From contig MU006099.1 of the NCBI GenBank assembly GCA_010093705.1, positions 124,001 to 188,000 on the forward strand: 64,000 bases of DNA. Direction: 5' to 3'. Positions 1 through 64,000 of this stretch are shown here, piece after piece. A program made the translations under genes and the position numbers. This DNA is from Patellaria atrata CBS 101060 (taxonomy: Eukaryota). The notes below the pieces were generated by a model that saw only the letters and a list, made by a program, of their open reading frames with translations, was not told the DNA's origin and did no database searches. How positions within the stretch are numbered: position 1 is the first letter of the stretch; each line of letters starts with the position of its first letter.

Positions 1-2082
1 CGTGAAGCGACAGGGGTTGTAGAGGAAAGGTAGATGTTTCTAGAGCCTCTCAGGAGTCGAGTAGGGCAGCCTGTAGTACTGTACATACCCAACCGGCCGG
101 GGGAGTGCAAACATTGACCGTCTCTTCTCACTCCGACTTCAGTCTCATATAAAAACAGAATATTCTTACTCTATATGGCTCCTTTGTGCAGTCTGCTAAT
201 CAGAGCCTTTAAGTATTACCTTATGTTGAGTTGTTGACGCTCTAGGTCACAGCAGACATATCTCTAATTCAATCTCCCCTCTTCACCCGGAACCCTCGCA
301 AACGTCAGGTATGACACGATACTGCATACTCCACAAGGTACTATATGAATTCTACACCGCGAGACTGTCTCCAAAGTTTTGTTACACCATTGGTCAGAAC
401 TTCTGTTTATGTTGGGCGTATATTGCCGTCTCCACGTTTCGGAGAAAACCAGAGAAGAGGCCTAAGGAACTTCGCATTGACTGGGCTGTAGTGGGGATAA
501 TAATTAGAATGAAAGAGATATCCGCTGGCGAGAGCTCGAGAGAAGGGAGATAGTCCTGAGAATAGCGCTTCTTAAATATACCTTCCTCGGAAGCCTTTCA
601 TGCTACGCAGCGTATACCTGGTTATAACCGTCAGCCAGTATTGCCAGCACGGTCCTATGTTATACTTAATGAACCAGTGTAATATCATGGTATACTAAGG
701 GTTATTACCCATCCATCAGGTAGACATCTCTCGATTGATAACCTACGGGAGAGTCTTAACCATCCAGAACTTTTTTTTTCACCATAGAACTTCCTTTTCC
801 ACTTATAGCAAGCGTACTCATCATTTAGAACAACTTAGATAAGACTTCCCTCGCTGCTAAATGCCTGAAACTTTGCTAACTCTATCATTTGTAGCAGAAA
901 ATCGCACATTTACATATATTTGCGCCCTTCAGGTGAACTATATCTATCGAACAGCTTACAAGCGCAACCGAATATGTCAAGAAGGTGAATTGCAGCTAGA
1001 AATATGGGACCTTGGGTTAACTGAACAGAATGGGAGTAATTAGAGCAGGTCCCGATTTGGGGGCTAATGTGCGCTGTATGTGATTTGTATCATCATGAAC
1101 AACAAAGCAGAAGGTTTAGAAAATTTTGATATAATACAAGAGCCATCGCGGTACCCGTCCTCATATAGTGCTGTTCGTGGACCGGGTCTCCGGGAAGAGG
1201 TCCCCTGGCGTTGGAGTTCTGGGGCCATGGCGGCAGAGTATGGGATGACTGATTTCTTGTGGACAGGGAGCAAGGAAACTAGAGTTATATATTACCTGTA
1301 TTATGGTCATAGGGGAGTGTTTATAAGTAGAGGTATATCAAAGCCTTATCTTACTATTACCTTGCGGCCAGTCAGGAGTAGACCAGGAGAATAAGTGCGA
1401 AGCGGAGTTCTCGCAATGGATATATGCACTTTCCCACCATCGAATGAAAGAACTTTCAGAGCTGTATATTCCTGTCATATCCAGATGATTCGGTAGGTAT
1501 CTGCTGATATCAGGATTGACAACAACTGTGCTCTGAGTTCAATCGACCAATCATTGTAGTATAAGCTCCTTTAGGGCGACCTCATCCAACCACTAGGCTT
1601 GTAAAGCCATGATTCATGAGGACAAATATATATTCGCCAAAAGTCTATAAATGATAATAATCTTTACCAACACACAACTTGATCCGAAGTTTCCCTACCC
1701 CTGAAACCCCTAAGCCCAAAGCCAAACCAAGCAAACATGCGCCCTAACACTTAAAGCTTGAGCGAAAAAGTCGTGGCTAACTAAAACACTATTCCGTACA
1801 AAACGAAGGACTTGCATCAAAAATAACAACACCAATTTGAAAGATAGAAGACTCAAACTCGCAGGATATGTTGGAAATACTCTAAACTACGTGATCCCCA
1901 GGTTTGAATTTATTCAGAGCATTTCTTGTGGTGTTGTTATCGTCACTAGTATTTTGGTTGGCCACGACTTTTTCGACCAAGCCTTGACCCCTGCACACCC
2001 AAACCTCACCCCATCCATCACCACATCACCACATCTACATCCCCATCTCCATCTCCATCCCCTCAAACCCCAAACCCTCACA

Positions 2083-2459
2083 ATGGCAAAAAAAGGTACA
2101 CTCCCAAATCCCTCCCCTCACCCTACTCACCCTAACCACCCCCAGCAAAATCCCGTACGATAGCCGTCCGCCTCATCTCCATGGCCATGACCGGCTATTA
2201 CCGCACGCTCGTGCGGCCTCGCGCGCACAAGCCGCTCAGCATGATGAAATATGATCCCGTCGGTACGTAACCTATCCGGAACCTACCCTATCCCCATAAA
2301 ATGCAACACCATCATAATGCTATAGAGGCCTTGTGAGACTCATACCCGGGGATGGGGGATGGAGGATGGGAGTTATGGAGTTGAGAAATATGGGGCTGAT
2401 GGACGACAGTGCGGAAACAAGTCCTCTTCTTGGAGCAGAAACGTGGGAAGGGGCTTTAG
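2083..2459 (+). CDS. MRPL39: Mitochondrial ribosomal protein bL33m (3 exons: 2083-2095, 2146-2262, 2410-2459); not recovered as an ORF by the track
   Basis: Spliced translation [59 protein letters not shown], with the L33 signature KYDPVV..VLF.E. Introns are GTACAC..CAG and GTACGT..CAG, with phases consistent. Confidence 0.93.
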
Positions 2460-2997
2460 ATGTGATTAGGATGTTTAAAATCATTATGAGAGAACTTATG
2501 CGATTGTGGATAGGGTGGTTCGTCCTGGAGGCTGCGTTGATGAAATCCTGCGAACGATATGACTGGGAAGAAGAAGGCAGTCGACTTCTAATCGCGATTC
2601 CGCGTCGCGAAGGATATCCACGTTGGAGGGATGGAGGAGCGGTTCCCAAAGGGTCTTGTTATAGCTGCATTACTGGAGTTCGGGGGATCATAGCACGCAA
2701 ACCGCTACTTCCATTTCTGTAATAGTATATATTGTATACTATCTGTCTACAGAGTGCGCTGAAGACCTCATCTCATATATCCCTTTTCTGGTCTGCTGTC
2801 TGCATTGGTTACTCCTACTTCCGTGCGAAAGTACCTCCCTGATACATATTCCATAAAATGCTATGCAGAAAAATACTTACAATGTCGACCAAGTGGTGAT
2901 ACTTTCGCTTATACCTGCCGTGTGCCTTAATTTTTCGTTGGTGAAATATATGGTGTTGCTGCAGAACACCTTGATTTCACGGCCTCGAACCTCAAGA

Positions 2998-5900
2998 CTA
3001 ATCTAGAGTCCGTGAGAAACGTTCCTCGTAAGGATCCACTGAGGATTATTAGTATTGGGTTTTCCTTCGAATCTGAAGACAACTCACCCTTGTTCCCGCC
3101 TTTTCGTTGGGCTTTACGCCCTGATGTACCAGTTCGGACGGTTTGATTGGAGGATTTCAATCGAGTTGTAGGAGTAGCTTCGCTCACCATTGATGAATGG
3201 AAAATTTGAGACTGCGATTGCGACTGCGACTGCGACTGTGACTGTGACTGTGATTTAGAAATGCCAGATCTATAAGCAGAGAGCTGTGATTGAGAATCTT
3301 TTGCGCTCTTGGATAGACGACTCTTCACTGAAACCTGAGTTTGAGTATCGACCTGTGAGATCTGAGAGTGTGGACGCTGTATATGGCAGATGTTTTCGGA
3401 AGCATTATCACGGCGAGATTTCTTTGCGGACACTTCTTTCTGAGCATTGCTTCTACGACGTTTCGAGCCTTGGCTCACAGTGTTCCCTCCTGTCTGAACC
3501 GTGTCTCGATCTTGGCTGTTTTGCGAACCTGGCCGAGAAGATGAGCGATGATAGGTCGTGACTTTGTGGTTGATTGTACGTAGTGGTCGCAAATAGTCCG
3601 GAGTGCTGGTATTTTGCTCACCGGTCTTGTCCGGGGTGACGAAGCGGTGGGATATGTCTCGATCATGAGTTGTTCGGTTCGGTCCGGCTTGCCGTTCTAA
3701 ATTTTTGCTACTTTGATTATCATCGTCAGTACGTATCGGAGGAAAAATCTTCGATCCCGTGTTTGCCTGTGATATCGGCCGAGTTTGGGCGTCAAAGGAG
3801 TGGCGGCTTTCTTGTGAGTATCTAGGATCTTCCATGGGAGCTCTACTCTTGAGTGGAACTTGAGAAATGCGATTACCAGGTTGCTCTTTGGAGTTTTCCA
3901 GCTTCTGGGGAAATTCTAAGTCGCGAGTATGTTTGCTATGGATAGATAGATCACTATGCGTAAGGATGTTTCCGATTTCTGATAGGACCGAAGAGCTGCT
4001 CCGCATCTTGTTGAAAGCTGAAAATAGCGGAATATCAAACTGCGTTTCCGGAATAACGCCCGTCTGAGCCGCACTCCTCACGCCATCCTCATCAGGGCCT
4101 TCGTATACCCCAAGATCGTGGTCCATATCGTCTTCGGGGAAGAGATAAGTCATATCGATCGCTTCTTCTATGAAAGTGGGGACTGGAGTACTCGGTAGGA
4201 GGTTCTGCGATACTGCTACTTCCACTATCGAGTCATTTTTTCGGTCGACTTTCTTCCGCGGTTTAGTTATGTCTTGGGGTCTTGACGAACCTGTTGGTGT
4301 GGTTACGACTGTACGCTTGCTCATAAACTGCTGGGGAAAATTGGCCTCCGCTGAGGTACCCCTTCTTGGTCTATCTACCTCTGCTATTAGTCGCTGTTTG
4401 AATTCTTGAAAGTTAGTTTCCGCATCAGTCTTCTGCTGCTCTAGCTCCGCCATGCACTTTTCCGATGAAATGCGTTCATTTTGGAGCTCTTCTTGATATT
4501 CTTGCTGCATGCGGGAGATTGTATCTTCGCGTTCTTTGGTTGTAGCTTCCGCTTCTGCTAGCCGGCATTGAAGTTCGTCGAGGTCTGCTCTTGCTTTTTC
4601 CTGTAGCTTCTTGATGGCATCGTCCGCTTTCATCTTGAACTTCTCTAACTCCGTTTCGGCAGTTTTAATCGCTTCTTGCTGGCTGTCGATTATGGTCTGC
4701 TTCTCCTGGATCGCGGCAGCATGCCTTTCTTCAAGGTCTTGGAACGCAGCTTGATAATCGGTTTGTAGTCGCAACTCCTCTTCGAGCCTCGAAGTCTGTA
4801 AAGATTTGACGCGGGATTCAAGGTCACGAATGATTTCTGCACTTTGAGCATTCGATTCTTTCAATGACTGAGCTTCTGATTCCACGTTCTTTGCACGGTC
4901 TTCGAGGGAATGGATATCACCTTTCTTTCCCTCGAATGTCTTTTCCATTTCGATGGCCCTCTGTTTCAAACGATGCATTTTATTTTCAAACTCCGCAGTT
5001 TGGTCTTGACGCAATTGCCGAGCTTCTTTGTAGAGCTGTTCTCTAACAGTGTCTATTGTAGTTGACGACTGGTTCCGTTAACATACTGGAACCCCAAAAG
5101 ATTTGTTGTTACTCACTTTACCTTCAATTTCCGCCTTCTCGCGCTCTGCAATTTCGGCCTTCTCTTCCGCTAGTTTTAGGTTTTCCTAGGTTTCTTAGCA
5201 CTGGCCTTTGATTTAGGGGGTTGACCTTACCTGAAGCACCGACAGCTCAGCTCGCATGTTAGACTCTGCTTCCACAGTGTCCTGAAGCCTTTCCTTGACA
5301 TCATTAAGTTCGGCCTTGTGAGATTCGAGTTCATGTAAGAGGTTAGTATTTCTGCTCACTAGTTCGAGCTGGTATTCTGTAGGGACTTCTGGCCCGGTTT
5401 CCCTAGATGTTGCAACGACAAGGTCACGTTCCACTTGCGCACACTTGACTTTCAGTGTCTCTTCGTTCTGCTTTAAAACCTGTACTTGTTCATTAAACAT
5501 ACTAAGCTTTTCGTCCTTTGCTGAACATTGCTCCTGAAGCCTAGCACAGGAAGCTTTCAGTGTTGTGATTTGGGACTGTAGATCTGAGTTAGATTGAATC
5601 TCGTTTCTCAGGGATTCAAGTTGTTCCTTTATCTCGTCGATGGAAATGTTGGTACTAAAGGATTGACCTGCAGGATCTGACTCCTTTAGATGGGACTGCA
5701 CGTTATCAAGACGGCCTAACATATCATTGAGCAAAGGCCGAATGCTATTCTCTAGACCTCCGATGTCATCCTTAGTGATCGTATCTCGATTTTTGATATC
5801 CTCAACAGCTTGCATCCACCCTGCAACATTGTCTTTGATACCATGAAACATATTTTCAGATTTCTCAATGGCTGTTGCGAGAGATTGTAGTTTGTTTGTT

Positions 5901-8196
5901 GATATCTCATGGTTACAATATGCCTGAGAATGTAGCTGCTCGTGGCTAGATTCAATGATTTCAAGATGTTTCTCAAGGATCGTTCGATGATTCCGCTCAT
6001 CGACTAGGAGTTCACTTTTATCCTTCAGTTGCTGCTCAAAATTTTGACTATCGCGAAGGGTATCATGAAGCTTCTGAGACATCTCCTTGACGGCATTTCC
6101 TACCTTACTACGAACCTGAGTAGATCGCTCAATGGTGGAGTTGAGCATTGCGTGGAGCTCCCGCTGAATCGAACCACGTTCCTCGTTTTCTTTCGCTAGC
6201 TCCGAACATTTCTGGTCGAGACTCATTTTGCTACCACGGAGCTTTGAAATGTCATTCCCCAGGCCATTTACAAATTTCTGGAGACTCGAAACCTTTGCTT
6301 CGTATTTCGCAACTCTTTCTTTATGCGCGTATAACTGCACAGAGAGCTCATCATTTTGAAGGATCTTAGTATCCAACTCATTTTGAATGGTCTGATTTGC
6401 TAGTTTGAGATTCATGATTTCATCGTTCAAAGATCCAAATTTCTCTTCAGTTGTTTGTGAGGCACGTCTCTTATCGTTTGTAAGAGCCCAATTCAGAACT
6501 TCTAGACACTTGCCAACAACGTTGTCTTGCCCAAAAGGTGTAGCAGACCGCTTAGATTTCCCTTTTGCAACTCTGGGGGGCACTCCACGATTTGACACCC
6601 GGTGTAGCGCCTGCTCAGATGGATTGGACGATCCCTTGAACGGTTGTGGATTAGCGAATGACGAGACGTTACGAGAATCAACCAGTAGTTTACTCTGAAT
6701 AGGCTGGATATGAAGAGGTTTCAAGCGCCCACGTGAGACGGGTTCACTCTGGTTTATCCTTCCCTCGTCATTGCGTGTTTGCTGTTGGTGTGGAGCATTA
6801 TTTGGGTCATCGTTGATATGTCCATCCGAGGTATCGCATTCCAGTTGCAAGGCATTTGCGCTAGTAGTCCGAAAGTTCATTCCGTTTGCTCCAGTTCGCG
6901 GACCACTGGCGGGGTTACCCCAAAGATCTTTCTTGAATTTTGCAGGTGGTGAGGTTTTCGTCTGGTTTTGCATCGGCTCTCGATCATTATGGTTCGAAGA
7001 ATCAAAGTTAGTGTTTGATTCTGTTGTCCATTGTTGATTCGGAGGGACATTCGATTTTGGCTCAATTGGATCTGCTGGACTTGCGAAGATGTTGAGAATA
7101 TCATCGTTCTCTTGCTGAAGAGAGCATCCAACTTTCATAGTACTTTCCGTTCCCGAGTACTCTGGCGGAACTGTTCGCTTTGTAACATCAACAGGTCGCT
7201 TCGAACCTGACCTTGTCTTTTTGACCGCCCGTTTTCTGATTGTAGATATCTGTATGGAGGCTGTGGTCTCGCCTTGGGTATGTGGGTAAGGTTTTATAGT
7301 GGCTCCAACTTGGGCTGATCCAGAATCCTTATGCTCTTGAGCGACGAATGGGATGGATTCGGGCTCAAATTTAGTGTGAGCATTGTCTAGAGGAGTCTGC
7401 GATCGGCGTTCTTCAAATGAAGTTTCGTTACTATTGTAATAGTATCTTAGTTAGCCAAAATGATCCTAAAGATGGACTATTTGATGTTTAGAAGTCTACT
7501 TACCCAACCAAATTCGAAGCTTTGCTCATCTGGGCTTCGTTCGTTCGCCTGTTGAAACCATCGTGTTCTTGTTGACTGGGCTCTTGTGTGGTATTTGTAA
7601 GGGTAAGTAAGTCCGAACGGGACGTAAGGGTAGGTGTTGGCGCATTTAGGAGCACTGGATAAGGGCAACTAGAATTCGTATCTGTTCAGAGAGTGAATTG
7701 TGAGCAGAGATCGCGACTATACAGTTAACAGCTTACCTTGGATGCCAATGGAAGGTCTATTGGGCCGGAGATTTCGTCCCTGTTGCTGAACCTCTACGAT
7801 AGGTCCCTTTCGTGTCCCGTGGAAGTCAAGATTGCGCTTGATATTTCCAGCCGGGAATACAAAGCTCTTCGTGGGATCTTCCTCAGATACGATGGGCTTC
7901 ACGAATAATCCGTTCTGACCGATAAATTTGCTATGTGGGAGAGATATGTCTGCTTTCTTACTTGTCTCGCTTGGTGCTAGCATTTTTACAATCAGACGAG
8001 ATGTCAGTGGACTGACAGAGCCCTCGAGAGATCCGTCATTATACGATTGACTTGTCTCTCGCTTTCTCTGGTCAGAAAATTGCGTCTCAGTGATATGTGC
8101 AGCCTGGCTGTCTTGAGCTTGGACAATGTCGCTGTCATCAACCTGATCGTCGCTTTCATCCGGCTTGACTTCATTTCTAAGGCCGGATGGAGGCAT
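2998..8196 (-). CDS. Large (~1,640 aa) coiled-coil protein with disordered N-terminus and SQ-rich basic C-terminus; about 6 exons
   Basis: Joins ORFs 7717-8250, 5213-7138 and 2927-5014. Introns at 7736-7682 and 7503-7431 were checked for phase; others at ~5230-5187, ~5117-5069 and ~3087-3039. Long heptad E/K/L/Q-rich centre; last exon reads VDPYEERFSRTLD*. Start ATG (MPPSG) is a best guess. Confidence 0.8.
3206..3253 (-). repeat. Coding hexamer repeat encoding (SQ)n
   Basis: GACTGC/GACTGT tandem units on the + strand, translating to SQSQSQSQSQSQSQSQ. Confidence 0.9.
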
Positions 8197-9797
8197 GATA
8201 ATTGGATCGTCCACAGGCCTTCGGAATACGTATCGGAAAAAGTTTGTCAATCGACGCTCGAGGAAATATAGGTCCAGGATACTAATACGATGACTTTAAA
8301 AACACAAAGAGCCACGTTTGAAAACTACAGTCTACTTCTAGAGTCACTAGAATCTCATTGTAGAAAAGGAAGGATAGAATGAAATCCAGTGTGCGAATGC
8401 AACACAGGTAGCGAAAGTATGGAGAAAGTGCAGAGAAGACTTGAGAACGGAAGGTGGAGTTAGTGAGTCTGTCGCTGCTTCCCTTGATGGCAACTATATG
8501 AATGCAACTACCTACCTTCCCTACTGTGATCATTGAACGGGGCTTCTGCTACCTCTTCTTTTGATTTTTATATGCCATTATATTGACTTTGTTTGACTAT
8601 TATAAAACAGGAGAGATAGTTCTTCAGAGGTTCTTAAGACAGTTTTGATCTCCGATGAGTTCACATAAGGGACTAGAGAAGTTGAAATCTAAGTCCATGC
8701 ACAACCCAATGCCATACCCGACGGACGTTCCGTTGACAGATAACTTGACGAGATGTCTGGTTTAGTTAATCTCACACTCTTCATTCGTTATCCAAGCCGT
8801 ACCACAGAGTATAGGTGCATCAAATAGGTCTGAAGATGTATCCTACTTAACTCTGTAAGACGCCGGATGAAAATTGAAACGCTCGGTATGCTGATAATCA
8901 TGGTAGGGTATTCGTGCAAGATGCGTTCTACTGTTGTGACTCCCGCTCGAAGTTTGGATTGATCGTCCTTCACGAGCCCCAAGGATTCGAGCGTAGCGCC
9001 TACTACGCATGTATTGCACCGTATGTAGGTAAGGAGAGACATCCTTAGACGCGAACCAAGGCACAGAGGCTCTGCAGCAGTATTCCATACTCCATACCGG
9101 GTTTCCTAATGACCATAAGGGGGGATAAGAATAGACAGAAACGTTTCATTTCAAAACTCCGGTATTTATCCCCTATATATAGCCCTCTCCACCCCTCTCA
9201 TACCGAAACCTTGGAGACTATAGTTTAAGATGCGCATCAGTGCATGAATTTGCGTTTTTCAACTTGAGCGGGAGTTGAGATGCGCAAACAACAACAGGGA
9301 AGTATGGGCGCGAACGCAGGGACCAGATTCAACCGGCCACCAATCAGACGGTTAAGCACATTTTCCCATCACCGTGCATAGACCATCTCGTCCATCCCAT
9401 CCTCTCCCCCTTCTTAACCGCCCACGCTCTATTCATGCTATCACCAATCATTATCGCAATCAACCCTTCAAAACTGCCAGGTACGAGAATTCCATTGCCG
9501 TAATGGTGCGTTTCCCTCAAAGCCAAGCAGATTTTCTCCCTGGGATCCTGGCTTATCACAACGACACACATTGTGATTTGGTAGCCGCCAGACCGTTATG
9601 GTCTCGATGCGCTGCAATGCTCTTCACTCAAATAGAGCATCTTGGTCGCACCCTCGCGATACCCCTCTGAATGCGAGTTGACCTCTACGACCTTCTCCAG
9701 ACATTCGCTGATTTCACTCTGCTATATACCGGTTGAAAACCACCAGAGGCAAGGAACTCGACTTACTGTTCTTCTCGCGTGTTTCCAAATTTTCACA

Positions 9798-10515
9798 ATG
9801 AAGTCGAACTTCATACTTTTAGCACTTTCTCTTCTCTCTTCGGCCGCAATTGCAGCAGAATCTACGGTGGGACCGGCAGTCATAGTCAGCGAAGAAAACC
9901 CAAGCAGAACCGGCTTAGCGACCCTAATTTCTCCAGCAACCGCAGAACCTACTGACGTCGCCACCACAAGTGTCAATGAGAATGGAGCCCCAATTTCTGG
10001 ATCGAATGGAGGAGAGACAATAGTCGAGGGTGGGGAAGGAGATGACGCAGCAGGCGCAGAGGGAAATGATACCGGAGCGTTCACTATCTCCAAGGGGGGT
10101 CTTGCTGCTATCATCACTGTTGTTGTAGTAGTTGTTGTATTTGGAAGTGAGTCGGCCTGCTAGATCTGCATGAAATAATTGACTAACCCCTATTTTAGTC
10201 GCGTCTGTCATTCTTTACTGGCTTGCGAAGAAACGACAATGGGAAGTCCGCAAGAGCATCAAACGTGCTTCTCGCCGCCTCACAGGTAGACTCGACAATT
10301 CAAAGCGGAAGCGTCAGAGCACACGAATTGTATCGCCAACCCGAACACGGAGACCTGCCGATCTTGAGAAGGGAAAACCCACTACCGAGAGAGTGGGCAA
10401 CCCTGCAGGCGGTAAAACAACCACAACCACCACCATTTCAAGCACATTTGATGTTGAGACGCCCACTGACAAGTCTTGGAAATCCAAACTCGGCCTCGGA
10501 GGCGGAAAGAAGTAA
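9798..10515 (+). CDS. Single-pass type I membrane protein (signal peptide, S/T/E/G-rich ectodomain, TM helix, basic cytoplasmic tail); 2 exons 9798-10146, 10199-10515
   Basis: MKSNFILLALSLLSSAAIA signal peptide; TM GGLAAIITVVVVVVVFGIASVILYWLAKKRQW spans intron GTGAGT..CTAAC..TAG; tail ends KSKLGLGGGKK*. Confidence 0.85.
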
Positions 10516-12397
10516 ATACAGACCAGATAATAAGTGTAATGTGTTCAATGTCCGATGTTATCCACCACTTGATTTTCAGGGCATCGATCAAAGATGGAGT
10601 ACGGAGCTTGTTGATTATGTACGATTTTCTTTCTTGTAAATTTCCTTTTTCTATTCATTTTCTAAGAGCATCGTGCGAACGGAAAGCCAAATGTTCCCAC
10701 TTCCATCAATTACGAGATACCCTTCCAACCTCTTGAGTCCAAACTTGAAATTCGTCTACAATGTATTTCAATCTGTCTCTCCCTTATGGATTACAATGGA
10801 TAGGACTCTTATATATTGTTTGTCTCTAACCAATCCTCTGAAATGCTCCTCCGGAAATCAAGCCTTGACTTGTCCTTCCCTTCAACATCCCGAGATCACC
10901 ATTCAGTACACCGCCCGCTTTTTTTTTTTACCGATACTCGTCTGATCTCCTCCATTCTATATATATACCCTAACTGTTCATAGTACCATCCCGAGTCTAT
11001 TACCCGACTGAGGCCCGATCCCAAACTGATGTATCTAGGTGGTATTATTCCTTCTCCATTATGGTCACCCAACTCTCCCGCGCCCACTCCACGTTCTACC
11101 ACTCGTAACCTCTAATCGTACTCCACAAAAAAGAAAGGCAGAAAATACAAGGTGAATTCTTGTTTGAACGGAAATTATAACTATCCGGAGTAGCTTATGG
11201 TATAATGCTATCATTCAACATCTCCTATCTCCAGTCAAGCATAAAGAAGTTAGCCTATCAAAGACTCTTAGCCACATGATCATACTGACTAATAAACAAT
11301 ATAAATACCATACCGTCTTCTAACCCTCATCCTACCAGAAAATTCCGGCAAGCGTACGAGCTGAAGCATACCAACTTAGGGGAGGGTGTAGTCATCAACA
11401 CGATCGCGTAAAGATATCCCAGTCCCGTCCCCAACCCCTCAAAATCAAAGTACCTATACATATGCTGCATTTTTCCACCATATATGCGCCCTCATACCCA
11501 CTTGAAAGACCTCCATAGAACCCCTACCTATTACTCACCCAACTCAGACACGGGTACGTAAAACCCCCTTCAGCCAAAACATGCCGACCCCGAAGTAACA
11601 CGCTCATAAACACGCGGACAATCGCTCAAATACCGCATTCAGGTGGCCGAATCCGCTCTGCCTGTTCCCTATCATAATTAAAATATTTTCCACCACTTGA
11701 GTCGACGCATCTTATCTAAGCAGTCGGCATATCCTCGGTACAAGTACCCGCATTGGCTCCGGCTCGGATTAACGTTCTGCCACGAAGCACAACATCATCT
11801 TGTCAAATTCCTTATCTCTTCTTTTTGTAATCCCTAGGTAGTTGCATTGGTTGGATTTGTTGTTAGGCTAGGGCGTTGATTTTGATGGTTATTTCACTGA
11901 TCTTTTTTACTTGTGTTGATTCTTTTCTTAGTAGCGGGATAGGAGGTCAGTGTTTCTAGTTCTGCCCATTTTGTTCACTCCGATGTGCTCTATTTTACTT
12001 CATCACTCCTGAAGGTTTCGTACGGCAAAAATGATTCACGATAGCATTGTCTTCATCTTACAGTGACTTCATCATCATATATACACGACAGTCTCTCCAC
12101 TTGCATTCTATTACCTAAGCTATCACTACCCTTCCTCTTGGTCCCGATCAGTCACGAAAACAAAACTATTCAGCACCTATATCTCCTTCAATAGCGAAAT
12201 CTCCGCCAAAGATCAGCTCTTCGTATTCAGTATGACGAGCATGCGGATTCGCAGATGCTGCCGCTGACCAGAATAGACAGGAGGTGTAGCTATACGCGTG
12301 TGGTGAACCATCTGCTGGCTATAGCTGGACATCGGTATGTCTGAAAAGAATCGCACGCTCTCTTGGAGACTCGTCCTTTCCTCCACAATCCCAATTC

Positions 12398-13376
12398 TCA
12401 TTGTTGTAACTTTCTTCCGATAAAAGCGAGACTAAGCTTGCGTAAGGGCGCGGCAGTAATCCCCAAATACCCTCCTCTTGGTCGTCCTTCGTTTGGCCCT
12501 TCCCGTCCTCGAGTTGAACTTCTGGGTGCGAGATCGTCGATTTGGTAGGTGGGTGTGCTGGTGTAGGTCTTGGAGTCTTCCAGTTGTGCACGGCATTGTC
12601 CTCGATATATTTCCGCGTCTACAACGCTGAATTCTTGAGATTCGGGTGTTTTTGTTGATTCATTTCCACTCGTCTTGCTGAGCGGAGGTTTAGTGGATCG
12701 GAATGCAAAAAGGCGTGGGGTAGTCTCGATGCGAGGTTCCTCGTCCTCGTTCTCGAGATAGTTACTGCGACCACGCGGATAGCCCTTTGATCCAAATGTT
12801 GCCGCGAACCATTCGGAACTTTGCTTTCTTCGAATCCCTAATCCTCGGGCCGTTGTTCTGGCCTTTCCCACCAGTTTTTCAGGAAGGAGGGTGAACCAAA
12901 AACCCCAGCTCTGTCTAGGACACAATGATGGAACTCGGAAATCGTTGTTGTGTATTAAGGTGGTGACTTTGCACTTGCCATAATTTTGATCCAGTTCGAC
13001 TGAATCGACAAGGTCCTCATTGGGATCAGGATATTGCCTTCATCTACGGCATCCAAATCGTCATCGAAATGGATCTCCTCGTCCTGGTAGGTCTGGGTAT
13101 CATGTTGGCACAGTGATTTGTACATTTCGACTACTTCAGCATTGGAGCAGGCGTGAGACGCGCGAGGGGGTGAGAACAGCGAGATCGTGACTTTGCACCT
13201 GCCCCATAGCTATTATCCAGTTTTCCTGGATCGACAAGGTCCTCATTGTCGTCAAGGATATTTCCTTCATCTACTGCTTCTAAATCGTCGTTAAAATTGA
13301 TGCCTTCCTCCTCGTAAATCGGATGCGGTTCTAGTACCTTGAATGTAAACGCTGCCTCACGGCTTTTAGTCATCAT
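12398..13376 (-). pseudogene. Disrupted gene of unknown function with internal ~140-bp duplication
   Basis: Acidic repeat Y.EE.I.F.DDL.AVDEGNIL..NEDLVD occurs twice (~13185-13318 and ~12963-13090). The two copies differ by compensating 1-nt indels, and stops separate the ORF fragments. Confidence 0.45.
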
Positions 13377-14172
13377 GGTCTTTGGTCTTTTTGAGGTTGC
13401 TGTTGAAGTTGTTCCCAGTGTGACTTTTCAAAGTGTAAACTTTGGTTCTCGTCGAGGTTGATAGGTTTCTTCGTAGATAATATCGTTACGTCTGAAAGGA
13501 CACGCGGAATATTTGTCGATGTTGACCATGCTGTTCATTTAATGAAAATAACTTGTTGCAGAAAGCTGTGAGAGCAATTATGGATGATTTGTGTTGTTGT
13601 GGAGGTTGAGAGGAGGTGGGCCAGGCGATACGAAAATTTGTATTGTGCGAGGCTCCAAGAGGGGATGATAGTCACGTATAGGTATTGGGTGGGATTAAGA
13701 GGTGTGCGGGCCTAAACACCTATAGAATATTGCTAATAGAATTCACAGGCACGATCATGGATTACGGCACGGTAAAATTACGAGATCGAAAAGGGGTATC
13801 ATTCTACAGGATTTTCGTACAAAAACGAGAGGAAAGCCTCCACAAAGCACACAAGAACTCCCAACTCCACCACAAAAACACCCCAAAGCACCACCCAACG
13901 CCGCAGCAATCAAAAAAAGCGACACCAGGAAACAAGAGCTTTTTGAATGGCGTAAGGCCCAAGAGGAAGCGCCACCGAAGCACTGTAAACAGACTATCGG
14001 TATCTGTATGCTTTTACACCATAGCAAGCATACCGAAGGACACTTACCAATGCCAGAGAAGGATTCTACGGCCAGACGGCCGAAAGGTGAAGATTTTAGG
14101 CCTCTCGGCCAGCGTGTCTAATCTCAAAGGGAGACCAGGGGGTTGATCTCCCGCGGTCGAACTAAGAATCCA

Positions 14173-14541
14173 TCAGTACAATCCAACAGGAACCCACAGT
14201 GCCAACGACTTACTCTTCGACACGCGGTGCTGGCGGCGTTTCTTCACCCCACCCACCGCATCCGCCGTACTGACGGCGGTCCTAGCGGGGCCGACAGGGC
14301 CTCTATGGTCCCTGTACGCCCGGTGGTGGTCCGCCAGGTAGGCCTCCGCCTCCTGTTCTGAGGCGAAGACCTCTTCCACCGCCAGCACGGTGGTTTGAGT
14401 GTGCACCTCCATGGGAGCGGAGGTGGAGGTGGTGGTGATCGTGGCGATGGTGGTGGGTAGGGTGAGCCCCATGGCCCAGGACAAGACGTCGTAAAGTTCC
14501 GGGTTGCCCCGGAACGGCAAGAGAAGGATTTTCCTAAACAT
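14173..14541 (-). CDS. Hypothetical 122-aa protein
   Basis: GC-rich intronless ORF with an ATG start in AT-richer flanks; no family recognised. Confidence 0.35.
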   Translation of the reverse strand: MFRKILLLPFRGNPELYDVLSWAMGLTLPTTIATITTTSTSAPMEVHTQTTVLAVEEVFASEQEAEAYLADHHRAYRDHRGPVGPARTAVSTADAVGGVKKRRQHRVSKSKSLALWVPVGLY

Positions 14542-16056
14542 TTGATCTGTCGCGTCTCAATGTCAGAATATGATTCTGCTTTGTAGCAGCTTGTAAAGCT
14601 GTCTTGCTTATTATAGGAGTGTAAGGGGTAGTGGGGTTGCATAAGGGGTTGGAAATTGAACGGTTACTTACGATGTCGTCAAAATATTTTTCGTTAAAGA
14701 AAAAGGAAGAGAAGAAAGACGCGTGAGGTAGTTATGGGTTTATATTGCGGGCAGAAACGGACTAGCGCGCTTCAGTAGCTATTGGAAGCAGTCAATAGAC
14801 CTGCTGGACACGCTCACAGAGCAAACGGGTGGTGCAACAGGTAAATATTGCCATTTGGTTAGAGACTAACTGAAGGTCATACACCATATGGAGCCACACA
14901 TGCCATTGACTTAAGCTAGAACCGTACTGAAGCTCAATTTGTAGTGAGTTATTTGCAGAAAATGCACGGCGAGGGCCAAAGGGGGAGTCTAAGGCAGTCA
15001 GAGAGTTGTGGGATAGCGACTGGACAGGTTGAAAGCTGGCCATGGGGCCTCCCTGTTGATTATGTGCTATTTGGAGGCTTTCCGGTGGGTATTATTACTC
15101 TATAAGCTCTTCTCGTTCCGTGAAGCGGATGTAATTAGTATACATAACTATACGCCAATCAGTAGAAGCATAGGAAAGGGGTACTGCCTTTCCAAAGCAT
15201 TCCCTACAGTTCGTTATCGGTTTATGTCTTAACCCAGATATTCGATCCAGCCGTATGGATCTCCTTTCTTTCACACTATCAGAAATGACCCATATATCCT
15301 CTACTTGAATTTCAATTCAAAAAACTGCTTTACGTTTCCCTGTATATTACCACAGTCTCAGTTCCCAAGGCAAACCACATCTCCTACACTTCAAGCAGGA
15401 GACGCCATCAATAATCCATTTCGTACACCATACCCATACTCATTCAGGGCAAGCACAACAATCACCTTAATTCCAGATCGGATACACACCTACCTTCGCA
15501 ATCTGTACACCTACTAACAACCGTTCGACCGTGATTCCACCACCTACAATTACCCCTATACCTCTCTATCCTCGCACAAGCACCCCGGCAACTCCTACAG
15601 ATCGCGTGGAAATACCACATCGCGGATATTGAAGTATTGTATACACAATGGGACAGACCTGTTGGATAGCACTATCACACTGGCAACCATACTACGCTGG
15701 ATACGATAGAGCAGGGAGGAGAAACTGGATGATTGAGGGCCTGGATTTGCATTCGTACAATTTCTAGATGGAATGCTAAAGCGCACGAATTCCAGAGGGG
15801 TGAAGGATACACCGTGTTCAAGGGTTACCGATCTAGTTTTCAAAGAGTGGCATAGGGGAAATGAGTGTGGCATTAACATATTGAGCAGGAGAGGTATAAT
15901 CGGAAGCATTGGATCTCGCAATCCGCGATACGATCTTGATCTATGAGATACTTTGTATTTCAGGCATTATAGTACTCTACGGTAGGTCCACTATGTCATG
16001 AAGGCCATATTGTAGGGGGTAGTTGTCACGGGCTAGACCAATAGGTATAAGTGCCT

Positions 16057-16250
16057 TGGATGATCCAGCGGCTTAGCCATGCTATACTTTGATAGAACAG
16101 CTGACGCTGTTCTGGCACTTTCTTTTACTTTCTTTCCTTAAGTTTAAGCTTTATGGATGATCTAGTAGCTTAGTCATGTTGTACTTTAATAGAACAGCTC
16201 ACGCTGTTCTGACACTCTCTCTTACTTTCTTTCCTCAAGTTTAAGCTTCA
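16057..16250. repeat. Two tandem 97-bp copies, each containing an 8-bp inverted repeat AGAACAGC-N4-GCTGTTCT
   Basis: Direct alignment of 16057-16153 with 16154-16250; almost all differences are transitions. Confidence 0.9.
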
Positions 16251-18721
16251 TGTACATGTAGCAATATACCTTTCAGCTTCCATCTGAGGTTGAGCCTTGA
16301 CAGTAGTTTGTAAAATGTTCTGAATTTGTAGTATAGATATGGCACCTTGCTATTATACTAGGAGATAAACTAAATTTGGCCGGTATATTTTGTGTAGCGA
16401 TATAGATGTGAAAAAGCATAGGGAGTCGAGTCCCCATGCCCCTTTTATCTAAAGTATAACATATTTCATCCATCCGATTTGAGAGACTTGCTTCTAGAGT
16501 TTTTCCCTAGAATAGGGGCAGTGCCAACTTTCTAATATTCGAAATGTAGTTCGATGGGATTTCACTCTACCTATTGATAAAATTCCCTTGATATTAAACC
16601 TGCTTCTAACCTCCTCTAAGTCTGGATCGAGAACTTCCCCATCGAATCGGCAGAATAGGGTTTCTGATAAATATTCCATATATCTCTTAGCAACCCGCTT
16701 AGTATAGTAACAGAGATGTATGGATATAGAGTGGGCCCAGGTGACCATTCGTGTCTAGGATTCTAATATAATAGGAAGAAGGAGGAGGCTAATATAAGGG
16801 GGTGTCAAAGGGGCAAGGAGTTAAGTATCTATATATGAAGAGGAGGGATTACTTAAGGTTCATGTAGAAGAATAAATATATATATTAATACTTAAACAAA
16901 CTTTGAATGAAAGGAATAAAGAATAAGAGTTCTCAGGAGCTGCGATTTCAGTTTCATCGAATGTATTCCACGTCCGATTATGGGGTTAAGGCTATTGTAG
17001 GGCGATGAACGTAGAGTTTTGATAATCCTTATACACGAACACACTGAATATTGCGGCTTTATCGTCGTATACATAAGAAACTAAGGATATACATGGAGAA
17101 ACTGAACTGGTGTGAACTACGAAAGCGAGCAAGTAACAAGACGTGTAACTGTATAGCTATTAGTAACGAGATTTTCGATATATATTAGATAAAACCTACA
17201 ATTCAATAAATAAAAGGGGGGGAATAAAACAAGCATAACCATTTAGGCGGCTACCTTCCACGGCGCATCCAGCCAAATAGCTGGCCCACCCTGGTCCCTC
17301 ATATATCTACCTACTCCACACTACTTCCGCTTCTTCTCCTGGAACCTGTGCTTCAAGGTCTATATATCCAGTTAGTAAGATATATCCAAAGCTAGAATCG
17401 AAGAGAGGTGCTGGAAGGAGGTGAGGAACGTACCTTGTGGCTCAGGAAGAGGAGCCACCACTCGTCTCCACTATTGGTAGAGGAACTGAGCGATACCCAG
17501 GTACCAGTACTCACTTTTTCATAGCATTGCGGCAAAAAATGAGGGGTAGGTTCTAGGGAAGTCAGTTGTTGAGTGTATGGACAGCGAGCAGACCTGGAAC
17601 AGCTTACGAGATGTCGAATTGTGGTTTGAGCGGAAGGGAGGAAAGTGATATTAGGGTTGAGGAGTGATGTGAGGGGGATTAGAGAGATGTGTAGTTGGTT
17701 TGGAGATGGTGTGATAGTGCCGGAAAATAAAGTGGGAATGTTAAATGTGTGGGAGTCACTTGGAGTTCGGAAAAGCGCTTTCCGGGCGGTTGACGGAAAA
17801 ACTGAAAGACAAATCTCAATGCCCAACCAGTCGAACAACACAAAAATTAGGGAGAAGGCAGACATATTGGGTGCATCGCTGCTGGACCGCTATTGAACGT
17901 TTTCACCGCTTTAATCTTTCCTTTGGTTCACTTATTCCCGAGTTCTTTATAGTACAGTTACGCAAATCTCACTTTAGACTCATGATTGATACTGCTATAA
18001 AGCGCCGTCTAAGAGGGATTAAATCCTTTGAGATCTAACTCCTAGCGCCAAAGGACTTAGCTGAATTGCTATGTTCTCTACCTACCACCAGTACTCTAAG
18101 GCTATTTGCTTCATAGCACTGATTGCCGATCCCCCTATTTGCTCTGCCAAACCACTCTCGCAAACCGGTAGCAATAGTCTTCAGATTGGAACCATAACAG
18201 AAAGGAAAGACACAAAGGGGCTAGTATGACTAGGTTGATGTCAGTGGAGGGAGCTCAATTAGTTAGCATATCCTATACCAGCTTAGCGGGAGAAGCTAGC
18301 AAGGTGAATGAAGCTTAACCACACTCCTTAGGAGAATAGCGAAAACCACGCAAACTCTGTAGGTATATACACTTAATGGCTTTTCGAGTGGTCGAAGGGG
18401 ACCAAAGCAGCAGAATATAGTTTGGATAAGGAATACGGGAGAAGTGGGATTCGGGAATTAGTATTTTAAGCAGCTGCTATAGAAACGATGCTAATCGTAC
18501 AATTATCACAATTTATCCTCATAGCACTTTGTAAGAGTAGTATTCAATAACGAATCAAATTGCAAACCGTATTAGAGGAACTCGTGCACTTGTGTAGTGC
18601 TATCTAACTCCAATCCCAACTTCTCTAACGCCCTACGGCCCACAAGGACCACTCATGGCTGAGTAGAGAATCCAGTCAGCAAATCAGCAGTGGATCAAAT
18701 ATAAACTTCATCGCTCAGAGC

Positions 18722-19312
18722 TCACTTCATACAAACATCTGGTTCCGAAGGGCACAGAACGCAGTAGAGCGGATTAGCCCGCTGCTCTCTTCTCTCCTCC
18801 AAGCGTCTTTGGTACGCTTGTCGACGCAAGCGCACCATATCGTCGTCCTCGTCTTCATTCCCATCGTCGAACGGGCTGGGGTACTCCGTTCCATATTCTA
18901 GAGGAGCCTCAGCCCCGTAAGAAGGTCGACTGATCTGCGGCGGAGGTGGCGGCGTTGCGGATTCTGCTTCTGCAGAGTTGTTCTGATTTGTGGCCCCAGT
19001 GTGGTCCAATTCTATAGTGTTGTCGGTGGTTTGAGGTCTATTGGAAGACGAGAAGGTTAAAAAATGGTTACATTATTATAAGCGCTCGTATAGTCCAATG
19101 TCACTCACACTGAAGTTGTGCTACCATCACTATGCGATATAGCACTGTCGGCAGATGTGGCCTCTTCATAGAACGGAGGAGGGGAAGGGATTGTAGTTGC
19201 GGAGGAGGCGGTGGTGTGGATTTGGTGTTGGTTCTTGTCTGAACTAATATGTTCTTATTCTGTAGGAGCTGCTCCATTATGATTCTCGTTGTAGGTCTAG
19301 CTTTCTCTCTCA
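18722..19312 (-). pseudogene. Proline-rich hypothetical gene or pseudogene with one apparent intron (~19108-19038)
   Basis: Two ORF pieces carry related motifs (ESATPPPPPQI and KSTPPPPPQL), with a GTGAGT..TAG intron-like segment between them; no family recognised. Confidence 0.3.
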
Positions 19313-20339
19313 TGGTGATCCATAGGTAAGGACCAAAGAGAAGATAGGGGTTGTAAGTGAAGAAGGGAGGAGTACAGGTAGGTAGACTAGGAAAAAAAGA
19401 CCCCGTCGTAAAAGCAGAAAGTAGCATCTAGGACTTTGATCACATGAAAGACGTATAATAGTATTACTTGCTGACTTTCAGAAGATTACGCTTGGCAGCG
19501 ATTGACTTTGTTGCTCACCTAACCCAAAGCTCATCCAGCACCAAGAACATCATAGCCCTCACACTTTAACACAACAACCATCAAAATTCATTTCCGCTTT
19601 TTAAACTCTGCAAACATTTTTCTATCTCCATTCTCTTTGACATCTAGCTTAATTGTCTCATTTTCATCCACTGCATGCTGTAGAGTCCCCCTGAGTCGCG
19701 TCACCGTCGACTCAGCGGAGGTATCTATCCAGACAGATGTCGGAGCAGCACCGCGCTTTATGTAAGTTGTTACTAGATCTTAACGATCTAGTAGATGGTC
19801 CTCTTCTTTTGTGATAGATCTCAAAGCTTTGAGATGTCTAGAGATCATCTAACTCTGTCGGAAGATGTGTGGTGCTCCTCTCCCTCTAGAGGCAAACACC
19901 AAACTTTAGCTTCATGCTCTTTGTCTCTGCCAACGATGAGCTTGATAATACTAAGGTATGTATATCTATGATGATTTGTACTAACTAGCAAAGCCGCAGG
20001 GCTGAAAAGTCTTGTTGCGGGCGCCACTTTGTGGAAGCCCATAGAACGCGTAGGTCGGAGTAGGTAAAAACCTTCGTGACTGCACCACAACAAACCCAAA
20101 ACAACTTTTCTTGTAAGTCTTCTCAACACCCAACCTTCTCTTACTTTTTCTATCGCGCGTCCATAATAACTTGAATCTCTTATTAGATGCAACATGCAGA
20201 CTTGCAACTCCGCTAAGGAATAGCAACTCCAGCGACTTCATCGCTGTCAGGATGCAAGTTAAAGACTGGTCCATGGCTACAACTCTGTAAGTATCTCAAG
20301 CTTCCCCCTATTATTACCTCAAGCTATCCTTTGATGAAT

Positions 20340-20394
20340 GCTTCTAACTGTTGACCGCTTCTCACTGTTAACTGCTTCCCACTGTCGACTGCTC
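20340..20394 (+). repeat. 17-bp unit x3 (GCTTCYMACTGTYRACY)
   Basis: gcttctaactgttgacc / gcttctcactgttaact / gcttcccactgtcgact. Confidence 0.8.
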
Positions 20395-21664
20395 ACTAAT
20401 GGTTATGACTTTGCTGCTCCGGTGGCTTTGTTGACATTTGTGATACTCTTCCAAAACCCCAACCCCTTCTCTTTGACTGACCCACATAGTCTTATTGCTT
20501 TGAGCGTTGGCTGACTAATGAACTTCATTAGATAAATACCAAGAGTCTCTTCATTGGAAATACCCCTCGCTGGTTTCGTTGGCTGTAAAAATAGTAAGTC
20601 TTTTAAATGTCCCCGCCAGTACGTACACACATCGTGGGTATGATGAACCTAGAGTAAACTGCAAAAGCCTGAACTCAAAAAGCCATACAAGAAGGCCCGT
20701 TTTCTCTATCCCGTAAGAATGCTGGGAGAAAAGTAATGGCAACAACAACAAATCCAGTTCTTGGTACCTGCTCACCTGAGTAAGAACCATTTCTGGTATT
20801 GGCTCTCACTTCACGTTGGTTGGGGTTCTATCAAATAACCACCGACCTCGTGAAAATTGTGAGAGACATCATATGCAGAATCAATGTCGACTCTACTTGA
20901 CCCACATTTCTTGATCTTGGTGCTTCTTCGAGTTCCTGGTAGACTTGGCTAACACTTATGATTGACCCTACTCTAGGTTGAGCGTCGAGCTGATCCGAAG
21001 CCGGGCATTGTTGGAGCATACCACCGCCTGCTAGGTACGCGCCTCTTTCTTCTTTTTGTGTCTTATGTTGACCATTGGCTAATACTTATCGCTCTTGTCA
21101 CTCCAGGTTGATGATCGACCAAACGGGCGCTCGATTATGGACATATGCCACACGTTGGTATGTACTCTTTTCCTCCTTCTTTCTCCCTTCCCCGTTTTAT
21201 TATAATGATGGCATTGTAACCTAGGCATGAAAAACTAGAGACGCTCTGTTACTTCTCTATGCGTACAAGTTACCAAACTCTAGTTTGGCTTATCGGAATC
21301 TTTCAAGTCTTTTCGCAACTTGTTGTTATCTTTACTAGAATGAGCAATAAGGCTAATGGCATCGTCGCGCAAGCACTTCTCTTTAGATTTTCCGTTTGGA
21401 TTGTGCACATCTCCCGAGACTCCCTCCTAGCTGACATGGATGTCGCCGGCCCTGAAGTATACTTCTTAGTATTTATGATGGTTGTCATGAACTTTGTAAG
21501 TACCAACTCTTTTTCCCGTACGTTTTTACTAGAATTGTTTGGATAATCTCTGGCTATTTCCTATCTCTTTTGCTTTCATGTCTTCATGTCTTCATGTAAT
21601 GTAATTTCCTTAGGCAACAGCTAGCTTTTCCTCAACAGGTCCTTGCACGATATTGCAATAACTG

Positions 21665-21693
21665 TCCTCCTCCTCCTCCTCCTCCTCCTCCTC
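21665..21693. repeat. (TCC)n microsatellite
   Basis: Perfect trinucleotide run. Confidence 0.95.
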
Positions 21694-22077
21694 TTCTCCA
21701 TCTACTCCTGCTTCGAGCCTTCAACTCTTCAACCCTTCATCCCTTCGATTGAGTCCACTACCCACCCCTATAACTCTACGCTTCAGTAGAGCCGAAAGAG
21801 AAGGAAGATGTATTAGGTTCTCAGGAACACAACCAAGAGGCGGAAATGGCACAACACAATCGGGAGTTCGCACCGAGGAACTCGTGCTGCAATGAAGGAA
21901 CAGGACACCCTAACAGTCTTAGCTTTCTGACCATCTAGGGTACCAAACATCAACGCCCGACTTAAGCACGTCTGTAAACCGCTCAATCGATCCTCCAAGA
22001 GAGTGAATGCTCCAGACAACGTCTCCAGTGCTTTCAATCTTAACTAACAGTAAGTCAACACCCTGTTACCCCTGAAA

Positions 22078-22147
22078 TCCGGGTATGACGAGAACCAATT
22101 TCCAATGGAAACTCAACGAGCTCTATGCTAGATGTTCCGACTGAGGA
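22078..22147 (+). ncRNA. Candidate intronic C/D snoRNA
   Basis: Donor GTAAGT 22050; C box ATGACGA 22085; D box CTGA 22141; flanking TCC/GGA. Confidence 0.5.
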
Positions 22148-23435
22148 CAAATAGAGCTATTCGGATTAAACACTCGCCTTTCTTAATCACATTCGCTATG
22201 ACTAGTCAGAACATAGCTAACCGGTATAACCAGTGTCTCCTTCCGACAAGAATCTCCTCGTCTGACTTCTCTGCGTTATCGTTCCGGAGTGGCCACTGAC
22301 AACTAGAGCTTTAGCACTCCTGATTCTGCTTCCGACTTCACCCATTATCTGAAACCGAACGGAGTAGGTCCTTTTTCTCTAAGAACTTCTTTCATTTCAC
22401 ATGATGACAAAACAAAACACAACCGGTAGAAGGTCGATTGGATTAAGGGTCAAATGTCCCTGGGGACATGGCCTGTTACTATTACCGCTGCCAATCACTG
22501 TTGTTGGCTAGGACGAAGGGTCAAAATGGATCCTTAACTTCTCTAAAAGCAGGTCCGTCGACTGTCCAGACTGAGTTCCGTACGCGGTTCCATGGCTTGT
22601 TATTTTAAATTTATCTAATCAAGGATTCACCATTCCAATCGTATCTCTCTTCGTTGTCTATGTTCTTGAGCTAAATGCCAAATAGGTTTGCAATATCATT
22701 GCAGTCGGCTGGAGTGTTCCATCACCAACTCTCACGGTGTAAGTACCTTTCTTATGCGGCACCTTGCACTTTGAAATGATGATATCCACCCGCGATGGAA
22801 GTTCCTAATGAAAGTTGATACGGCATAGTAGTCCTGCTGCCGGCCACACTATCCCATGTGTCACTGGCAAGGATGAGGCGCCAAAAGGGCTTCGCGAGAA
22901 ACCCATTCTGTCAGCTTTTTAAGGTGGTTATTTCTGCGTGGGTTTGAATTGCTACATATCAGCTTTTGACCATCTGATCGACACCACCATATGCCCTTTC
23001 TTCGGTTCGATGTTTAACTTCCGGACTAACTGCTGGTTTAGGTTCACGATTTTATGGATGGCTAGGCTCTTCCTAGAGTAAGTTCTTTTCTCCTGTCGTC
23101 CCCATTCAAATTCTTCATGATGATCAGCCAAAACACCATCGAATGGACGTTCTTTATGAAACTTCCCTAAGGCGTACTGTTCCCATTGTCGATTAGTCTT
23201 TACTTGAGTCTTTGGCAGAAATGAGTTATGCTGAAGTGGTATTCCCCTTCCGTGGGTATGATTTGTGGTTCTGGATTCCTTTAGGGGGTTTAACATTTCT
23301 GATGGAGACTCCCTATTTTCGCTCTTTCGCCTCGTTGTTTGATTCCTTGTGTGACTGCTCAAGTAGGTCCGCGGTATCGTCCACGATCAAATTACTATCG
23401 AGTAAGTCATTTTCCTTAAACCCAAAATCAAGATT

Positions 23436-23529
23436 CCGAATGATGATCAAAAACCAAAAAAAAAAAAAACCAAAATCAAGAAAGTCTGAGAACGATGTTG
23501 GATGATTTCATCTCAATGGATCTGACCTG
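23436..23529 (+). ncRNA. Candidate intronic C/D snoRNA (A-rich, possibly decayed)
   Basis: C ATGATGA 23440; D' CTGA 23486; C'-like TGGATGA ~23499; D CTGA 23522; branch ACTAAC 23576. Confidence 0.55.
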
Positions 23530-23663
23530 CACTATTCCCCTAGCTTTCTTCCACGTCGGCTATTGAAGAGTTTCGACTAACTGCTACAGCAGGTTCGCGA
23601 TATCGTCCGTCTTCTAAATTTCCATAGAGCAAGTTCTTTCTCCAATCACCATACCCACTAGAT

Positions 23664-23731
23664 CTCATATGATGAAAGGCATGATTTTCTGAGAACCGTG
23701 TTCCATGATATCAGTTTCAATTCTGACCAAG
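23664..23731 (+). ncRNA. Candidate intronic C/D snoRNA, subfamily A copy 1
   Basis: C ATGATGA 23669; D' CTGA 23689; D CTGA 23723; branch GCTGAC 23775. Confidence 0.6.
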
Positions 23732-23861
23732 GCCGCACAACTATTTATCTCTGCGTCGCTACTTAAACTTCTTTGCTGACTACTAGAGCAGGTCCATGCT
23801 ATATCGTCCGTGTTCCAGATTTCCATAGAGTAAGTTCTTTCTCCAAGCTTTATACCCGGAT

Positions 23862-23930
23862 CTCGTATGACGAAATTCAAGATTTTTTGAGATCCGTGTT
23901 CCATGATATCATTTTTCAATTCTGACCGAG
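23862..23930 (+). ncRNA. Candidate intronic C/D snoRNA, subfamily A copy 2
   Basis: C ATGACGA 23867; D CTGA 23922; terminal stem CTCG/CGAG; paralog of 23664-23731. Confidence 0.6.
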
Positions 23931-24065
23931 GCCGCACAACTGTTTATCTCTGCGTCGCTACTCAAACTTTCTTTGCTGATGACTAGAGCAGGATCATGCC
24001 ATATCGTCCGCGGTAATTTGTCTAAGGTAGGTTTTCCGTACGAACCCCTTTCCAGTCGTTCATCG

Positions 24066-24138
24066 CTGTCATGATGAGAGTGTTTACATATGAGAAATTA
24101 TGTGGAAAACAATCGTTCTTTTGGAACTATCTGAACAG
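24066..24138 (+). ncRNA. Candidate intronic C/D snoRNA
   Basis: C ATGATGA 24071; D CTGA 24131; perfect terminal stem CTGT/ACAG; branch TCTAAC 24182. Confidence 0.7.
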
Positions 24139-24333
24139 GCAACCTGATGTTGTATCTTTTCTGGCAATTGGAGTTCCCACCTCTAACCACACAATGGAAA
24201 GTAGGCCTTCAATATCAGCCGGGATCCTTTCGGAAAGGTACGCATTGTTTCCCAATCTTTGTACGAATGACAAGTCCGAGTCGATGACCGTCTGCAAGGT
24301 ACCTGTTTAAACCATGTCTTTCCGATAAATGAC

Positions 24334-24419
24334 GGCTGCCAATAATGATTAAATTATTCTTCTCCTTTTGACCAACGTTGAGAAATCGAATACGTCTGAA
24401 TGGCACCTCTAATGTAGCC
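24334..24419 (+). ncRNA. Degenerate C/D snoRNA copy, subfamily B (probably inactive)
   Basis: C ATAATGA, D' TTGA and D CTAA are each a single transition from consensus; stem GGCTGC/GTAGCC; alignable to the next two units. Confidence 0.5.
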
Positions 24420-24556
24420 AGTATATCTCAAGACTATTTCTAAAGCTTGAAGTTTCCTCTGCTAACTGATAGAGAATAGGACTTACAATATCATCCTCGG
24501 CACCATTCCCCTCAATAAGGTACGTGATTTAACCGTCTCTTTCTGTGGAATTTGAC

Positions 24557-24640
24557 TGCCAATGATGATCAACCTATTCAACTTCTTTTTTTGACAGGCG
24601 CTGATAAAAAAGAATATGTCTGAATGGCATATCTGAGGCA
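24557..24640 (+). ncRNA. Candidate intronic C/D snoRNA, subfamily B
   Basis: C ATGATGA 24562; D' CTGA 24601; D CTGA 24633; stem TGCC/GGCA; branch GCTGAC 24687. Confidence 0.72.
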
Positions 24641-24783
24641 ACCAACATATCTCTCAAGACTGTTTCTAAAGGTTGAAGTGTCCTCTGCTGACTTGTGAAG
24701 AATTAGGACTTGCAATATCATCCTCCGCAACGTTCCCGTCTGTAAAGTACGTGATTCAACCGTCTCTTTTCGTGAATTTTGAC

Positions 24784-24869
24784 CGCCGATGATGATCAAC
24801 CTATTCAACTTCTCCTTTTTTTGACAGGCGCTGAGAAAAAGAATTTGTTCGAATGACAGATCTGAGGCG
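24784..24869 (+). ncRNA. Candidate intronic C/D snoRNA, subfamily B
   Basis: C ATGATGA 24789; D' CTGA 24831; D CTGA 24862; stem CGCC/GGCG; branch GCTAAC 24917. Confidence 0.72.
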
Positions 24870-25020
24870 ACTAATCTCTTTCTCAACATTGTTTCTGAAA
24901 GCTTGAAGTGTTCTCCGCTAACTGATATGGTGAGAACAGAACTTGCAATACTATCCGCGGTCATCTTCTCTTGCAAGGTACGTACTCAAACATCTCTTTT
25001 TGTGAACTGTGATGGGAGTT

Positions 25021-25099
25021 CTGATGATCCACATAAATTCTTGGACTTCTTATTGAGACTTGTGTGTCGTTGAAAAAAAACGTTCTGGACCAGATCTGA
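25021..25099 (+). ncRNA. Candidate intronic C/D snoRNA (diverged)
   Basis: C CTGATGA 25021, 43 nt after the donor; D in CAGATCTGAGG as in subfamily B; no clear stem. Confidence 0.45.
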
Positions 25100-25268
25100 G
25101 GTAGACAGCTAGCATAATATAATTGCTAATAGATTTGAACCGATCACTACTTATCGATTTTTCCAGGATTAACGCGAGCGGCCTGGATGCGAACAGTCGA
25201 GCTATTTCACCGTTTAAACGGTCGTAATGGTAGGTTTCCCCTTTTGCATGCCCATCTCCTGAAACTGT

Positions 25269-25355
25269 TTGCTGTTATGATGGTCCAAATCTGTTCTATG
25301 CTGATCTGAATCTTCAATGACGAAAACACGGATCCAAAATTGTCTGAACTAGCGA
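25269..25355 (+). ncRNA. Candidate intronic C/D snoRNA
   Basis: C-like ATGATGG 25277; D' CTGA 25301; C' ATGACGA 25317; D CTGA 25344; stem TTGCTGT/ACTAGCGA with one bulge; branch GCTAAC 25397. Confidence 0.6.
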
Positions 25356-25734
25356 GCTAGTGTCGTGTCATTTTTATTGTTCTTTAAGCGATCACTGCTA
25401 ACCCCTTTGTCCAGGGATTACTCGAAATGATCGAACGCCAATATTTCCAGTCGGGATATACATCGCATCGCAAAACGTTGTAACGGTACGTATGATTACT
25501 GTCCGTCAATAGAAAATGCCTCTCTCTGTAATGAACTAGACATTCGACTTTTCGAATTTATCGTGAGAATACCAAATCAATTTCTGACTGATCCATTTGA
25601 TTTCGTTGTAAACATGAAGTCAAGCAGTGCTAACAATGCGACCAGGTACACATTTCGTAGATAGTCGGAGCGGTGGACGCAGGCGAACACAGTGGTATGT
25701 ATCTTCTTGCTTTGTTTATCCTAAAGCTTTTCCA

Positions 25735-25824
25735 GTGGCCATGAAGTTCAATTGAACTATTATAAGGTCTTTTGACACCTTGAATGAAAAAAAAGCCCTA
25801 GTTCGTAAAATTTATGACGGCCAC
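25735..25824 (+). ncRNA. Candidate intronic C/D snoRNA (variant boxes)
   Basis: Perfect 6-bp stem GTGGCC/GGCCAC enclosing C-like ATGAAGT 25741 and D-like ATGA 25814; branch GCTAAT 25868. Confidence 0.5.
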
Positions 25825-25969
25825 GGGTCTCTTCACATCGCACCGATAAAACTTTTGACGGAGCTGTGCTAATTACTCTCCGCAGGTGAAAACTTGATAA
25901 ACCAGAGGGAGAGACGCATCGCGCACAATGGTACGTATTTCCCTTCTTCCTAATACCATTGTCGTAATC

Positions 25970-26049
25970 ATAATGAGCAAAGATCCTTCCCCACTTGACC
26001 TCTTCATGAGAACAGCACATTGGAATTCCCAATTCGAGAGTGAGACTGA
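25970..26049 (+). ncRNA. Degenerate intronic C/D-like unit
   Basis: ATAATGA 39 nt after donor 25931; CTGA 26046; branch GCTGAT 26095. Confidence 0.4.
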
Positions 26050-26214
26050 GCAAGGTTACTGTTACTGGTCCAGACTGAAATGAATGCTTATTGTGCTGAT
26101 TATCTGGCCGAGTGAAAAGTAGAAAAGCCGTGTAAATGTGGGCCAGACTTGGGATCCAAACATATATCATGGGAAGTATTTCTGTTTTTTTGTTGTCAGA
26201 AACCCCCAGTGCGT

Positions 26215-26298
26215 ATGGTGAATGCCTAAATATATTGGCTTCTCGAGATTCTTGAGACAATCCGTGAGCACAACAAAGGCTGTACGAGCCATTTCTGA
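26215..26298 (+). ncRNA. Degenerate intronic C/D-like unit
   Basis: ATGGTGA 39 nt after a weak donor at 26176; CTGA 26295; branch GCTAAT 26347. Confidence 0.4.
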
Positions 26299-26465
26299 CA
26301 AAATACGTGTGATATCGCAATGAACATGAGCAGCAGACGGAGCAGAGCTAATCGTTCTTCCAGGTGAAAACTCGATAAACTTAATGCTCGGTATGGAGAG
26401 TTGGACGCAAAACCATGTTGCGTAACGGTACGCGTCTTTTTCTATTTGTTCAAGAGAGACCTCGG

Positions 26466-26555
26466 CAATTATGATGCTATTGAGAAATCGACGGTATTTT
26501 GATTCCAATGGATCCTGAGGAAACGCCATATTCGATTCAATGACTGATAGAATTG
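26466..26555 (+). ncRNA. Candidate intronic C/D snoRNA
   Basis: C-like ATGATGC 26471; D CTGA 26544; stem CAATT/AATTG; branch GCTAAC 26597. Confidence 0.5.
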
Positions 26556-26789
26556 ACCCAAGACCCTGGTAGTGTTGAAGGTTCGGAATGAGCAATGCTA
26601 ACCGGTAGGTGACTAGGGAGTCTACCTCAAAGTGAGCTGCACATACACGAGAAATGGCCCATCGAGACTTTATTTTGCACAGGCACGAAGATGTTCTTGG
26701 TTGCATTCATATCCAAAGGTATGTGAATCTCAATTACATGCTCAGCTAGCTTCCCCTGCGGTAGGTGAGCAGAACCGGCACTAAGAAAA

Positions 26790-29100
26790 CGTTAAGATTT
26801 CAGAAGCTGCTCGTCGGAATGGTGTTCTGGATCCGTCACATCAACCGCATCGATTGAGTGAAGTAGGGTTGCAATAGTACCGACGGGTGACTTGATCTCC
26901 TTTCTTCCAAGTCCGCCGCCAAGTACCACATCATCTCCATTATCCAATACATACACGTCTGAAGATCCACAGATCAATCTCCATGATGACCCCACAGATG
27001 CTCGTAGAGATATCGTGAGCATGCTCCCGATAGTGGCTATTATGTTGACTGTTTTTGCACGCTCATTTAGGCTCCTCATTCTCGACCCTGCGAGCCAACC
27101 CTGATGGAAAGAGTTTTCATGTGTCCAACAAGCCGCAGGGTTCTTAGGCATCTCAGTGTAAGACCGTCCAGTTGAGCAGAAGAGTGCAAAGGTCGGTAAT
27201 GAGTAACAGTCGCCCGGGGAAAGCATATAAGATGAATTACGAGCTTGCAAGAAGATGGTAAGTCAGCTCCTCGTTGTGGCATCAAGTACTCTTCCAGGTA
27301 CAAAGGTCGAATCAACAAATGTTTCTGTGTTCTCCACGAAGAAATAAGTTGAAAGACCATACATATCCGTGGGGTTTGTGGATGTGCCATACAGTGGGTT
27401 GTGGATGTTAGTAATCCGGTAAGCAGAACTGACGGGAAGACTGTACCAACCGGTTCTTCCAATCCCGGATGATAAGTTCACGTCGGCTTCACATATTACT
27501 GTTCCCAACGACAAGTCCCTTTAGAGTCTTGCTCTTTAGAGACGGCGGGTGGAGTTTAGTGTTTCTGATGGGTCCCTAATAACAGCAGTTGGATCTTGGC
27601 AATTTGGTATATAGAACTGCACGGAAAATTGCACTCAAGGACGGTCTTCCAATCCGGATGATGAGTTCATGCCAGCTTCACTAAGATTACTTCCAACGAC
27701 AAGATCCTCCGGGGTTTGTTTCCGAAGCTAGCTAGTGAAGCTAGTGTTTCTGACGGAACCAACCGACTATTCCCGGGCGGACATTTTTTTAAGATGGTTT
27801 GTTCCTTGATTTTTGAGCAAGGAATGTAGAGATTCCTATCGAATGAAGAGCTTGATACTTACTGGAATATTGATGATATGAGGTCTTTTGAAAGTGGACT
27901 AGTGCCCACCGTCGTGAGGAGTATCATATTCTCCGGGAAATGATGGACTTCTTCCCGAACGATTGAACTGACCTGAGAAATTATCACTTTCAAGAACGGC
28001 TTCCTTACATGGAATGTCCTTCATAGATCGTCAGTGACGGTTGCTCTGACCGGAAATACTGGAAGTGGAATGGTTCCTTTGCTCATTAAGAAGTTCGTTA
28101 CTGTTAGTGTACAAATGCCGGAGTGGAAGTTTAGTCTCTTGAAAATGACAGGGAAGGAAGAATCGGTCTGATGGAAGGGAACGACGGACCAAACTGACTA
28201 AAGGAAGAAAGAGTAAAGAATTGACCAAAGGTTCAGGACCGAGGAGCTTGAGACGCCATAAAGAGCATGAAATATCGCCACAGAATGTACAACTGACTGG
28301 ATATAGTTTGACAATGCAGACAAAGTAAAAGATCAGATGTAAGTACAACTGTCGTGGTATGAAAACTAATGACTTGTGACTAGAGTGACAGAATGGAAGC
28401 AAATCGATATGAACTGAAGACATTGTGACTGGCAAGCGCACGCACTTACGGATGACTAGGATTAAGGAGGACAGATTGAGGAAGCCGAAGTTGCGGATTA
28501 AAGGATAATAGGTCTCGCTGCAGGACGCTATAAGTTCTGGGACAGAATAACTAGTGATCCAATAGAAAGTACAAGAGCAGAAAAAGGTACTCGAGAAGCG
28601 CAATGAACTTAAGAGAAGCACAAGATGGAGGACAAAGATATGGGAGAAATTTCTCTAGTTCCACAGAGACGGTTTGAAAATAAGGAAGGAAATGATGAAA
28701 GGACGAATGACGCCATAAAAAAGACTGGCAAATGATTACTTGGGAGGATACTGCCCTTAGGTCCGACTGCCAGCTCGTAGGTAGGACTATTTCCGTTCCA
28801 ATGTCCAAAGCCGAACCTTCACTGGCTGTTAATATTTATGCAACTTCGATATACGATGATAGCAAACCCTCATAGCAACTCCCCAGTGTTTTCTTCTAGA
28901 TAACACCACCGCGCACTCTGATTCCTTCAGTACTAATATGTCTTTTGTTATGTCCGTTAGGAGGCGCGGACTTGAGGATGGTTGCCTGAATATATGGACG
29001 CCCTTTCTAATACTGTCGTCGCGATTGGAATGGATGAACCTAAGGCGCGTTGTGGGAGCACACATTACGTCCGATCATGGTGCGTTTCGTCGGCGGAGTC
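26790..29100 (+). pseudogene. Decayed long low-complexity/charged coding sequence with internal direct repeat
   Basis: Protein-like frame (SFLPSPPPSTTSSPLS..., later E/K/D-rich) interrupted by scattered stops and frameshifts; ~120-bp imperfect repeat at ~27451-27573 and ~27641-27760. Boundaries approximate. Confidence 0.4.
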
Positions 29101-31154
29101 GTTGCTTCTCTTTAAGCTCGTAATGCTTATAGCCACAGGAAGAATTGGTACACATTAGGTATATGTGCATCCGACGATCCTACGAAGTCCACCGATCTAC
29201 ACAGGGACGAAGAGTTCTGCACAAGGTCAACTATGATCAGACTAAACGCAGAGCTGGTTCAGCTTACCTACCAATGATATAAAGAGGGACTCAGCACTCA
29301 TGGATATCGCGGTGAGCTTCCTTTGGTACCTCCACTATGGAATCTATCTATGTGAGTACAGTGAGATGTACGGTAATAATGTTAAACATACCCTAACTGA
29401 TTAGTTGCAAAATCTATGGTCTTTGACCGGACTCTCTTCTGTTTGCTATATTCTAGTATAACTTGAGTGCATTGCCTTTCTTGTTTTGATACGCTTGAGC
29501 ACGTTTCGCTGATGACTGTCATTTTTGATCACCTTGGTGCGGCGAATCCCATCTCGGACTGCCCCTCGAATGAATGGCGTGAACCTACACTGCTTCGACG
29601 AGCTATTGAGCTTACCGCTCTTGTTTTCCTGCTCTGAACGCTCACAGATGCGTGGCGGTTAAAAACGATCAGAGAATATGGTCGCAGGGTCGCCTCGGGT
29701 GAGTTGGATTTCGTTAGTCGGTATAGGTGAGGAGCGGCGCACTTTGCGCTCGAACTTCAGAGTTTCAAGCTTAGAGAATAGCTTTCTGAACACCATTGTG
29801 AGTATTCGTGGAAGAAGTGGTATGATTTTAAAGGATAGAGATTGTTGCTTAGAGTGGCGGGAAAGAAAAGTAAATATTCAAGCCGCAGCAAGAGAGCCTA
29901 GTCCGCAGGCGGAGAAGGTCAAAACCACTTTGAAATTAAACCGGTCGTAACTACACTCCCTCGAATCCCATTTTTAAGCTATCACACGTTGCTTTGGAGT
30001 CAAATACCATCTCCCACAATAATTATTCATCATCAAGAGAGCCAGGTCTCCGTCCAATCCATAACCAAAACCCGAGGACGTCTGAATCAACACCCGGATA
30101 GCTAGACTTCGTTAGGTAATGTTAGATGAACAGCAGGGGGGTCAGAGATAATATTGCTTCCAACAGCCCTTCTAGACGAAGAGCTCTTCGACTTCAAGTC
30201 ATTTTGGTCCTGAAACAGGTGCATGGTGTGTATCAACCTCACCCTCCTGCGACGGAAAACCCGCTACACCTCTTGCACTTGCGCACATTCTTCAACAGTG
30301 CCGAGAGCGGCGCAACATCCCAAGAGGTTTTAGACAGTATAAGGAAACAGAACCATAGAAAACGGTCTTTGGCATCTAGCATAATACATACAAGCTGAGA
30401 GCGCACCCTCTTTTGTTACAATGTCTGATACCATGGGAGCGCCTTGGGAAGCTTCTTGGATTCGGCAATGAGCATTAGGTTATAGCTGAAAGTATAGGAA
30501 ATACCCTTGCGACGGACATCACAGGGCATATCGGAGCAGCATGAACATACAAGAGACTGACATCTTAAGACCAAAGCAGTCTACGAAAGAGCAATTCAAC
30601 ACTAAAAAGAGCGGCTATATTCAGTTCTGGACGGAAAAGACGCATTTTGCAATATACCCAACCGATTTCATTCCAGTAATACGGCGCCTTGACAAGGTCC
30701 ATACCCCTAAGGGCCATAACGGCACAACAAGTAGGATCCTAGAATTGTTCAAGAACAGACTCACAACCGGATTGAGCAGAGGAAGTTGAAAAGAAGCTCA
30801 GGATGAGTTTGCTGAACTATGAAGACGATGTGAGGTTGAGGTAAAGCCCATACTAGGTTCCATCTCGTAAGCGAATCACTCGCATTGATTGGTTCGGTTC
30901 ACCATCATAGCATCCCCATCGACGCATCGGATCTCCAAGCGGCCTCGAGGTTTACAATTATCAAAGTTCACGGAGTTGTGCGACACGGCGCATATCTATA
31001 TATTTGACAATCCTCAGAGTTCGTCATGATTCTCGTATCCCGATATTCAGAGCCTGTTAAAGCTCCACAGTCCCGCATACAAGCAGGTCGGACGCCGTTA
31101 CATTGGAACTTTTTCTAGTCTTCCAAAACCTTGCTCACATAGAGCAACAGGTCA

Positions 31155-32342
31155 ATGGCATCAATAAAAGCTTCTGATCTCTTCAGCGTTAATGGGATGG
31201 TTGCGGCAATTACAGGCGGGGGTACAGGTACGCCCCTAATCTAGCCATCCCGCCTGTCTAATGCTGTAAATTCTTGTTTACTCTGTTCTAGGAGTTGGCC
31301 TTCTCATGACCCGCGCCCTTGCTTCAAACGGGGCGTCTAAAGTGTACATAATCGGCCGTCGTTCGGAGCCACTGCACGCAGCTGCCGCCGAGTTCCCGTC
31401 CGTCGTCATCCCGGTCGTGGGTGATGTGACCTCGAAAGACTCCCTAAACTCGATTGTGCAGCAAATAGAATCGGACGCCGGCTTTGTGAACCTCCTTGTT
31501 GCGAACTCTGGCATAGCTGGCCCGAAACCGCAACTCTCCTCGACTAACCCTAGCATACAAGAATTTCGAAAGGCCGCGCTTGAAATGGACATGGAACACT
31601 TCACACATACGTTTCATCTGAATGTTACGGCAGTATTGTTCACTGCGTTTGCATTTTTGGAACTGCTGGATAAGGGTAACGGGAAGGGTAATATGGGGAC
31701 TGGACATCAAGCTGTGAGAAGCCAGGTAATTACGACAAGTTCAATAGCAGGATTCAGCAGGCAAAAGGGGGCTTCCATGGCGTATAATACGAGCAAAGCA
31801 GCTGCGACACATGTTATGAAGATGCTCAGTACGTATATGGCTCCGTGGAAAATCAGGACAAATATTCTAGCTCCTGGACGTGAGTATTCACATTGTTCAC
31901 ATTGTTGCTAAAACTCCGTTCCATTACAACCGCATTGTGCAGTTTGATATCGCGTTGTACTCACATGCCCCCCTTCCCCCCCAAAACAGTTTCTATCATT
32001 CCCCCTTTTCCTACTCAGGTACCAGTTATCCTTCAATATTCGGTCAGGATCATTTCATTACGCGTTTCAAAGAGGACTCTGCACATATTCATCAAATTGC
32101 TTAATATATTCTAACATCTCTCAGTCTTTCCTTCGGAGCTGGCGAATCCCCTTATCACGGCTATGGACCCTAACAATACGGGTCAATTCGATTCCTCATA
32201 TATACCGTCAAACCGCATCGGTGATGACCAAGATATGGCAGGTGCCATACTATACTTGGCCAGCCGTGCCGGCGCGTTCTGCAACGGGAACGTTGTGGTC
32301 TTTGACGGCGGAAGGTTAAGTTTAATGCCGTCAACGTACTAA
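31155..32342 (+). CDS. Short-chain dehydrogenase/reductase (exons 31155-31227, 31292-31879, 32125-32342)
   Basis: TGGGTGVG Rossmann motif across intron 1; LVANSG; catalytic YNTSK; APGLFPSE; C-terminal NGNVVVFDGG. Confidence 0.93.
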
Positions 32343-34398
32343 CAGTGGCCAAATTTTCAACAGTTCTATAGAATCTATGGACTGGATCAATCGTGATAGT
32401 AGTGGTATCATATGCACCCTTGGCTTGGAATGCCACTGAAGCATATAGGGACGTGATCTTTTTCTATGAAGTGATAAGATCTATCCCAACTTAATATTGG
32501 CTAGTTCTCTGGGTGAAAAGGGCACGATACATATCTCATATTTATCAAAAAGCTCGGTAATAGCGATGCGACGGGAACTTTTGATATTTATCCCTTATTA
32601 ATATGAGTGCAGGCGAGGGTCACCATTTACCAGGCCCAATTTGGGCTTCAAGCTTTACATATTAATGAGTGATACCGACCGACTGGGTCAACGACTCAAC
32701 AAGCAATTTCTTGGGCGCAATTCTCCACTGCACGGCGCCAAATATAGGCGTATTTCCGCCTTAAGAACTCCCGTTTTGTTGTTTTCGAAGAGAGCCGTCT
32801 CATCCCGGGAAGCACGGAGATAGCCGAGAAAGCTGAGACAGCAAAAGGTCATCTACGTCATTGCGAATGACCCCGCCGCCAACATCGCGAGTCGTGCGAC
32901 ACCAACAAAGGAACTCAACTGCTCAACCTGGCCTACATTATTGTTGGCAGCGATACTTATTGACATTTCGATACATAACTTGTGAGTACCGTATGTACAG
33001 GTTTCAACGGGTAATAGAGTTCCCACCGGGATTTTGTTGTTATGGGCGCTACAACCGATACAGTACTTAAATACCTCAATGCCCAACCCAACAGGCCTTC
33101 ACATGCAAAAACGCGCCATATCTGACACAACAGCACGAGATAGGCCATATTACCTTGTGGCTGTGAATCTCCATCACAGTACTGTACAGTACAAACCATC
33201 CTGTTCTGTACCTCGTTGCATGAATTCACCTCGGAGCTACGGTAAGATGTCCCGGATTGAGGGAGGTAGGTAGGAGGTATTGAACTTCAATCAACATTTG
33301 GAGTCACCCCCAGGTATAGGGGACGTTAGGGGGAGGAAACGAATTTAACCTGAGTTTACTCCGTACGAGGGCAGTTGCTGCATGATTGACTTTCCACCTG
33401 CCGACAACAAGTGACAGTCAGATAAAGCCTTGATCATGATTGGACGATATGGCATGAAAGCGGGAGGATGGGAGAGGATGAGTGGTGGGAGGGAGAGCTG
33501 AGAAGGCATCTTAGAGCTTCCCCGCATGCTCAAGTATCCCCAAGAGATACCAGATACCAACAGTACAAGTACAGCCAGGTTGTCTTCTCGTGGTACAGTA
33601 CAAGTACCTATTGTAGCTCAAGATACCCATAAAATCTTTCCTGATTCCCTTTCCCCCCCATTTGGCTGTACTCAAAAGAGGAGTAACGCAACAACACAAG
33701 ACCCAAGCTGCAAGCGTGCTACTTATCGAAGTACTAGGCATACGCACAACTCAAATCCTCCCACTACATATCCCTCACATAACTCAGACTGAGAGCCTCA
33801 GTTGCTTTCTTTCCTCCTTTATACCAAACGGTGCCCAATCTTCGACCAAAACCAGTTCACTTCTTGTTGCTTTGGTCATAAGTGGCCCGTGTGCTACAAG
33901 GCTTGGCTTCTATCCGCGTTGAATTGGTGAGTTTAGCGTCAGTTCCCACTTCATCCCCAGCGATGCACCTCGTTCAAGCCGACTCAAGACTTCAACAACG
34001 AAATGACCCCGGGTACAACCGGGCCTTTGTGGATTTTACACCCAATTCAGATCCACTATGCAATGCGCTTCGAGGGGAAAACAAGAAAATGGAAAAATAT
34101 CAGAGTTTACGCCGAGGCCCAATCCCCGAACCTGTTTCTCCCCTGTGATACATTGAGCGTTGACGTATAAAGAATATGGATGCCTGTGATTTCCCGCTAT
34201 TCCGATCAGTTTGTGCCGTTATTGTGTTTGTTGGCGATTGAAGAGTCATATCCAGTCCTTGCTGACAAAGCTGTTTTCAGTATCCCCAATACTCTTGAAC
34301 ACGACTACCAGATACACGTCGACTCCCGCGTCATCTCCCTCCCCGTTCACTGCCTCTTCATTGAGGTGTGAAACTACCCTTCCCTACCGTTTCCCAGG

Positions 34399-35500
34399 AT
34401 GTCTTCTGCTGGCTCCTCTGCTTTAGAAGCCGCAAAGCGAAAAGGAGACCTCCTACTAAGCACCGCCAAAGACACGGTCAAAGACGCACCAAGCATGGCG
34501 AAATCAGCCGCAGAAAACCCCAGAAAAGCCACAAGCGATTTCCTCCACACACCCGCTATGAAAGCCGCACTCCCCTTCATAAACGGAGGTCTAGCAGGCA
34601 TGACAGCCACAACGGTCATCCAACCGATCGACATGATCAAAGTCCGCCTCCAGCTCGCAGGCGAGGGCGTCAAAACCGGCCCCAAACCCACCCCTATAAG
34701 CGTAACCCGCGACCTCCTCGCCCAAGGCAAATTCACGGACCTCTACACCGGCCTCTCCGCCGGCCTCCTCAGACAAGCCGTCTACACCACCGCCCGCCTC
34801 GGCTTCTTCGATACCTTCATGAAAGCCCTTTCCGCAAGGGCAAATGAGCACAACACGAGCATCGGCTTCAAAGAGCGCGCGGGCGCCGGTCTCGCCGCCG
34901 GCGGTCTCGCGGCCATGGTCGGCAACCCCGCCGACCTCGCCCTCATCCGCATGCAATCCGACGGCCTCAAACCCGTCGCCGAGCGCGCGAACTACAAATC
35001 CGTCGTCGACGCCCTCTCCCGCATCGCGAAGGCAGAGGGCATCACGCGTCTCTGGGCCGGCTGCTCTCCCACCGTCGTCCGCGCCATGGCACTCAATTTC
35101 GGCCAGCTCGCTTTCTTCTCCGAAGCCAAGAATCAGCTCAAAGACACCAGCTTGGCGCCGCGCACGCAGACGCTCGCGGCTAGCGCTGTTGCGGGCTTCT
35201 TCGCTAGTTTTTTTAGCCTGCCGTTCGATTTTGTCAAGACGAGGCTGCAGAAACAGTCGAGGGGGCCGGGGGGAGAGTTGCCGTATAGGAGTATGGCGCA
35301 TTGTTTTGGGAAGGTCGCGAGGGAGGAGGGCCTGTTGAGGTTTTATAGGGGATTTGGGACGTATTATGTTAGGATTGCGCCGCATGCGTGAGTTTTACCC
35401 CCTTTTTTTTTCTTTTTCTTTGAGTTGGCTGGGTGGTACTGATTTTTGTAGTATGGTCACGCTCATCGTGGCGGACTACTTGGGCTTCATCACCAAGTAA
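34399..35500 (+). CDS. Mitochondrial carrier, 2-oxoglutarate/malate (dicarboxylate-type); exons 34399-35387, 35452-35500
   Basis: Three PX[DE]XX[KR]XR-type motifs (PIDMIKVR, PADLALIR, PFDFVKTR); LLRQAVYTTARLG and RIAPH typical of OGC/DTC carriers. Confidence 0.93.
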
Positions 35501-36269
35501 GCCCGGTCGATTCGGCCTAGTTCGGGGAGTGTTCTGCCACGGCCTACGTTGGGATAACCCCCCACTTCAACTGTAGCAGGTATCGGACATTTCGTTTTAT
35601 GTTGGCTATATAGGGTGGTTTATGGAATGGTAAGGTAAGGATCTCTGCATCATGATATTTGGCTATTGTGGCATCTATGGTGGTGTGGCTCTGGCGGTTC
35701 TGTCTTTTTCTTTTTCTTTGGATTGCAATATGCATGTTTGTAGGAGTTAGGAATTCAGTTCGAGTCGTCGTTATCGATCACTATCTAAATTTTTTTTTTT
35801 CCGATGGGATGGAGATGCTGGTGACTACTAGTTCTATGGTATGTGTAGACCCCGGGTGGAAAGTACGGTGATATCCCCCTGGCCCCCGGAATTAGTTTTG
35901 AGGTGTGCAACAGTGGATTAAGATCCCCCTAAAGGTATCGCGATAAGTTCCTTTGCGAATCGGTCGCTCAGGGAGGCTCAAGTCCACGCGGTAATGGACT
36001 CACAACAGGTTAAGATGGCATCCAGTGCACAGATCCAGCACAACACCTCACCTCGACGAAGAATTTTACGAGTCTTCTTTTATCAACATCATGGACGGGA
36101 TAGCTAACCTACTCTACTCTATCTCCCCCTCGCTCTTCCCCTACCCTCCTTCGGTCCAAGCGCCTGATCCTCTTACACCAAAGCAAACAGCAAGAAACAA
36201 TCAAACACCGTAAACCCAGATACCCAACCCACGCCAATGCCTTCACCCCTTTATCCGCCTCCACCCGTC

Positions 36270-38493
36270 CTACAACTCAATCAACGCCTCCTCCTTCACC
36301 GGCGCAGGCGTCGGGACTTCATGCCTCGGTGCCTGCGGCCACTGCCTCTCCGGTCCCAAAAACCCATGCTGACCCTGCTCCCCCTGATCCAGCGGCAAGT
36401 TCGGATACGGCTGCGCACTCTGCGGCGTAGGTTGTGGATGCTTAGGCTGCACGACGGGGTCGGTGTAGTAATTCCGATAGCTTTGGTCGTCGGGGGGTTG
36501 GGAGGGTGGATAGGATTGTTGTTGCTGGGGGTAGTGGGAGTGGGAGTGGGAGGAGAGGTTTGTGTTGCGGCGGTGGAGGTGGGGGGAGTTATCTACTGCT
36601 GGTGAGGGGGGGTATGGGGGTTGTTGCGCTTGTTTAGGGGGGTAGGGATTATTTGAGGCGGACTGATGCTGTGGTTGAGAGTAGACTTGGGGGGTTGGTT
36701 GTTGGTACTGTGGTTGTGGGTCTGATTGCGGGTGGTTGAAGGGTTGTACGGCTATTGAGGCCCGCTTGTCGTAGCCGGTGTACGGGGACTGAGTTTGGGG
36801 AGAATAGCCGGCGTATGTGGAGGGTGGTCGTCCGTAGGGTTCCGCACGAGATTGGTTGCCTGTGTAGAAGTTTTCGGCTCCGGCTGGGCCGTCGGGGACC
36901 CCGCTTGGGATGGCTGGGTAGAGGGAGGATGTGGGACGTTGCATGCTTGAGTAGCCGTAGCCGGAAGTTTGGCTGTAGGTACTTGAGAGACGGTCTTCGA
37001 GCATGCGGTCGTAGTATCGGACGACTGTTGAGAGCTTGGCGTGGAGGTCGAGTAGTGTGTCGTGTTTACTCATGGTTTCTCCATAGGTTCTGGCTAACTT
37101 TGGTCTTAGTTTACCGATACTTTCATACAGTTCTTGAATTTGTGGTTCTCTTAAGATGGTCCCTGTAGGCTGGTGTTGTAGCCGGTCGACAAGAGTTGCG
37201 AAAAGGTTGATATTCTCTGCTTCAACGGGTGAGAGCTCGTAATCGTTTTTAGGAACCTGGGGGAGAGGTGATCCGGCTGATGAATGCGTCTGTTGTTTCA
37301 AAGTAGCAGTATGCTTCTTCTTTTGCTCCTCCATGTCTTTCAATGAGGCGGCAATTGCTTCTTTCAGTTCCGGATCATCCTCTTCGTCGTCTTTTGGCGC
37401 AGGGGTAGCTTTAGTCCCGTTTGTTGATGTGCCGTTCCTCTGTGCAGATAGTTGTGTATTTGGTACATATCCAGCTGAGCCGTTGCCTTTGCTCTCTTCT
37501 AGACTCATCTCCAATGCCCGTTTTAAATCAGCGTCAAATGTATCTTCTACCCTCGCGTTCCGGGGTTGCATAGAACCTTGATACAGTGTTTTGGCGGACT
37601 TTGATGCATCGAACCCTTTGGGTACTGGAGTCCCTTCTGACTTTTTCGTCAACTTTGCATAGCATCCATCATCCACCCTGACAGGTTGCAGAATGCCCAA
37701 ATGAGGGAGGGCTAGACTCTTGCTGGAACATTGCTGATCAAACACATTACCACAATTTCTACAGTGATGCTTGCGATTTGTAAAGGTGAATGAGGTCCGA
37801 CATCTCATGCAAACATCTGAATCTGTCCATTCCGGTGGCTACAGATTGTTAGTCTGGTGTTTTCTTGAGTTGAGAAAGATGATTTCTGCTTACCGCACTA
37901 CTATCAAACATACTGCTAGCCGTCTCTTCTTTCGGTGGAAATCTGTAACCCTCACTCTGTAACGTCTTGTATACTTCATTGATGTAGGTAAGATTAATCC
38001 GACCCTCAGCGGCAGCTGCCCATGCTTGTATAAGCTCTAGTATTCTGTTGACGACATCATGGTTCACTGCAGCTGGACCGGAAGTATTCAGAAGAGAGAT
38101 GAGATTGTCCATAAACTCTCGCGACGCTATCTCCGTCATAAAATGTTGCCCGCCGTTCTTCATGCATGTATCTGTGAGCTAAAGAACTGTTAATCAAGAG
38201 CTCTGGGCACGAAGGAGTCGAGCGGCGTGTATACATTTAGAGCTGCTATCTGAACATTTGGATTTTTATTGCTTATGCGACGCTTCAAGGATCGCATGGC
38301 CTCTTTCGGCTGAACGGTCTTCGATCTGATGATATCGGATATTTCTAGGTTCAGCGCAATGTCTTCCCTAGTTATGAGTTAAACTAAGGCAACAATCCGC
38401 ATTCTAGGGGGAAATGATTTACAAGCTGGAAGATGTTGCGCGGTCTATTTGCTCATCCAGAGCAGTATTGCCAGAGGCAAACCAGCCTGCCAT
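36270..38493 (-). CDS. VPS27: ESCRT-0 subunit Vps27/Hrs (VHS-FYVE-UIM-UIM-GAT-like, P/Q-rich tail); 4 exons
   Basis: [18 protein letters not shown] start; VHS helices ([17 protein letters not shown]); [16 protein letters not shown]; UIMs [12 protein letters not shown] and [12 protein letters not shown]. Confidence 0.95.
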
Positions 38494-38730
38494 GTCTGCC
38501 TGCAAATGCGGCGAGAGAATAGATCTGGTTCAAAATAGAAGCTATCGAGAGCTTCGAGGTTGGGAGATGAAGCTTGGTCAGGTACTTTAGGTTGTCGAAG
38601 CAGTAAATAATATGAATGAAGAAGGAAACGGTGAAGCAATCCTGTAGTTCTAAGTTATTTTTCAGTTTGTTGTATACCTAAAAGGTACAGTAAAGTTGCG
38701 TAGGGCGACGGGAGTTACGTACTAACGTTC

Positions 38731-38760
38731 ATGTGGAGCGTGCACATGTGGCGCGTGCAC
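38731..38760. promoter_or_regulatory. Tandem 15-bp motif ATGTGG(A/C)GCGTGCAC x2 in the VPS27/DOA4 divergent intergenic region
   Basis: Direct repeat seen in sequence; contains palindromic GTGCAC and CACATGTG. Function is inferred only. Confidence 0.35.
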
Positions 38761-39166
38761 AGCTAGAGGGGAGGCAAAGAACATCCCACGCCACAATCAT
38801 CCAGAAATTCAATGTGTTTACCCAGCGACAATTGTTATTGAGGGGAAGAAACATTCCATATTGAAACCTGTTCATGCCCTTCTTCTACCCGTTAGTGACT
38901 CTGTTGTTCTGTTTCTAAACACTCCTCTCCTGCACGCGCAAATTCCTATTTTCGGACGCCACGACTGTCATCACGCTGCAATGTCTCGAAAGCAACTTGA
39001 GCGCCGGTGAGCAAAAGTGACAAACACCACCTTTTTGTATATCAATACCTTTCTAGCTCACCTCTTTACCCTCTATAACTACTCTAAGCTCCTCCCTCCG
39101 CTCACCCCAGAAATAGTATGCTACCTGACATCGTTCGTCTCATGTAACTCCATCGCTCGTTCTAGC

Positions 39167-42100
39167 ATGAGCGCAGCTCCTCCGCTTCCTCCTCCGCAAC
39201 CCTCCAACTTTGCGATGAACGGACATGGTCCCAATGGAACCTCTCACACTGAGCGCCCCGGTCCTATGCCGCGCGTATTCCCGCACATAAAAGACTTGCA
39301 GGCGAAAGCGCTGCAAAAAATCAATCCATATTCTTCCATAACTACCCTAATACAAGAGGCGGAGAACTGTACAAAACAGGCAGACACATTCGCCGATTTT
39401 CGCCGCCCCGATCTTGCATATGTTGAATATTTGGTTGCTTCGGAGATCGTGCTCAATGTTATACCTAGGCATAAAGATGCGCCCTCAGTGGCTGGGGATC
39501 GGGGTCGCCTTCATCGTCAAAACAAGGACCTCCAAAGAAGGATAGACGCCCAGCATGAGAGGTTCTCGAATATCAAAGAAATTATAATCAATCAGAACCG
39601 AAGAGATGGAGTACAACCGACAGTCTCTTCATCTCAGGCTGCAGAATATCGTCAAAGGCCCTCGACCCCCAATGCCCAACCGCCGCATACAGCAGTATCA
39701 TATGGTGACAATCCGCGATTGTCTATGCCAGATGGATTTCCCTCTCAGGTCTCCATCTCATCTCCCCCTCGCAGAACCCCTGCATATGTTTCAAAAGCCT
39801 CTGATGGTAGGACGTCCCCATTGATGCCATTAGGATCACCAAGGGTAAAGCCACAGATTAACCCAAAGCCAGAATCACTTCAAGATAGGCCATCTAGTAG
39901 CGGATCCTCACACCAGGATCCACTCAATGAACGATTTGCAAGACTAAGAATGAATGGCAATTCATCTTTGTCTGGATCGAGATCACACCATGATACGTAT
40001 GGCGCGAATCGTCAGGTAAAAATGCCATCACCTACTGACTACGGAGGAGACGTATCATTTCCCTTAGTACCTACCGATGCTCCTACCAACCGACCTTCTG
40101 GTCCTCGTACCATGCCTGATGCCCCGCTACTTCCGCCTAAACTTCCAATAGACACCAGTGTTGCGTTTTCTTTACCAAAACAACCTAGTCCTACTTATAG
40201 CCCTGCGAGAAACATGCAAACTCCAGCAAGTATAAATCCTCCACGGACATCTGCTCGGAGTATGAACGGTACTGGTGGCCGAAGCAATTCCATAGCTTCA
40301 GCGTCGTCAAGCATATCCTCTCGTCCACCAGGTGTCAACGGAGATACGGATTCCTACTTCCCAAACCCTGCAAATGGAGCACCTCGGCATGCCTCAACGC
40401 AAAGGAATACAATCAATATGCCAATAGAGTACTCTATAACTGCTGAAAAGCTCTATGACTACCTCAAGATGTACCACATCCTGCTTATTGACGTGAGAAA
40501 TCGCGAGGACTTCGACCAGGGTCACATATACGCACGGTCCATAATGTGCGTGGAGCCAACAGCTCTTCGGCCGAGCATGTCAGCTGAGGAGTTAGGAGAC
40601 TCGCTTGTTCTATCACCAGATGATGAGCAGACAATGTTTGATAGACGGGATGCGTTCGATCTAGTGATTTATTACGACGAGAGAACAACTACTACAGATT
40701 TCATTTCGAAGAATGGTCGAAATGAAGAAGAGATTGCCCTGAAATGCTTGTATGATGCTCTCTATGAGTTTAACCAAGACAAACCATTACAGAGAGCGCC
40801 AATATTTCTCCTTGGGGGGATCGGAGCATGGGCAGATTTACTCGGAAGAGCAGCACTTGCCACGTCTAATACCAGCACTATCGTTTCATCCCAAAAATCT
40901 GGAAAGAATTCTCGTCCAATTGGCAGAGTGCCAATGGCGGGAACCCGCTCCACGATATATGTCCCGAAACAGCGGCGCAGATCATATAATCCACTACATC
41001 CTGAGGAAGAACAGAAATGGATACAGCAAGCAAGAAAAGAAAGCTATGCTGTGGGCCAGAGGCCTGCCGCCATCGATGAGTATGAAGCTGAAGAGCAGGA
41101 AAGCGTCCCTATATATCGCACAACTGAAGACTTCCTCCGGCGGTTCCCCGAAGCACCGTCTCTCGAACAAGAATCCATGATTTCGCCTCCAACACGGTCA
41201 GCGCCTCCTGTTCCCCCTAACTATGCTCCTCCCTCTATTCCATCAGAACCTTCACGCCCTGCACCTGCGGTCGCGCGCGTTAATTATAGTGGTGTTCATG
41301 ACCGATCCGCATCTCAAACTGTAACCTTGGGTAGATCCACTAATCTACCTAACTATATCCCCCCGAGTCAAAGGCTACAAAATGTTCGCTTACCGTATAC
41401 TGGTCTGATTAACTTTGGCGTCACTTGCTACATGAATGCAACCATTCAATGTCTCAGCGGCACGATCCCCTTAACTTCGCTTTATCGTAATGGTACTTAC
41501 GAGAAGTATATACAAGAAGGCAATTGGAAAGGAACTAAGGGTGCAATGTCAAACTTTTATGCTGCCCTCATTCAAAATATTTGGAAAGGTGATGTTAAAC
41601 TATGTCGACCATCATCCTTACGTGTAAGTACCCTCCTCCATCAACCCCCCGCCCCCGAATTAACGGTCTACTAATACTGCACAATCAGAAATTTTGCGCT
41701 GTGAAGAAAGATCAGTGGGGTGAGGATCAGCAGCAAGACGCCAAAGAATTCCTAGAATTTCTTCTCGAGTTCCTTCATGAGGACCTCAACGTCAACTGGT
41801 CTCGTCCACCTACCAAGGTCCTTAGTGATGCAGAAGAGGCTCAACGGGAGATGTTTCCGAAACCTTATGCAGCTATCATAGAATGGAAGAGGTATACCAA
41901 TCGTGAATCATCACTTGTTCAGGACCTTTTTGCCGGTCAACACGCCAGTCAACTACGTTGTAAAACATGCGGCAAAACATCTACGACATATGAAACATTT
42001 TTTGACATCAGTGTTGAGATTCCCCGCCACGGTACTGCTTCTATTTACAACTGTCTAGACAGCTATTGCGCTGAAGAACGGCTCACGGAAGGTGATGAAT

Positions 42101-42603
42101 GGAGATGTCCACATTGCAAGAAAACCCGAGAAGCAACAAAGAAGATCACTATCACCCGCGCCCCTCGCTACCTTGTTGTTCACTTCAAACGTTTCTCTGC
42201 AGGATTTCAGGAACGCGCTTCAAAGGTCCGCAGTCTCATCGACTTTCCTCTGGACGGCCTGGATATGAGTAAATACATGCTCCCGCCGGTAACTGAGGCC
42301 GATAAAGCGTGGGTACAAAAAAGATTCAGTAGAGAACACTTAGAGTCGGAGATGAAGTTAGATCAAAGCATGACCGGTCCCTATATCTACAACGCTTATG
42401 CTGTGATGCGACACATAGGGAATAACATCTCCTCCGGTCACTACATATCCATGGTCAAGGATCCCGGTAGAGGGGTATGGAGGCAATACAATGATGATCG
42501 GGTGGACGATTTCGATCCAAAACAGTATAGGCTACAGACGCCAGAGGCTTATATCGTATTTTATGAGAGGGTGCCAAATCCTTCGTATGAAGGAAACGGA
42601 TGA
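39167..42603 (+). CDS. DOA4: Ubiquitin C-terminal hydrolase, Doa4/Ubp4/USP8 type (N-terminal helical domain, rhodanese, USP); exons 39167-41623, 41689-42603
   Basis: Rhodanese ILLIDVR..FDQGHI; Cys box GLINFGVTCYMNATIQCL; QQDAKEFL; His box HIG..SSGHY; YNDD. Confidence 0.92.
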
Positions 42604-42994
42604 GGTGGATTTCACCCCTTGTTTATGTCATCATGATATCTTTTTTGGGAACTCGTCTTCTCTGTAGTTGTGCTAGATATTTCTGTTGCATTCGCACGGC
42701 GTCCTGGCGCACATGAGTGCTCCTTTAGAAAGTAGGATTTGCAGGTGACAGGTCTTGGTTGAGAATATGTCGGTTGAGCGAGTATTATATCATTACCTAA
42801 ATGAATTCAAGCAGGCACACAGAATCCAATCCAATTTCATAACCAATTTCAAGATGATGAGGGTTGTGGTTCATTCCCAAAGGGGCATGGACAGAAGACG
42901 ACAGCCAAGGGCCTTAGCAGATCTGATCTGATAAAATTTGCATAACCTCATACAATTCTCCTTTAGACCTTCTAACTCCTTTACGTTAACCTAG

Positions 42995-45551
42995 ATGCTT
43001 TTTATCAAGACAGTTGTCTTCCTCCTATTCTATTTCTGCAATGATGTAGCTTCTATAACGCACAGAGATCTGGAAAAGTTCTGTGTTGGAAGGTTGCAAG
43101 TTATCGATTCAGGAGGTGGCATTCGGCGACCCCAATGCGACACTATCTCAGTTCGGGAGAGCATGCCAAAGTAGACTGAGCACTACATCTCTTTTTTGTT
43201 GCACTAAGTTGTACTGTTCCGAAAACAGTCGCAATGATGGGCTCAGTGAACACAATGTGACCTGTCAACGGTTTTTGTACACTTTACCATCATTCGATAT
43301 CGTCGACAATCTTACGGACAGTGATATAAGAGGCCTTCGAGAACTCAAAGTTAGTGAGGCAAAGAGTTCTGCTGTTGTGGTGAGGTGGTCTTCCCATCCG
43401 TGGAGCTATTCAATCTTTCGGTGGATACTATTTTACGGCCCGAATATTATTATCAAAAGTCGTTCCTATATACTAAGTTCCAAACTAGGATGTTTTCCAA
43501 TATGAGTACTCGATTGATGTCTTCTATGAGTATATACTGTCTCTGGAACAATTTCCTTTCTGTGTCGCTGATCCATATAACCAGCTATATAATGTACCAC
43601 TTTTGGGGAGCGGTAATCTGTTTTGGCATCTCTAGACGTCTTATTGTCATGGCTATGGACAAAATGCAAGACAAATCACCCGCAGATCTGAAAAACCATC
43701 ATCTTGCTATTCGGAACAGATTTCAATTTGGTATTGCTAAAACATTGAATCTTCTTCATCTAACATTGAAAAAATACGTAACGATTCTAGCGACCTTTGG
43801 ATACCGTTGCTCTCAGAACATCCAATGGCATACATTACCACCCAGGATACACAGCTTGACTCTCACAGTCTTCTTGATAACCAATGTCATTCTCTGTTCC
43901 TGTTCTTATACTGTCTTTGAAAATAACCGATAGTAGGTCTTCCGTTGCAATCCACCGTCTGAGATATACTGAAACAGCATTATCTATCCGAGTGTTCCCA
44001 AGCAGTATCTCCGTTATGTCTTTGACAGGGCTGGTATAATATCATCTGCAAATTTTCCGCTAATATAGCTATTTGAGATACGCAACAATCTGCTTTTGTG
44101 GTCAACTGGTTGGGATTTCGGGACGTACAACAACTTCCGCAGATGGATTGCTCGTGTATCCTCCTTGGAAGCAGTTGTGCATTCAATCGGCTATACAATC
44201 ATTGTGATAAGAGGTATGTGAATAAGCTCGGAAAATTTTCAGTCGCTGTGCTCACAAGTCACTAAGAGGGTGGTTGACAGTCTTTTGCCAACTTTTGGCA
44301 GCAAACGTTTTGGGTTACGGGTGAAATGTGAGAACAGATCCAAGAGTTCCCAATCATACACTATTAATCTAGATAAAGGCCATTATATTTATGGTTCTCA
44401 TCTCCGTTTGTTCGGTCTACGGTCTCCGTCGAAGCTTTTACGAAGTCTTCCTTATTTTACACAAATACATATCCTTGATAGTTCTAGTAATGCTGTAATA
44501 GTAAGTATATCTTCCACTTATACAAGTTAATATAGTTCCTGATTTTCAAAAGTCACGTGGAGATATTCAACGGAGCATACAACGGCTTCGTCTGGAGTTA
44601 TGTTGTCGTCTGGCTACTAGATCGCACCATCTGGGTGATTCGAATCATCTATTTGTAACCTTACTCCGCAAAATCTTAAGCAACAGTATCCTACAGTACT
44701 GAATCAAACATTATTCGTGTCGTAATTCCGCAGTCAGGATTCGCTCCAAATCCTTCCCCGGGAACTTATTACTATCTCTATGCGCTGAACAATCTTTGCG
44801 TACGGTAGAACCATCCTTTTACCCTCGCATATTATACAACATGTAACGGAGATCCGACAGAGTTATCTGATGCACAACTATCCTCTCCAATTCGTGTAAT
44901 GAGGGGCTCGGGAAGAACGTCACCTGAGGAAGAAAAAGTTCTACTTTCGTCGTCCTCAAATTCTGCACAACCTTTACTCGTCTTCTTAATCCGACCATAC
45001 AATGGGTCCACCTCTAGGTTGTGACATTTCTCCCCAGCTGGTCTCGCCTCATTTCGAGTTTTCGCAGAGAGGCCATATGGGCATACTTGGCCGTTACACA
45101 AATACGGAGCTTACTCTTTATAGTAGGAGGTTCAGGAATTGCGATGCCATTATCATTCTTCAAAAATTTGATCGAAGATACGTCTTTGACATGCTCTGTG
45201 CATATCGTATGGGCTGTGCGAGAAGTCGCCTTCTTGAACGACTTTTTGATCTTAGACTCGCAGAACTTTTTCCGAGACGAGCGAATGTGCCTGTCTGCTT
45301 ATATCACGCAAGGCAATGCAACAGAAATTCTGGATCGCCCTGAATGGCCCAAGAACGTTATTATGCGCAGCGGTAGACCTAATGTCAGAGCTGAGGTTGA
45401 AAGATCACCGCAATGGTCGACTCCTGGCACTTTGGCTGTTATTGTGTGTGGCCCTGCACAGATGGCGGATGATGCTAGGAAAGCGGTCGTAGATAACCTC
45501 AGCTTATACTAATGTAAGGTGGATTATTACGAGGAGAGATTCAACTGGTAG
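42995..45551 (+). pseudogene. Ferric/cupric reductase (FRE family) pseudogene
   Basis: Ordered motif remnants FRRWIARV, HPFTL, RPYNG, ERPYG, LFIVGGSGI, VCGPAQMADDAR and YYEERFNW*, split by multiple stops and frameshifts. Confidence 0.85.
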
Positions 45552-46509
45552 TCTCAGGTAAGAGATTCTTCGATATCATGGTCTCCCTGCTTTTTTTTAT
45601 CTAGTCTAATGAGGGATATTTCGTCTAATGGCCCTTTTTCCAACAGTAATTAAAAAACGTAGCACTTGGACACTCTTGCCATACAACTAGAGATGGCGTG
45701 CAAGGGTTTATCTGACAAAGCGCTTCACTCCTATCCAACATCTCACACCCTTTCATACCATACCTCAGTGTCAATAGAGCAATACATTCATAATGATGTC
45801 GCACTTTGTGCTCTCTATTCCGCATAATTTTGCCAATGCAAACAGTAAAACTAAGCCTCCATCAATGAGAACAAACAGTACTCCTTCCGATGCATTTCTG
45901 TCCGAACCGAACTCTTCTAAGCCACGATGCCACTAGCACCGCATGTCCAACAAAATCCTCCATGGAAATGACAGACCCGGAGCAAGCCTATTGAGAGCAT
46001 TTATTCACTAAAGCTTCTCCGCCTCCTACATGACTATATTGCGACGGAATCGAGCCTCTTATCCCTAAAAATATACCAAGTCGATCTAAGCTGAATACTA
46101 CCCGGGAACAGAACAACTCCTGAATGATACATAAGGCCCCAACCCTCACCCCTGCCCCGACCCCTATCCCGACCCCTCAATTACCCCCCTCGTTCTCAAA
46201 ACTGTATATCGCTTCTACAACGACCGGCGCGTCCCGCGGCCCTCTCGAAGCCGCCGAGGCCAATTCCGTGCCCGACGGCGACTTAGTGCCTTCGGGTTAG
46301 TCTGCCCCGGAAACAGAGAGTGAAACGCAGTGCAGGCCCGAGTACTGTGGCCCATAGACGGTACGTTAAGCGTGGCGCAGACATCTGTGGAGGTGGCGTT
46401 CATTGAGTTTTTTGATGGTGAGGAGGATGGGAGGACGAGGAGGGGTGCCGTGTAGTTTGTTTGAGGATCCGGGGGATGTGGATGGGGATTTTTCTTGGGG
46501 GAAGGGGGG

Positions 46510-47420
46510 GGGTTATTTATTATCAGCGGTTAGAGTGTCTTAGAAGTAACATAGATGAAGATTATTTACTAGACGCAAGGTTAATTAAACATATAAAATA
46601 GAATTTATTTATTTATTTAGTCCCGAAATACCTAGAGTATATATAGTATTAAGAAGAACCTAAGTACTATATTAGGGGCAAAATATGCTTGGTCCCGTGT
46701 CCCGCCGCTCCCATTATCGGTTTAACGAAATATAGTTAATTAAGATCAGATAATAAACCTTTCACCCATTATACTTACCGCGTACTGTCAAATTGACAAT
46801 TACAGAATTCACACTGATAGGGCATAGGTCCGCGTATTGTAGATACCCTCCGCTTCAACCGTGGATCCGGGGATATTCCTAAGAATAGTCAGTTCTATAC
46901 CATTGCATGAGAGGATTGGTTCCATGCGGTAGAATAAGCGGAAAAGGAACTAGATATGCGAACTATATAGAGAAACAATATCTATGCGGCTAGTCCGTCG
47001 TACTATAACCGGATTAAAGAAGAGTAACTGCTCGGCTTATTATAAATATAATATATGACTCCCTTTAAGCGAGATTTTTCCGCGATAGATAGTTTTAAAA
47101 TCATAGAAGTTAAAGTATCTAAAAATATTTATAAAATTAAAGAATATTCTTTCTTAAAATTGTACTTAATGGATAAAACAATTCGAGAGAAGGTAATAGG
47201 TAAACGTTATAACCCAAGGCCTCAGACGGTTTCTTACCAGAAGTTCAATGAACGAAAAGAAAACTTATGACTACTTCAGATTCTTAAGATAACAATTCGA
47301 ATATTCAGATAATATATAACCCCTTCGAGGAATGCGTTCCAAGTTATACGCTTCGAAATGCTTCTTATCTTAACTATATATAGAGCGTTGTAACCAAGTA
47401 CCGATATAGTCTCACCATCG
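46510..47420. repeat. AT-rich, TpA-rich segment; probable RIP-degraded repeat/transposon relic
   Basis: Abrupt compositional shift with abundant TA, TAA and TAG; no termini or transposase motif recognised. Confidence 0.4.
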
Positions 47421-48233
47421 AATCTCTTTTTACCACATAAAACCGATGTCAGGAAGAGGGAGGAAGAAGATCATGATGGTAACGAGGAGGTCAAGGTGAC
47501 ACGATAGTCGTGCTATCAAAGTGTGGCCAGTGCACAACCCCTAGAACTATGTAGTCATACCGACGATTTCCGCTACCAAGCTAGATATGACAGTGTCGCT
47601 GACCATAACTCTATCTTCATCCCACTACCACCAACTAGTACCCATCGCACATACAGAACATGCAGTGATATCCATCGTCTTTACCGACATGTGAAGCCGT
47701 CCTCATGATCCTCGTATCCATGACAACTCGGTCTCGTCCTCGTACCACCTACTTTCACCTGAGTCCGAAAACGTCGGGCTGCATTGAAATATCGACGATA
47801 TGTAAGTGCTAGGAAAACATGCAATGGAGTATTATCAACAGCCGTGATTAGGCCGATATCCTGTAGAACTCTTAAGGGTAAGGTGCAGGTATGAGTGATG
47901 AACCATGCACAAGGATCCGCCCCGTGGCAGCTCGAGACTGGATCGAAGCGCGGTACAGATGGAACATCAACGATGCACGCAGGTGTCTTGTCGTCCTTCT
48001 GGACCGAATCTGGAAGAGGTGGTATTATCGTTTACGGACTGCGCATTCCTGTACTGTACTGTACTGTGCTGTACAGCCCATCACCGTAAAACCCCCTCAG
48101 TTCCTCTCCCAAGCCTCCCATCAAGTCGACCAAAGTAAAAAGAAGACTAAAAGAAAAAAATGCAGCAGCAGAAGTGCCCAACCACCCTTCTCCCACCTTC
48201 ACTTCAGCGCCCAAAAGAAGAACAACCCCTCAC

Positions 48234-48794
48234 CTACGCCCTATTCGCCATCAGCTGCTCATAACTACAACTAAGCACCTCGACCGTATTTCCCCACGGA
48301 TCCCTCAAATAAGCCGCTTGTTCCCCGTCCCCGACCTCAATGACCTCCCCGATCCTCCTCGCGCCCATGCCCTCACACCGTCTCACCATACCCTCGACAT
48401 CCGGCACCGTAACGCCGACATGGTAGAAACCGCCCCTCTCAAACTCAAACTCCCGCTCAGGGGCCTTGAACCCGGGGTCGACGAACTGGAAAATCTCGAG
48501 CCCGACGCTGTTTCCCGTGCTCAACCACGCGACTTTGACCTCGCGGAGGCGGTCGCCGTAGATTTTGAAGATGGGGGCGGAGGGGGAGGTGGATCGGATG
48601 GTGTGCCGGTCGGAGCGGATGCGGCGGAAGCCGAAGAGGGTCGTGTACCAGGTGCAGGCGGCTTCGAGGTCGGGGACTGAGAGGGCGATGTGGTTGAGGA
48701 CGTAGTTTTGGTTTTGGTGGGGGTGCTTGGTGTTTTGTTTAGTGTGGGTTTGAGTTGATGTGTGACGGGGGGAAGGGGGCCTTACTGGGACCAT
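48234..48794 (-). CDS. Glyoxalase/bleomycin resistance/VOC family protein
   Basis: LNHIALSVPDLEAA..WY..LFGF; GLEIFQF; GFYHVGVTVPD; YLRDPWGN.VE. Confidence 0.92.
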   Translation of the reverse strand: MVPVRPPSPRHTSTQTHTKQNTKHPHQNQNYVLNHIALSVPDLEAACTWYTTLFGFRRIRSDRHTIRSTSPSAPIFKIYGDRLREVKVAWLSTGNSVGLEIFQFVDPGFKAPEREFEFERGGFYHVGVTVPDVEGMVRRCEGMGARRIGEVIEVGDGEQAAYLRDPWGNTVEVLSCSYEQLMANRA

Positions 48795-50994
48795 TTTGGG
48801 TGCTGGGGTTTTGGGCGTTTGGGGGGCCCTTGTGGTATGTGGTAATCGATGTCTGTATTATTTCTTTGAGTGAGTTTTATAGGTATGTCAAGTGGTTGGA
48901 TTCATCGTGGAGGTCTACCGAGCTCGTTGCTCGGGACGATCTCCGTGGATACCCGGTGAGAGCGGGACGGAGAGGTCGGGAATGGGTATGCGTTTGAGGA
49001 CATTGGAGTTCAACGAACGGGCTTATTTTACTCTATAGTACGACCGTACTTTAAAGCTAGTTTTGGGGTTGGAAAACTGGGAGGTGGTGGGGAGCTGGGA
49101 CGTTCAGGAACCCGATATCCGTTTGATATGGAGTAAGTTCTACTGATTGGTTAACTCCCGATTAGCGTGCGGGGATTTGGCGCATTTTGAAAATGAAAGC
49201 ATATCTGGGGAAGTTAGAGCCATGACAACTGAGGAGTAACGTACTGTAGTTGACCACAATACGAGACTCTGTCTGGAAACGACTCTGCTTGTGCTGTATA
49301 TCTGATTGGGTATAAATTTTGCTCTACCAAATCTACTGTAGTTGAAAACCAAGGATATCATCAAGCCGTACAAGTATCCAAACCAAGATTAGCTTCCCGG
49401 TCATCTGTCGTTACAGCACATTATCCTACCTGTCGAACAAACGAACAGCCTGTTTGAACATATGGTAGCAGGGAGTGATAGATTAAGGGTCCAATTGAGA
49501 TACAATCCACAAGAAGCGTCTCACGCATCTGTTCTAGACCAACGGATCCGGTCCTATCTTTAATTGTGGTATCTAGCTCAACCGTCTGTATTCTGTAACG
49601 CAAAGGGCATACTACTGAAGTGAACTTTAGAAAGCATGAATATGAATTGTAGGTAACTACACCTCATGGTTCCCGCGGCATGAGGTCGGGTTGCCTGATT
49701 ACATCAGCTATCCTCCGTATTTAGTTCCCGTCCCGGCGATCCGAGTGCCGAGGGGCTGGGAAGAGATCCGAGGAGAGGAAACCTGTAAAAGCACAACCTC
49801 TCCTGTGGGGTATGTATGGTACATCTTTACAAAAGGGGGTGGCAATCCAAAATGTTGAAGAGGAACCAAGGATTTCCAAGGAAGTGTTTCGTGAGGGGAA
49901 TATCATCGATCCATCGTCTCAGGTATGGCTTTTTTTTCTTTTTTAAAAAAAAAAAATGGTATCGAAATCAAGTTTGCCAGGCATTGCAGGCAAGCTGCTC
50001 GATCGTCGATCTGAATTCCAACTTGAGTCGTAAAAAGGCTAGTTCATCGTCAGCACTACCGGTCGGTACCAAAGTATTTCCGCCTTACTACTGTACTGTA
50101 CATCATAGCTTATTTCAAGATTATGGAGGATAAAGACTCATACTGTACTGGACACTGGGGCAAGTTGAAGTCCGTTATCTTCCTAAAGTAATATTGAAAA
50201 GGTCCGTATAGCTTCTTCAGAGTGCTAAAATGCCCGTATATGCAGGTGGGAGCTCTAGAATCACGGCATCAGAAAAAAGGATGTTGGGCAGCACTGTAGG
50301 AAACCCCATCGAGAAGGCACCGCAGCGCAACGTTACTCTTAGAGAACCATTTGCTCCCCCAACTTTCAGTAAGGTACAAGTACCCCTTCAGAATTGGACG
50401 TCTACATTTATTGGCAGGTGGCGACTGGCGAAACGGTGTTATCTCCACCCAGTCAGGCCAGTAGGCTGAGTTCCAGGTATCCTCGTCATCATGAGAGAGA
50501 CACGTGTAAAGTGCAAGTTGGAGGGGAAAAGGTGTACATGCTGGATTCCTTCCTGGCAGGATGGGAATTTGTAGGAGTCTTCGCCCACATTCCCCTCAAA
50601 AATGCCTCAATAGTCAACACAACCCCCTAACCTACCCCTCAACTTCAAACTTAAGCCAATAGGATTTGAAGAACGGAGGCGACTCAGTTCTGATGCATCC
50701 AGGCTAAAAGCGTACAGATGACCGTTTTGGGGTAAGCACGATGGCTTTCGATGTTGCAGGTTTGCCAAGTGTACGTCACCATGAAACGGCCTCGTAGTCA
50801 TAGCTGAAGCTCTTCTTAGCTCGCTTTCATTAATTGGGTAGGGATCTTCAATTTTGTCTAATTTTCCTGAATTGGTAGTCCATACAAATAAATACCCTCC
50901 CTTCCCCTTCCCTCCAGCTTTTTCAGCCTCTTTCTCTTCAGCACAGCTCACATTGCTCCAGCATCAAACCTCACCTTCAATCAATCCATCTCGA

Positions 50995-51046
50995 TCAAAC
51001 CTTACATATCCCTCTCTCTCAAACCTTACATATCCCTCTCTCTCAA
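50995..51046. repeat. 24-bp perfect tandem duplication
   Basis: TCAAACCTTACATATCCCTCTCTC x2. Confidence 0.9.
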
Positions 51047-51162
51047 GTAACCCCCCCCATCTCTCTCTCTCTCACACTCAACCAAACATCCTCTTCCTCC
51101 TCAGACCTTCAAACAAGCGAAACATCCACTACCATCACCTCTCAACCGATACCACATCACCT

Positions 51163-51262
51163 NNNNNNNNNNNNNNNNNNNNNNNNNNNNNNNNNNNNNN
51201 NNNNNNNNNNNNNNNNNNNNNNNNNNNNNNNNNNNNNNNNNNNNNNNNNNNNNNNNNNNNNN
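51163..51262. other. Assembly gap (100 N)
   Basis: Run of N. Confidence 1.
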
Positions 51263-51270
51263 CTAAAACC

Positions 51271-51618
51271 ATGCCTCTCATCCTCCGCTCCGTCCGGAAT
51301 TCCCGCCTCATCTTCCCCGCTATCCCGGCGACCGCCTCCTCCCTCCCCGCCACGATGCCCACCCGCTCCCTAACCTCAACCCCCCTCCTCGGGCTCAAAG
51401 AAGACGCCGAGCGCACCTCAGAACACCTCGAATCGAAGAAGCAGGAACAACTTCAAAAGCAGCAGGAGGGACGGGGGGAATGGCACGAGAGCCTGGCCAG
51501 CTCGGGCGAGAGCTCGGTCAAGGCGGACAGGGACGACGTGGACAACCACGAAGAGCACATGGAGGAGTTGCAGAAGGCGGGAAAGAAGGCGGGGGAGAGT
51601 GGGGACGCGTCGCTATAG
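51271..51618 (+). CDS. Small fungal protein with mitochondrial presequence-like N-terminus (115 aa)
   Basis: AAAACCATG context; R/S/L-rich acid-free N-terminus; KQEQL.KQ.EG.GEWHESLAS.GESSVKADR motif recalled from small conserved ascomycete proteins. Confidence 0.8.
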   Translation: MPLILRSVRNSRLIFPAIPATASSLPATMPTRSLTSTPLLGLKEDAERTSEHLESKKQEQLQKQQEGRGEWHESLASSGESSVKADRDDVDNHEEHMEELQKAGKKAGESGDASL

Positions 51619-52456
51619 AGAGAACACCGAGGTAGTTAAGGTACTGCGGCCGCATCATTGATCGAGGATTGAGATTGGCTCATTTTATTTCTCCCTAGGA
51701 GTTTTGGGGATGCGGGTGTTTTGGGTGTTTTGGGTGTTTACCCTGCTCTCTGTCTGGTGAGAGTTACTTTTATCTTTGTAGAACCAGATTTGGTTTTCTT
51801 TCTTTTCTTCTTCGTGTGCATTATTTAGGGACACGAGGAGAGGATGCTTCACTGCGTCCATGATCAATGATCAATGATCAATGATCTGATTAATTTCAGC
51901 CGGAAACGGCAACGTTTGAACATCTATCGCAGTTTCGCAATAGGGGCCTTTGACTTTTTCTGACTTTAGGTGGAAGACGCATTTCTCGTGTTCTCGATGC
52001 GGGGTTTGACGGAATGCATTCCATCGGTCGATCCCGGATCGAAAAATACAAAGCGCAGACGGGGATGCCTCGAGCTGACGACTGCACATATACATACCTT
52101 AGGGTTTCTTACAGCTTGAAAGGCAAAATGCCGAATAGACGCAAGGAATACTCATGATCGCATCTACTCTCAAGATCGGAAACTCGAGGAATACGATTGT
52201 TGACGCAGCAAATATAGGGAATAGCAGACGGGGGAGTGGAGTAGTTGGACAAAGGGGGCGGTGCTCTCTCTAGTTTGTAGGCAAGTTTACGAGTGAAAGA
52301 AGGAGCGAATCACTGCTTTCGGTCAGGGAAGATAGTTGGGGCTGAGGTGGAGAATATTACCTGCACTTACCTTAGCTTTCCGGTATCAGTACATGTATAA
52401 GTATAGGGTACCTGGTAAGTATGATCGACAGGGTCCTGGAGGAAAGCTGATAAGGA

Positions 52457-52517
52457 AGTTGAAGAGAGTTGAAGAGAGTTGAAGAGAGTTGAAGAGAGTT
52501 GAAGAGAGTTGAAGAGA
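52457..52517. repeat. 10-bp minisatellite (GAAGAGAGTT) x~6
   Basis: Five perfect copies plus partial copies. Confidence 0.95.
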
Positions 52518-52726
52518 ACTTGAATCGAAGTCCAGAGTAAGAAATATTCGACGACAATCCGATCTATCGAAGCGTTTCAAACTCCGTGACATCATGACGG
52601 GAACCTGCATTCCCACTTCCTCACCCTCGTTTCAGCCTGCTCCTGCGCATAGGTGACTTCCACCCCTTCCAAGAGTGCCTCTCGATAACAGAACCATACA
52701 AAAACTACCCCACTCCGCCCCTCCCC

Positions 52727-53314
52727 CTAACCCCCCTCCTCTCCCCCCTCCCTCTCCCTCTCCCCCTCCAACCTCCCAACAACCTCCTCCGCAGAAACAA
52801 CATCTCCATACCCAAACTCCCACGCCTCAAGCGCCCTCTCCCCCCTCCCCTCCCCCGTCCCCACCGCATCCCTCACAACCCACGTCTCAAAGCCCCTATT
52901 AAACGCCGCTCTCGCCGACGTATCAACACAACAATCCGTCAACACGCCCGTCACAACGACCCTCTTTACGTTCCTCTCCCTCAGTAGCCCTTCCAACTCG
53001 GTGTTCAAGAAGGCGTCGTACGTGTTCTTCCCAACCACCGGGGACGAGGTGTCCTCGACCAGTGTCTTGATGGCCGGCAGGAGTTCCCAGGGGGGAGAGT
53101 TAGTGTGGATGGACCCGCGCACGCCCCATTTGCGCACGAGCTGGTTTGTTAGGGGCGGCGTGAGGTCGGCCGGGGGGTGGCCGTGTTGGGTGAAGAGGAG
53201 AGGGAGGTCTTGGGTGCGGAAGTAGGATGCGAGGGTGAGGATGATGGGGAGGGCGGTGTGCGTTAGGGGTGTGAAGACGACTTGCATGTCTATCACCAGG
53301 AGTGCGGTTGTCAT
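52727..53314 (-). CDS. Isochorismatase/cysteine hydrolase family protein
   Basis: TALLVIDMQ, KNTYDAF..T.LE..LR and VVVTGVLTDCCVDTSARAAF give the D-K-C triad. Confidence 0.92.
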   Translation of the reverse strand: MTTALLVIDMQVVFTPLTHTALPIILTLASYFRTQDLPLLFTQHGHPPADLTPPLTNQLVRKWGVRGSIHTNSPPWELLPAIKTLVEDTSSPVVGKNTYDAFLNTELEGLLRERNVKRVVVTGVLTDCCVDTSARAAFNRGFETWVVRDAVGTGEGRGERALEAWEFGYGDVVSAEEVVGRLEGEREREGGEEGG

Positions 53315-53882
53315 TGTTGCGGGTTTTTTTTCTTTCTATTTTTGGTTGGAGGAGAGGTTGTAAGATCTGGGAGGCGTTATGGGGTATGGATGGAGGTGGT
53401 CGTGAAGGTTTTGGGCTGCTCGGGGATTGAGATGGTAAGTAGGCGTCCGTTGTTTCGTTTGGACTAGAGTAAGTCTCTTTGTATATTAGATGGTGGATGG
53501 TGACGATGTCAATTTGGTGTATCTGAAATTCTGCTGGATCGGGTTATCTGTAGGTAAGGTAAGTTTGCTTTTGAATTAAGCTTGTAAAGGGTGTAAATTG
53601 ATGTAGGTACCGTGAGTCGAACCTTCATAAGTAGTAAAGCAGCGAGTGTGAGTATGTCGACATTTTGGGTTACATGTGACGTCATCTTCGAGATCACTCA
53701 AGTCTCTTATTGAGGGGAAACCTTATGGTGGCTTGTATGTCGAATGAACTAAGCTTATGACATCGAACGTCTCTTAAATTCTAGTCATTAGCTAGATAGG
53801 TGATATAGAGACGTTAAGAGATTGCTTGACTTATCCAACACATTATCCAAAACAGTAAGCAAATCATTTTGCAGAAATTTCT

Positions 53883-56800
53883 CTACAGTTGTTCTCCTCG
53901 TGATTCAAGTTCATCACACACCCTCTCCAAACCTTTAACACCTCTTATCGCAGCAGCAATATGCCATGGGATAGCACCTCCTTTTGTATCCCGCATGCCC
54001 CTTAACCTACCTAATATACCCAATCCTCGATAACAAACTATCATATCCCTCAGCAAGTTTTCCGCCATATTCCTGAGTCCTACTGATTGTGGACGATCTT
54101 GAGACGATGCTGCTGGCGTGATACCAACACCTATACTACTCCCTGGTATTGATGAAGAGCTTGGCCCACTGGTTCCTGTCGGTGTGGTTAACCCGCCCTC
54201 AGCTACGTTTCCAATGGCGCCCAGGTTTCTAGGACTCCCCGCTTGACCAAACCAAACTATATTAATTCCTATAACAGTTGGCCCTCGGATACTTGAAACA
54301 TATGTGTCTGAGTCGATGGGGTTGCGAATAGGTGTTCCGTCACCGCCACGCTTAACGAGTAGACCACTCGCAATAGCGGGACGGTATTCAATCAAGGAGC
54401 GAGAGTTGTTAACGCGATGCGAAAGTATGACTCCCCAGGTGTCATCGGTTACGTCAACAAGTCGAGCGTCTGGATCGTTCAGAAGATCCTGAGTCTGGTC
54501 CGAAGGGGTGGCAGCGGGGGTGTTCCCAGGTTGATCTGGTGAGATTCCTGGTTGTGGTGTGGTCGCTGGCGTCAATGTCGCTGCATTCATTGACTGGTTG
54601 AAGTTAGACAATGCAGCCGGAATCAGCTTGATGTTAGGTGATGGGTCCACAGCAACGAGGAACACCAAGATTGGATTTTGTGATGGTGCGTTGATAAGCG
54701 ATACCCAAGCTGAAGTCTCTTCCTTATCCATAACACCAGCACTCGCAATGGAAACACGCCATGTTACGCGTCTGCTCTGTATAATTTGAACTGTGGTCTC
54801 CCAGATTTCTCTTGCAACTTCGATAAAGAGGCGATTCCCTGGAAAACGATAAGAAGCGGTATGCTGGTGTTGTCCCGAGTCATCTGACCAGGCGGCTGTA
54901 ACCCATGAGCCATCGAAGCTGCAAGCATATCCAACATGTAAGCGAGATCCCTCATGAAGGAGATCAGGTGGCGGTTCTGAGGCTAACTTGAAAGGGACCA
55001 TGCGCGGGATGGACTTTTCTAACCGTATTGACGGTGCTGAATAGATGCTGAGCGCCGAAGCATCTTCCACTGCCGAGGAGGGCGGACAGCGGTCATAAAT
55101 TTCGCGAACAAGCCGAAATAAGACGTCCCATTCCAATACGACAGGAGAGTCAAAGGAAGCTACATAATCAATCGGGATAATTTTTAGAATCACATCTGGT
55201 ACGTTTTCTGTTGGACCTTTCGATGACGAATGCTGCCTGTATGCTTCGAATAAAGTCCAGAAAGCTGAACAGAGGTGCCACAAAACATCGGCAGTATTGA
55301 AAGGATGTACAATATAGATTACGTAGGTGTCAATGTTACTAGTCTCCTCGGTTTGTGACAGGTCCAAAGATGCTAGTGCGGCTCCAAGTTCAGCGCAAAC
55401 CTCGTGATAAGATTGCATAGCGTCGTAGAAGGATGGCTCAGTTGGAACGTCAACAGGGGCAAGACCTTCGACGAAATTTCCAGCCGTTTGCCCTCTAATG
55501 TGGGTACCAAGTTTACAGCTATCGTATACGCTGCCAAAGTTCTCAAGGAATGTCGTCACATGCGGTTTAAGGTCCACACTGCGCGGATAGACACAAAATC
55601 CCATGAGATTCTTAGGTCCGCTGGCTGGACCGATGCCTGTAGTCTCCCAAAAAGAAACAGCAGTCGGGAGCATTTCATATACCGCTTCAGATCTACGTAC
55701 ACGAATGTACGGTTGTGCGATAGGGAATATTGGACTGTAATGAGTATTGAGAGCATCCCCTTTTCGCTGTACATGCCTGGGCTGGTTCTTGGCGAACTGA
55801 GAATTCTCGGGAACTGATTCCTGAATCGCAGCAAATGAAGTGATGTCGCATTGCACAGCTCGTTCGAACACTCGACTGGTAGCTAGTTCAATAATTTTTT
55901 CGGCTCTTTGATCGTAGTCATGATTGTTCTCTAATGTGGAGTTATCAGCGTCTAGTGGGTTCGTGCAGTTTTCCGACGCATCTGTGAGAGTGTTGTAGAT
56001 AATTTGGTCAGTTACTAGCTGAACGACGGTTATGAAATCACTTTCGTTGAGATTTAAAGACCTCGGAAGTGTTGATGCTCGGTGGGGTTTAGAAAGGGAT
56101 GGAGACATTGGAGAGGACAGGGGACTAGCCAATTGTCCTTCATCCGCGGATTTAGACCAAGTGACATCCTGTTTTGGGGGAGGTAGTCCAGTTAAGGACC
56201 AATCTGCAGGATCACATTCCAACTGCTGTAATAAGGACTCTAGACTCTTGGAAGTGTCGTTGTCTAGATCATCTACACAATGTGTATCGTCCATGCTAGC
56301 ATCATCTTGTGAAAGGTCCCACTTGCGTTTCGTTCTATCTGCAGTTAACTCTGCCTCGCTCGAGTCTGGTTCATCGTATTGCCCAAATGGAGAGATCCCA
56401 GCGAAAGCTACACTGAGATCATCGCTATCCGTATCTGATTCGAGAGAGGATGAATCTACCTTACGACCCTCGGAATCTTTGGGACCGCCACAACCTGATG
56501 GCCCAGACCTAATCTCTAGACGTGGTATCCCTCGTTGTACTGGAGGTATTTTGAGATCGCTCCGATCAGTTAAATTGATAGAGGGGTGAACACTAGTACC
56601 TTTCTCTTTGACTGAGTTTTCTGCGCTATCAGCCATGAAAGCAAATCGACCTTCGGTATCGTATTTAGCATCGCATAAACTCATATTTTGGCTAAAATCA
56701 ACGTGATTGAAGACGCTATCATGGTGTCGAGATATGCTCTGATCCTGTCCATCAGAATTTGGGCCACTAGAACCTCTTTTAGGTGAGTCAAACAATCGCT

Positions 56801-58983
56801 TTTTCACAAACAGAGGGGATAATGGTGGACTTTGGGGCGTTCCCGATCGAATAGGTTCTTCCTTGATCTCCAAAGAAGGATCCCCGGTGGTTTGAGTAAC
56901 TTCACACGCGTTCACCGACGGCTTTAGGAGATTGAGATCTGGATCCGGCTTGACTTCATCGCGAATATCCACTTTCATTTCTGAGGTGTCTGCAGACTCC
57001 TCTCCAACATGTTTCGGAATAGCCTGGTTGGTGTTGATATCGGTAACTATCTTCCCGTCGTTTTGCTCTGCGTAACCGGAATCGGGTAGCTTCGCATCTA
57101 CATCGGGAGCACTCAGCATATCATCCAGGGAGCTACCACCTAGGTCATCAAAAAAATTGAAATCTGCATCTGTGACGCCTGTGTTACCGAACATTTCTTC
57201 GTCCATATCCTCAAAGAGATCGTTATTGCCGTCATCCACGGCGATATCTGTGTCTATATCCACAAACCCATTAGTGTCGTTCTCCAGTTTTGTAGCATCG
57301 ACGGAATCACTTGTGGGATGGTTCTCCATATTGTTTTCAAATTGAGTAGGTTGGGTATCCATGGTCAAGTTTTGTTGAGGGACCTCAATTTGTATGTGAC
57401 CAGCAATAGATCCATCGGACACAAGACCAGTATGGGAGCCTGACACTAACAGTTGATCTGGAGGCGTCGGATAGACACCAGCAATAGCTTGGATATCATT
57501 ACGAGAATATAGAGGAGATGTTGGGAGGCCTAGTAAGGACTCATTCTGTGTTTTGATACTCTGTTCCTCAAGCTGACGCATCTTTCGTCGAGCTTCCACT
57601 AACTTGTCCTTTGAGGGTTTTGAGCGAAACCATTCTTCAGCAAGTCGTAGAGGGTCCTGAAATCCATTTTGAAAAGAATTCTGAAACCAATCTAGACCTT
57701 GTCTCCTTCGAATGCAGTGACCAAGACAATATTCAGGAACCAAGTCGGGCGTAGTATCTAGTTCTCGAGGAAGTTTGGAAGGAGCATAGATGAAACACAA
57801 CGATGCGGGCCAGCAGAGAGTTCTATGTCGCCAGTTACTTGTATCAGGTTTATCCCCAAAGGAGAAAATAACATTTACCCATGCGTTAGGCGTAGTAGGT
57901 CTAGGTATGCAAATACCCTTAGAAGCTAGCCATCGGATAACTAACCGTTTCCACTCTGATGTTTCTCCAGTGTTCGCCTTAGATTTCACCCTCTTACTAC
58001 TCCTAATATATTCCGCTTCTACCGAGTCAACAACAGCAAGCTTCACTAGTGTCCCACTTGGAGCTATTCGAAGAACGGTTCCACTGGGAAAGGTACGATC
58101 CATCTTGAGAGTATATGTGGAAAGTTGATAAAGATCCGGCCGCAACTGAGAATTGGTGGAAATCACTAGAGTTCCCGAGCTTGTGATTTGCGCCCCTAAC
58201 GTCGTAAGCCATATTGGTCGATTGCTATTTGAGTCCCTCTCTTCCTCTTCCGAGTACGAAGTAGTTGGTTGTGTGACCAAGAAAGTCCTCGAATTTAAGG
58301 GAACTGCTAAAGATTTTTCACTTAGCTGGTACGAGATTGCACCAACAACTGCTGATATAAAAAGTTCGTATATGAAATCTGCCTCATCTAGGAGACGGCC
58401 TCCAGAAGTAGTAGGGGCCACCGCGCCATTGGAATTAGTTTGAAACGCCCTGGCATTCGTAGCTTGTGTCCCTCTTGTGTTGGGCGGCAATGATATGGTA
58501 AAGAGATTTGGGGGTTGGTTACTCGAGATAGACGTTCTGACTATAGATTTACATAAATCTGTTACTTTGATTTCTCCATGATGGTTGTCTAGAGCGGTTA
58601 GTGATTTAGAAACGCCTAGAAATTTGATTGTTTTACGTACGAGTAAGATTCGCGCCTTTCACACCACGCAATATCCCTTCTATCTCAAGTTTCAATTGTT
58701 CCTGACTTCGATCCGTGGAATGAAAGACGTATATAGAACTCTTAGCCGTAGATGCGGCAACTAAATACTTCTGTGCTCGAAATAAACCTTCTATTTCTCG
58801 TAAATTATTTATAAAAGCGATATCTAACGACCCGGAAGGTCTTGGGTCATGAGGGGCGTAGACATCGTATATCACGTTCGCAAATCCTGTCTTTTCGAGA
58901 ATAAGCGCGACGTTATCTATACCAACGAAAGGGAAACTTACAACAGCATGTGCGGTTGTTTGACATGTTTTCAGAAACTCCAT
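53883..58983 (-). CDS. SSN2: Mediator kinase-module subunit Med13 (short introns near 58.5-58.65 kb)
   Basis: MEFLKTC.T start; YELFISAV; WPASLCF; GVYPTPPD; VTDADFNFFD; FWET.G.GP.SGPKN; HVGYA.S.DG.W..AAWSD; PWHIAA at the C-terminus. Confidence 0.93.
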
Positions 58984-59643
58984 TGGAGGTCCCTAATGTC
59001 CAGTCAAGGAACACTCAAATGGTAAGACCGCTGTTGATGCACTCCGACAATAGCAATGTGTCTCGTCATCAACTCAGACTATGACCGGACTCGCTTTTAT
59101 CCAGCACGTCACTATATGCAGTAGCAAGGCCGCCTCCAGCTCGGAGGTACCCTGCTTGTAATGCTGTGTAGAGAAGGCCTCGGAAGAAGCATACTTCCAC
59201 ACTTGTGGAAATAAAAGGCGAGCTTAGGAAGGCAGGCCCTCGAGCGATATCGACTCAGTATATCGGGTTTAGCTCAGTCGCGATACGTGTGGTTGCGAGA
59301 GTAGCAGTCGCGCAGGGACAATCGATAATCGAGGTCAGATCCAACACACATGGGGCGGAGTTATCTATGCTCAGGTAACACTACGCCGATTGATTAATAT
59401 GAGGCTGGTGAGGTGAGGCCGTAGTGAGGCCGGACAGTAAGGGTTTCTCGTCTGAACTCTCCTTACACATGGCGGCAGAGCCAATGGGAAGAAAAAGCGA
59501 CACTCGGTCCGATCGTCTCGCCGCGGCAGTCAACTTTAGGTTAATTTTTCGCGATTCGTCATAGCGAGGTACTCTCCCAAGCATAATTTTTTCTTGAAAC
59601 ATTCCCAAATGCGACAACAGCATCGAGTATATCCACGGCCGAG

Positions 59644-61884
59644 ATGAAGATCTCTAACCACTCGGCCATTCCGGTCTATACCATAGCCGGCTCATCTACT
59701 GCCAGACCTCTCCCAGAGTGGCTAATTCGCAAGAGAAAACGCAGCTTAAAGCACGATCCCGAGTTTGCAAACCGAGTGGAACTCCTACAGGACTTCGAAT
59801 TTGAGGAGGCAAGTTCTTGCGTGAGATCTAGTGAGGATGGCGACTGGGTTATGAGTACAGGTGAGCTAGAATTAACGCCCAGTATACTTTGCGAGCATTT
59901 AAATTGATATCGAGTAGGAACGTACAAGCCCCAGATTCACGTACACTATTTACCACACCTCTCACTATCATTCGCAAGGCACACAGATACCATAAACGAA
60001 ACATTCATTCTCCTCTCATCTGATTACTCAAAATCCCTACACCTTCAAACCGACCGTTTTGTACAGCTACATACCCCACAAGGATGTCACTACTCCACTC
60101 GTATACCCCGATATGGACGGGATTTGATTTACGACAGAAGGTCCGCTGAAGCTCTGATACCTTCCACCGGCGTCAATGAAGATGGTTATGGTGAAGTATT
60201 TAGACTCAACCTTGAGGTGGGTCGATTCATGAAGGGCTATGAGGTGGATGTAGGTGGTGACGATTATGATACTGTTGGTGGAGGCGCATTACAGGGAGGT
60301 ATTAACACTGGGAGTGCGAATACCGCAGCAATCGCAGAACATAGTCACAACCTTCTCGCGTTTGGAACATCGCTTGGCACAGTTGAATTCTGGGATTCAC
60401 GGTCTAGAAGTAGAGTTGGTGTCTTACAACTGCCCTCGGATGCTTCTCCCATGGATAGTCGATCTGAGGTTACTGCTCTCGAATTCCATAGGTCCGGTCT
60501 CAGTTTTGCTGCTGGATCTTCTACTGGACTTATACATTTATATGATCTGCGGTCTCCTATTCCACTCCTTAAAAAGGATCAAGGTTATGGCTACCCGATT
60601 CAAAATCTAAAATTCCTTGACTCTACCTCTACAACCCGAGCGCAAACCCTAGAACCTAAAATATTATCATCTGACAAGAGAATTATCAAGATATGGGATC
60701 CAAGAGACGGAACTCCGTGGACTTCCGTTGAGCCGGCAGTGGACCTCAACCACGTAGAGTGGTGCCCTGACAGCGGAATGCTGCTCACGGCAAATGAAGG
60801 TCGACAGCAGCACGCATTCTTTATCCCCCAACTTGGTCCCGCACCAAAATGGTGCTCTTTCCTGGATAACATGGTAGAAGAAATGGCGGAAGATTCAAAT
60901 GATCCGAATGCCTTTACTTCGAGCAGTGGTGGAGAGATATACGATAACTATAAGTTCCTGACTGTTCCACAACTTCGCGCTTTGAACATAGACCATTTGA
61001 TTGGTACTACCAGCCTCCTTCGGCCTTACATGCATGGATACTTTGTCGCTCAAGAGCTGTATGAGCAAGCAAGATTGATTTCGAATCCAGATATGTGGCA
61101 GGAACAACGAGCTAAGACAATTCAAGAAAAGATAAACAAGGAGAGGGAAAGTCGCATCAGAGGAAACAAAAAGATTACCGTAAAGGTTAATCGCAAATTG
61201 GTTGAGCGTATCTTAGAACGTGATGAAAAGAATGAGAGGCGGAAGGCGAAGCGTGTTCTTGAAAAAGGAGGTGATGATGACGCGGTCGGTGCTAACAGAC
61301 CGGCTGAAGGGGTAGATATGGTTGAGGAGGAAGGGAAAGCTCCTTCAAGCGGGGTCTTCAAAGATCCTCGTTTTGCCCAACTGTTCCAAGATGAGGATTT
61401 CGAGATTGATGAACAGTCTCGAGAATTCCAAGCTCATAATGCTAGTACCAAACCAACTACCCGGATACCTAGGGGTCTTACGGCGGTAGAAGAAGAGGAA
61501 CTTGCTGAACATTACGAGTCAAGTACCGAGGAATCTGAGGACGAGGAGGCGACACGGCAGCGAAGGAGAGATGCGGGTCGAATATCATCTGCATCGTACA
61601 AGAAGTCAGGCCATGTCTCTCAACACCCACAGATGGTAGTATCTTCATCGATAAGAAAACCGCAGCGGAACAGAGACTTATCATTCGGCGCACGAGCAGC
61701 TACAATGAAGGGAAAGCGCACAACATCCGCCAAGAATCAAGTTCTTTCCGGTGACAAAGAAATAACTTTTGCACCGACGCAAAAGCAAAAGCCAGAATTT
61801 ACGGATGACACGCGTGGAGGAAGAAAGACGTCCAGATTTAAAGACAGAAGAAGTGCGAGTGGGAATACATTTAGGAATATGTAA
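59644..61884 (+). CDS. ENP2: Ribosome biogenesis WD40 protein Enp2/NOL10; exons 59644-59860, 59918-61884
   Basis: RVELLQDFEFEEAS; MSTGTYKPQIH across the intron; IPQLGPAPKWCSFLDN; YDNYKF; RPYMHGYF; NUC153-like DPRF..LF.DEDFEID. Confidence 0.95.
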
Positions 61885-62602
61885 ACAGTCGTCGCTGTGG
61901 GAAACGACCCCTGAAACATTATCTACTCTTCCAGAACATGAAGGTTCCGATAGAGGAACCGGGCAATCATCGATCCATCAGGTCCCGCGAAAATAGAGGG
62001 TAGCTATGTGGATTGCGCCTACCAGGATGGATTCGTACGGATATCGTATAAGGGTAACTAGCTATCTCTCTTTCCTATAAGGGTTGGCATTTCTCGGTCT
62101 TTGTACGCTCCGTGAGTAAGTACTGGTGGCCTTGTCAAGTTTGAAGTATCAACTGAGTTTGGCTGTTCTTAAATTAAGTCTTGCCCAAGAATGGGATCTC
62201 TTGGTACTATATACTCTAGGTTTAACTATACAGTACGATGAACGCGATGAGGAGGGGGTGACAGCTGAGTATTCTGTGCTGTCGAAGAAACATAATATGG
62301 CTGAATAACCTAGCAGTAGAGCTATATGAGGGTCACCCGCTCTGGTGCCGAAGAGTTACGTAGAAAGTCAATTATGAAAGAGATTAATTTCAGATTCAGC
62401 TTCGAATTACGGAACTGTCCAGTATGAGGTTGAGGCCGGAAAAGGCGCGCTTTAACGCCGAGGCATCTGGTAACACCTCATTAGCTTGGTGCTTTGACCA
62501 GAACAGCGAACTTCACAAAGACCAGCGGCACCACCTCTAAATAACTCTTAACGTACTCGGCACTTACGATGCATTTACAGGAATATTCTGCTCCAAGTTA
62601 TC

Positions 62603-64000
62603 ATGAATATCACGCCCGAACTACCCAACGGCACCCCCAGTCAACCGCTTCTTCCTCCGGCTACGCCTTCCAAAGATTCGCTACCGACACCAGCATTGAC
62701 CCCAATTGTTGAGCGGCCACATAACGATGAGGATGAATATTTCGCAGGAGAGAAAGGAATCTATAAGGAACAAAGTACGAGGAATATAACAACCGACAGG
62801 GTACCCGGAGGTCAAGTAAATGAAACGGGACAAAGGACAGTTGGCTTATCCGCCAATATGCAATCTATAGAGATTTCGGAAGATCAGCGGAAGAGGAATA
62901 TTGCAAAGATTAGTTCCCCACCTATGGGTCATATGGAAAGCAACAAAGTACTCAAGCTATCCCCAGCGCAAATTCAAGAACTCACTTCGTCACCGTCATC
63001 AGCTCCCTTGCGCCCAGTATCTTCGTCTCGCGGTGGAGCAACCCCATTACTTGAACCCTTAGTGGAACCAGAGACCAACGGTAGAACTATAGATCGCAAT
63101 GACTTGGGAATTCCCGAGAAATATCCTTTGTTCTCAACGGGTGTGAGAGAAAAGAGTACGTCTGCCAGTAATGGTTCACGGTTAGAAGACACCAAACTCT
63201 TGCCAGATCTTCCATCTATAAAAGCTACACCTGGTGCCGTTAAGATTTCTCGTCCTTTGATGTCCTCGAGAGCGGTATCTACCCCTCCTGTAATGCGTCG
63301 AAGGGCATCCTCCAATCGCGGCCCTGCCGTGAAACATGACAGTAGCACGCCGAAGCAAAACCGTTCGTTACTCCCCTCAATAGAATTTGAGGATTCCAAA
63401 AATGCGAAACCTAATGGATCTGATATCCCTTCAAGGGAAGATGCTGCGTCGCCCATGCCTCCAACTATTCCATTGCCTCCAATGTCCATGCCTACATATC
63501 TTCAATTGGAATTGTCATCAGAAAGACCTCCTCCTGTGTATATACATCGATCTGCTACGAGCGACTTTCCTTACGAATCTTCTAAAGTTAAGTTTGAGCG
63601 TTTGTTGAACTTCTTAATCTTACCACCCATGGTGGAACGGGTGCTTTGGTTTGGTGCGTTGGCATGTCTCGACGCGTGGCTCTACACTTTTACAATCCTT
63701 CCTCTTCGCTTTTTAAAAGCTTTGATATTACTCGCGCGGTGGTGGTCGGGAAATGCTGTGCAAGAGGCTAAAGACCTAGCCGCTTTCGTTTATCGTGGTC
63801 TTGGAAGGCTTTGGCGGCGGCGCAAAGCTAGGTCTGATATCTCTACAACATCTACGCCTGCAGGGGACAAAGCTCAATCAAGAAGACCATCGCTTTCCGG
63901 GCAATCAGCACAGGGCACGGCGTCTTTGAAAGATGGGCTAAGCGTTACCACGAACATAGCACAGGAACCGAAACGTAACCGGCCGAGAGCCGCTTTCTAT
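62603..64000 (+). CDS. EMP65: TAPT1/Emp65 (DUF747) ER membrane protein, 5' part (runs off window)
   Basis: After a disordered N-terminus: TYLQLELS..FPYESSKVKFERLLNFLILPP..E..LWFGALACLDAWLYTFTILPLRF. Confidence 0.85.
   Translation, partial: MNITPELPNGTPSQPLLPPATPSKDSLPTPALTPIVERPHNDEDEYFAGEKGIYKEQSTRNITTDRVPGGQVNETGQRTVGLSANMQSIEISEDQRKRNIAKISSPPMGHMESNKVLKLSPAQIQELTSSPSSAPLRPVSSSRGGATPLLEPLVEPETNGRTIDRNDLGIPEKYPLFSTGVREKSTSASNGSRLEDTKLLPDLPSIKATPGAVKISRPLMSSRAVSTPPVMRRRASSNRGPAVKHDSSTPKQNRSLLPSIEFEDSKNAKPNGSDIPSREDAASPMPPTIPLPPMSMPTYLQLELSSERPPPVYIHRSATSDFPYESSKVKFERLLNFLILPPMVERVLWFGALACLDAWLYTFTILPLRFLKALILLARWWSGNAVQEAKDLAAFVYRGLGRLWRRRKARSDISTTSTPAGDKAQSRRPSLSGQSAQGTASLKDGLSVTTNIAQEPKRNRPRAAFY

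Follow-up and report, generated by a model that had tools for sequence, protein, structure and literature searches.

An ascomycete locus within a 64,000-nucleotide stretch of the Patellaria atrata CBS 101060 genome (the window) carries a + strand array of about 20 box C/D snoRNA-like units, one per short intron, and is probably a real snoRNA host gene, as far as its sequence tells. The overall reading that we favour, and consider reasonably likely, is a non-coding, multi-exon host of duplicated modules whose units undergo birth and death. Such a host, presumably transcribed by Pol II, would have arisen by repeated duplication, in tandem, of a module that joins an exon to an intron with one box C/D snoRNA. 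By analogy with the known pathway, the introns would be spliced out and then debranched, Snu13, Nop56, Nop58 and fibrillarin would assemble on the C/D motif, and exonucleases would trim the introns to a protected RNA of 60-100 nt (about 190-205 nt for units Uc and Ud), while the spliced exon chain, with stops in all frames, would be a by-product.

Host transcript and extent of the array

The original prediction comprised 14 modules between 23402 and 26608. All of them are present (M1-M14; all coordinates refer to the + strand unless noted), but these limits proved too narrow, as the array extends on both sides: four additional units lie 5′ of the 14-module block (Ua-Ud; donors 22050, 22364, 22739 and 23078) and two lie 3′ of it (N1 and N2; C boxes 27469 and 27658). 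Our + strand host model starts near 22.0 kb and covers at least the sequence up to 26.8 kb, with a probable end of the transcript at about 27.8 kb. Intron-encoded box C/D-like units, as originally proposed, are supported by the layout, and so is a non-coding host, since each frame of the 19-exon model is interrupted by 9-15 stops and no open stretch exceeds 124 codons. Two further short introns without a snoRNA-like unit (22580-22685 and 26719-26803) are predicted from splice signals only. Ten short exons of 33-53 nt between 22686 and 24977 have the 5′-proximal motif GCAATATCRTCCNCGG in common. Allowing up to one mismatch, AATATCRTCC matched the window 19 times, a count reached by none of 100 shuffles, with 6 of the 19 matches falling within the GCAATATCRTCCNCGG exons. 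On the opposite strand, ORFs of 132-186 aa overlap with the array.

Box layout and statistics

The array layout is far from chance. Donor-to-C-box offsets of the 14 modules were reproduced exactly as first reported (38, 40, 37, 44, 43, 42, 42, 43, 47, 42, 46, 39, 39 and 43), with the M5 offset measured from GTACCT (24299) and that of M13 from GTATTT (26176). Compared with RTGATGA, the C boxes of 18 units included eight exact copies, nine with one mismatch and one (M11) with two; shuffled controls yielded an exact best heptamer per 11-position window in 4/5000 trials and one with a single mismatch in 125/5000. The position of the C box relative to the donor likewise turned out to be non-random: 7 of 27 GT[AG]NG[TC] hexamers inside 22000-26700 were followed at 35-50 nt by the start of an exact RTGATGA, compared with 1 of 165 elsewhere on the + strand (at 20594, just upstream of the array) and 0 of 180 on the − strand. 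The distance from D box to branch motif was 45-55 nt in 13 of the 16 units having both (outliers, 29, 65 and 75 nt), consistent with the suggested splicing-coupled processing. All six terminal stems originally listed were found, and stems of at least four pairs (G-U allowed) are kept in 10 of the 17 units with a D box while varying in sequence from unit to unit. A strict scan (C box with up to one mismatch, CTGA 55-115 nt later, stem of at least four pairs) returned eight distinct C boxes in 23.1-27.8 kb versus five in the remaining + strand and nine on the entire − strand.

Because the modules are paralogues, the coincidences among the 14 are not independent, and the snoRNA case rests on boxes being kept while flanks diverged. 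Across 18 units, box columns held 1.5-1.7 bits and flanks about 0.3 bits per column, the D-box figure being partly circular because the alignment was anchored on CTGA. Several units have weak donors (GTACCT in M5, GTATTT in M13, GTATAT in N2), M2 has a non-canonical GC donor (GCAAGT), and core boxes are altered or the D box is absent in 10 of 20 units.

Units and their divergence

About half of the units carry canonical boxes (Uc, Ud, M1, M2, M4, M6, M7, M8, N2 and perhaps M14) and probably assemble into stable snoRNPs, with a target identified, by prediction, for M1 alone. M1 (23402-23592; C box 23440; ACTAAC 23576) has CTGA as both D′ (23486) and D (23522). Its paralogue M2, also a paralogue of M3, is a GC-AG intron (23629-23791; GCAAGT donor 23629; C box 23669; D′ 23689; D 23723) with a C′-like ATGATA. 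M4 (24027-24204) combines a GTAGGT donor with ATGATGA at 24071 (+44 from the donor), CTGA at 24131, the stem CTGT/ACAG and TCTAAC at 24182. M6 (24520-24706; ATGATGA 24562, +42; D′ 24601; D 24633; stem TGCC/GGCA) and M7 (24747-24939; ATGATGA 24789, +42; D′ 24831; D 24862; stem CGCC/GGCG) are close relatives, and M8 (24978-25166; CTGATGA 25021, +43; CTGA 25096) has diverged further within the M5-M7 group and has a D-to-branch distance of just 29 nt. M14 (26428-26608; ATGATGC 26471, +43; D′ 26515; D 26544) has a GTACGC donor, the stem CAATT/AATTG and the branch motif GCTAAC at 26597.

Two upstream introns would yield longer RNAs. Uc (22739-23041, 303 nt) contains a C/D-like RNA of about 205 nt, with ATGATGA at 22776 (+37), CTGA at 22974 and the branch motif ACTAAC at 23025, 51 nt from the D box; its predicted fold joins the ends around a structured core (z=-2.0), and 7 of 200 shuffles folded equally well. 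Its body is homologous to that of Ud (z 6.5), a 289-nt intron (23078-23366) containing a C/D-like RNA of about 190 nt with ATGATGA at 23117 (+39), CTGA at 23299 and a 5-bp terminal stem, whose fold was no better than that of shuffled sequences. At the other end of the array, N2 (27607-27760) follows a donor-like GTATAT with ATGATGA at 27658 (+51), CTGA at 27750 and the stem TCCG/CGGA; the segment following its C box pairs with the segment preceding its D box, and its 3′ splice site was not identified.

In Ua, Ub, M3, M5, M9-M13 and N1, core boxes have changed or antisense elements have been lost, and these units are probably decaying duplicates. Ua (22050-22233; GTAAGT donor, C-like ATGACGA 22085, +35, CTGA 22141), which ends in GCTAAC at 22216 and AG at 22233, is a weaker unit with a D-to-branch distance of 75 nt and a 2-bp terminal stem. 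Ub (22364-22552; GTAGGT donor) contains an exact ATGATGA at 22401 (+37) and no CTGA D box; it is probably either a defective unit or something other than a C/D RNA. M3 (23830-23991; GTAAGT donor; C box ATGACGA 23867; D 23922) has a 5-bp terminal stem and a D′ that has decayed to TTGA. M5 (24238-24479; C box ATAATGA 24342, CTGA 24396, 5-bp stem TGCCA/TGGCA) is an eroded M6/M7 copy that has lost the CTGA corresponding to their D box; the paralogous donor is the GTACCT at 24299, while a better GTACGC at 24238 would place the C box 104 nt downstream, and a deleted module seems to have left 24238-24298 as its remnant. M9 (25230-25414; ATGATGG 25277, +47; D′ 25306; C′ ATGACGA 25317; D 25344) is closed by an 8-bp terminal stem. 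M10 (25486-25645; GTAATGA 25528, +42; CTGA 25584; GCTAAC 25629) has an altered core C box and a 2-bp terminal stem, and M11 (25695-25885; ATGAAGT 25741, D-like ATGA near 25814, 6-bp stem GTGGCC/GGCCAC) has the weakest boxes in the set. M12 (25931-26122; ATAATGA 25970, +39; CTGA 26046) includes a possible D′ TTGA at 25995, and M13 (26176-26363) couples a weak GTATTT donor to ATGGTGA at 26215 (+39), CTGA at 26295 and GCTAAT at 26347. N1 (27419-27588; GTAAGC donor, ATGATAA 27469, +50, CTGA 27565) is a paralogue of N2 and, unlike M1-M14, has its D box about 10 nt from a branch-like CCTAAT.

Tandem amplification was borne out when segments of exon plus 5′ intron flank were compared, with 22 of 210 pairs at z>=4 versus 3 of 210 for control donor sites elsewhere in the window. 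Among snoRNA bodies, 11 of 136 pairs reached z>=4 and most others have diverged past detection, leaving only M2/M3 and M5/M6/M7, and more weakly M8, as recognisably similar copies. Unlike those of SNORD115/116, to which the array was first likened, its copies are not near-identical. From the C box to D′, M6 and M7 agree at 30 of 31 positions, versus about 77-83% identity in the adjoining segments (exon, 32/40; 5′ flank, 35/42; 3′ flank, 41/53). This suggests that an orphan antisense element has been under selection, although the stretch could alternatively be a gene-conversion tract.

The erosion can also be taken further, with functional snoRNPs coming from M1 alone, or from it and one or two other units, and the remainder being pseudogenes that persist either in still-spliced introns or in a transcript no longer processed. 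The altered or missing boxes in half of the units, the visible erosion of M3 from M2 and of M5 from M6/M7, a 2-nt insertion in the antisense element of the snR61-like M9, the better preservation of the M2/M3 3′ flank (95% identical) than of the snoRNA body (86%), and the absence of rRNA complementarity beyond M1 all point that way. We nevertheless regard such a graveyard as unlikely: 17 of 18 C boxes remain within one mismatch despite flanks diverged to background, D-to-branch spacing is kept in most units, and the M6/M7 C-to-D′ stretch exceeds its surroundings in identity. The coexistence of a canonical and an eroded half leads us to favour birth and death, whereby targets are lost, or possibly exchanged for others, after snoRNA duplication.

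rRNA complementarity and comparison with known clusters

Known rRNA modification sites are located in the conserved rRNA core. We searched this core in 106 rDNA loci from other fungi (metagenome contigs) for matches anchored at CTGA boxes. Only 1 of 48 such boxes, the D′ box of M1, was anchored by at least 10 nt. The M1 antisense element (23471-23484) is a 14-nt perfect complement of 18S rRNA ending 1 nt before the D′ CTGA, and its anchored match to conserved rRNA of 13 nt was reached by 19 of 2000 shuffles. When all 315 kb of the rDNA loci including spacers were used, a 14-nt anchored match was reached in 13 of 100 shuffles, so the case for M1 depends on restriction to the conserved core. The M1 target is part of the conserved 18S core; in most loci the ITS1-F primer site follows about 486 nt downstream. 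M1 thus appears to be a canonical 18S guide, predicted to direct 2′-O-methylation at the third U of the segment CUUUCUUGAUUUUG, and the array would not be wholly orphan. Apart from M1, conserved 10-mer matches were at background (19 on the + strand versus 17 on the − strand control), and L075 matches of at least 11 nt showed no strand asymmetry (8 versus 12). A 12-nt LSU complement in M12 (25985-25996) occurs in only 1 of 106 loci. Ud contains an internal 13-mer (23189-23201) complementary to conserved LSU rRNA and present in 22 of 106 loci; 65 nt separate it from the C box, and no standard D′ box adjoins it. Almost all units therefore seem to be without a recognisable rRNA target, which would be unusual for fungi.

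A match to a known conserved cluster had been named as an outcome that would remove novelty; Rfam returned no family at gathering score anywhere in the window. Smaller scans jointly covering every unit gave sub-threshold matches only, mostly box-driven hits to C/D snoRNA families: M4 matched weakly through its boxes, M7 matched Z159/U59 at 25.1 bits (gathering score 39), and N2 matched Plant_U3 at 21.6 bits (gathering score 80) owing to boxes and stem. M9 matched snR61 at 25.6 bits (gathering score 45) and looks like snR61 with a D′ antisense element disrupted by the 2-nt insertion; a comparison by eye with N. crassa CD38 (PMC2780460 supplement) agrees with an snR61-like layout.

These results bear on whether the locus is an ordinary cluster of conserved rRNA methylation guides, a counterpart of snR72-78 or of other families, whose targets were missed because heterologous rRNA was searched. 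The architecture resembles that of known fungal clusters, as far as these are described in PMC2780460 and PMC5824354, M1 supplies a canonical 18S guide, and the Ud 13-mer and the D′ element of N. crassa CD39 (PMC2780460 supplement) both match one LSU segment. We still judge this improbable in view of the Rfam result, the single anchored box although all 106 loci contain the conserved core, and the lack of strand asymmetry; moreover, the guides in Table 1 of PMC2780460 pair over 10-17 nt, nearly always mismatch-free. Slightly less credible still is a repetitive lncRNA or intergenic region with inherited box-like words, or an antisense protein-coding gene: owing to common ancestry, motifs recurring at fixed offsets are not independent evidence, and antisense ORFs overlap the array, but boxes are far more conserved than neighbouring columns, terminal stems are kept despite differing sequences, M1 is complementary to conserved 18S, nine ORFs (seven antisense, one sense and one upstream − strand ORF outside the array) gave no Pfam match, and the 186-aa antisense ORF is unsupported by the atlas, with a recognition score of 998, a level typical of non-proteins.

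For the snoRNA host that we favour, the architecture itself is not new: UHG-like non-coding hosts with one C/D snoRNA per intron, and with snoRNA-to-splice-site distances similar to those seen here, are described for N. crassa in PMC2780460. The array sets itself apart by its size, about three times that of the largest fungal cluster found in the published literature, by its paralogous exon-intron modules, by containing no family at Rfam threshold and by having a single unit whose antisense element against conserved rRNA is correctly placed. Finally, the C-box variant ATGATGC of M14 also occurs in the cloned N. crassa snoRNAs CD47 and CD51 (PMC2780460 supplement).

Extent of the array and its predicted host gene

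Between 23402 and 26608 on the forward strand, 14 modules (M1-M14) follow one another, each running from a splice donor through a C-box-like heptamer 37-47 nt further on, a CTGA, a branch-site motif and an AG to a short exon. The donor-to-C-box offsets of the original prediction were reproduced exactly; its span held for these 14 modules, but the real extent is larger, with four units upstream and two downstream. The upstream units, again on the forward strand, have donors at 22050 (Ua), 22364 (Ub, with an exact C box and no D box), 22739 (Uc, with a predicted RNA of ~205 nt) and 23078 (Ud, with a predicted RNA of ~190 nt), and the downstream units, N1 and N2, are paralogues of each other with C boxes at 27469 and 27658 (+). 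Eighteen of the 20 introns in the host model (22050-26803) hold one unit each, the two introns without a unit being predicted at 22580-22685 and 26719-26803 (+), and two more predicted introns, downstream of the model, contain N1 and N2.

The junctions are predictions defined by donor, branch and acceptor motifs only. Splicing along them would yield a 19-exon transcript of 998 nt in which every frame has 9-15 stops and no open stretch exceeds 124 codons; this supports the proposal that the host is non-coding. On these predicted exons the gene would resemble UHG and GAS5 hosts, being multi-exonic, devoid of a long ORF and provided with one snoRNA per intron. Three of the 14 module donors are non-standard (GCAAGT in M2, GTACCT in M5 and GTATTT in M13). 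The M2 donor at 23629-23634 compares with GTAAGT at 23830-23835 in the close paralogue M3, and could either mark a GC-AG intron or have been disabled recently; M5, in turn, has a stronger donor, GTACGC, 61 nt upstream of the paralogous GTACCT.

A protein-coding gene on the antisense strand was rejected, as none of nine ORFs tested, of which seven run antisense to the array or to its flank, had a Pfam match, and the longest array-overlapping antisense ORF (186 aa) was poorly recognized by the atlas, non-protein-like and without a match. Across the ~9 kb from 19500 to 29000, the same nine ORFs leave a stretch free of Pfam matches that is unusual in a compact fungal genome. A scan of 21400-22100 for bacterial-type promoters and terminators, a type of scan unsuited to a fungus, returned nothing, and a telomere-like ACCCTAA word at 21907 was uninformative as a promoter element, with 9 matches in the window versus 7.4 expected.

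Box conservation and tandem origin

A test of C-box position relative to the donors had been suggested, and the counts favour a non-random layout: an exact RTGATGA lies 35-50 nt past 7 of the 27 donor-like hexamers in 22000-26700 (+), versus 1 of 165 on the rest of the forward strand and 0 of 180 on the reverse strand. Among 18 units, eight C boxes are exact RTGATGA, nine carry one mismatch and one carries two; the N2 C box is exact and that of N1 has one mismatch. In shuffled sequence, taking the best of 11 positions, an exact C box arose in 4/5000 trials. Of 20 units, 18 have a CTGA D box; Ub lacks one and that of M11 is degenerate. Terminal stems with 4 or more pairs close 10 of 17 units, and also N1 and N2, and the D box lies 45-55 nt from the branch motif in 13 of 16 units. 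Both hallmarks of the box C/D class were found, namely an RUGAUGA C box near the 5' end and a D box near the 3' end joined to C by a short terminal stem. A strict scan, in which C and D boxes had to be accompanied by a stem of 4 or more pairs, recovered 8 distinct C boxes in 23.1-27.8 kb, versus 5 on the rest of the forward strand and 9 on the whole reverse strand. Because the modules are paralogues, these coincidences of layout are not independent. A sounder argument against chance than module counts is that the boxes were kept while the remainder diverged, since box columns hold 1.5-1.7 bits of information versus ~0.3 bits in neighbouring columns.

Tandem amplification of exon-intron-snoRNA modules, as originally proposed, was supported by direct repeats, a shared exon motif and module alignment. 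M2 and M3 form direct repeats with a period of ~200 nt and 85-95% identity, and M5, M6 and M7 repeat with a period of ~227 nt, M8 being a more distant member of that group. When each exon and its 5' intron flank were aligned locally, 22 of 210 module pairs reached z>=4, versus 3 of 210 pairs in a control of donor sites elsewhere; the 22 module pairs fall into two groups, Ud-M1-M2-M3-M4-M5-M8 and M9-M14. The motif GCAATATCRTCCNCGG is common to ten exons from 22686 to 24977. The bodies between the boxes are alike in 11 of 136 pairs, comprising M1/M2/M3, M5/M6/M7(/M8), Uc/Ud and a few weak pairs. Repeat-induced point mutation was dismissed as the cause of divergence, as the TpA/ApT (0.70) and (CpA+TpG)/(ApC+GpT) (1.18) indices of the array resemble those of the rest of the window, and transition:transversion counts among paralogues (15:12 to 30:13) further disfavour it.

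rRNA complementarity and known snoRNA families

Target rRNA was taken from the rDNA of other fungi, in metagenome contigs retrieved with the ITS1-F primer. One of the 106 loci, L075, has complete 18S, 5.8S and 28S; its SSU (1975 nt) and LSU (3743 nt) exceed the Rfam models (1831 and 3401, respectively), which means that they probably contain insertions or introns and that their coordinates are not transferable to yeast numbering. Complements of at least 11 nt to L075 rRNA numbered 8 on the forward strand versus 12 in the reverse-strand control, and matches to 10-mers common to at least 8 of the 106 loci numbered 19 (+) versus 17 (-). Only 1 of 48 boxes, the D' box of M1, showed a CTGA-anchored match to conserved rRNA. 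This match covers 13 nt of 18S (14 nt in 12 loci), a length of 13 nt being reached by 19 of 2000 shuffles; with all loci and their spacers included, 13 of 100 shuffles gave a 14-nt anchored match, so that the significance of M1 depends on the restriction to the conserved core. M1 alone has an rRNA-complementary antisense element of 10 nt or more whose end lies 1-2 nt before D or D', all others being at background against the rDNA of these other fungi.

The 18S target of M1, CUUUCUUGAUUUUG, lies ~486 nt upstream of the ITS1-F primer site, and the guide is predicted to methylate its third U, estimated from the primer position to lie near position 1250 in budding-yeast numbering. Counted from the guides in the N. 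crassa supplement, the predicted U falls ~20 nt 3' of the site of the N. crassa C/D snoRNA CD44 (18S-Um1227); it is absent from the N. crassa sites listed in Table 1 of PMC2780460. The M1 antisense element recurs in mutated form in M2 and M3.

In Ud, a 13-mer is complementary to the part of LSU rRNA targeted by N. crassa CD39 (~0.4 exact 13-mers were estimated to occur by chance). As a guide it is no more than a possible candidate, sitting 65 nt away from the C box with no standard D' box beside it. Another match, found on the reverse strand, corresponds to 14 nt at 27418-27431 (+) identical to sense LSU rRNA (L075 1403-1416); as a reverse-strand guide it was rejected, since it coincides with the forward-strand donor of N1, has no reverse-strand boxes and has ~0.2 occurrences expected by chance. 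Guides against the host's own transcript were also rejected, the best complements (8-10 nt) equalling those of reversed-guide controls.

A known conserved guide cluster, the outcome that would have removed the novelty of the array, was not recovered by Rfam: no match reached gathering level anywhere in the window, and permissive scans of every part gave sub-threshold matches only, mostly box-driven ones to C/D snoRNA families. The best scores were 25.6 bits for snR61 at M9 (gathering 45) and 25.1 bits for Z159 at M7 (gathering 39). M9 is like snR61/Z1/Z11 (RF00476; N. crassa CD38) in the order and spacing of C, D', C' and D and in some flanking words, a likeness judged by eye and unquantified, but differs in its sub-gathering score, a C box ending in G and an interrupted D' antisense element, so that the 25S target of the family would not pair. 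The M9 D' element had no match of at least 10 nt to conserved rRNA, and M9 was not assigned to snR61. Ud and N. crassa CD52 have start and end words in common, again by eye and unquantified. N2 was rejected as a U3 gene, for which a gathering-level score and a 5' domain with boxes A'/A were sought: its Plant_U3 alignment (21.6 bits versus gathering 80) is carried by the C/D boxes plus the closing stem. Within N2 (27599-27759, +), the stretch after the C box can pair with that before the D box, and N1 keeps part of this pairing through a G-U change.

Relation to known arrays, and signs of function and decay

The mammalian SNORD116, SNORD115 and SNORD113/114 arrays consist of tandem exon-intron modules of a non-coding host, each intron containing a single C/D snoRNA; most of their snoRNAs lack rRNA complementarity, and the copies are numerous and near-identical within an array. 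The proposed likeness to SNORD115/116 held in part. Tandem homologous modules of this architecture and missing rRNA targets for most units are found here too, but copy identity is not: with 11 of 136 body pairs alike, identity above ~80% is confined to two small subfamilies and for most bodies no likeness can be detected any longer, near-identical sharing of one antisense element is confined to M6/M7 (30/31), and one unit, M1, has a canonical rRNA guide. SNORD imprinting and tissue-specific expression are inapplicable to a fungus.

Closer to home, the UHG-like hosts of clusters I-V in N. crassa, likewise a filamentous ascomycete, are multi-exonic, have short ORFs only and carry one C/D snoRNA per intron at similar distances to the 5' and 3' splice signals (PMC2780460). 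In contrast to these hosts, the present array has ~20 units built as paralogous modules, 19 of 20 without a recognizable conserved target or Rfam family. The contrast in size is drawn against the largest conserved fungal cluster of the 2018 survey, with up to seven genes (PMC5824354), rather than against unit counts of individual N. crassa clusters. The same survey describes fungal snoRNA families as generally having one sequence per organism (PMC5824354), and fungal surveys report that orphan C/D snoRNAs are few and that clusters hold no more than about seven conserved guides (PMC5824354, PMC2780460). The Ascomycota snR72-78 cluster, as outlined there, resembles the array in being a C/D snoRNA cluster on one transcript, but is itself a fixed order of conserved families with up to seven genes in ~1.5 kb (PMC5824354); none of its families was detected here by Rfam, and none of its antisense elements was seen in a by-eye comparison with the N. 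crassa homologues. Our full-text literature search returned no tandem, mostly orphan fungal snoRNA array, although paralogue-rich loci may be listed in the supplements of PMC5824354.

A genuine host gene for snoRNAs is probably what this locus represents, and the reading we favour, with reasonable though far from complete confidence, is a non-coding host carrying both working and decaying units. Signs of function include conserved boxes and spacing, as well as terminal stems that differ in sequence yet are maintained (10/17). Between M6 and M7, the C-to-D' stretch is identical at 30 of 31 positions and the surroundings are less alike (exon 32/40, 5' flank 35/42, 3' flank 41/53), a further sign of function. 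N1 and N2 retain their boxes and adjoining blocks, and the modelled fold of Uc brings its ends together (z=-2.0). Signs of decay are an altered core UGAUGA or a missing D box in 10 of 20 units, the eroded copies M3 and M5, and, between M2 and M3, a 3' flank better conserved than the body. To us these two sets of signs point to a mixture. On this reading, the ten units whose boxes are intact would give stable RNAs of 60-100 nt (~190-205 nt for Uc and Ud) that extend a few nt beyond boxes C and D, and Ua, Ub, M3, M5, M9-M13 and N1 would give few or none.

Somewhat doubtful, but worth stating, is the view that this is the fungal equivalent of the mammalian orphan arrays, an actively transcribed nursery where new box C/D snoRNPs would arise as exon-intron-snoRNA modules duplicate in tandem. 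Their antisense elements would then drift from rRNA, and at least some, such as the one common to M6 and M7, would be selectively retained for targets that are non-ribosomal or lineage-specific. Another reading, which we consider unlikely, is that the units are mostly dead copies. A tandem array of ~20 units, mostly target-less and partly eroded, would catch snoRNA birth, target loss and decay within one locus. Its host is a microbial eukaryote, possibly tractable, and the array would thus offer experimental access to the role of orphan C/D snoRNAs and to the origin of SNORD116-type arrays, both hard to study in mammals; if the units are unexpressed, the locus is merely a relic of modest interest.

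Further observations concern the array's surroundings and assembly. The 61 nt at 24238-24298, which begin with the good donor GTACGC, continue with an incomplete copy of the shared exon and end at the degraded donor GTACCT, look like the remainder of a module that has lost its snoRNA part by deletion. Directly upstream of the array, 20594-21400 (+) holds more short intron- and exon-like pieces, including an exact ATGATGA at 20640, 46 nt past GTAAGT at 20594, an ATGATGG at 21204, 46 nt past GTATGT at 21158, and two mutually similar exon-like segments (~20978-21034 and 21108-21157). Neither a canonical D box nor canonical spacing was found in these pieces, which may be a 5' portion of the array's gene or a second host. 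Still further upstream, an ATG at 19738 followed by GTAAGT is a possible short coding start. M1 contains 14 consecutive A residues at 23456-23469, past its C box and ahead of its antisense element, and a (CCT)n microsatellite occupies 21661-21692, ~360 nt ahead of the Ua donor; sequencing contigs apparently end at the A tract, and those of both runs break at the microsatellite. The two runs, from at most one sample, consist of genomic contigs that show no joints and are uninformative about expression. An assembly gap of 100 N lies at 51163-51262, no tRNA genes were found in the window, and a UCH/rhodanese protein is encoded at 39011-41671, its nearest atlas cluster lying in Ascomycota.

Follow-up and report, generated by a model that had tools for sequence, protein, structure and literature searches.

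In our reading, positions 24557 to 24869 hold the second and third of a tandem series of three box C/D snoRNA genes (termed U1, U2 and U3), which are encoded in introns and belong to a duplicated module of a host gene; the middle unit, U2, would be a chimera, U2 and U3 probably orphans, and U1 probably inactive. We give this reading as a whole a probability of roughly 55%. The window, i.e., the entire 64-kb stretch of DNA that was analysed, is fungal and encodes Med13-, Vps27-, NOL10/ENP2- and mitochondrial-carrier-like proteins. Its NOL10-like ORF is 100% identical to a protein whose source is given as a Dothideomycete, followed by a hit at 70%, so that the nearest sequenced relatives stand at about 70% identity in protein sequence.

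Both focal units lie on the + strand. U2 spans 24557..24640, with TGCC at 24557-24560, an A, box C at 24562-24568, D' at 24601-24604, D at 24633-24636 and GGCA at 24637-24640, and U3 spans 24784..24869, with CGCC at 24784-24787, a G, box C at 24789-24795, D' at 24831-24834, D at 24862-24865 and GGCG at 24866-24869. Both were also recovered by a basic pattern scan that asked for boxes C and D with a flanking stem. Direct reading bore out the whole descriptive part of the original prediction, including that U2 and U3 have identical C, D' and D boxes (ATGATGA/CTGA/CTGA), that the segment before D' (TTTTTTTGACAGGCGCTGA) is the same in both across 19 nt, and that the segment before D has diverged, with U2 and U3 mismatching at 5 positions in 15 nt. 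In alignment A1, which comprises the three intron-plus-exon modules, 6 of the 25 columns from 101 to 125 (box D with the nucleotides ahead of it, and the 3' stem) differed between U2 and U3, the sixth being stem column 125. The third paralog, U1 (24334..24419, + strand), was also confirmed to carry the stem GGCTGC/GTAGCC, at 24334-24339 and 24414-24419. It has ATAATGA at the C position (24342-24348), TTGA as D' (24378-24381) and CTAA at the D position (24409-24412), and an ATGATTA is present at 24345-24351, three nt past the positional C box. With regard to the features that define the class, U2 and U3 possess a box C of the form RUGAUGA and a box D CUGA, whereas U1 departs from both at its positional boxes (ATAATGA, CTAA); a short terminal helix, 4 bp long in U2 and U3 and 6 bp long in U1, was found in one register in the three units.

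U2 contains two D-like boxes, GTCTGA-A-TGGCA at 24618-24629, common to U1, and ATCTGA-GGCA at 24631-24640, common to U3. The second D-like CTGA and its TGGCA (24620..24629, + strand; 24396-24405 in U1) could pair with TGCCA at 24557-24561; U3 has lost this box and reads TCGA...TGACA there. Separately, the D' module of U3 (TGACAGGCGCTGAG, 24820-24834) resembles its own D module (TGACAGATCTGAG, 24853-24866), a likeness that stems from two U3-specific changes ahead of box D and that may reflect internal conversion or chance.

The three units sit in a predicted transcript with the signature of a snoRNA host gene. Along the + strand from about 22.6 to 26.6 kb, GTACGT/GTAAGT 5' splice sites alternate about 14 times with CTAAC/CTGAC...AG, and the CTGAC/CTAAC branch-point/3' splice signal is present in every intron. 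Most of these introns contain a C/D-like RNA, and a single + strand ORF of at least 80 aa was found, which is 94 aa long and overlaps an intron. From the splice signals, ORFs and intronic RNAs, we place a non-coding multi-intron host gene at approximately 22580..26610 (+ strand). The splice-signal map predicts a short exon between the U2 and U3 introns at 24707..24746 (+ strand) and sister exons at about 24473/24480-24519 and 24940-24977 (+ strand). At the level of signals, the arrangement of UHG-like intronic snoRNAs, with one snoRNA per intron, splice signals and no long ORF, was thus observed. According to Liu et al. (2009, PMC2780460), the UHG-like clusters of N. crassa likewise combine one snoRNA per intron with short exons and little coding potential, place the snoRNA about 40 nt from the 5' splice site, and carry in neighbouring introns guides to conserved rRNA sites. 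Unlike in the clusters described there, one module was here tandemly multiplied, giving three units and a relic with a chimeric middle copy; moreover, splicing and expression in N. crassa were demonstrated by RT-PCR, whereas the present host gene is predicted from sequence signals.

A repeat search delimited three copies spaced 224-230 bp apart. The relic of a fourth unit, restricted to the 3' part, lies at 24258..24284 (+ strand; 27 nt, 81% identity to 24844-24870 within the repeat family), and a covariance model of the three units detected no further copy in the 64-kb window. U2 proved to be a mosaic in alignment A1. In columns 1-100, covering the 5' intron flank, box C and the D' region, 21 informative sites link it to U3 and 4 to U1, whereas in columns 101-235 the split is 22 for U1 and 12 for U3 (Fisher p 0.0002); U2 and U3 are identical at 86/95 positions in the former block vs 90/129 in the latter. 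Judged by this site pattern, U2 is a chimera with a U3-like 5' intron flank, C box and D' region and a U1-like remainder. Unequal crossing-over of a U1-type with a U3-type unit, or else gene conversion, would be expected to yield such a chimera in an array that would have grown by copying of an intron-plus-exon module of about 227 bp from the non-coding host gene. The DNA contigs covering the locus were identical to the window, without variants or joints; two more short ones, of 258 and 160 nt, were identical as well.

A second tandem pair of intron-plus-exon modules was noticed at 23597-24010, with a period of about 199 bp and pieces that are 85-95% identical. Each module holds a short C/D-like RNA, with ATGATGA/CTGA in the first and ATGACGA and TTGA in the second, and the intron apparently opens with GCAAGT in the first copy and with GTAAGT in the second.

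In a C/D kink-turn, two G's form the tandem G.A pairs; U1 has A at both of them, in column 46 (24344, box C) and column 120 (24411, box D), each being a TpG>TpA change. Since both kink-turn G's are lost, U1 is probably inactive, despite its 6-bp closing helix and its better guide. Altogether, 9 positions show A in U1 where U2 and U3 share G, and 6 of these are in TpG context; the count of TpA dinucleotides in U1 is 19, compared to 11 in U2 and 7 in U3. By composition, these base changes look like mild RIP, and RIP on duplicated snoRNA genes is treated in the Neurospora paper (PMC2780460).

The 5' splice site of the U1 intron at 24299 is poor (GTACCT). As a better site, GTACGC, occurs at 24238, upstream of the relic unit, the intron may start at 24238 and contain the relic together with U1. 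A longer snoRNA reaching from the C-like box of U1 to the CTGA at 24466 was considered and rejected, as this CTGA is a branch-point/3' splice signal and no terminal helix accompanies it.

The terminal helix and boxes C and D of a C/D snoRNP form the kink-turn that is bound by Snu13, and the helix also shields the RNA while the spliced intron is trimmed. In U2 and U3, the helix and boxes would form this Snu13-bound kink-turn and protect the RNA. The stem change from TGCC/GGCA in U2 to CGCC/GGCG in U3, on which the original prediction was built, was verified as T24557 vs C24784 and A24640 vs G24869 (columns 39 and 125). Columns 36-42 pair with columns 122-128 in the same register in all three copies, and the register is specific, with 76% of cells paired vs 5-38% when the 3' partner was slid by 1-3 columns. 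Column pair 39-125 is U-A in U1 and U2 and C-G in U3; pair 40-124 is G.U in U1 and G-C in U2 and U3; pair 41-123 is C-G throughout; and pair 42-122 is unpaired in U1 and C-G in the other two. Further out, pair 36-128 is G-C in U1 and U2 and G.U in U3, while pairs 37-127 and 38-126 are G-C and C-G, respectively, in U1 and unpaired in both U2 and U3. Given that U1 and U2 share T and A in columns 39 and 125, the simplest placement of both changes is on the U3 branch, where U-A would have become C-G, probably via U.G, a path that would preserve pairing throughout. RIP was rejected as the source of this swap: in U3, T was replaced by C and A by G, which is not the RIP type, and transitions were unbiased in direction, with 11 vs 9 among the U3-specific and 5 vs 6 among the U2-specific changes.

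The swap in itself is real but ordinary. At the substitution rate of the snoRNA (10 substitutions per 83 aligned positions), the chance of a double hit on any of the four stem pairs is 0.052, and 0.032 if both hits are transitions; at the rate of the whole unit, these values become 0.17 and 0.079. The pair-count score on the three sequences was equalled or exceeded by 183 of 500 shuffles, a test that has no power at three rows. The terminal stem closes the minimum-energy folds of both U2 and U3, which are not unusually stable (z of -1.1 and -0.3, respectively). As orthologs were not found, the covariation rests on one pair in three paralogs. The proposal that RNA structure is under selection received partial support: the double change does preserve the pair, as selection on the terminal helix predicts, but because it is a single event with a chance of about 0.03-0.08 it is suggestive only. 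On the alignment, the change may be called compatible with purifying selection on the kink-turn helix; taken alone, it is little proof of selection.

The likeliest competing explanation, which we nonetheless consider unlikely, holds that U2 and U3, or all three copies, are functionless, drifting duplicates, the stem change being a chance double transition and the D' stretch being shared by recent descent. The chance just given applies to one doubly hit pair that was picked by a reader scanning many features, and drift would also account for U2 and U3 guides that lack an rRNA target (see below) and for a 5' intron flank, outside the RNA, that is as conserved between U2 and U3 as the snoRNA itself (32/37 vs 73/83, p 0.77). 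Decay of array copies is seen in U1, and the pair at 23597-24010 likewise has one copy with degraded boxes. Against drift, all 15 box nucleotides and a fully paired stem were retained in both U2 and U3, yet 33 of 104 positions differ in the 3' intron and exon, and the changes in the stem are limited to compensating ones. Fifteen unchanged box nucleotides are, by our own arithmetic, not unlikely at the rate of the 5' flank (~0.1).

For the guide of U1, a candidate target was found. Its stretch TTTGACCAAC-G-TTGA (24367-24381) is a 10/10 Watson-Crick complement to 18S GTTGGTCAAA, and the element is perfectly complementary to fungal 18S GUUGGUCAAA. For complementarity, fungal rDNA loci were fetched from metagenomes, and the 10/10 match was present in 32 of 106 fungal loci; among 10 reference loci, 7 had it, at positions 2-11 from the box. 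In the genome collection, eukaryotic rDNA contigs (loci L001-L055) turned up as contaminants in many assemblies and MAGs of prokaryotes, with a complete LSU or SSU in L034, L035, L038 and L015. The target GTTGGTCAAA is located immediately 5' of the ITS1-F primer site, near the 3' end of 18S. The methylated position is set by the fifth nucleotide from box D or D', and this rule predicts methylation of the G in GUU[G]GUC, at a distance of about 75 nt from the 3' end of 18S. Under a lenient duplex score, the match was equalled by 229 of 1000 shuffles; a stricter estimate, based on ten contiguous Watson-Crick pairs, three offsets and ~6.2 kb, gave about 0.02 by our own arithmetic. The site is variable (89 variants in 100 loci), and, as read here from the loci of other fungi, may differ from the host's own 18S. 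Human SNORD20/U20, which we take to be the guide for 18S Um1804, would act in the 3' region of 18S on that same strand, a few nt downstream of the predicted G; it differs in the nucleotide addressed, and no sequence likeness to it was found. The U1-type site is absent from the N. crassa targets predicted in PMC2780460.

The U1 match also bears on how the boxes are parsed. In a different parse, D' would be the TTGA inside TTTTTTTGAC, CTGA(T/G)AA would start box C', and GACAGGCG would be the spacer or loop of an internal hairpin instead of an antisense element. In its favour, cmscan placed the D' of SNORD18 and SNORD26 (on U2) and of snoZ196 (on U1) on the UUGA just before GAC, the U-run and the A-run that enclose CAG-GCG-CUG are paired with each other in the folds of U2 and U3, and box C is separated from the CTGA by a long interval (32-35 nt). 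However, these Rfam matches are well under threshold, the hairpin is of low complexity and the folds are no better than shuffles; moreover, TTGA as D' puts the fifth upstream nucleotide in the U-run, with no target found, and the 10/10 match of U1 to 18S correctly precedes the TTGA/CTGA at A1 columns 86-89, not the other TTGA. We regard this parse as distinctly unlikely.

With the boxes parsed as in A1, the D' antisense stretch of U2, TTTGACAGGCG, lies at 24590..24600 (+ strand), and its homologs are at 24820-24830 in U3 and 24367-24377 in U1 (TTTGACCAACG). The original prediction had seen here a D' guide maintained by selection after duplication, a view that our results do not support, given the equally conserved flank, the mosaic structure of U2 and an rRNA match no better than shuffles. 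A further run of about 20 identical nt follows box C directly in U2 and U3; with this run and a flank as conserved as the RNA, the 19-nt identical run is not exceptional for a recently diverged segment. In our reading, the stretch was kept because that half of U2 and U3 split recently, not through guide selection, and on the alignment it represents the U1 element in diverged form.

The search for a target of this stretch, which had been suggested together with the guide, likewise turned out negative for rRNA. Scoring box-anchored duplexes against a composite fungal 18S+5.8S+LSU reference with 1000 shuffles, the best duplex reached 8.5 vs a shuffle mean of 9.56, and 905 of the 1000 shuffles equalled or exceeded it. 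Nor did the stretches ahead of box D in U2 and U3 perform better against fungal rRNA, with scores below the shuffle means; the best-scoring rRNA places for the U2 and U3 guides varied between loci, and no target for the guide was found in non-fungal rDNA loci. On the U1-type 18S site, U2 and U3 would form C-G, G.U and G.U, then an A x G mismatch at position 5, followed by six pairs. In view of this mismatch at the very nucleotide for methylation and of the two G.U pairs, U2 and U3 are, on predicted pairing, probably orphan snoRNAs as regards rRNA methylation.

A working guide under selection, as first proposed, would address a target such as a snRNA, a tRNA, an mRNA or an unusual 18S of this fungus. 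Its 19 identical nt include a consensus D' box, and PMC2780460 lists C/D snoRNAs of N. crassa predicted to act on snRNAs and tRNAs as well as on rRNA. One fungal locus, L085, has GTCTGACAAA at the 18S site, which would pair with the U2/U3 guide at position 5, and if the fungus's own 18S were GCCUGUCAAA-like at this site, U2 and U3 would be true guides. Nevertheless, none of the 100 loci reaching the site combines U at the critical position with a match in the rest of the site, the rRNA score falls under the shuffle mean, identical runs are not in excess and the stretch is not preserved in U1. We regard a selected guide as distinctly unlikely.

Between box C and the guide, a second antisense element was identified at 24578..24587 in U2 (TCAACTTCTT, + strand), with counterparts at 24805-24814 in U3 (TCAACTTCTC) and, as CTTCTC, at 24359-24364 in U1. 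It complements 18S GAGAAG(TTGG), just 5' of and overlapping the guide target. The U3 element pairs with GAGAAGTTGG with one G.U (15/106 loci) and with GAGAAGTTGA with no G.U (3/106), while that of U2 pairs with GAGAAGTTGA with one G.U (3/106). Extra base-pairing that adjoins or overlaps the guide duplex was described for yeast and human C/D snoRNAs by van Nues et al. (2011, PMC3116282). As there, the second element is short and faces rRNA just upstream of, or partly overlapping, the guide target; unlike there, it is here predicted from sequence, and in U2 and U3 the 10-nt extra element pairs better than the guide. It is conceivable, and to our minds very improbable, that U2 and U3 are stable snoRNPs unable to methylate, which would still attach to 18S, at the 3' strand of its helix-44 region, by the 10-nt element and the remaining 6 bp of guide; they would then be a folding chaperone, or competitors tuning methylation by the U1-type guide, and a methylation guide would have been made a non-catalytic binder through duplication of an intron-exon module.

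A stretch at the 3' end of U1, TGGCACCTCTA followed by ATGT (24401..24415, + strand), is complementary to LSU TAGAGGTGCCA, with 11/11 pairs in locus L093 and 10/10 in L072. The match score was equalled by 47 of 1000 shuffles, and a duplex of 10-11 bp was possible in 2 of 7 full-length fungal LSU loci, with strict greps finding the site in 3 fungal loci. In PMC2780460, the site (AGAGGUGCCA/TAGAGGTGCCA) is the target of the D' guide of N. crassa CD8 (snR48/U60 family), which also ends in ATGT. Within the family of snR48, N. crassa CD8 and human U60 (names as in PMC2780460), the U1 element resembles the CD8 D' guide in its complementarity to the same LSU site and in its odd ATGT box. It differs in its location at the 3' end of U1, where it overlies the decayed D box, instead of in the 5' half; the remaining U1 sequence is unlike CD8, and the element is absent in U2 and U3. 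No snR48 match to the units was obtained with Rfam at E up to 10. By its pairing, the stretch may be an antisense element that has changed position, as reported for fungi in PMC5824354, or a coincidence.

Comparison with known families gave no assignment. All 4227 curated Rfam families yielded 0 matches at the gathering threshold in the window, and the best score for the units was that of U3 to snoZ159/U59, 25.1 bits against a gathering value of 39. Relative to snoZ159/U59, snoR44_J54, SNORD18 and SNORD26, the C/D layout, boxes and closing stem align; however, the scores are 18-25 bits vs gathering values of 39-48, and the unit guides miss the targets of those families. Two resemblances to N. 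crassa snoRNAs, one between the 5' parts of the units and CD20 and one between the second element and the D guide of CD4 (CAACUUCU plus CUGA), were set aside as too short for homology. A metagenome pattern scan for orthologs (ATGATGA, a gap of 18-34, TTTTTGACAGGCGCTGA) returned 0 stretches, and 0 matches to the ITS1-F primer were found in the viral contigs scanned. The family formed by these units is probably lineage-specific within the known C/D class, while 'The fungal snoRNAome' (PMC5824354), which lists families and predicted targets, may already include it or its 18S target.

Taken as such, the locus provides a multi-snoRNA host gene that had gone unannotated and a probably lineage-specific C/D family, both from a class of fungi that has received little study, and offers a small, clean case of snoRNA family growth in which modules are copied in tandem, chimeras form by recombination and boxes or guides are lost. 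Two predictions follow for the Dothideomycetes: a G carrying a 2'-O-methyl group some 75 nt short of the 3' end of 18S, and an snR48-type antisense element moved to a new position. The general understanding of C/D snoRNAs is unchanged by these findings; their additions are modest, consisting of the chimeric middle copy, the reciprocal decay of boxes in U1 and of guides in U2 and U3, and the predicted 18S target.

Several neighbouring intronic RNAs of the host gene also showed complementarity to rRNA. One pairs over 13 bp with LSU AAAGACTAATCGA, present in 11 of the 19 long loci, which is the D' site of N. crassa CD39. The intronic C/D RNA at 23432-23540 has a D' stretch, AATCAAGAAAG followed by TCTGA, with 11/11 complementarity to 18S CTTTCTTGATT (9/19 long loci); this RNA contains a run of 14 A's, and its 18S site is absent from the N. 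crassa list. Others match 18S TTAAAAAGCT over 10 bp (6/19 long loci) and 18S AGATACCGTCG over 11 bp with one G.U (3/19), the latter in the region of N. crassa CD18. A further intronic C/D RNA, at 25272-25350, gave a sub-threshold match to snR61/Z1/Z11 (25.6 bits, gathering 45), and its D' stretch is similar, not equal, to the guide of N. crassa CD38. Two tandem RNA-like units of ~180 nt, at 27395-27575 and 27576-27775, share GGATGAT(A/G)AG...TTTCTGA with a mean column identity of 79% (alignment A3); the second weakly matches the ACEA_U3 family (21.4 bits, gathering 55), and the pair may be U3-like snoRNA genes in the sense of that family. Finally, a (CCT)n microsatellite of about nine units was observed at 21668-21694, upstream of the host gene.
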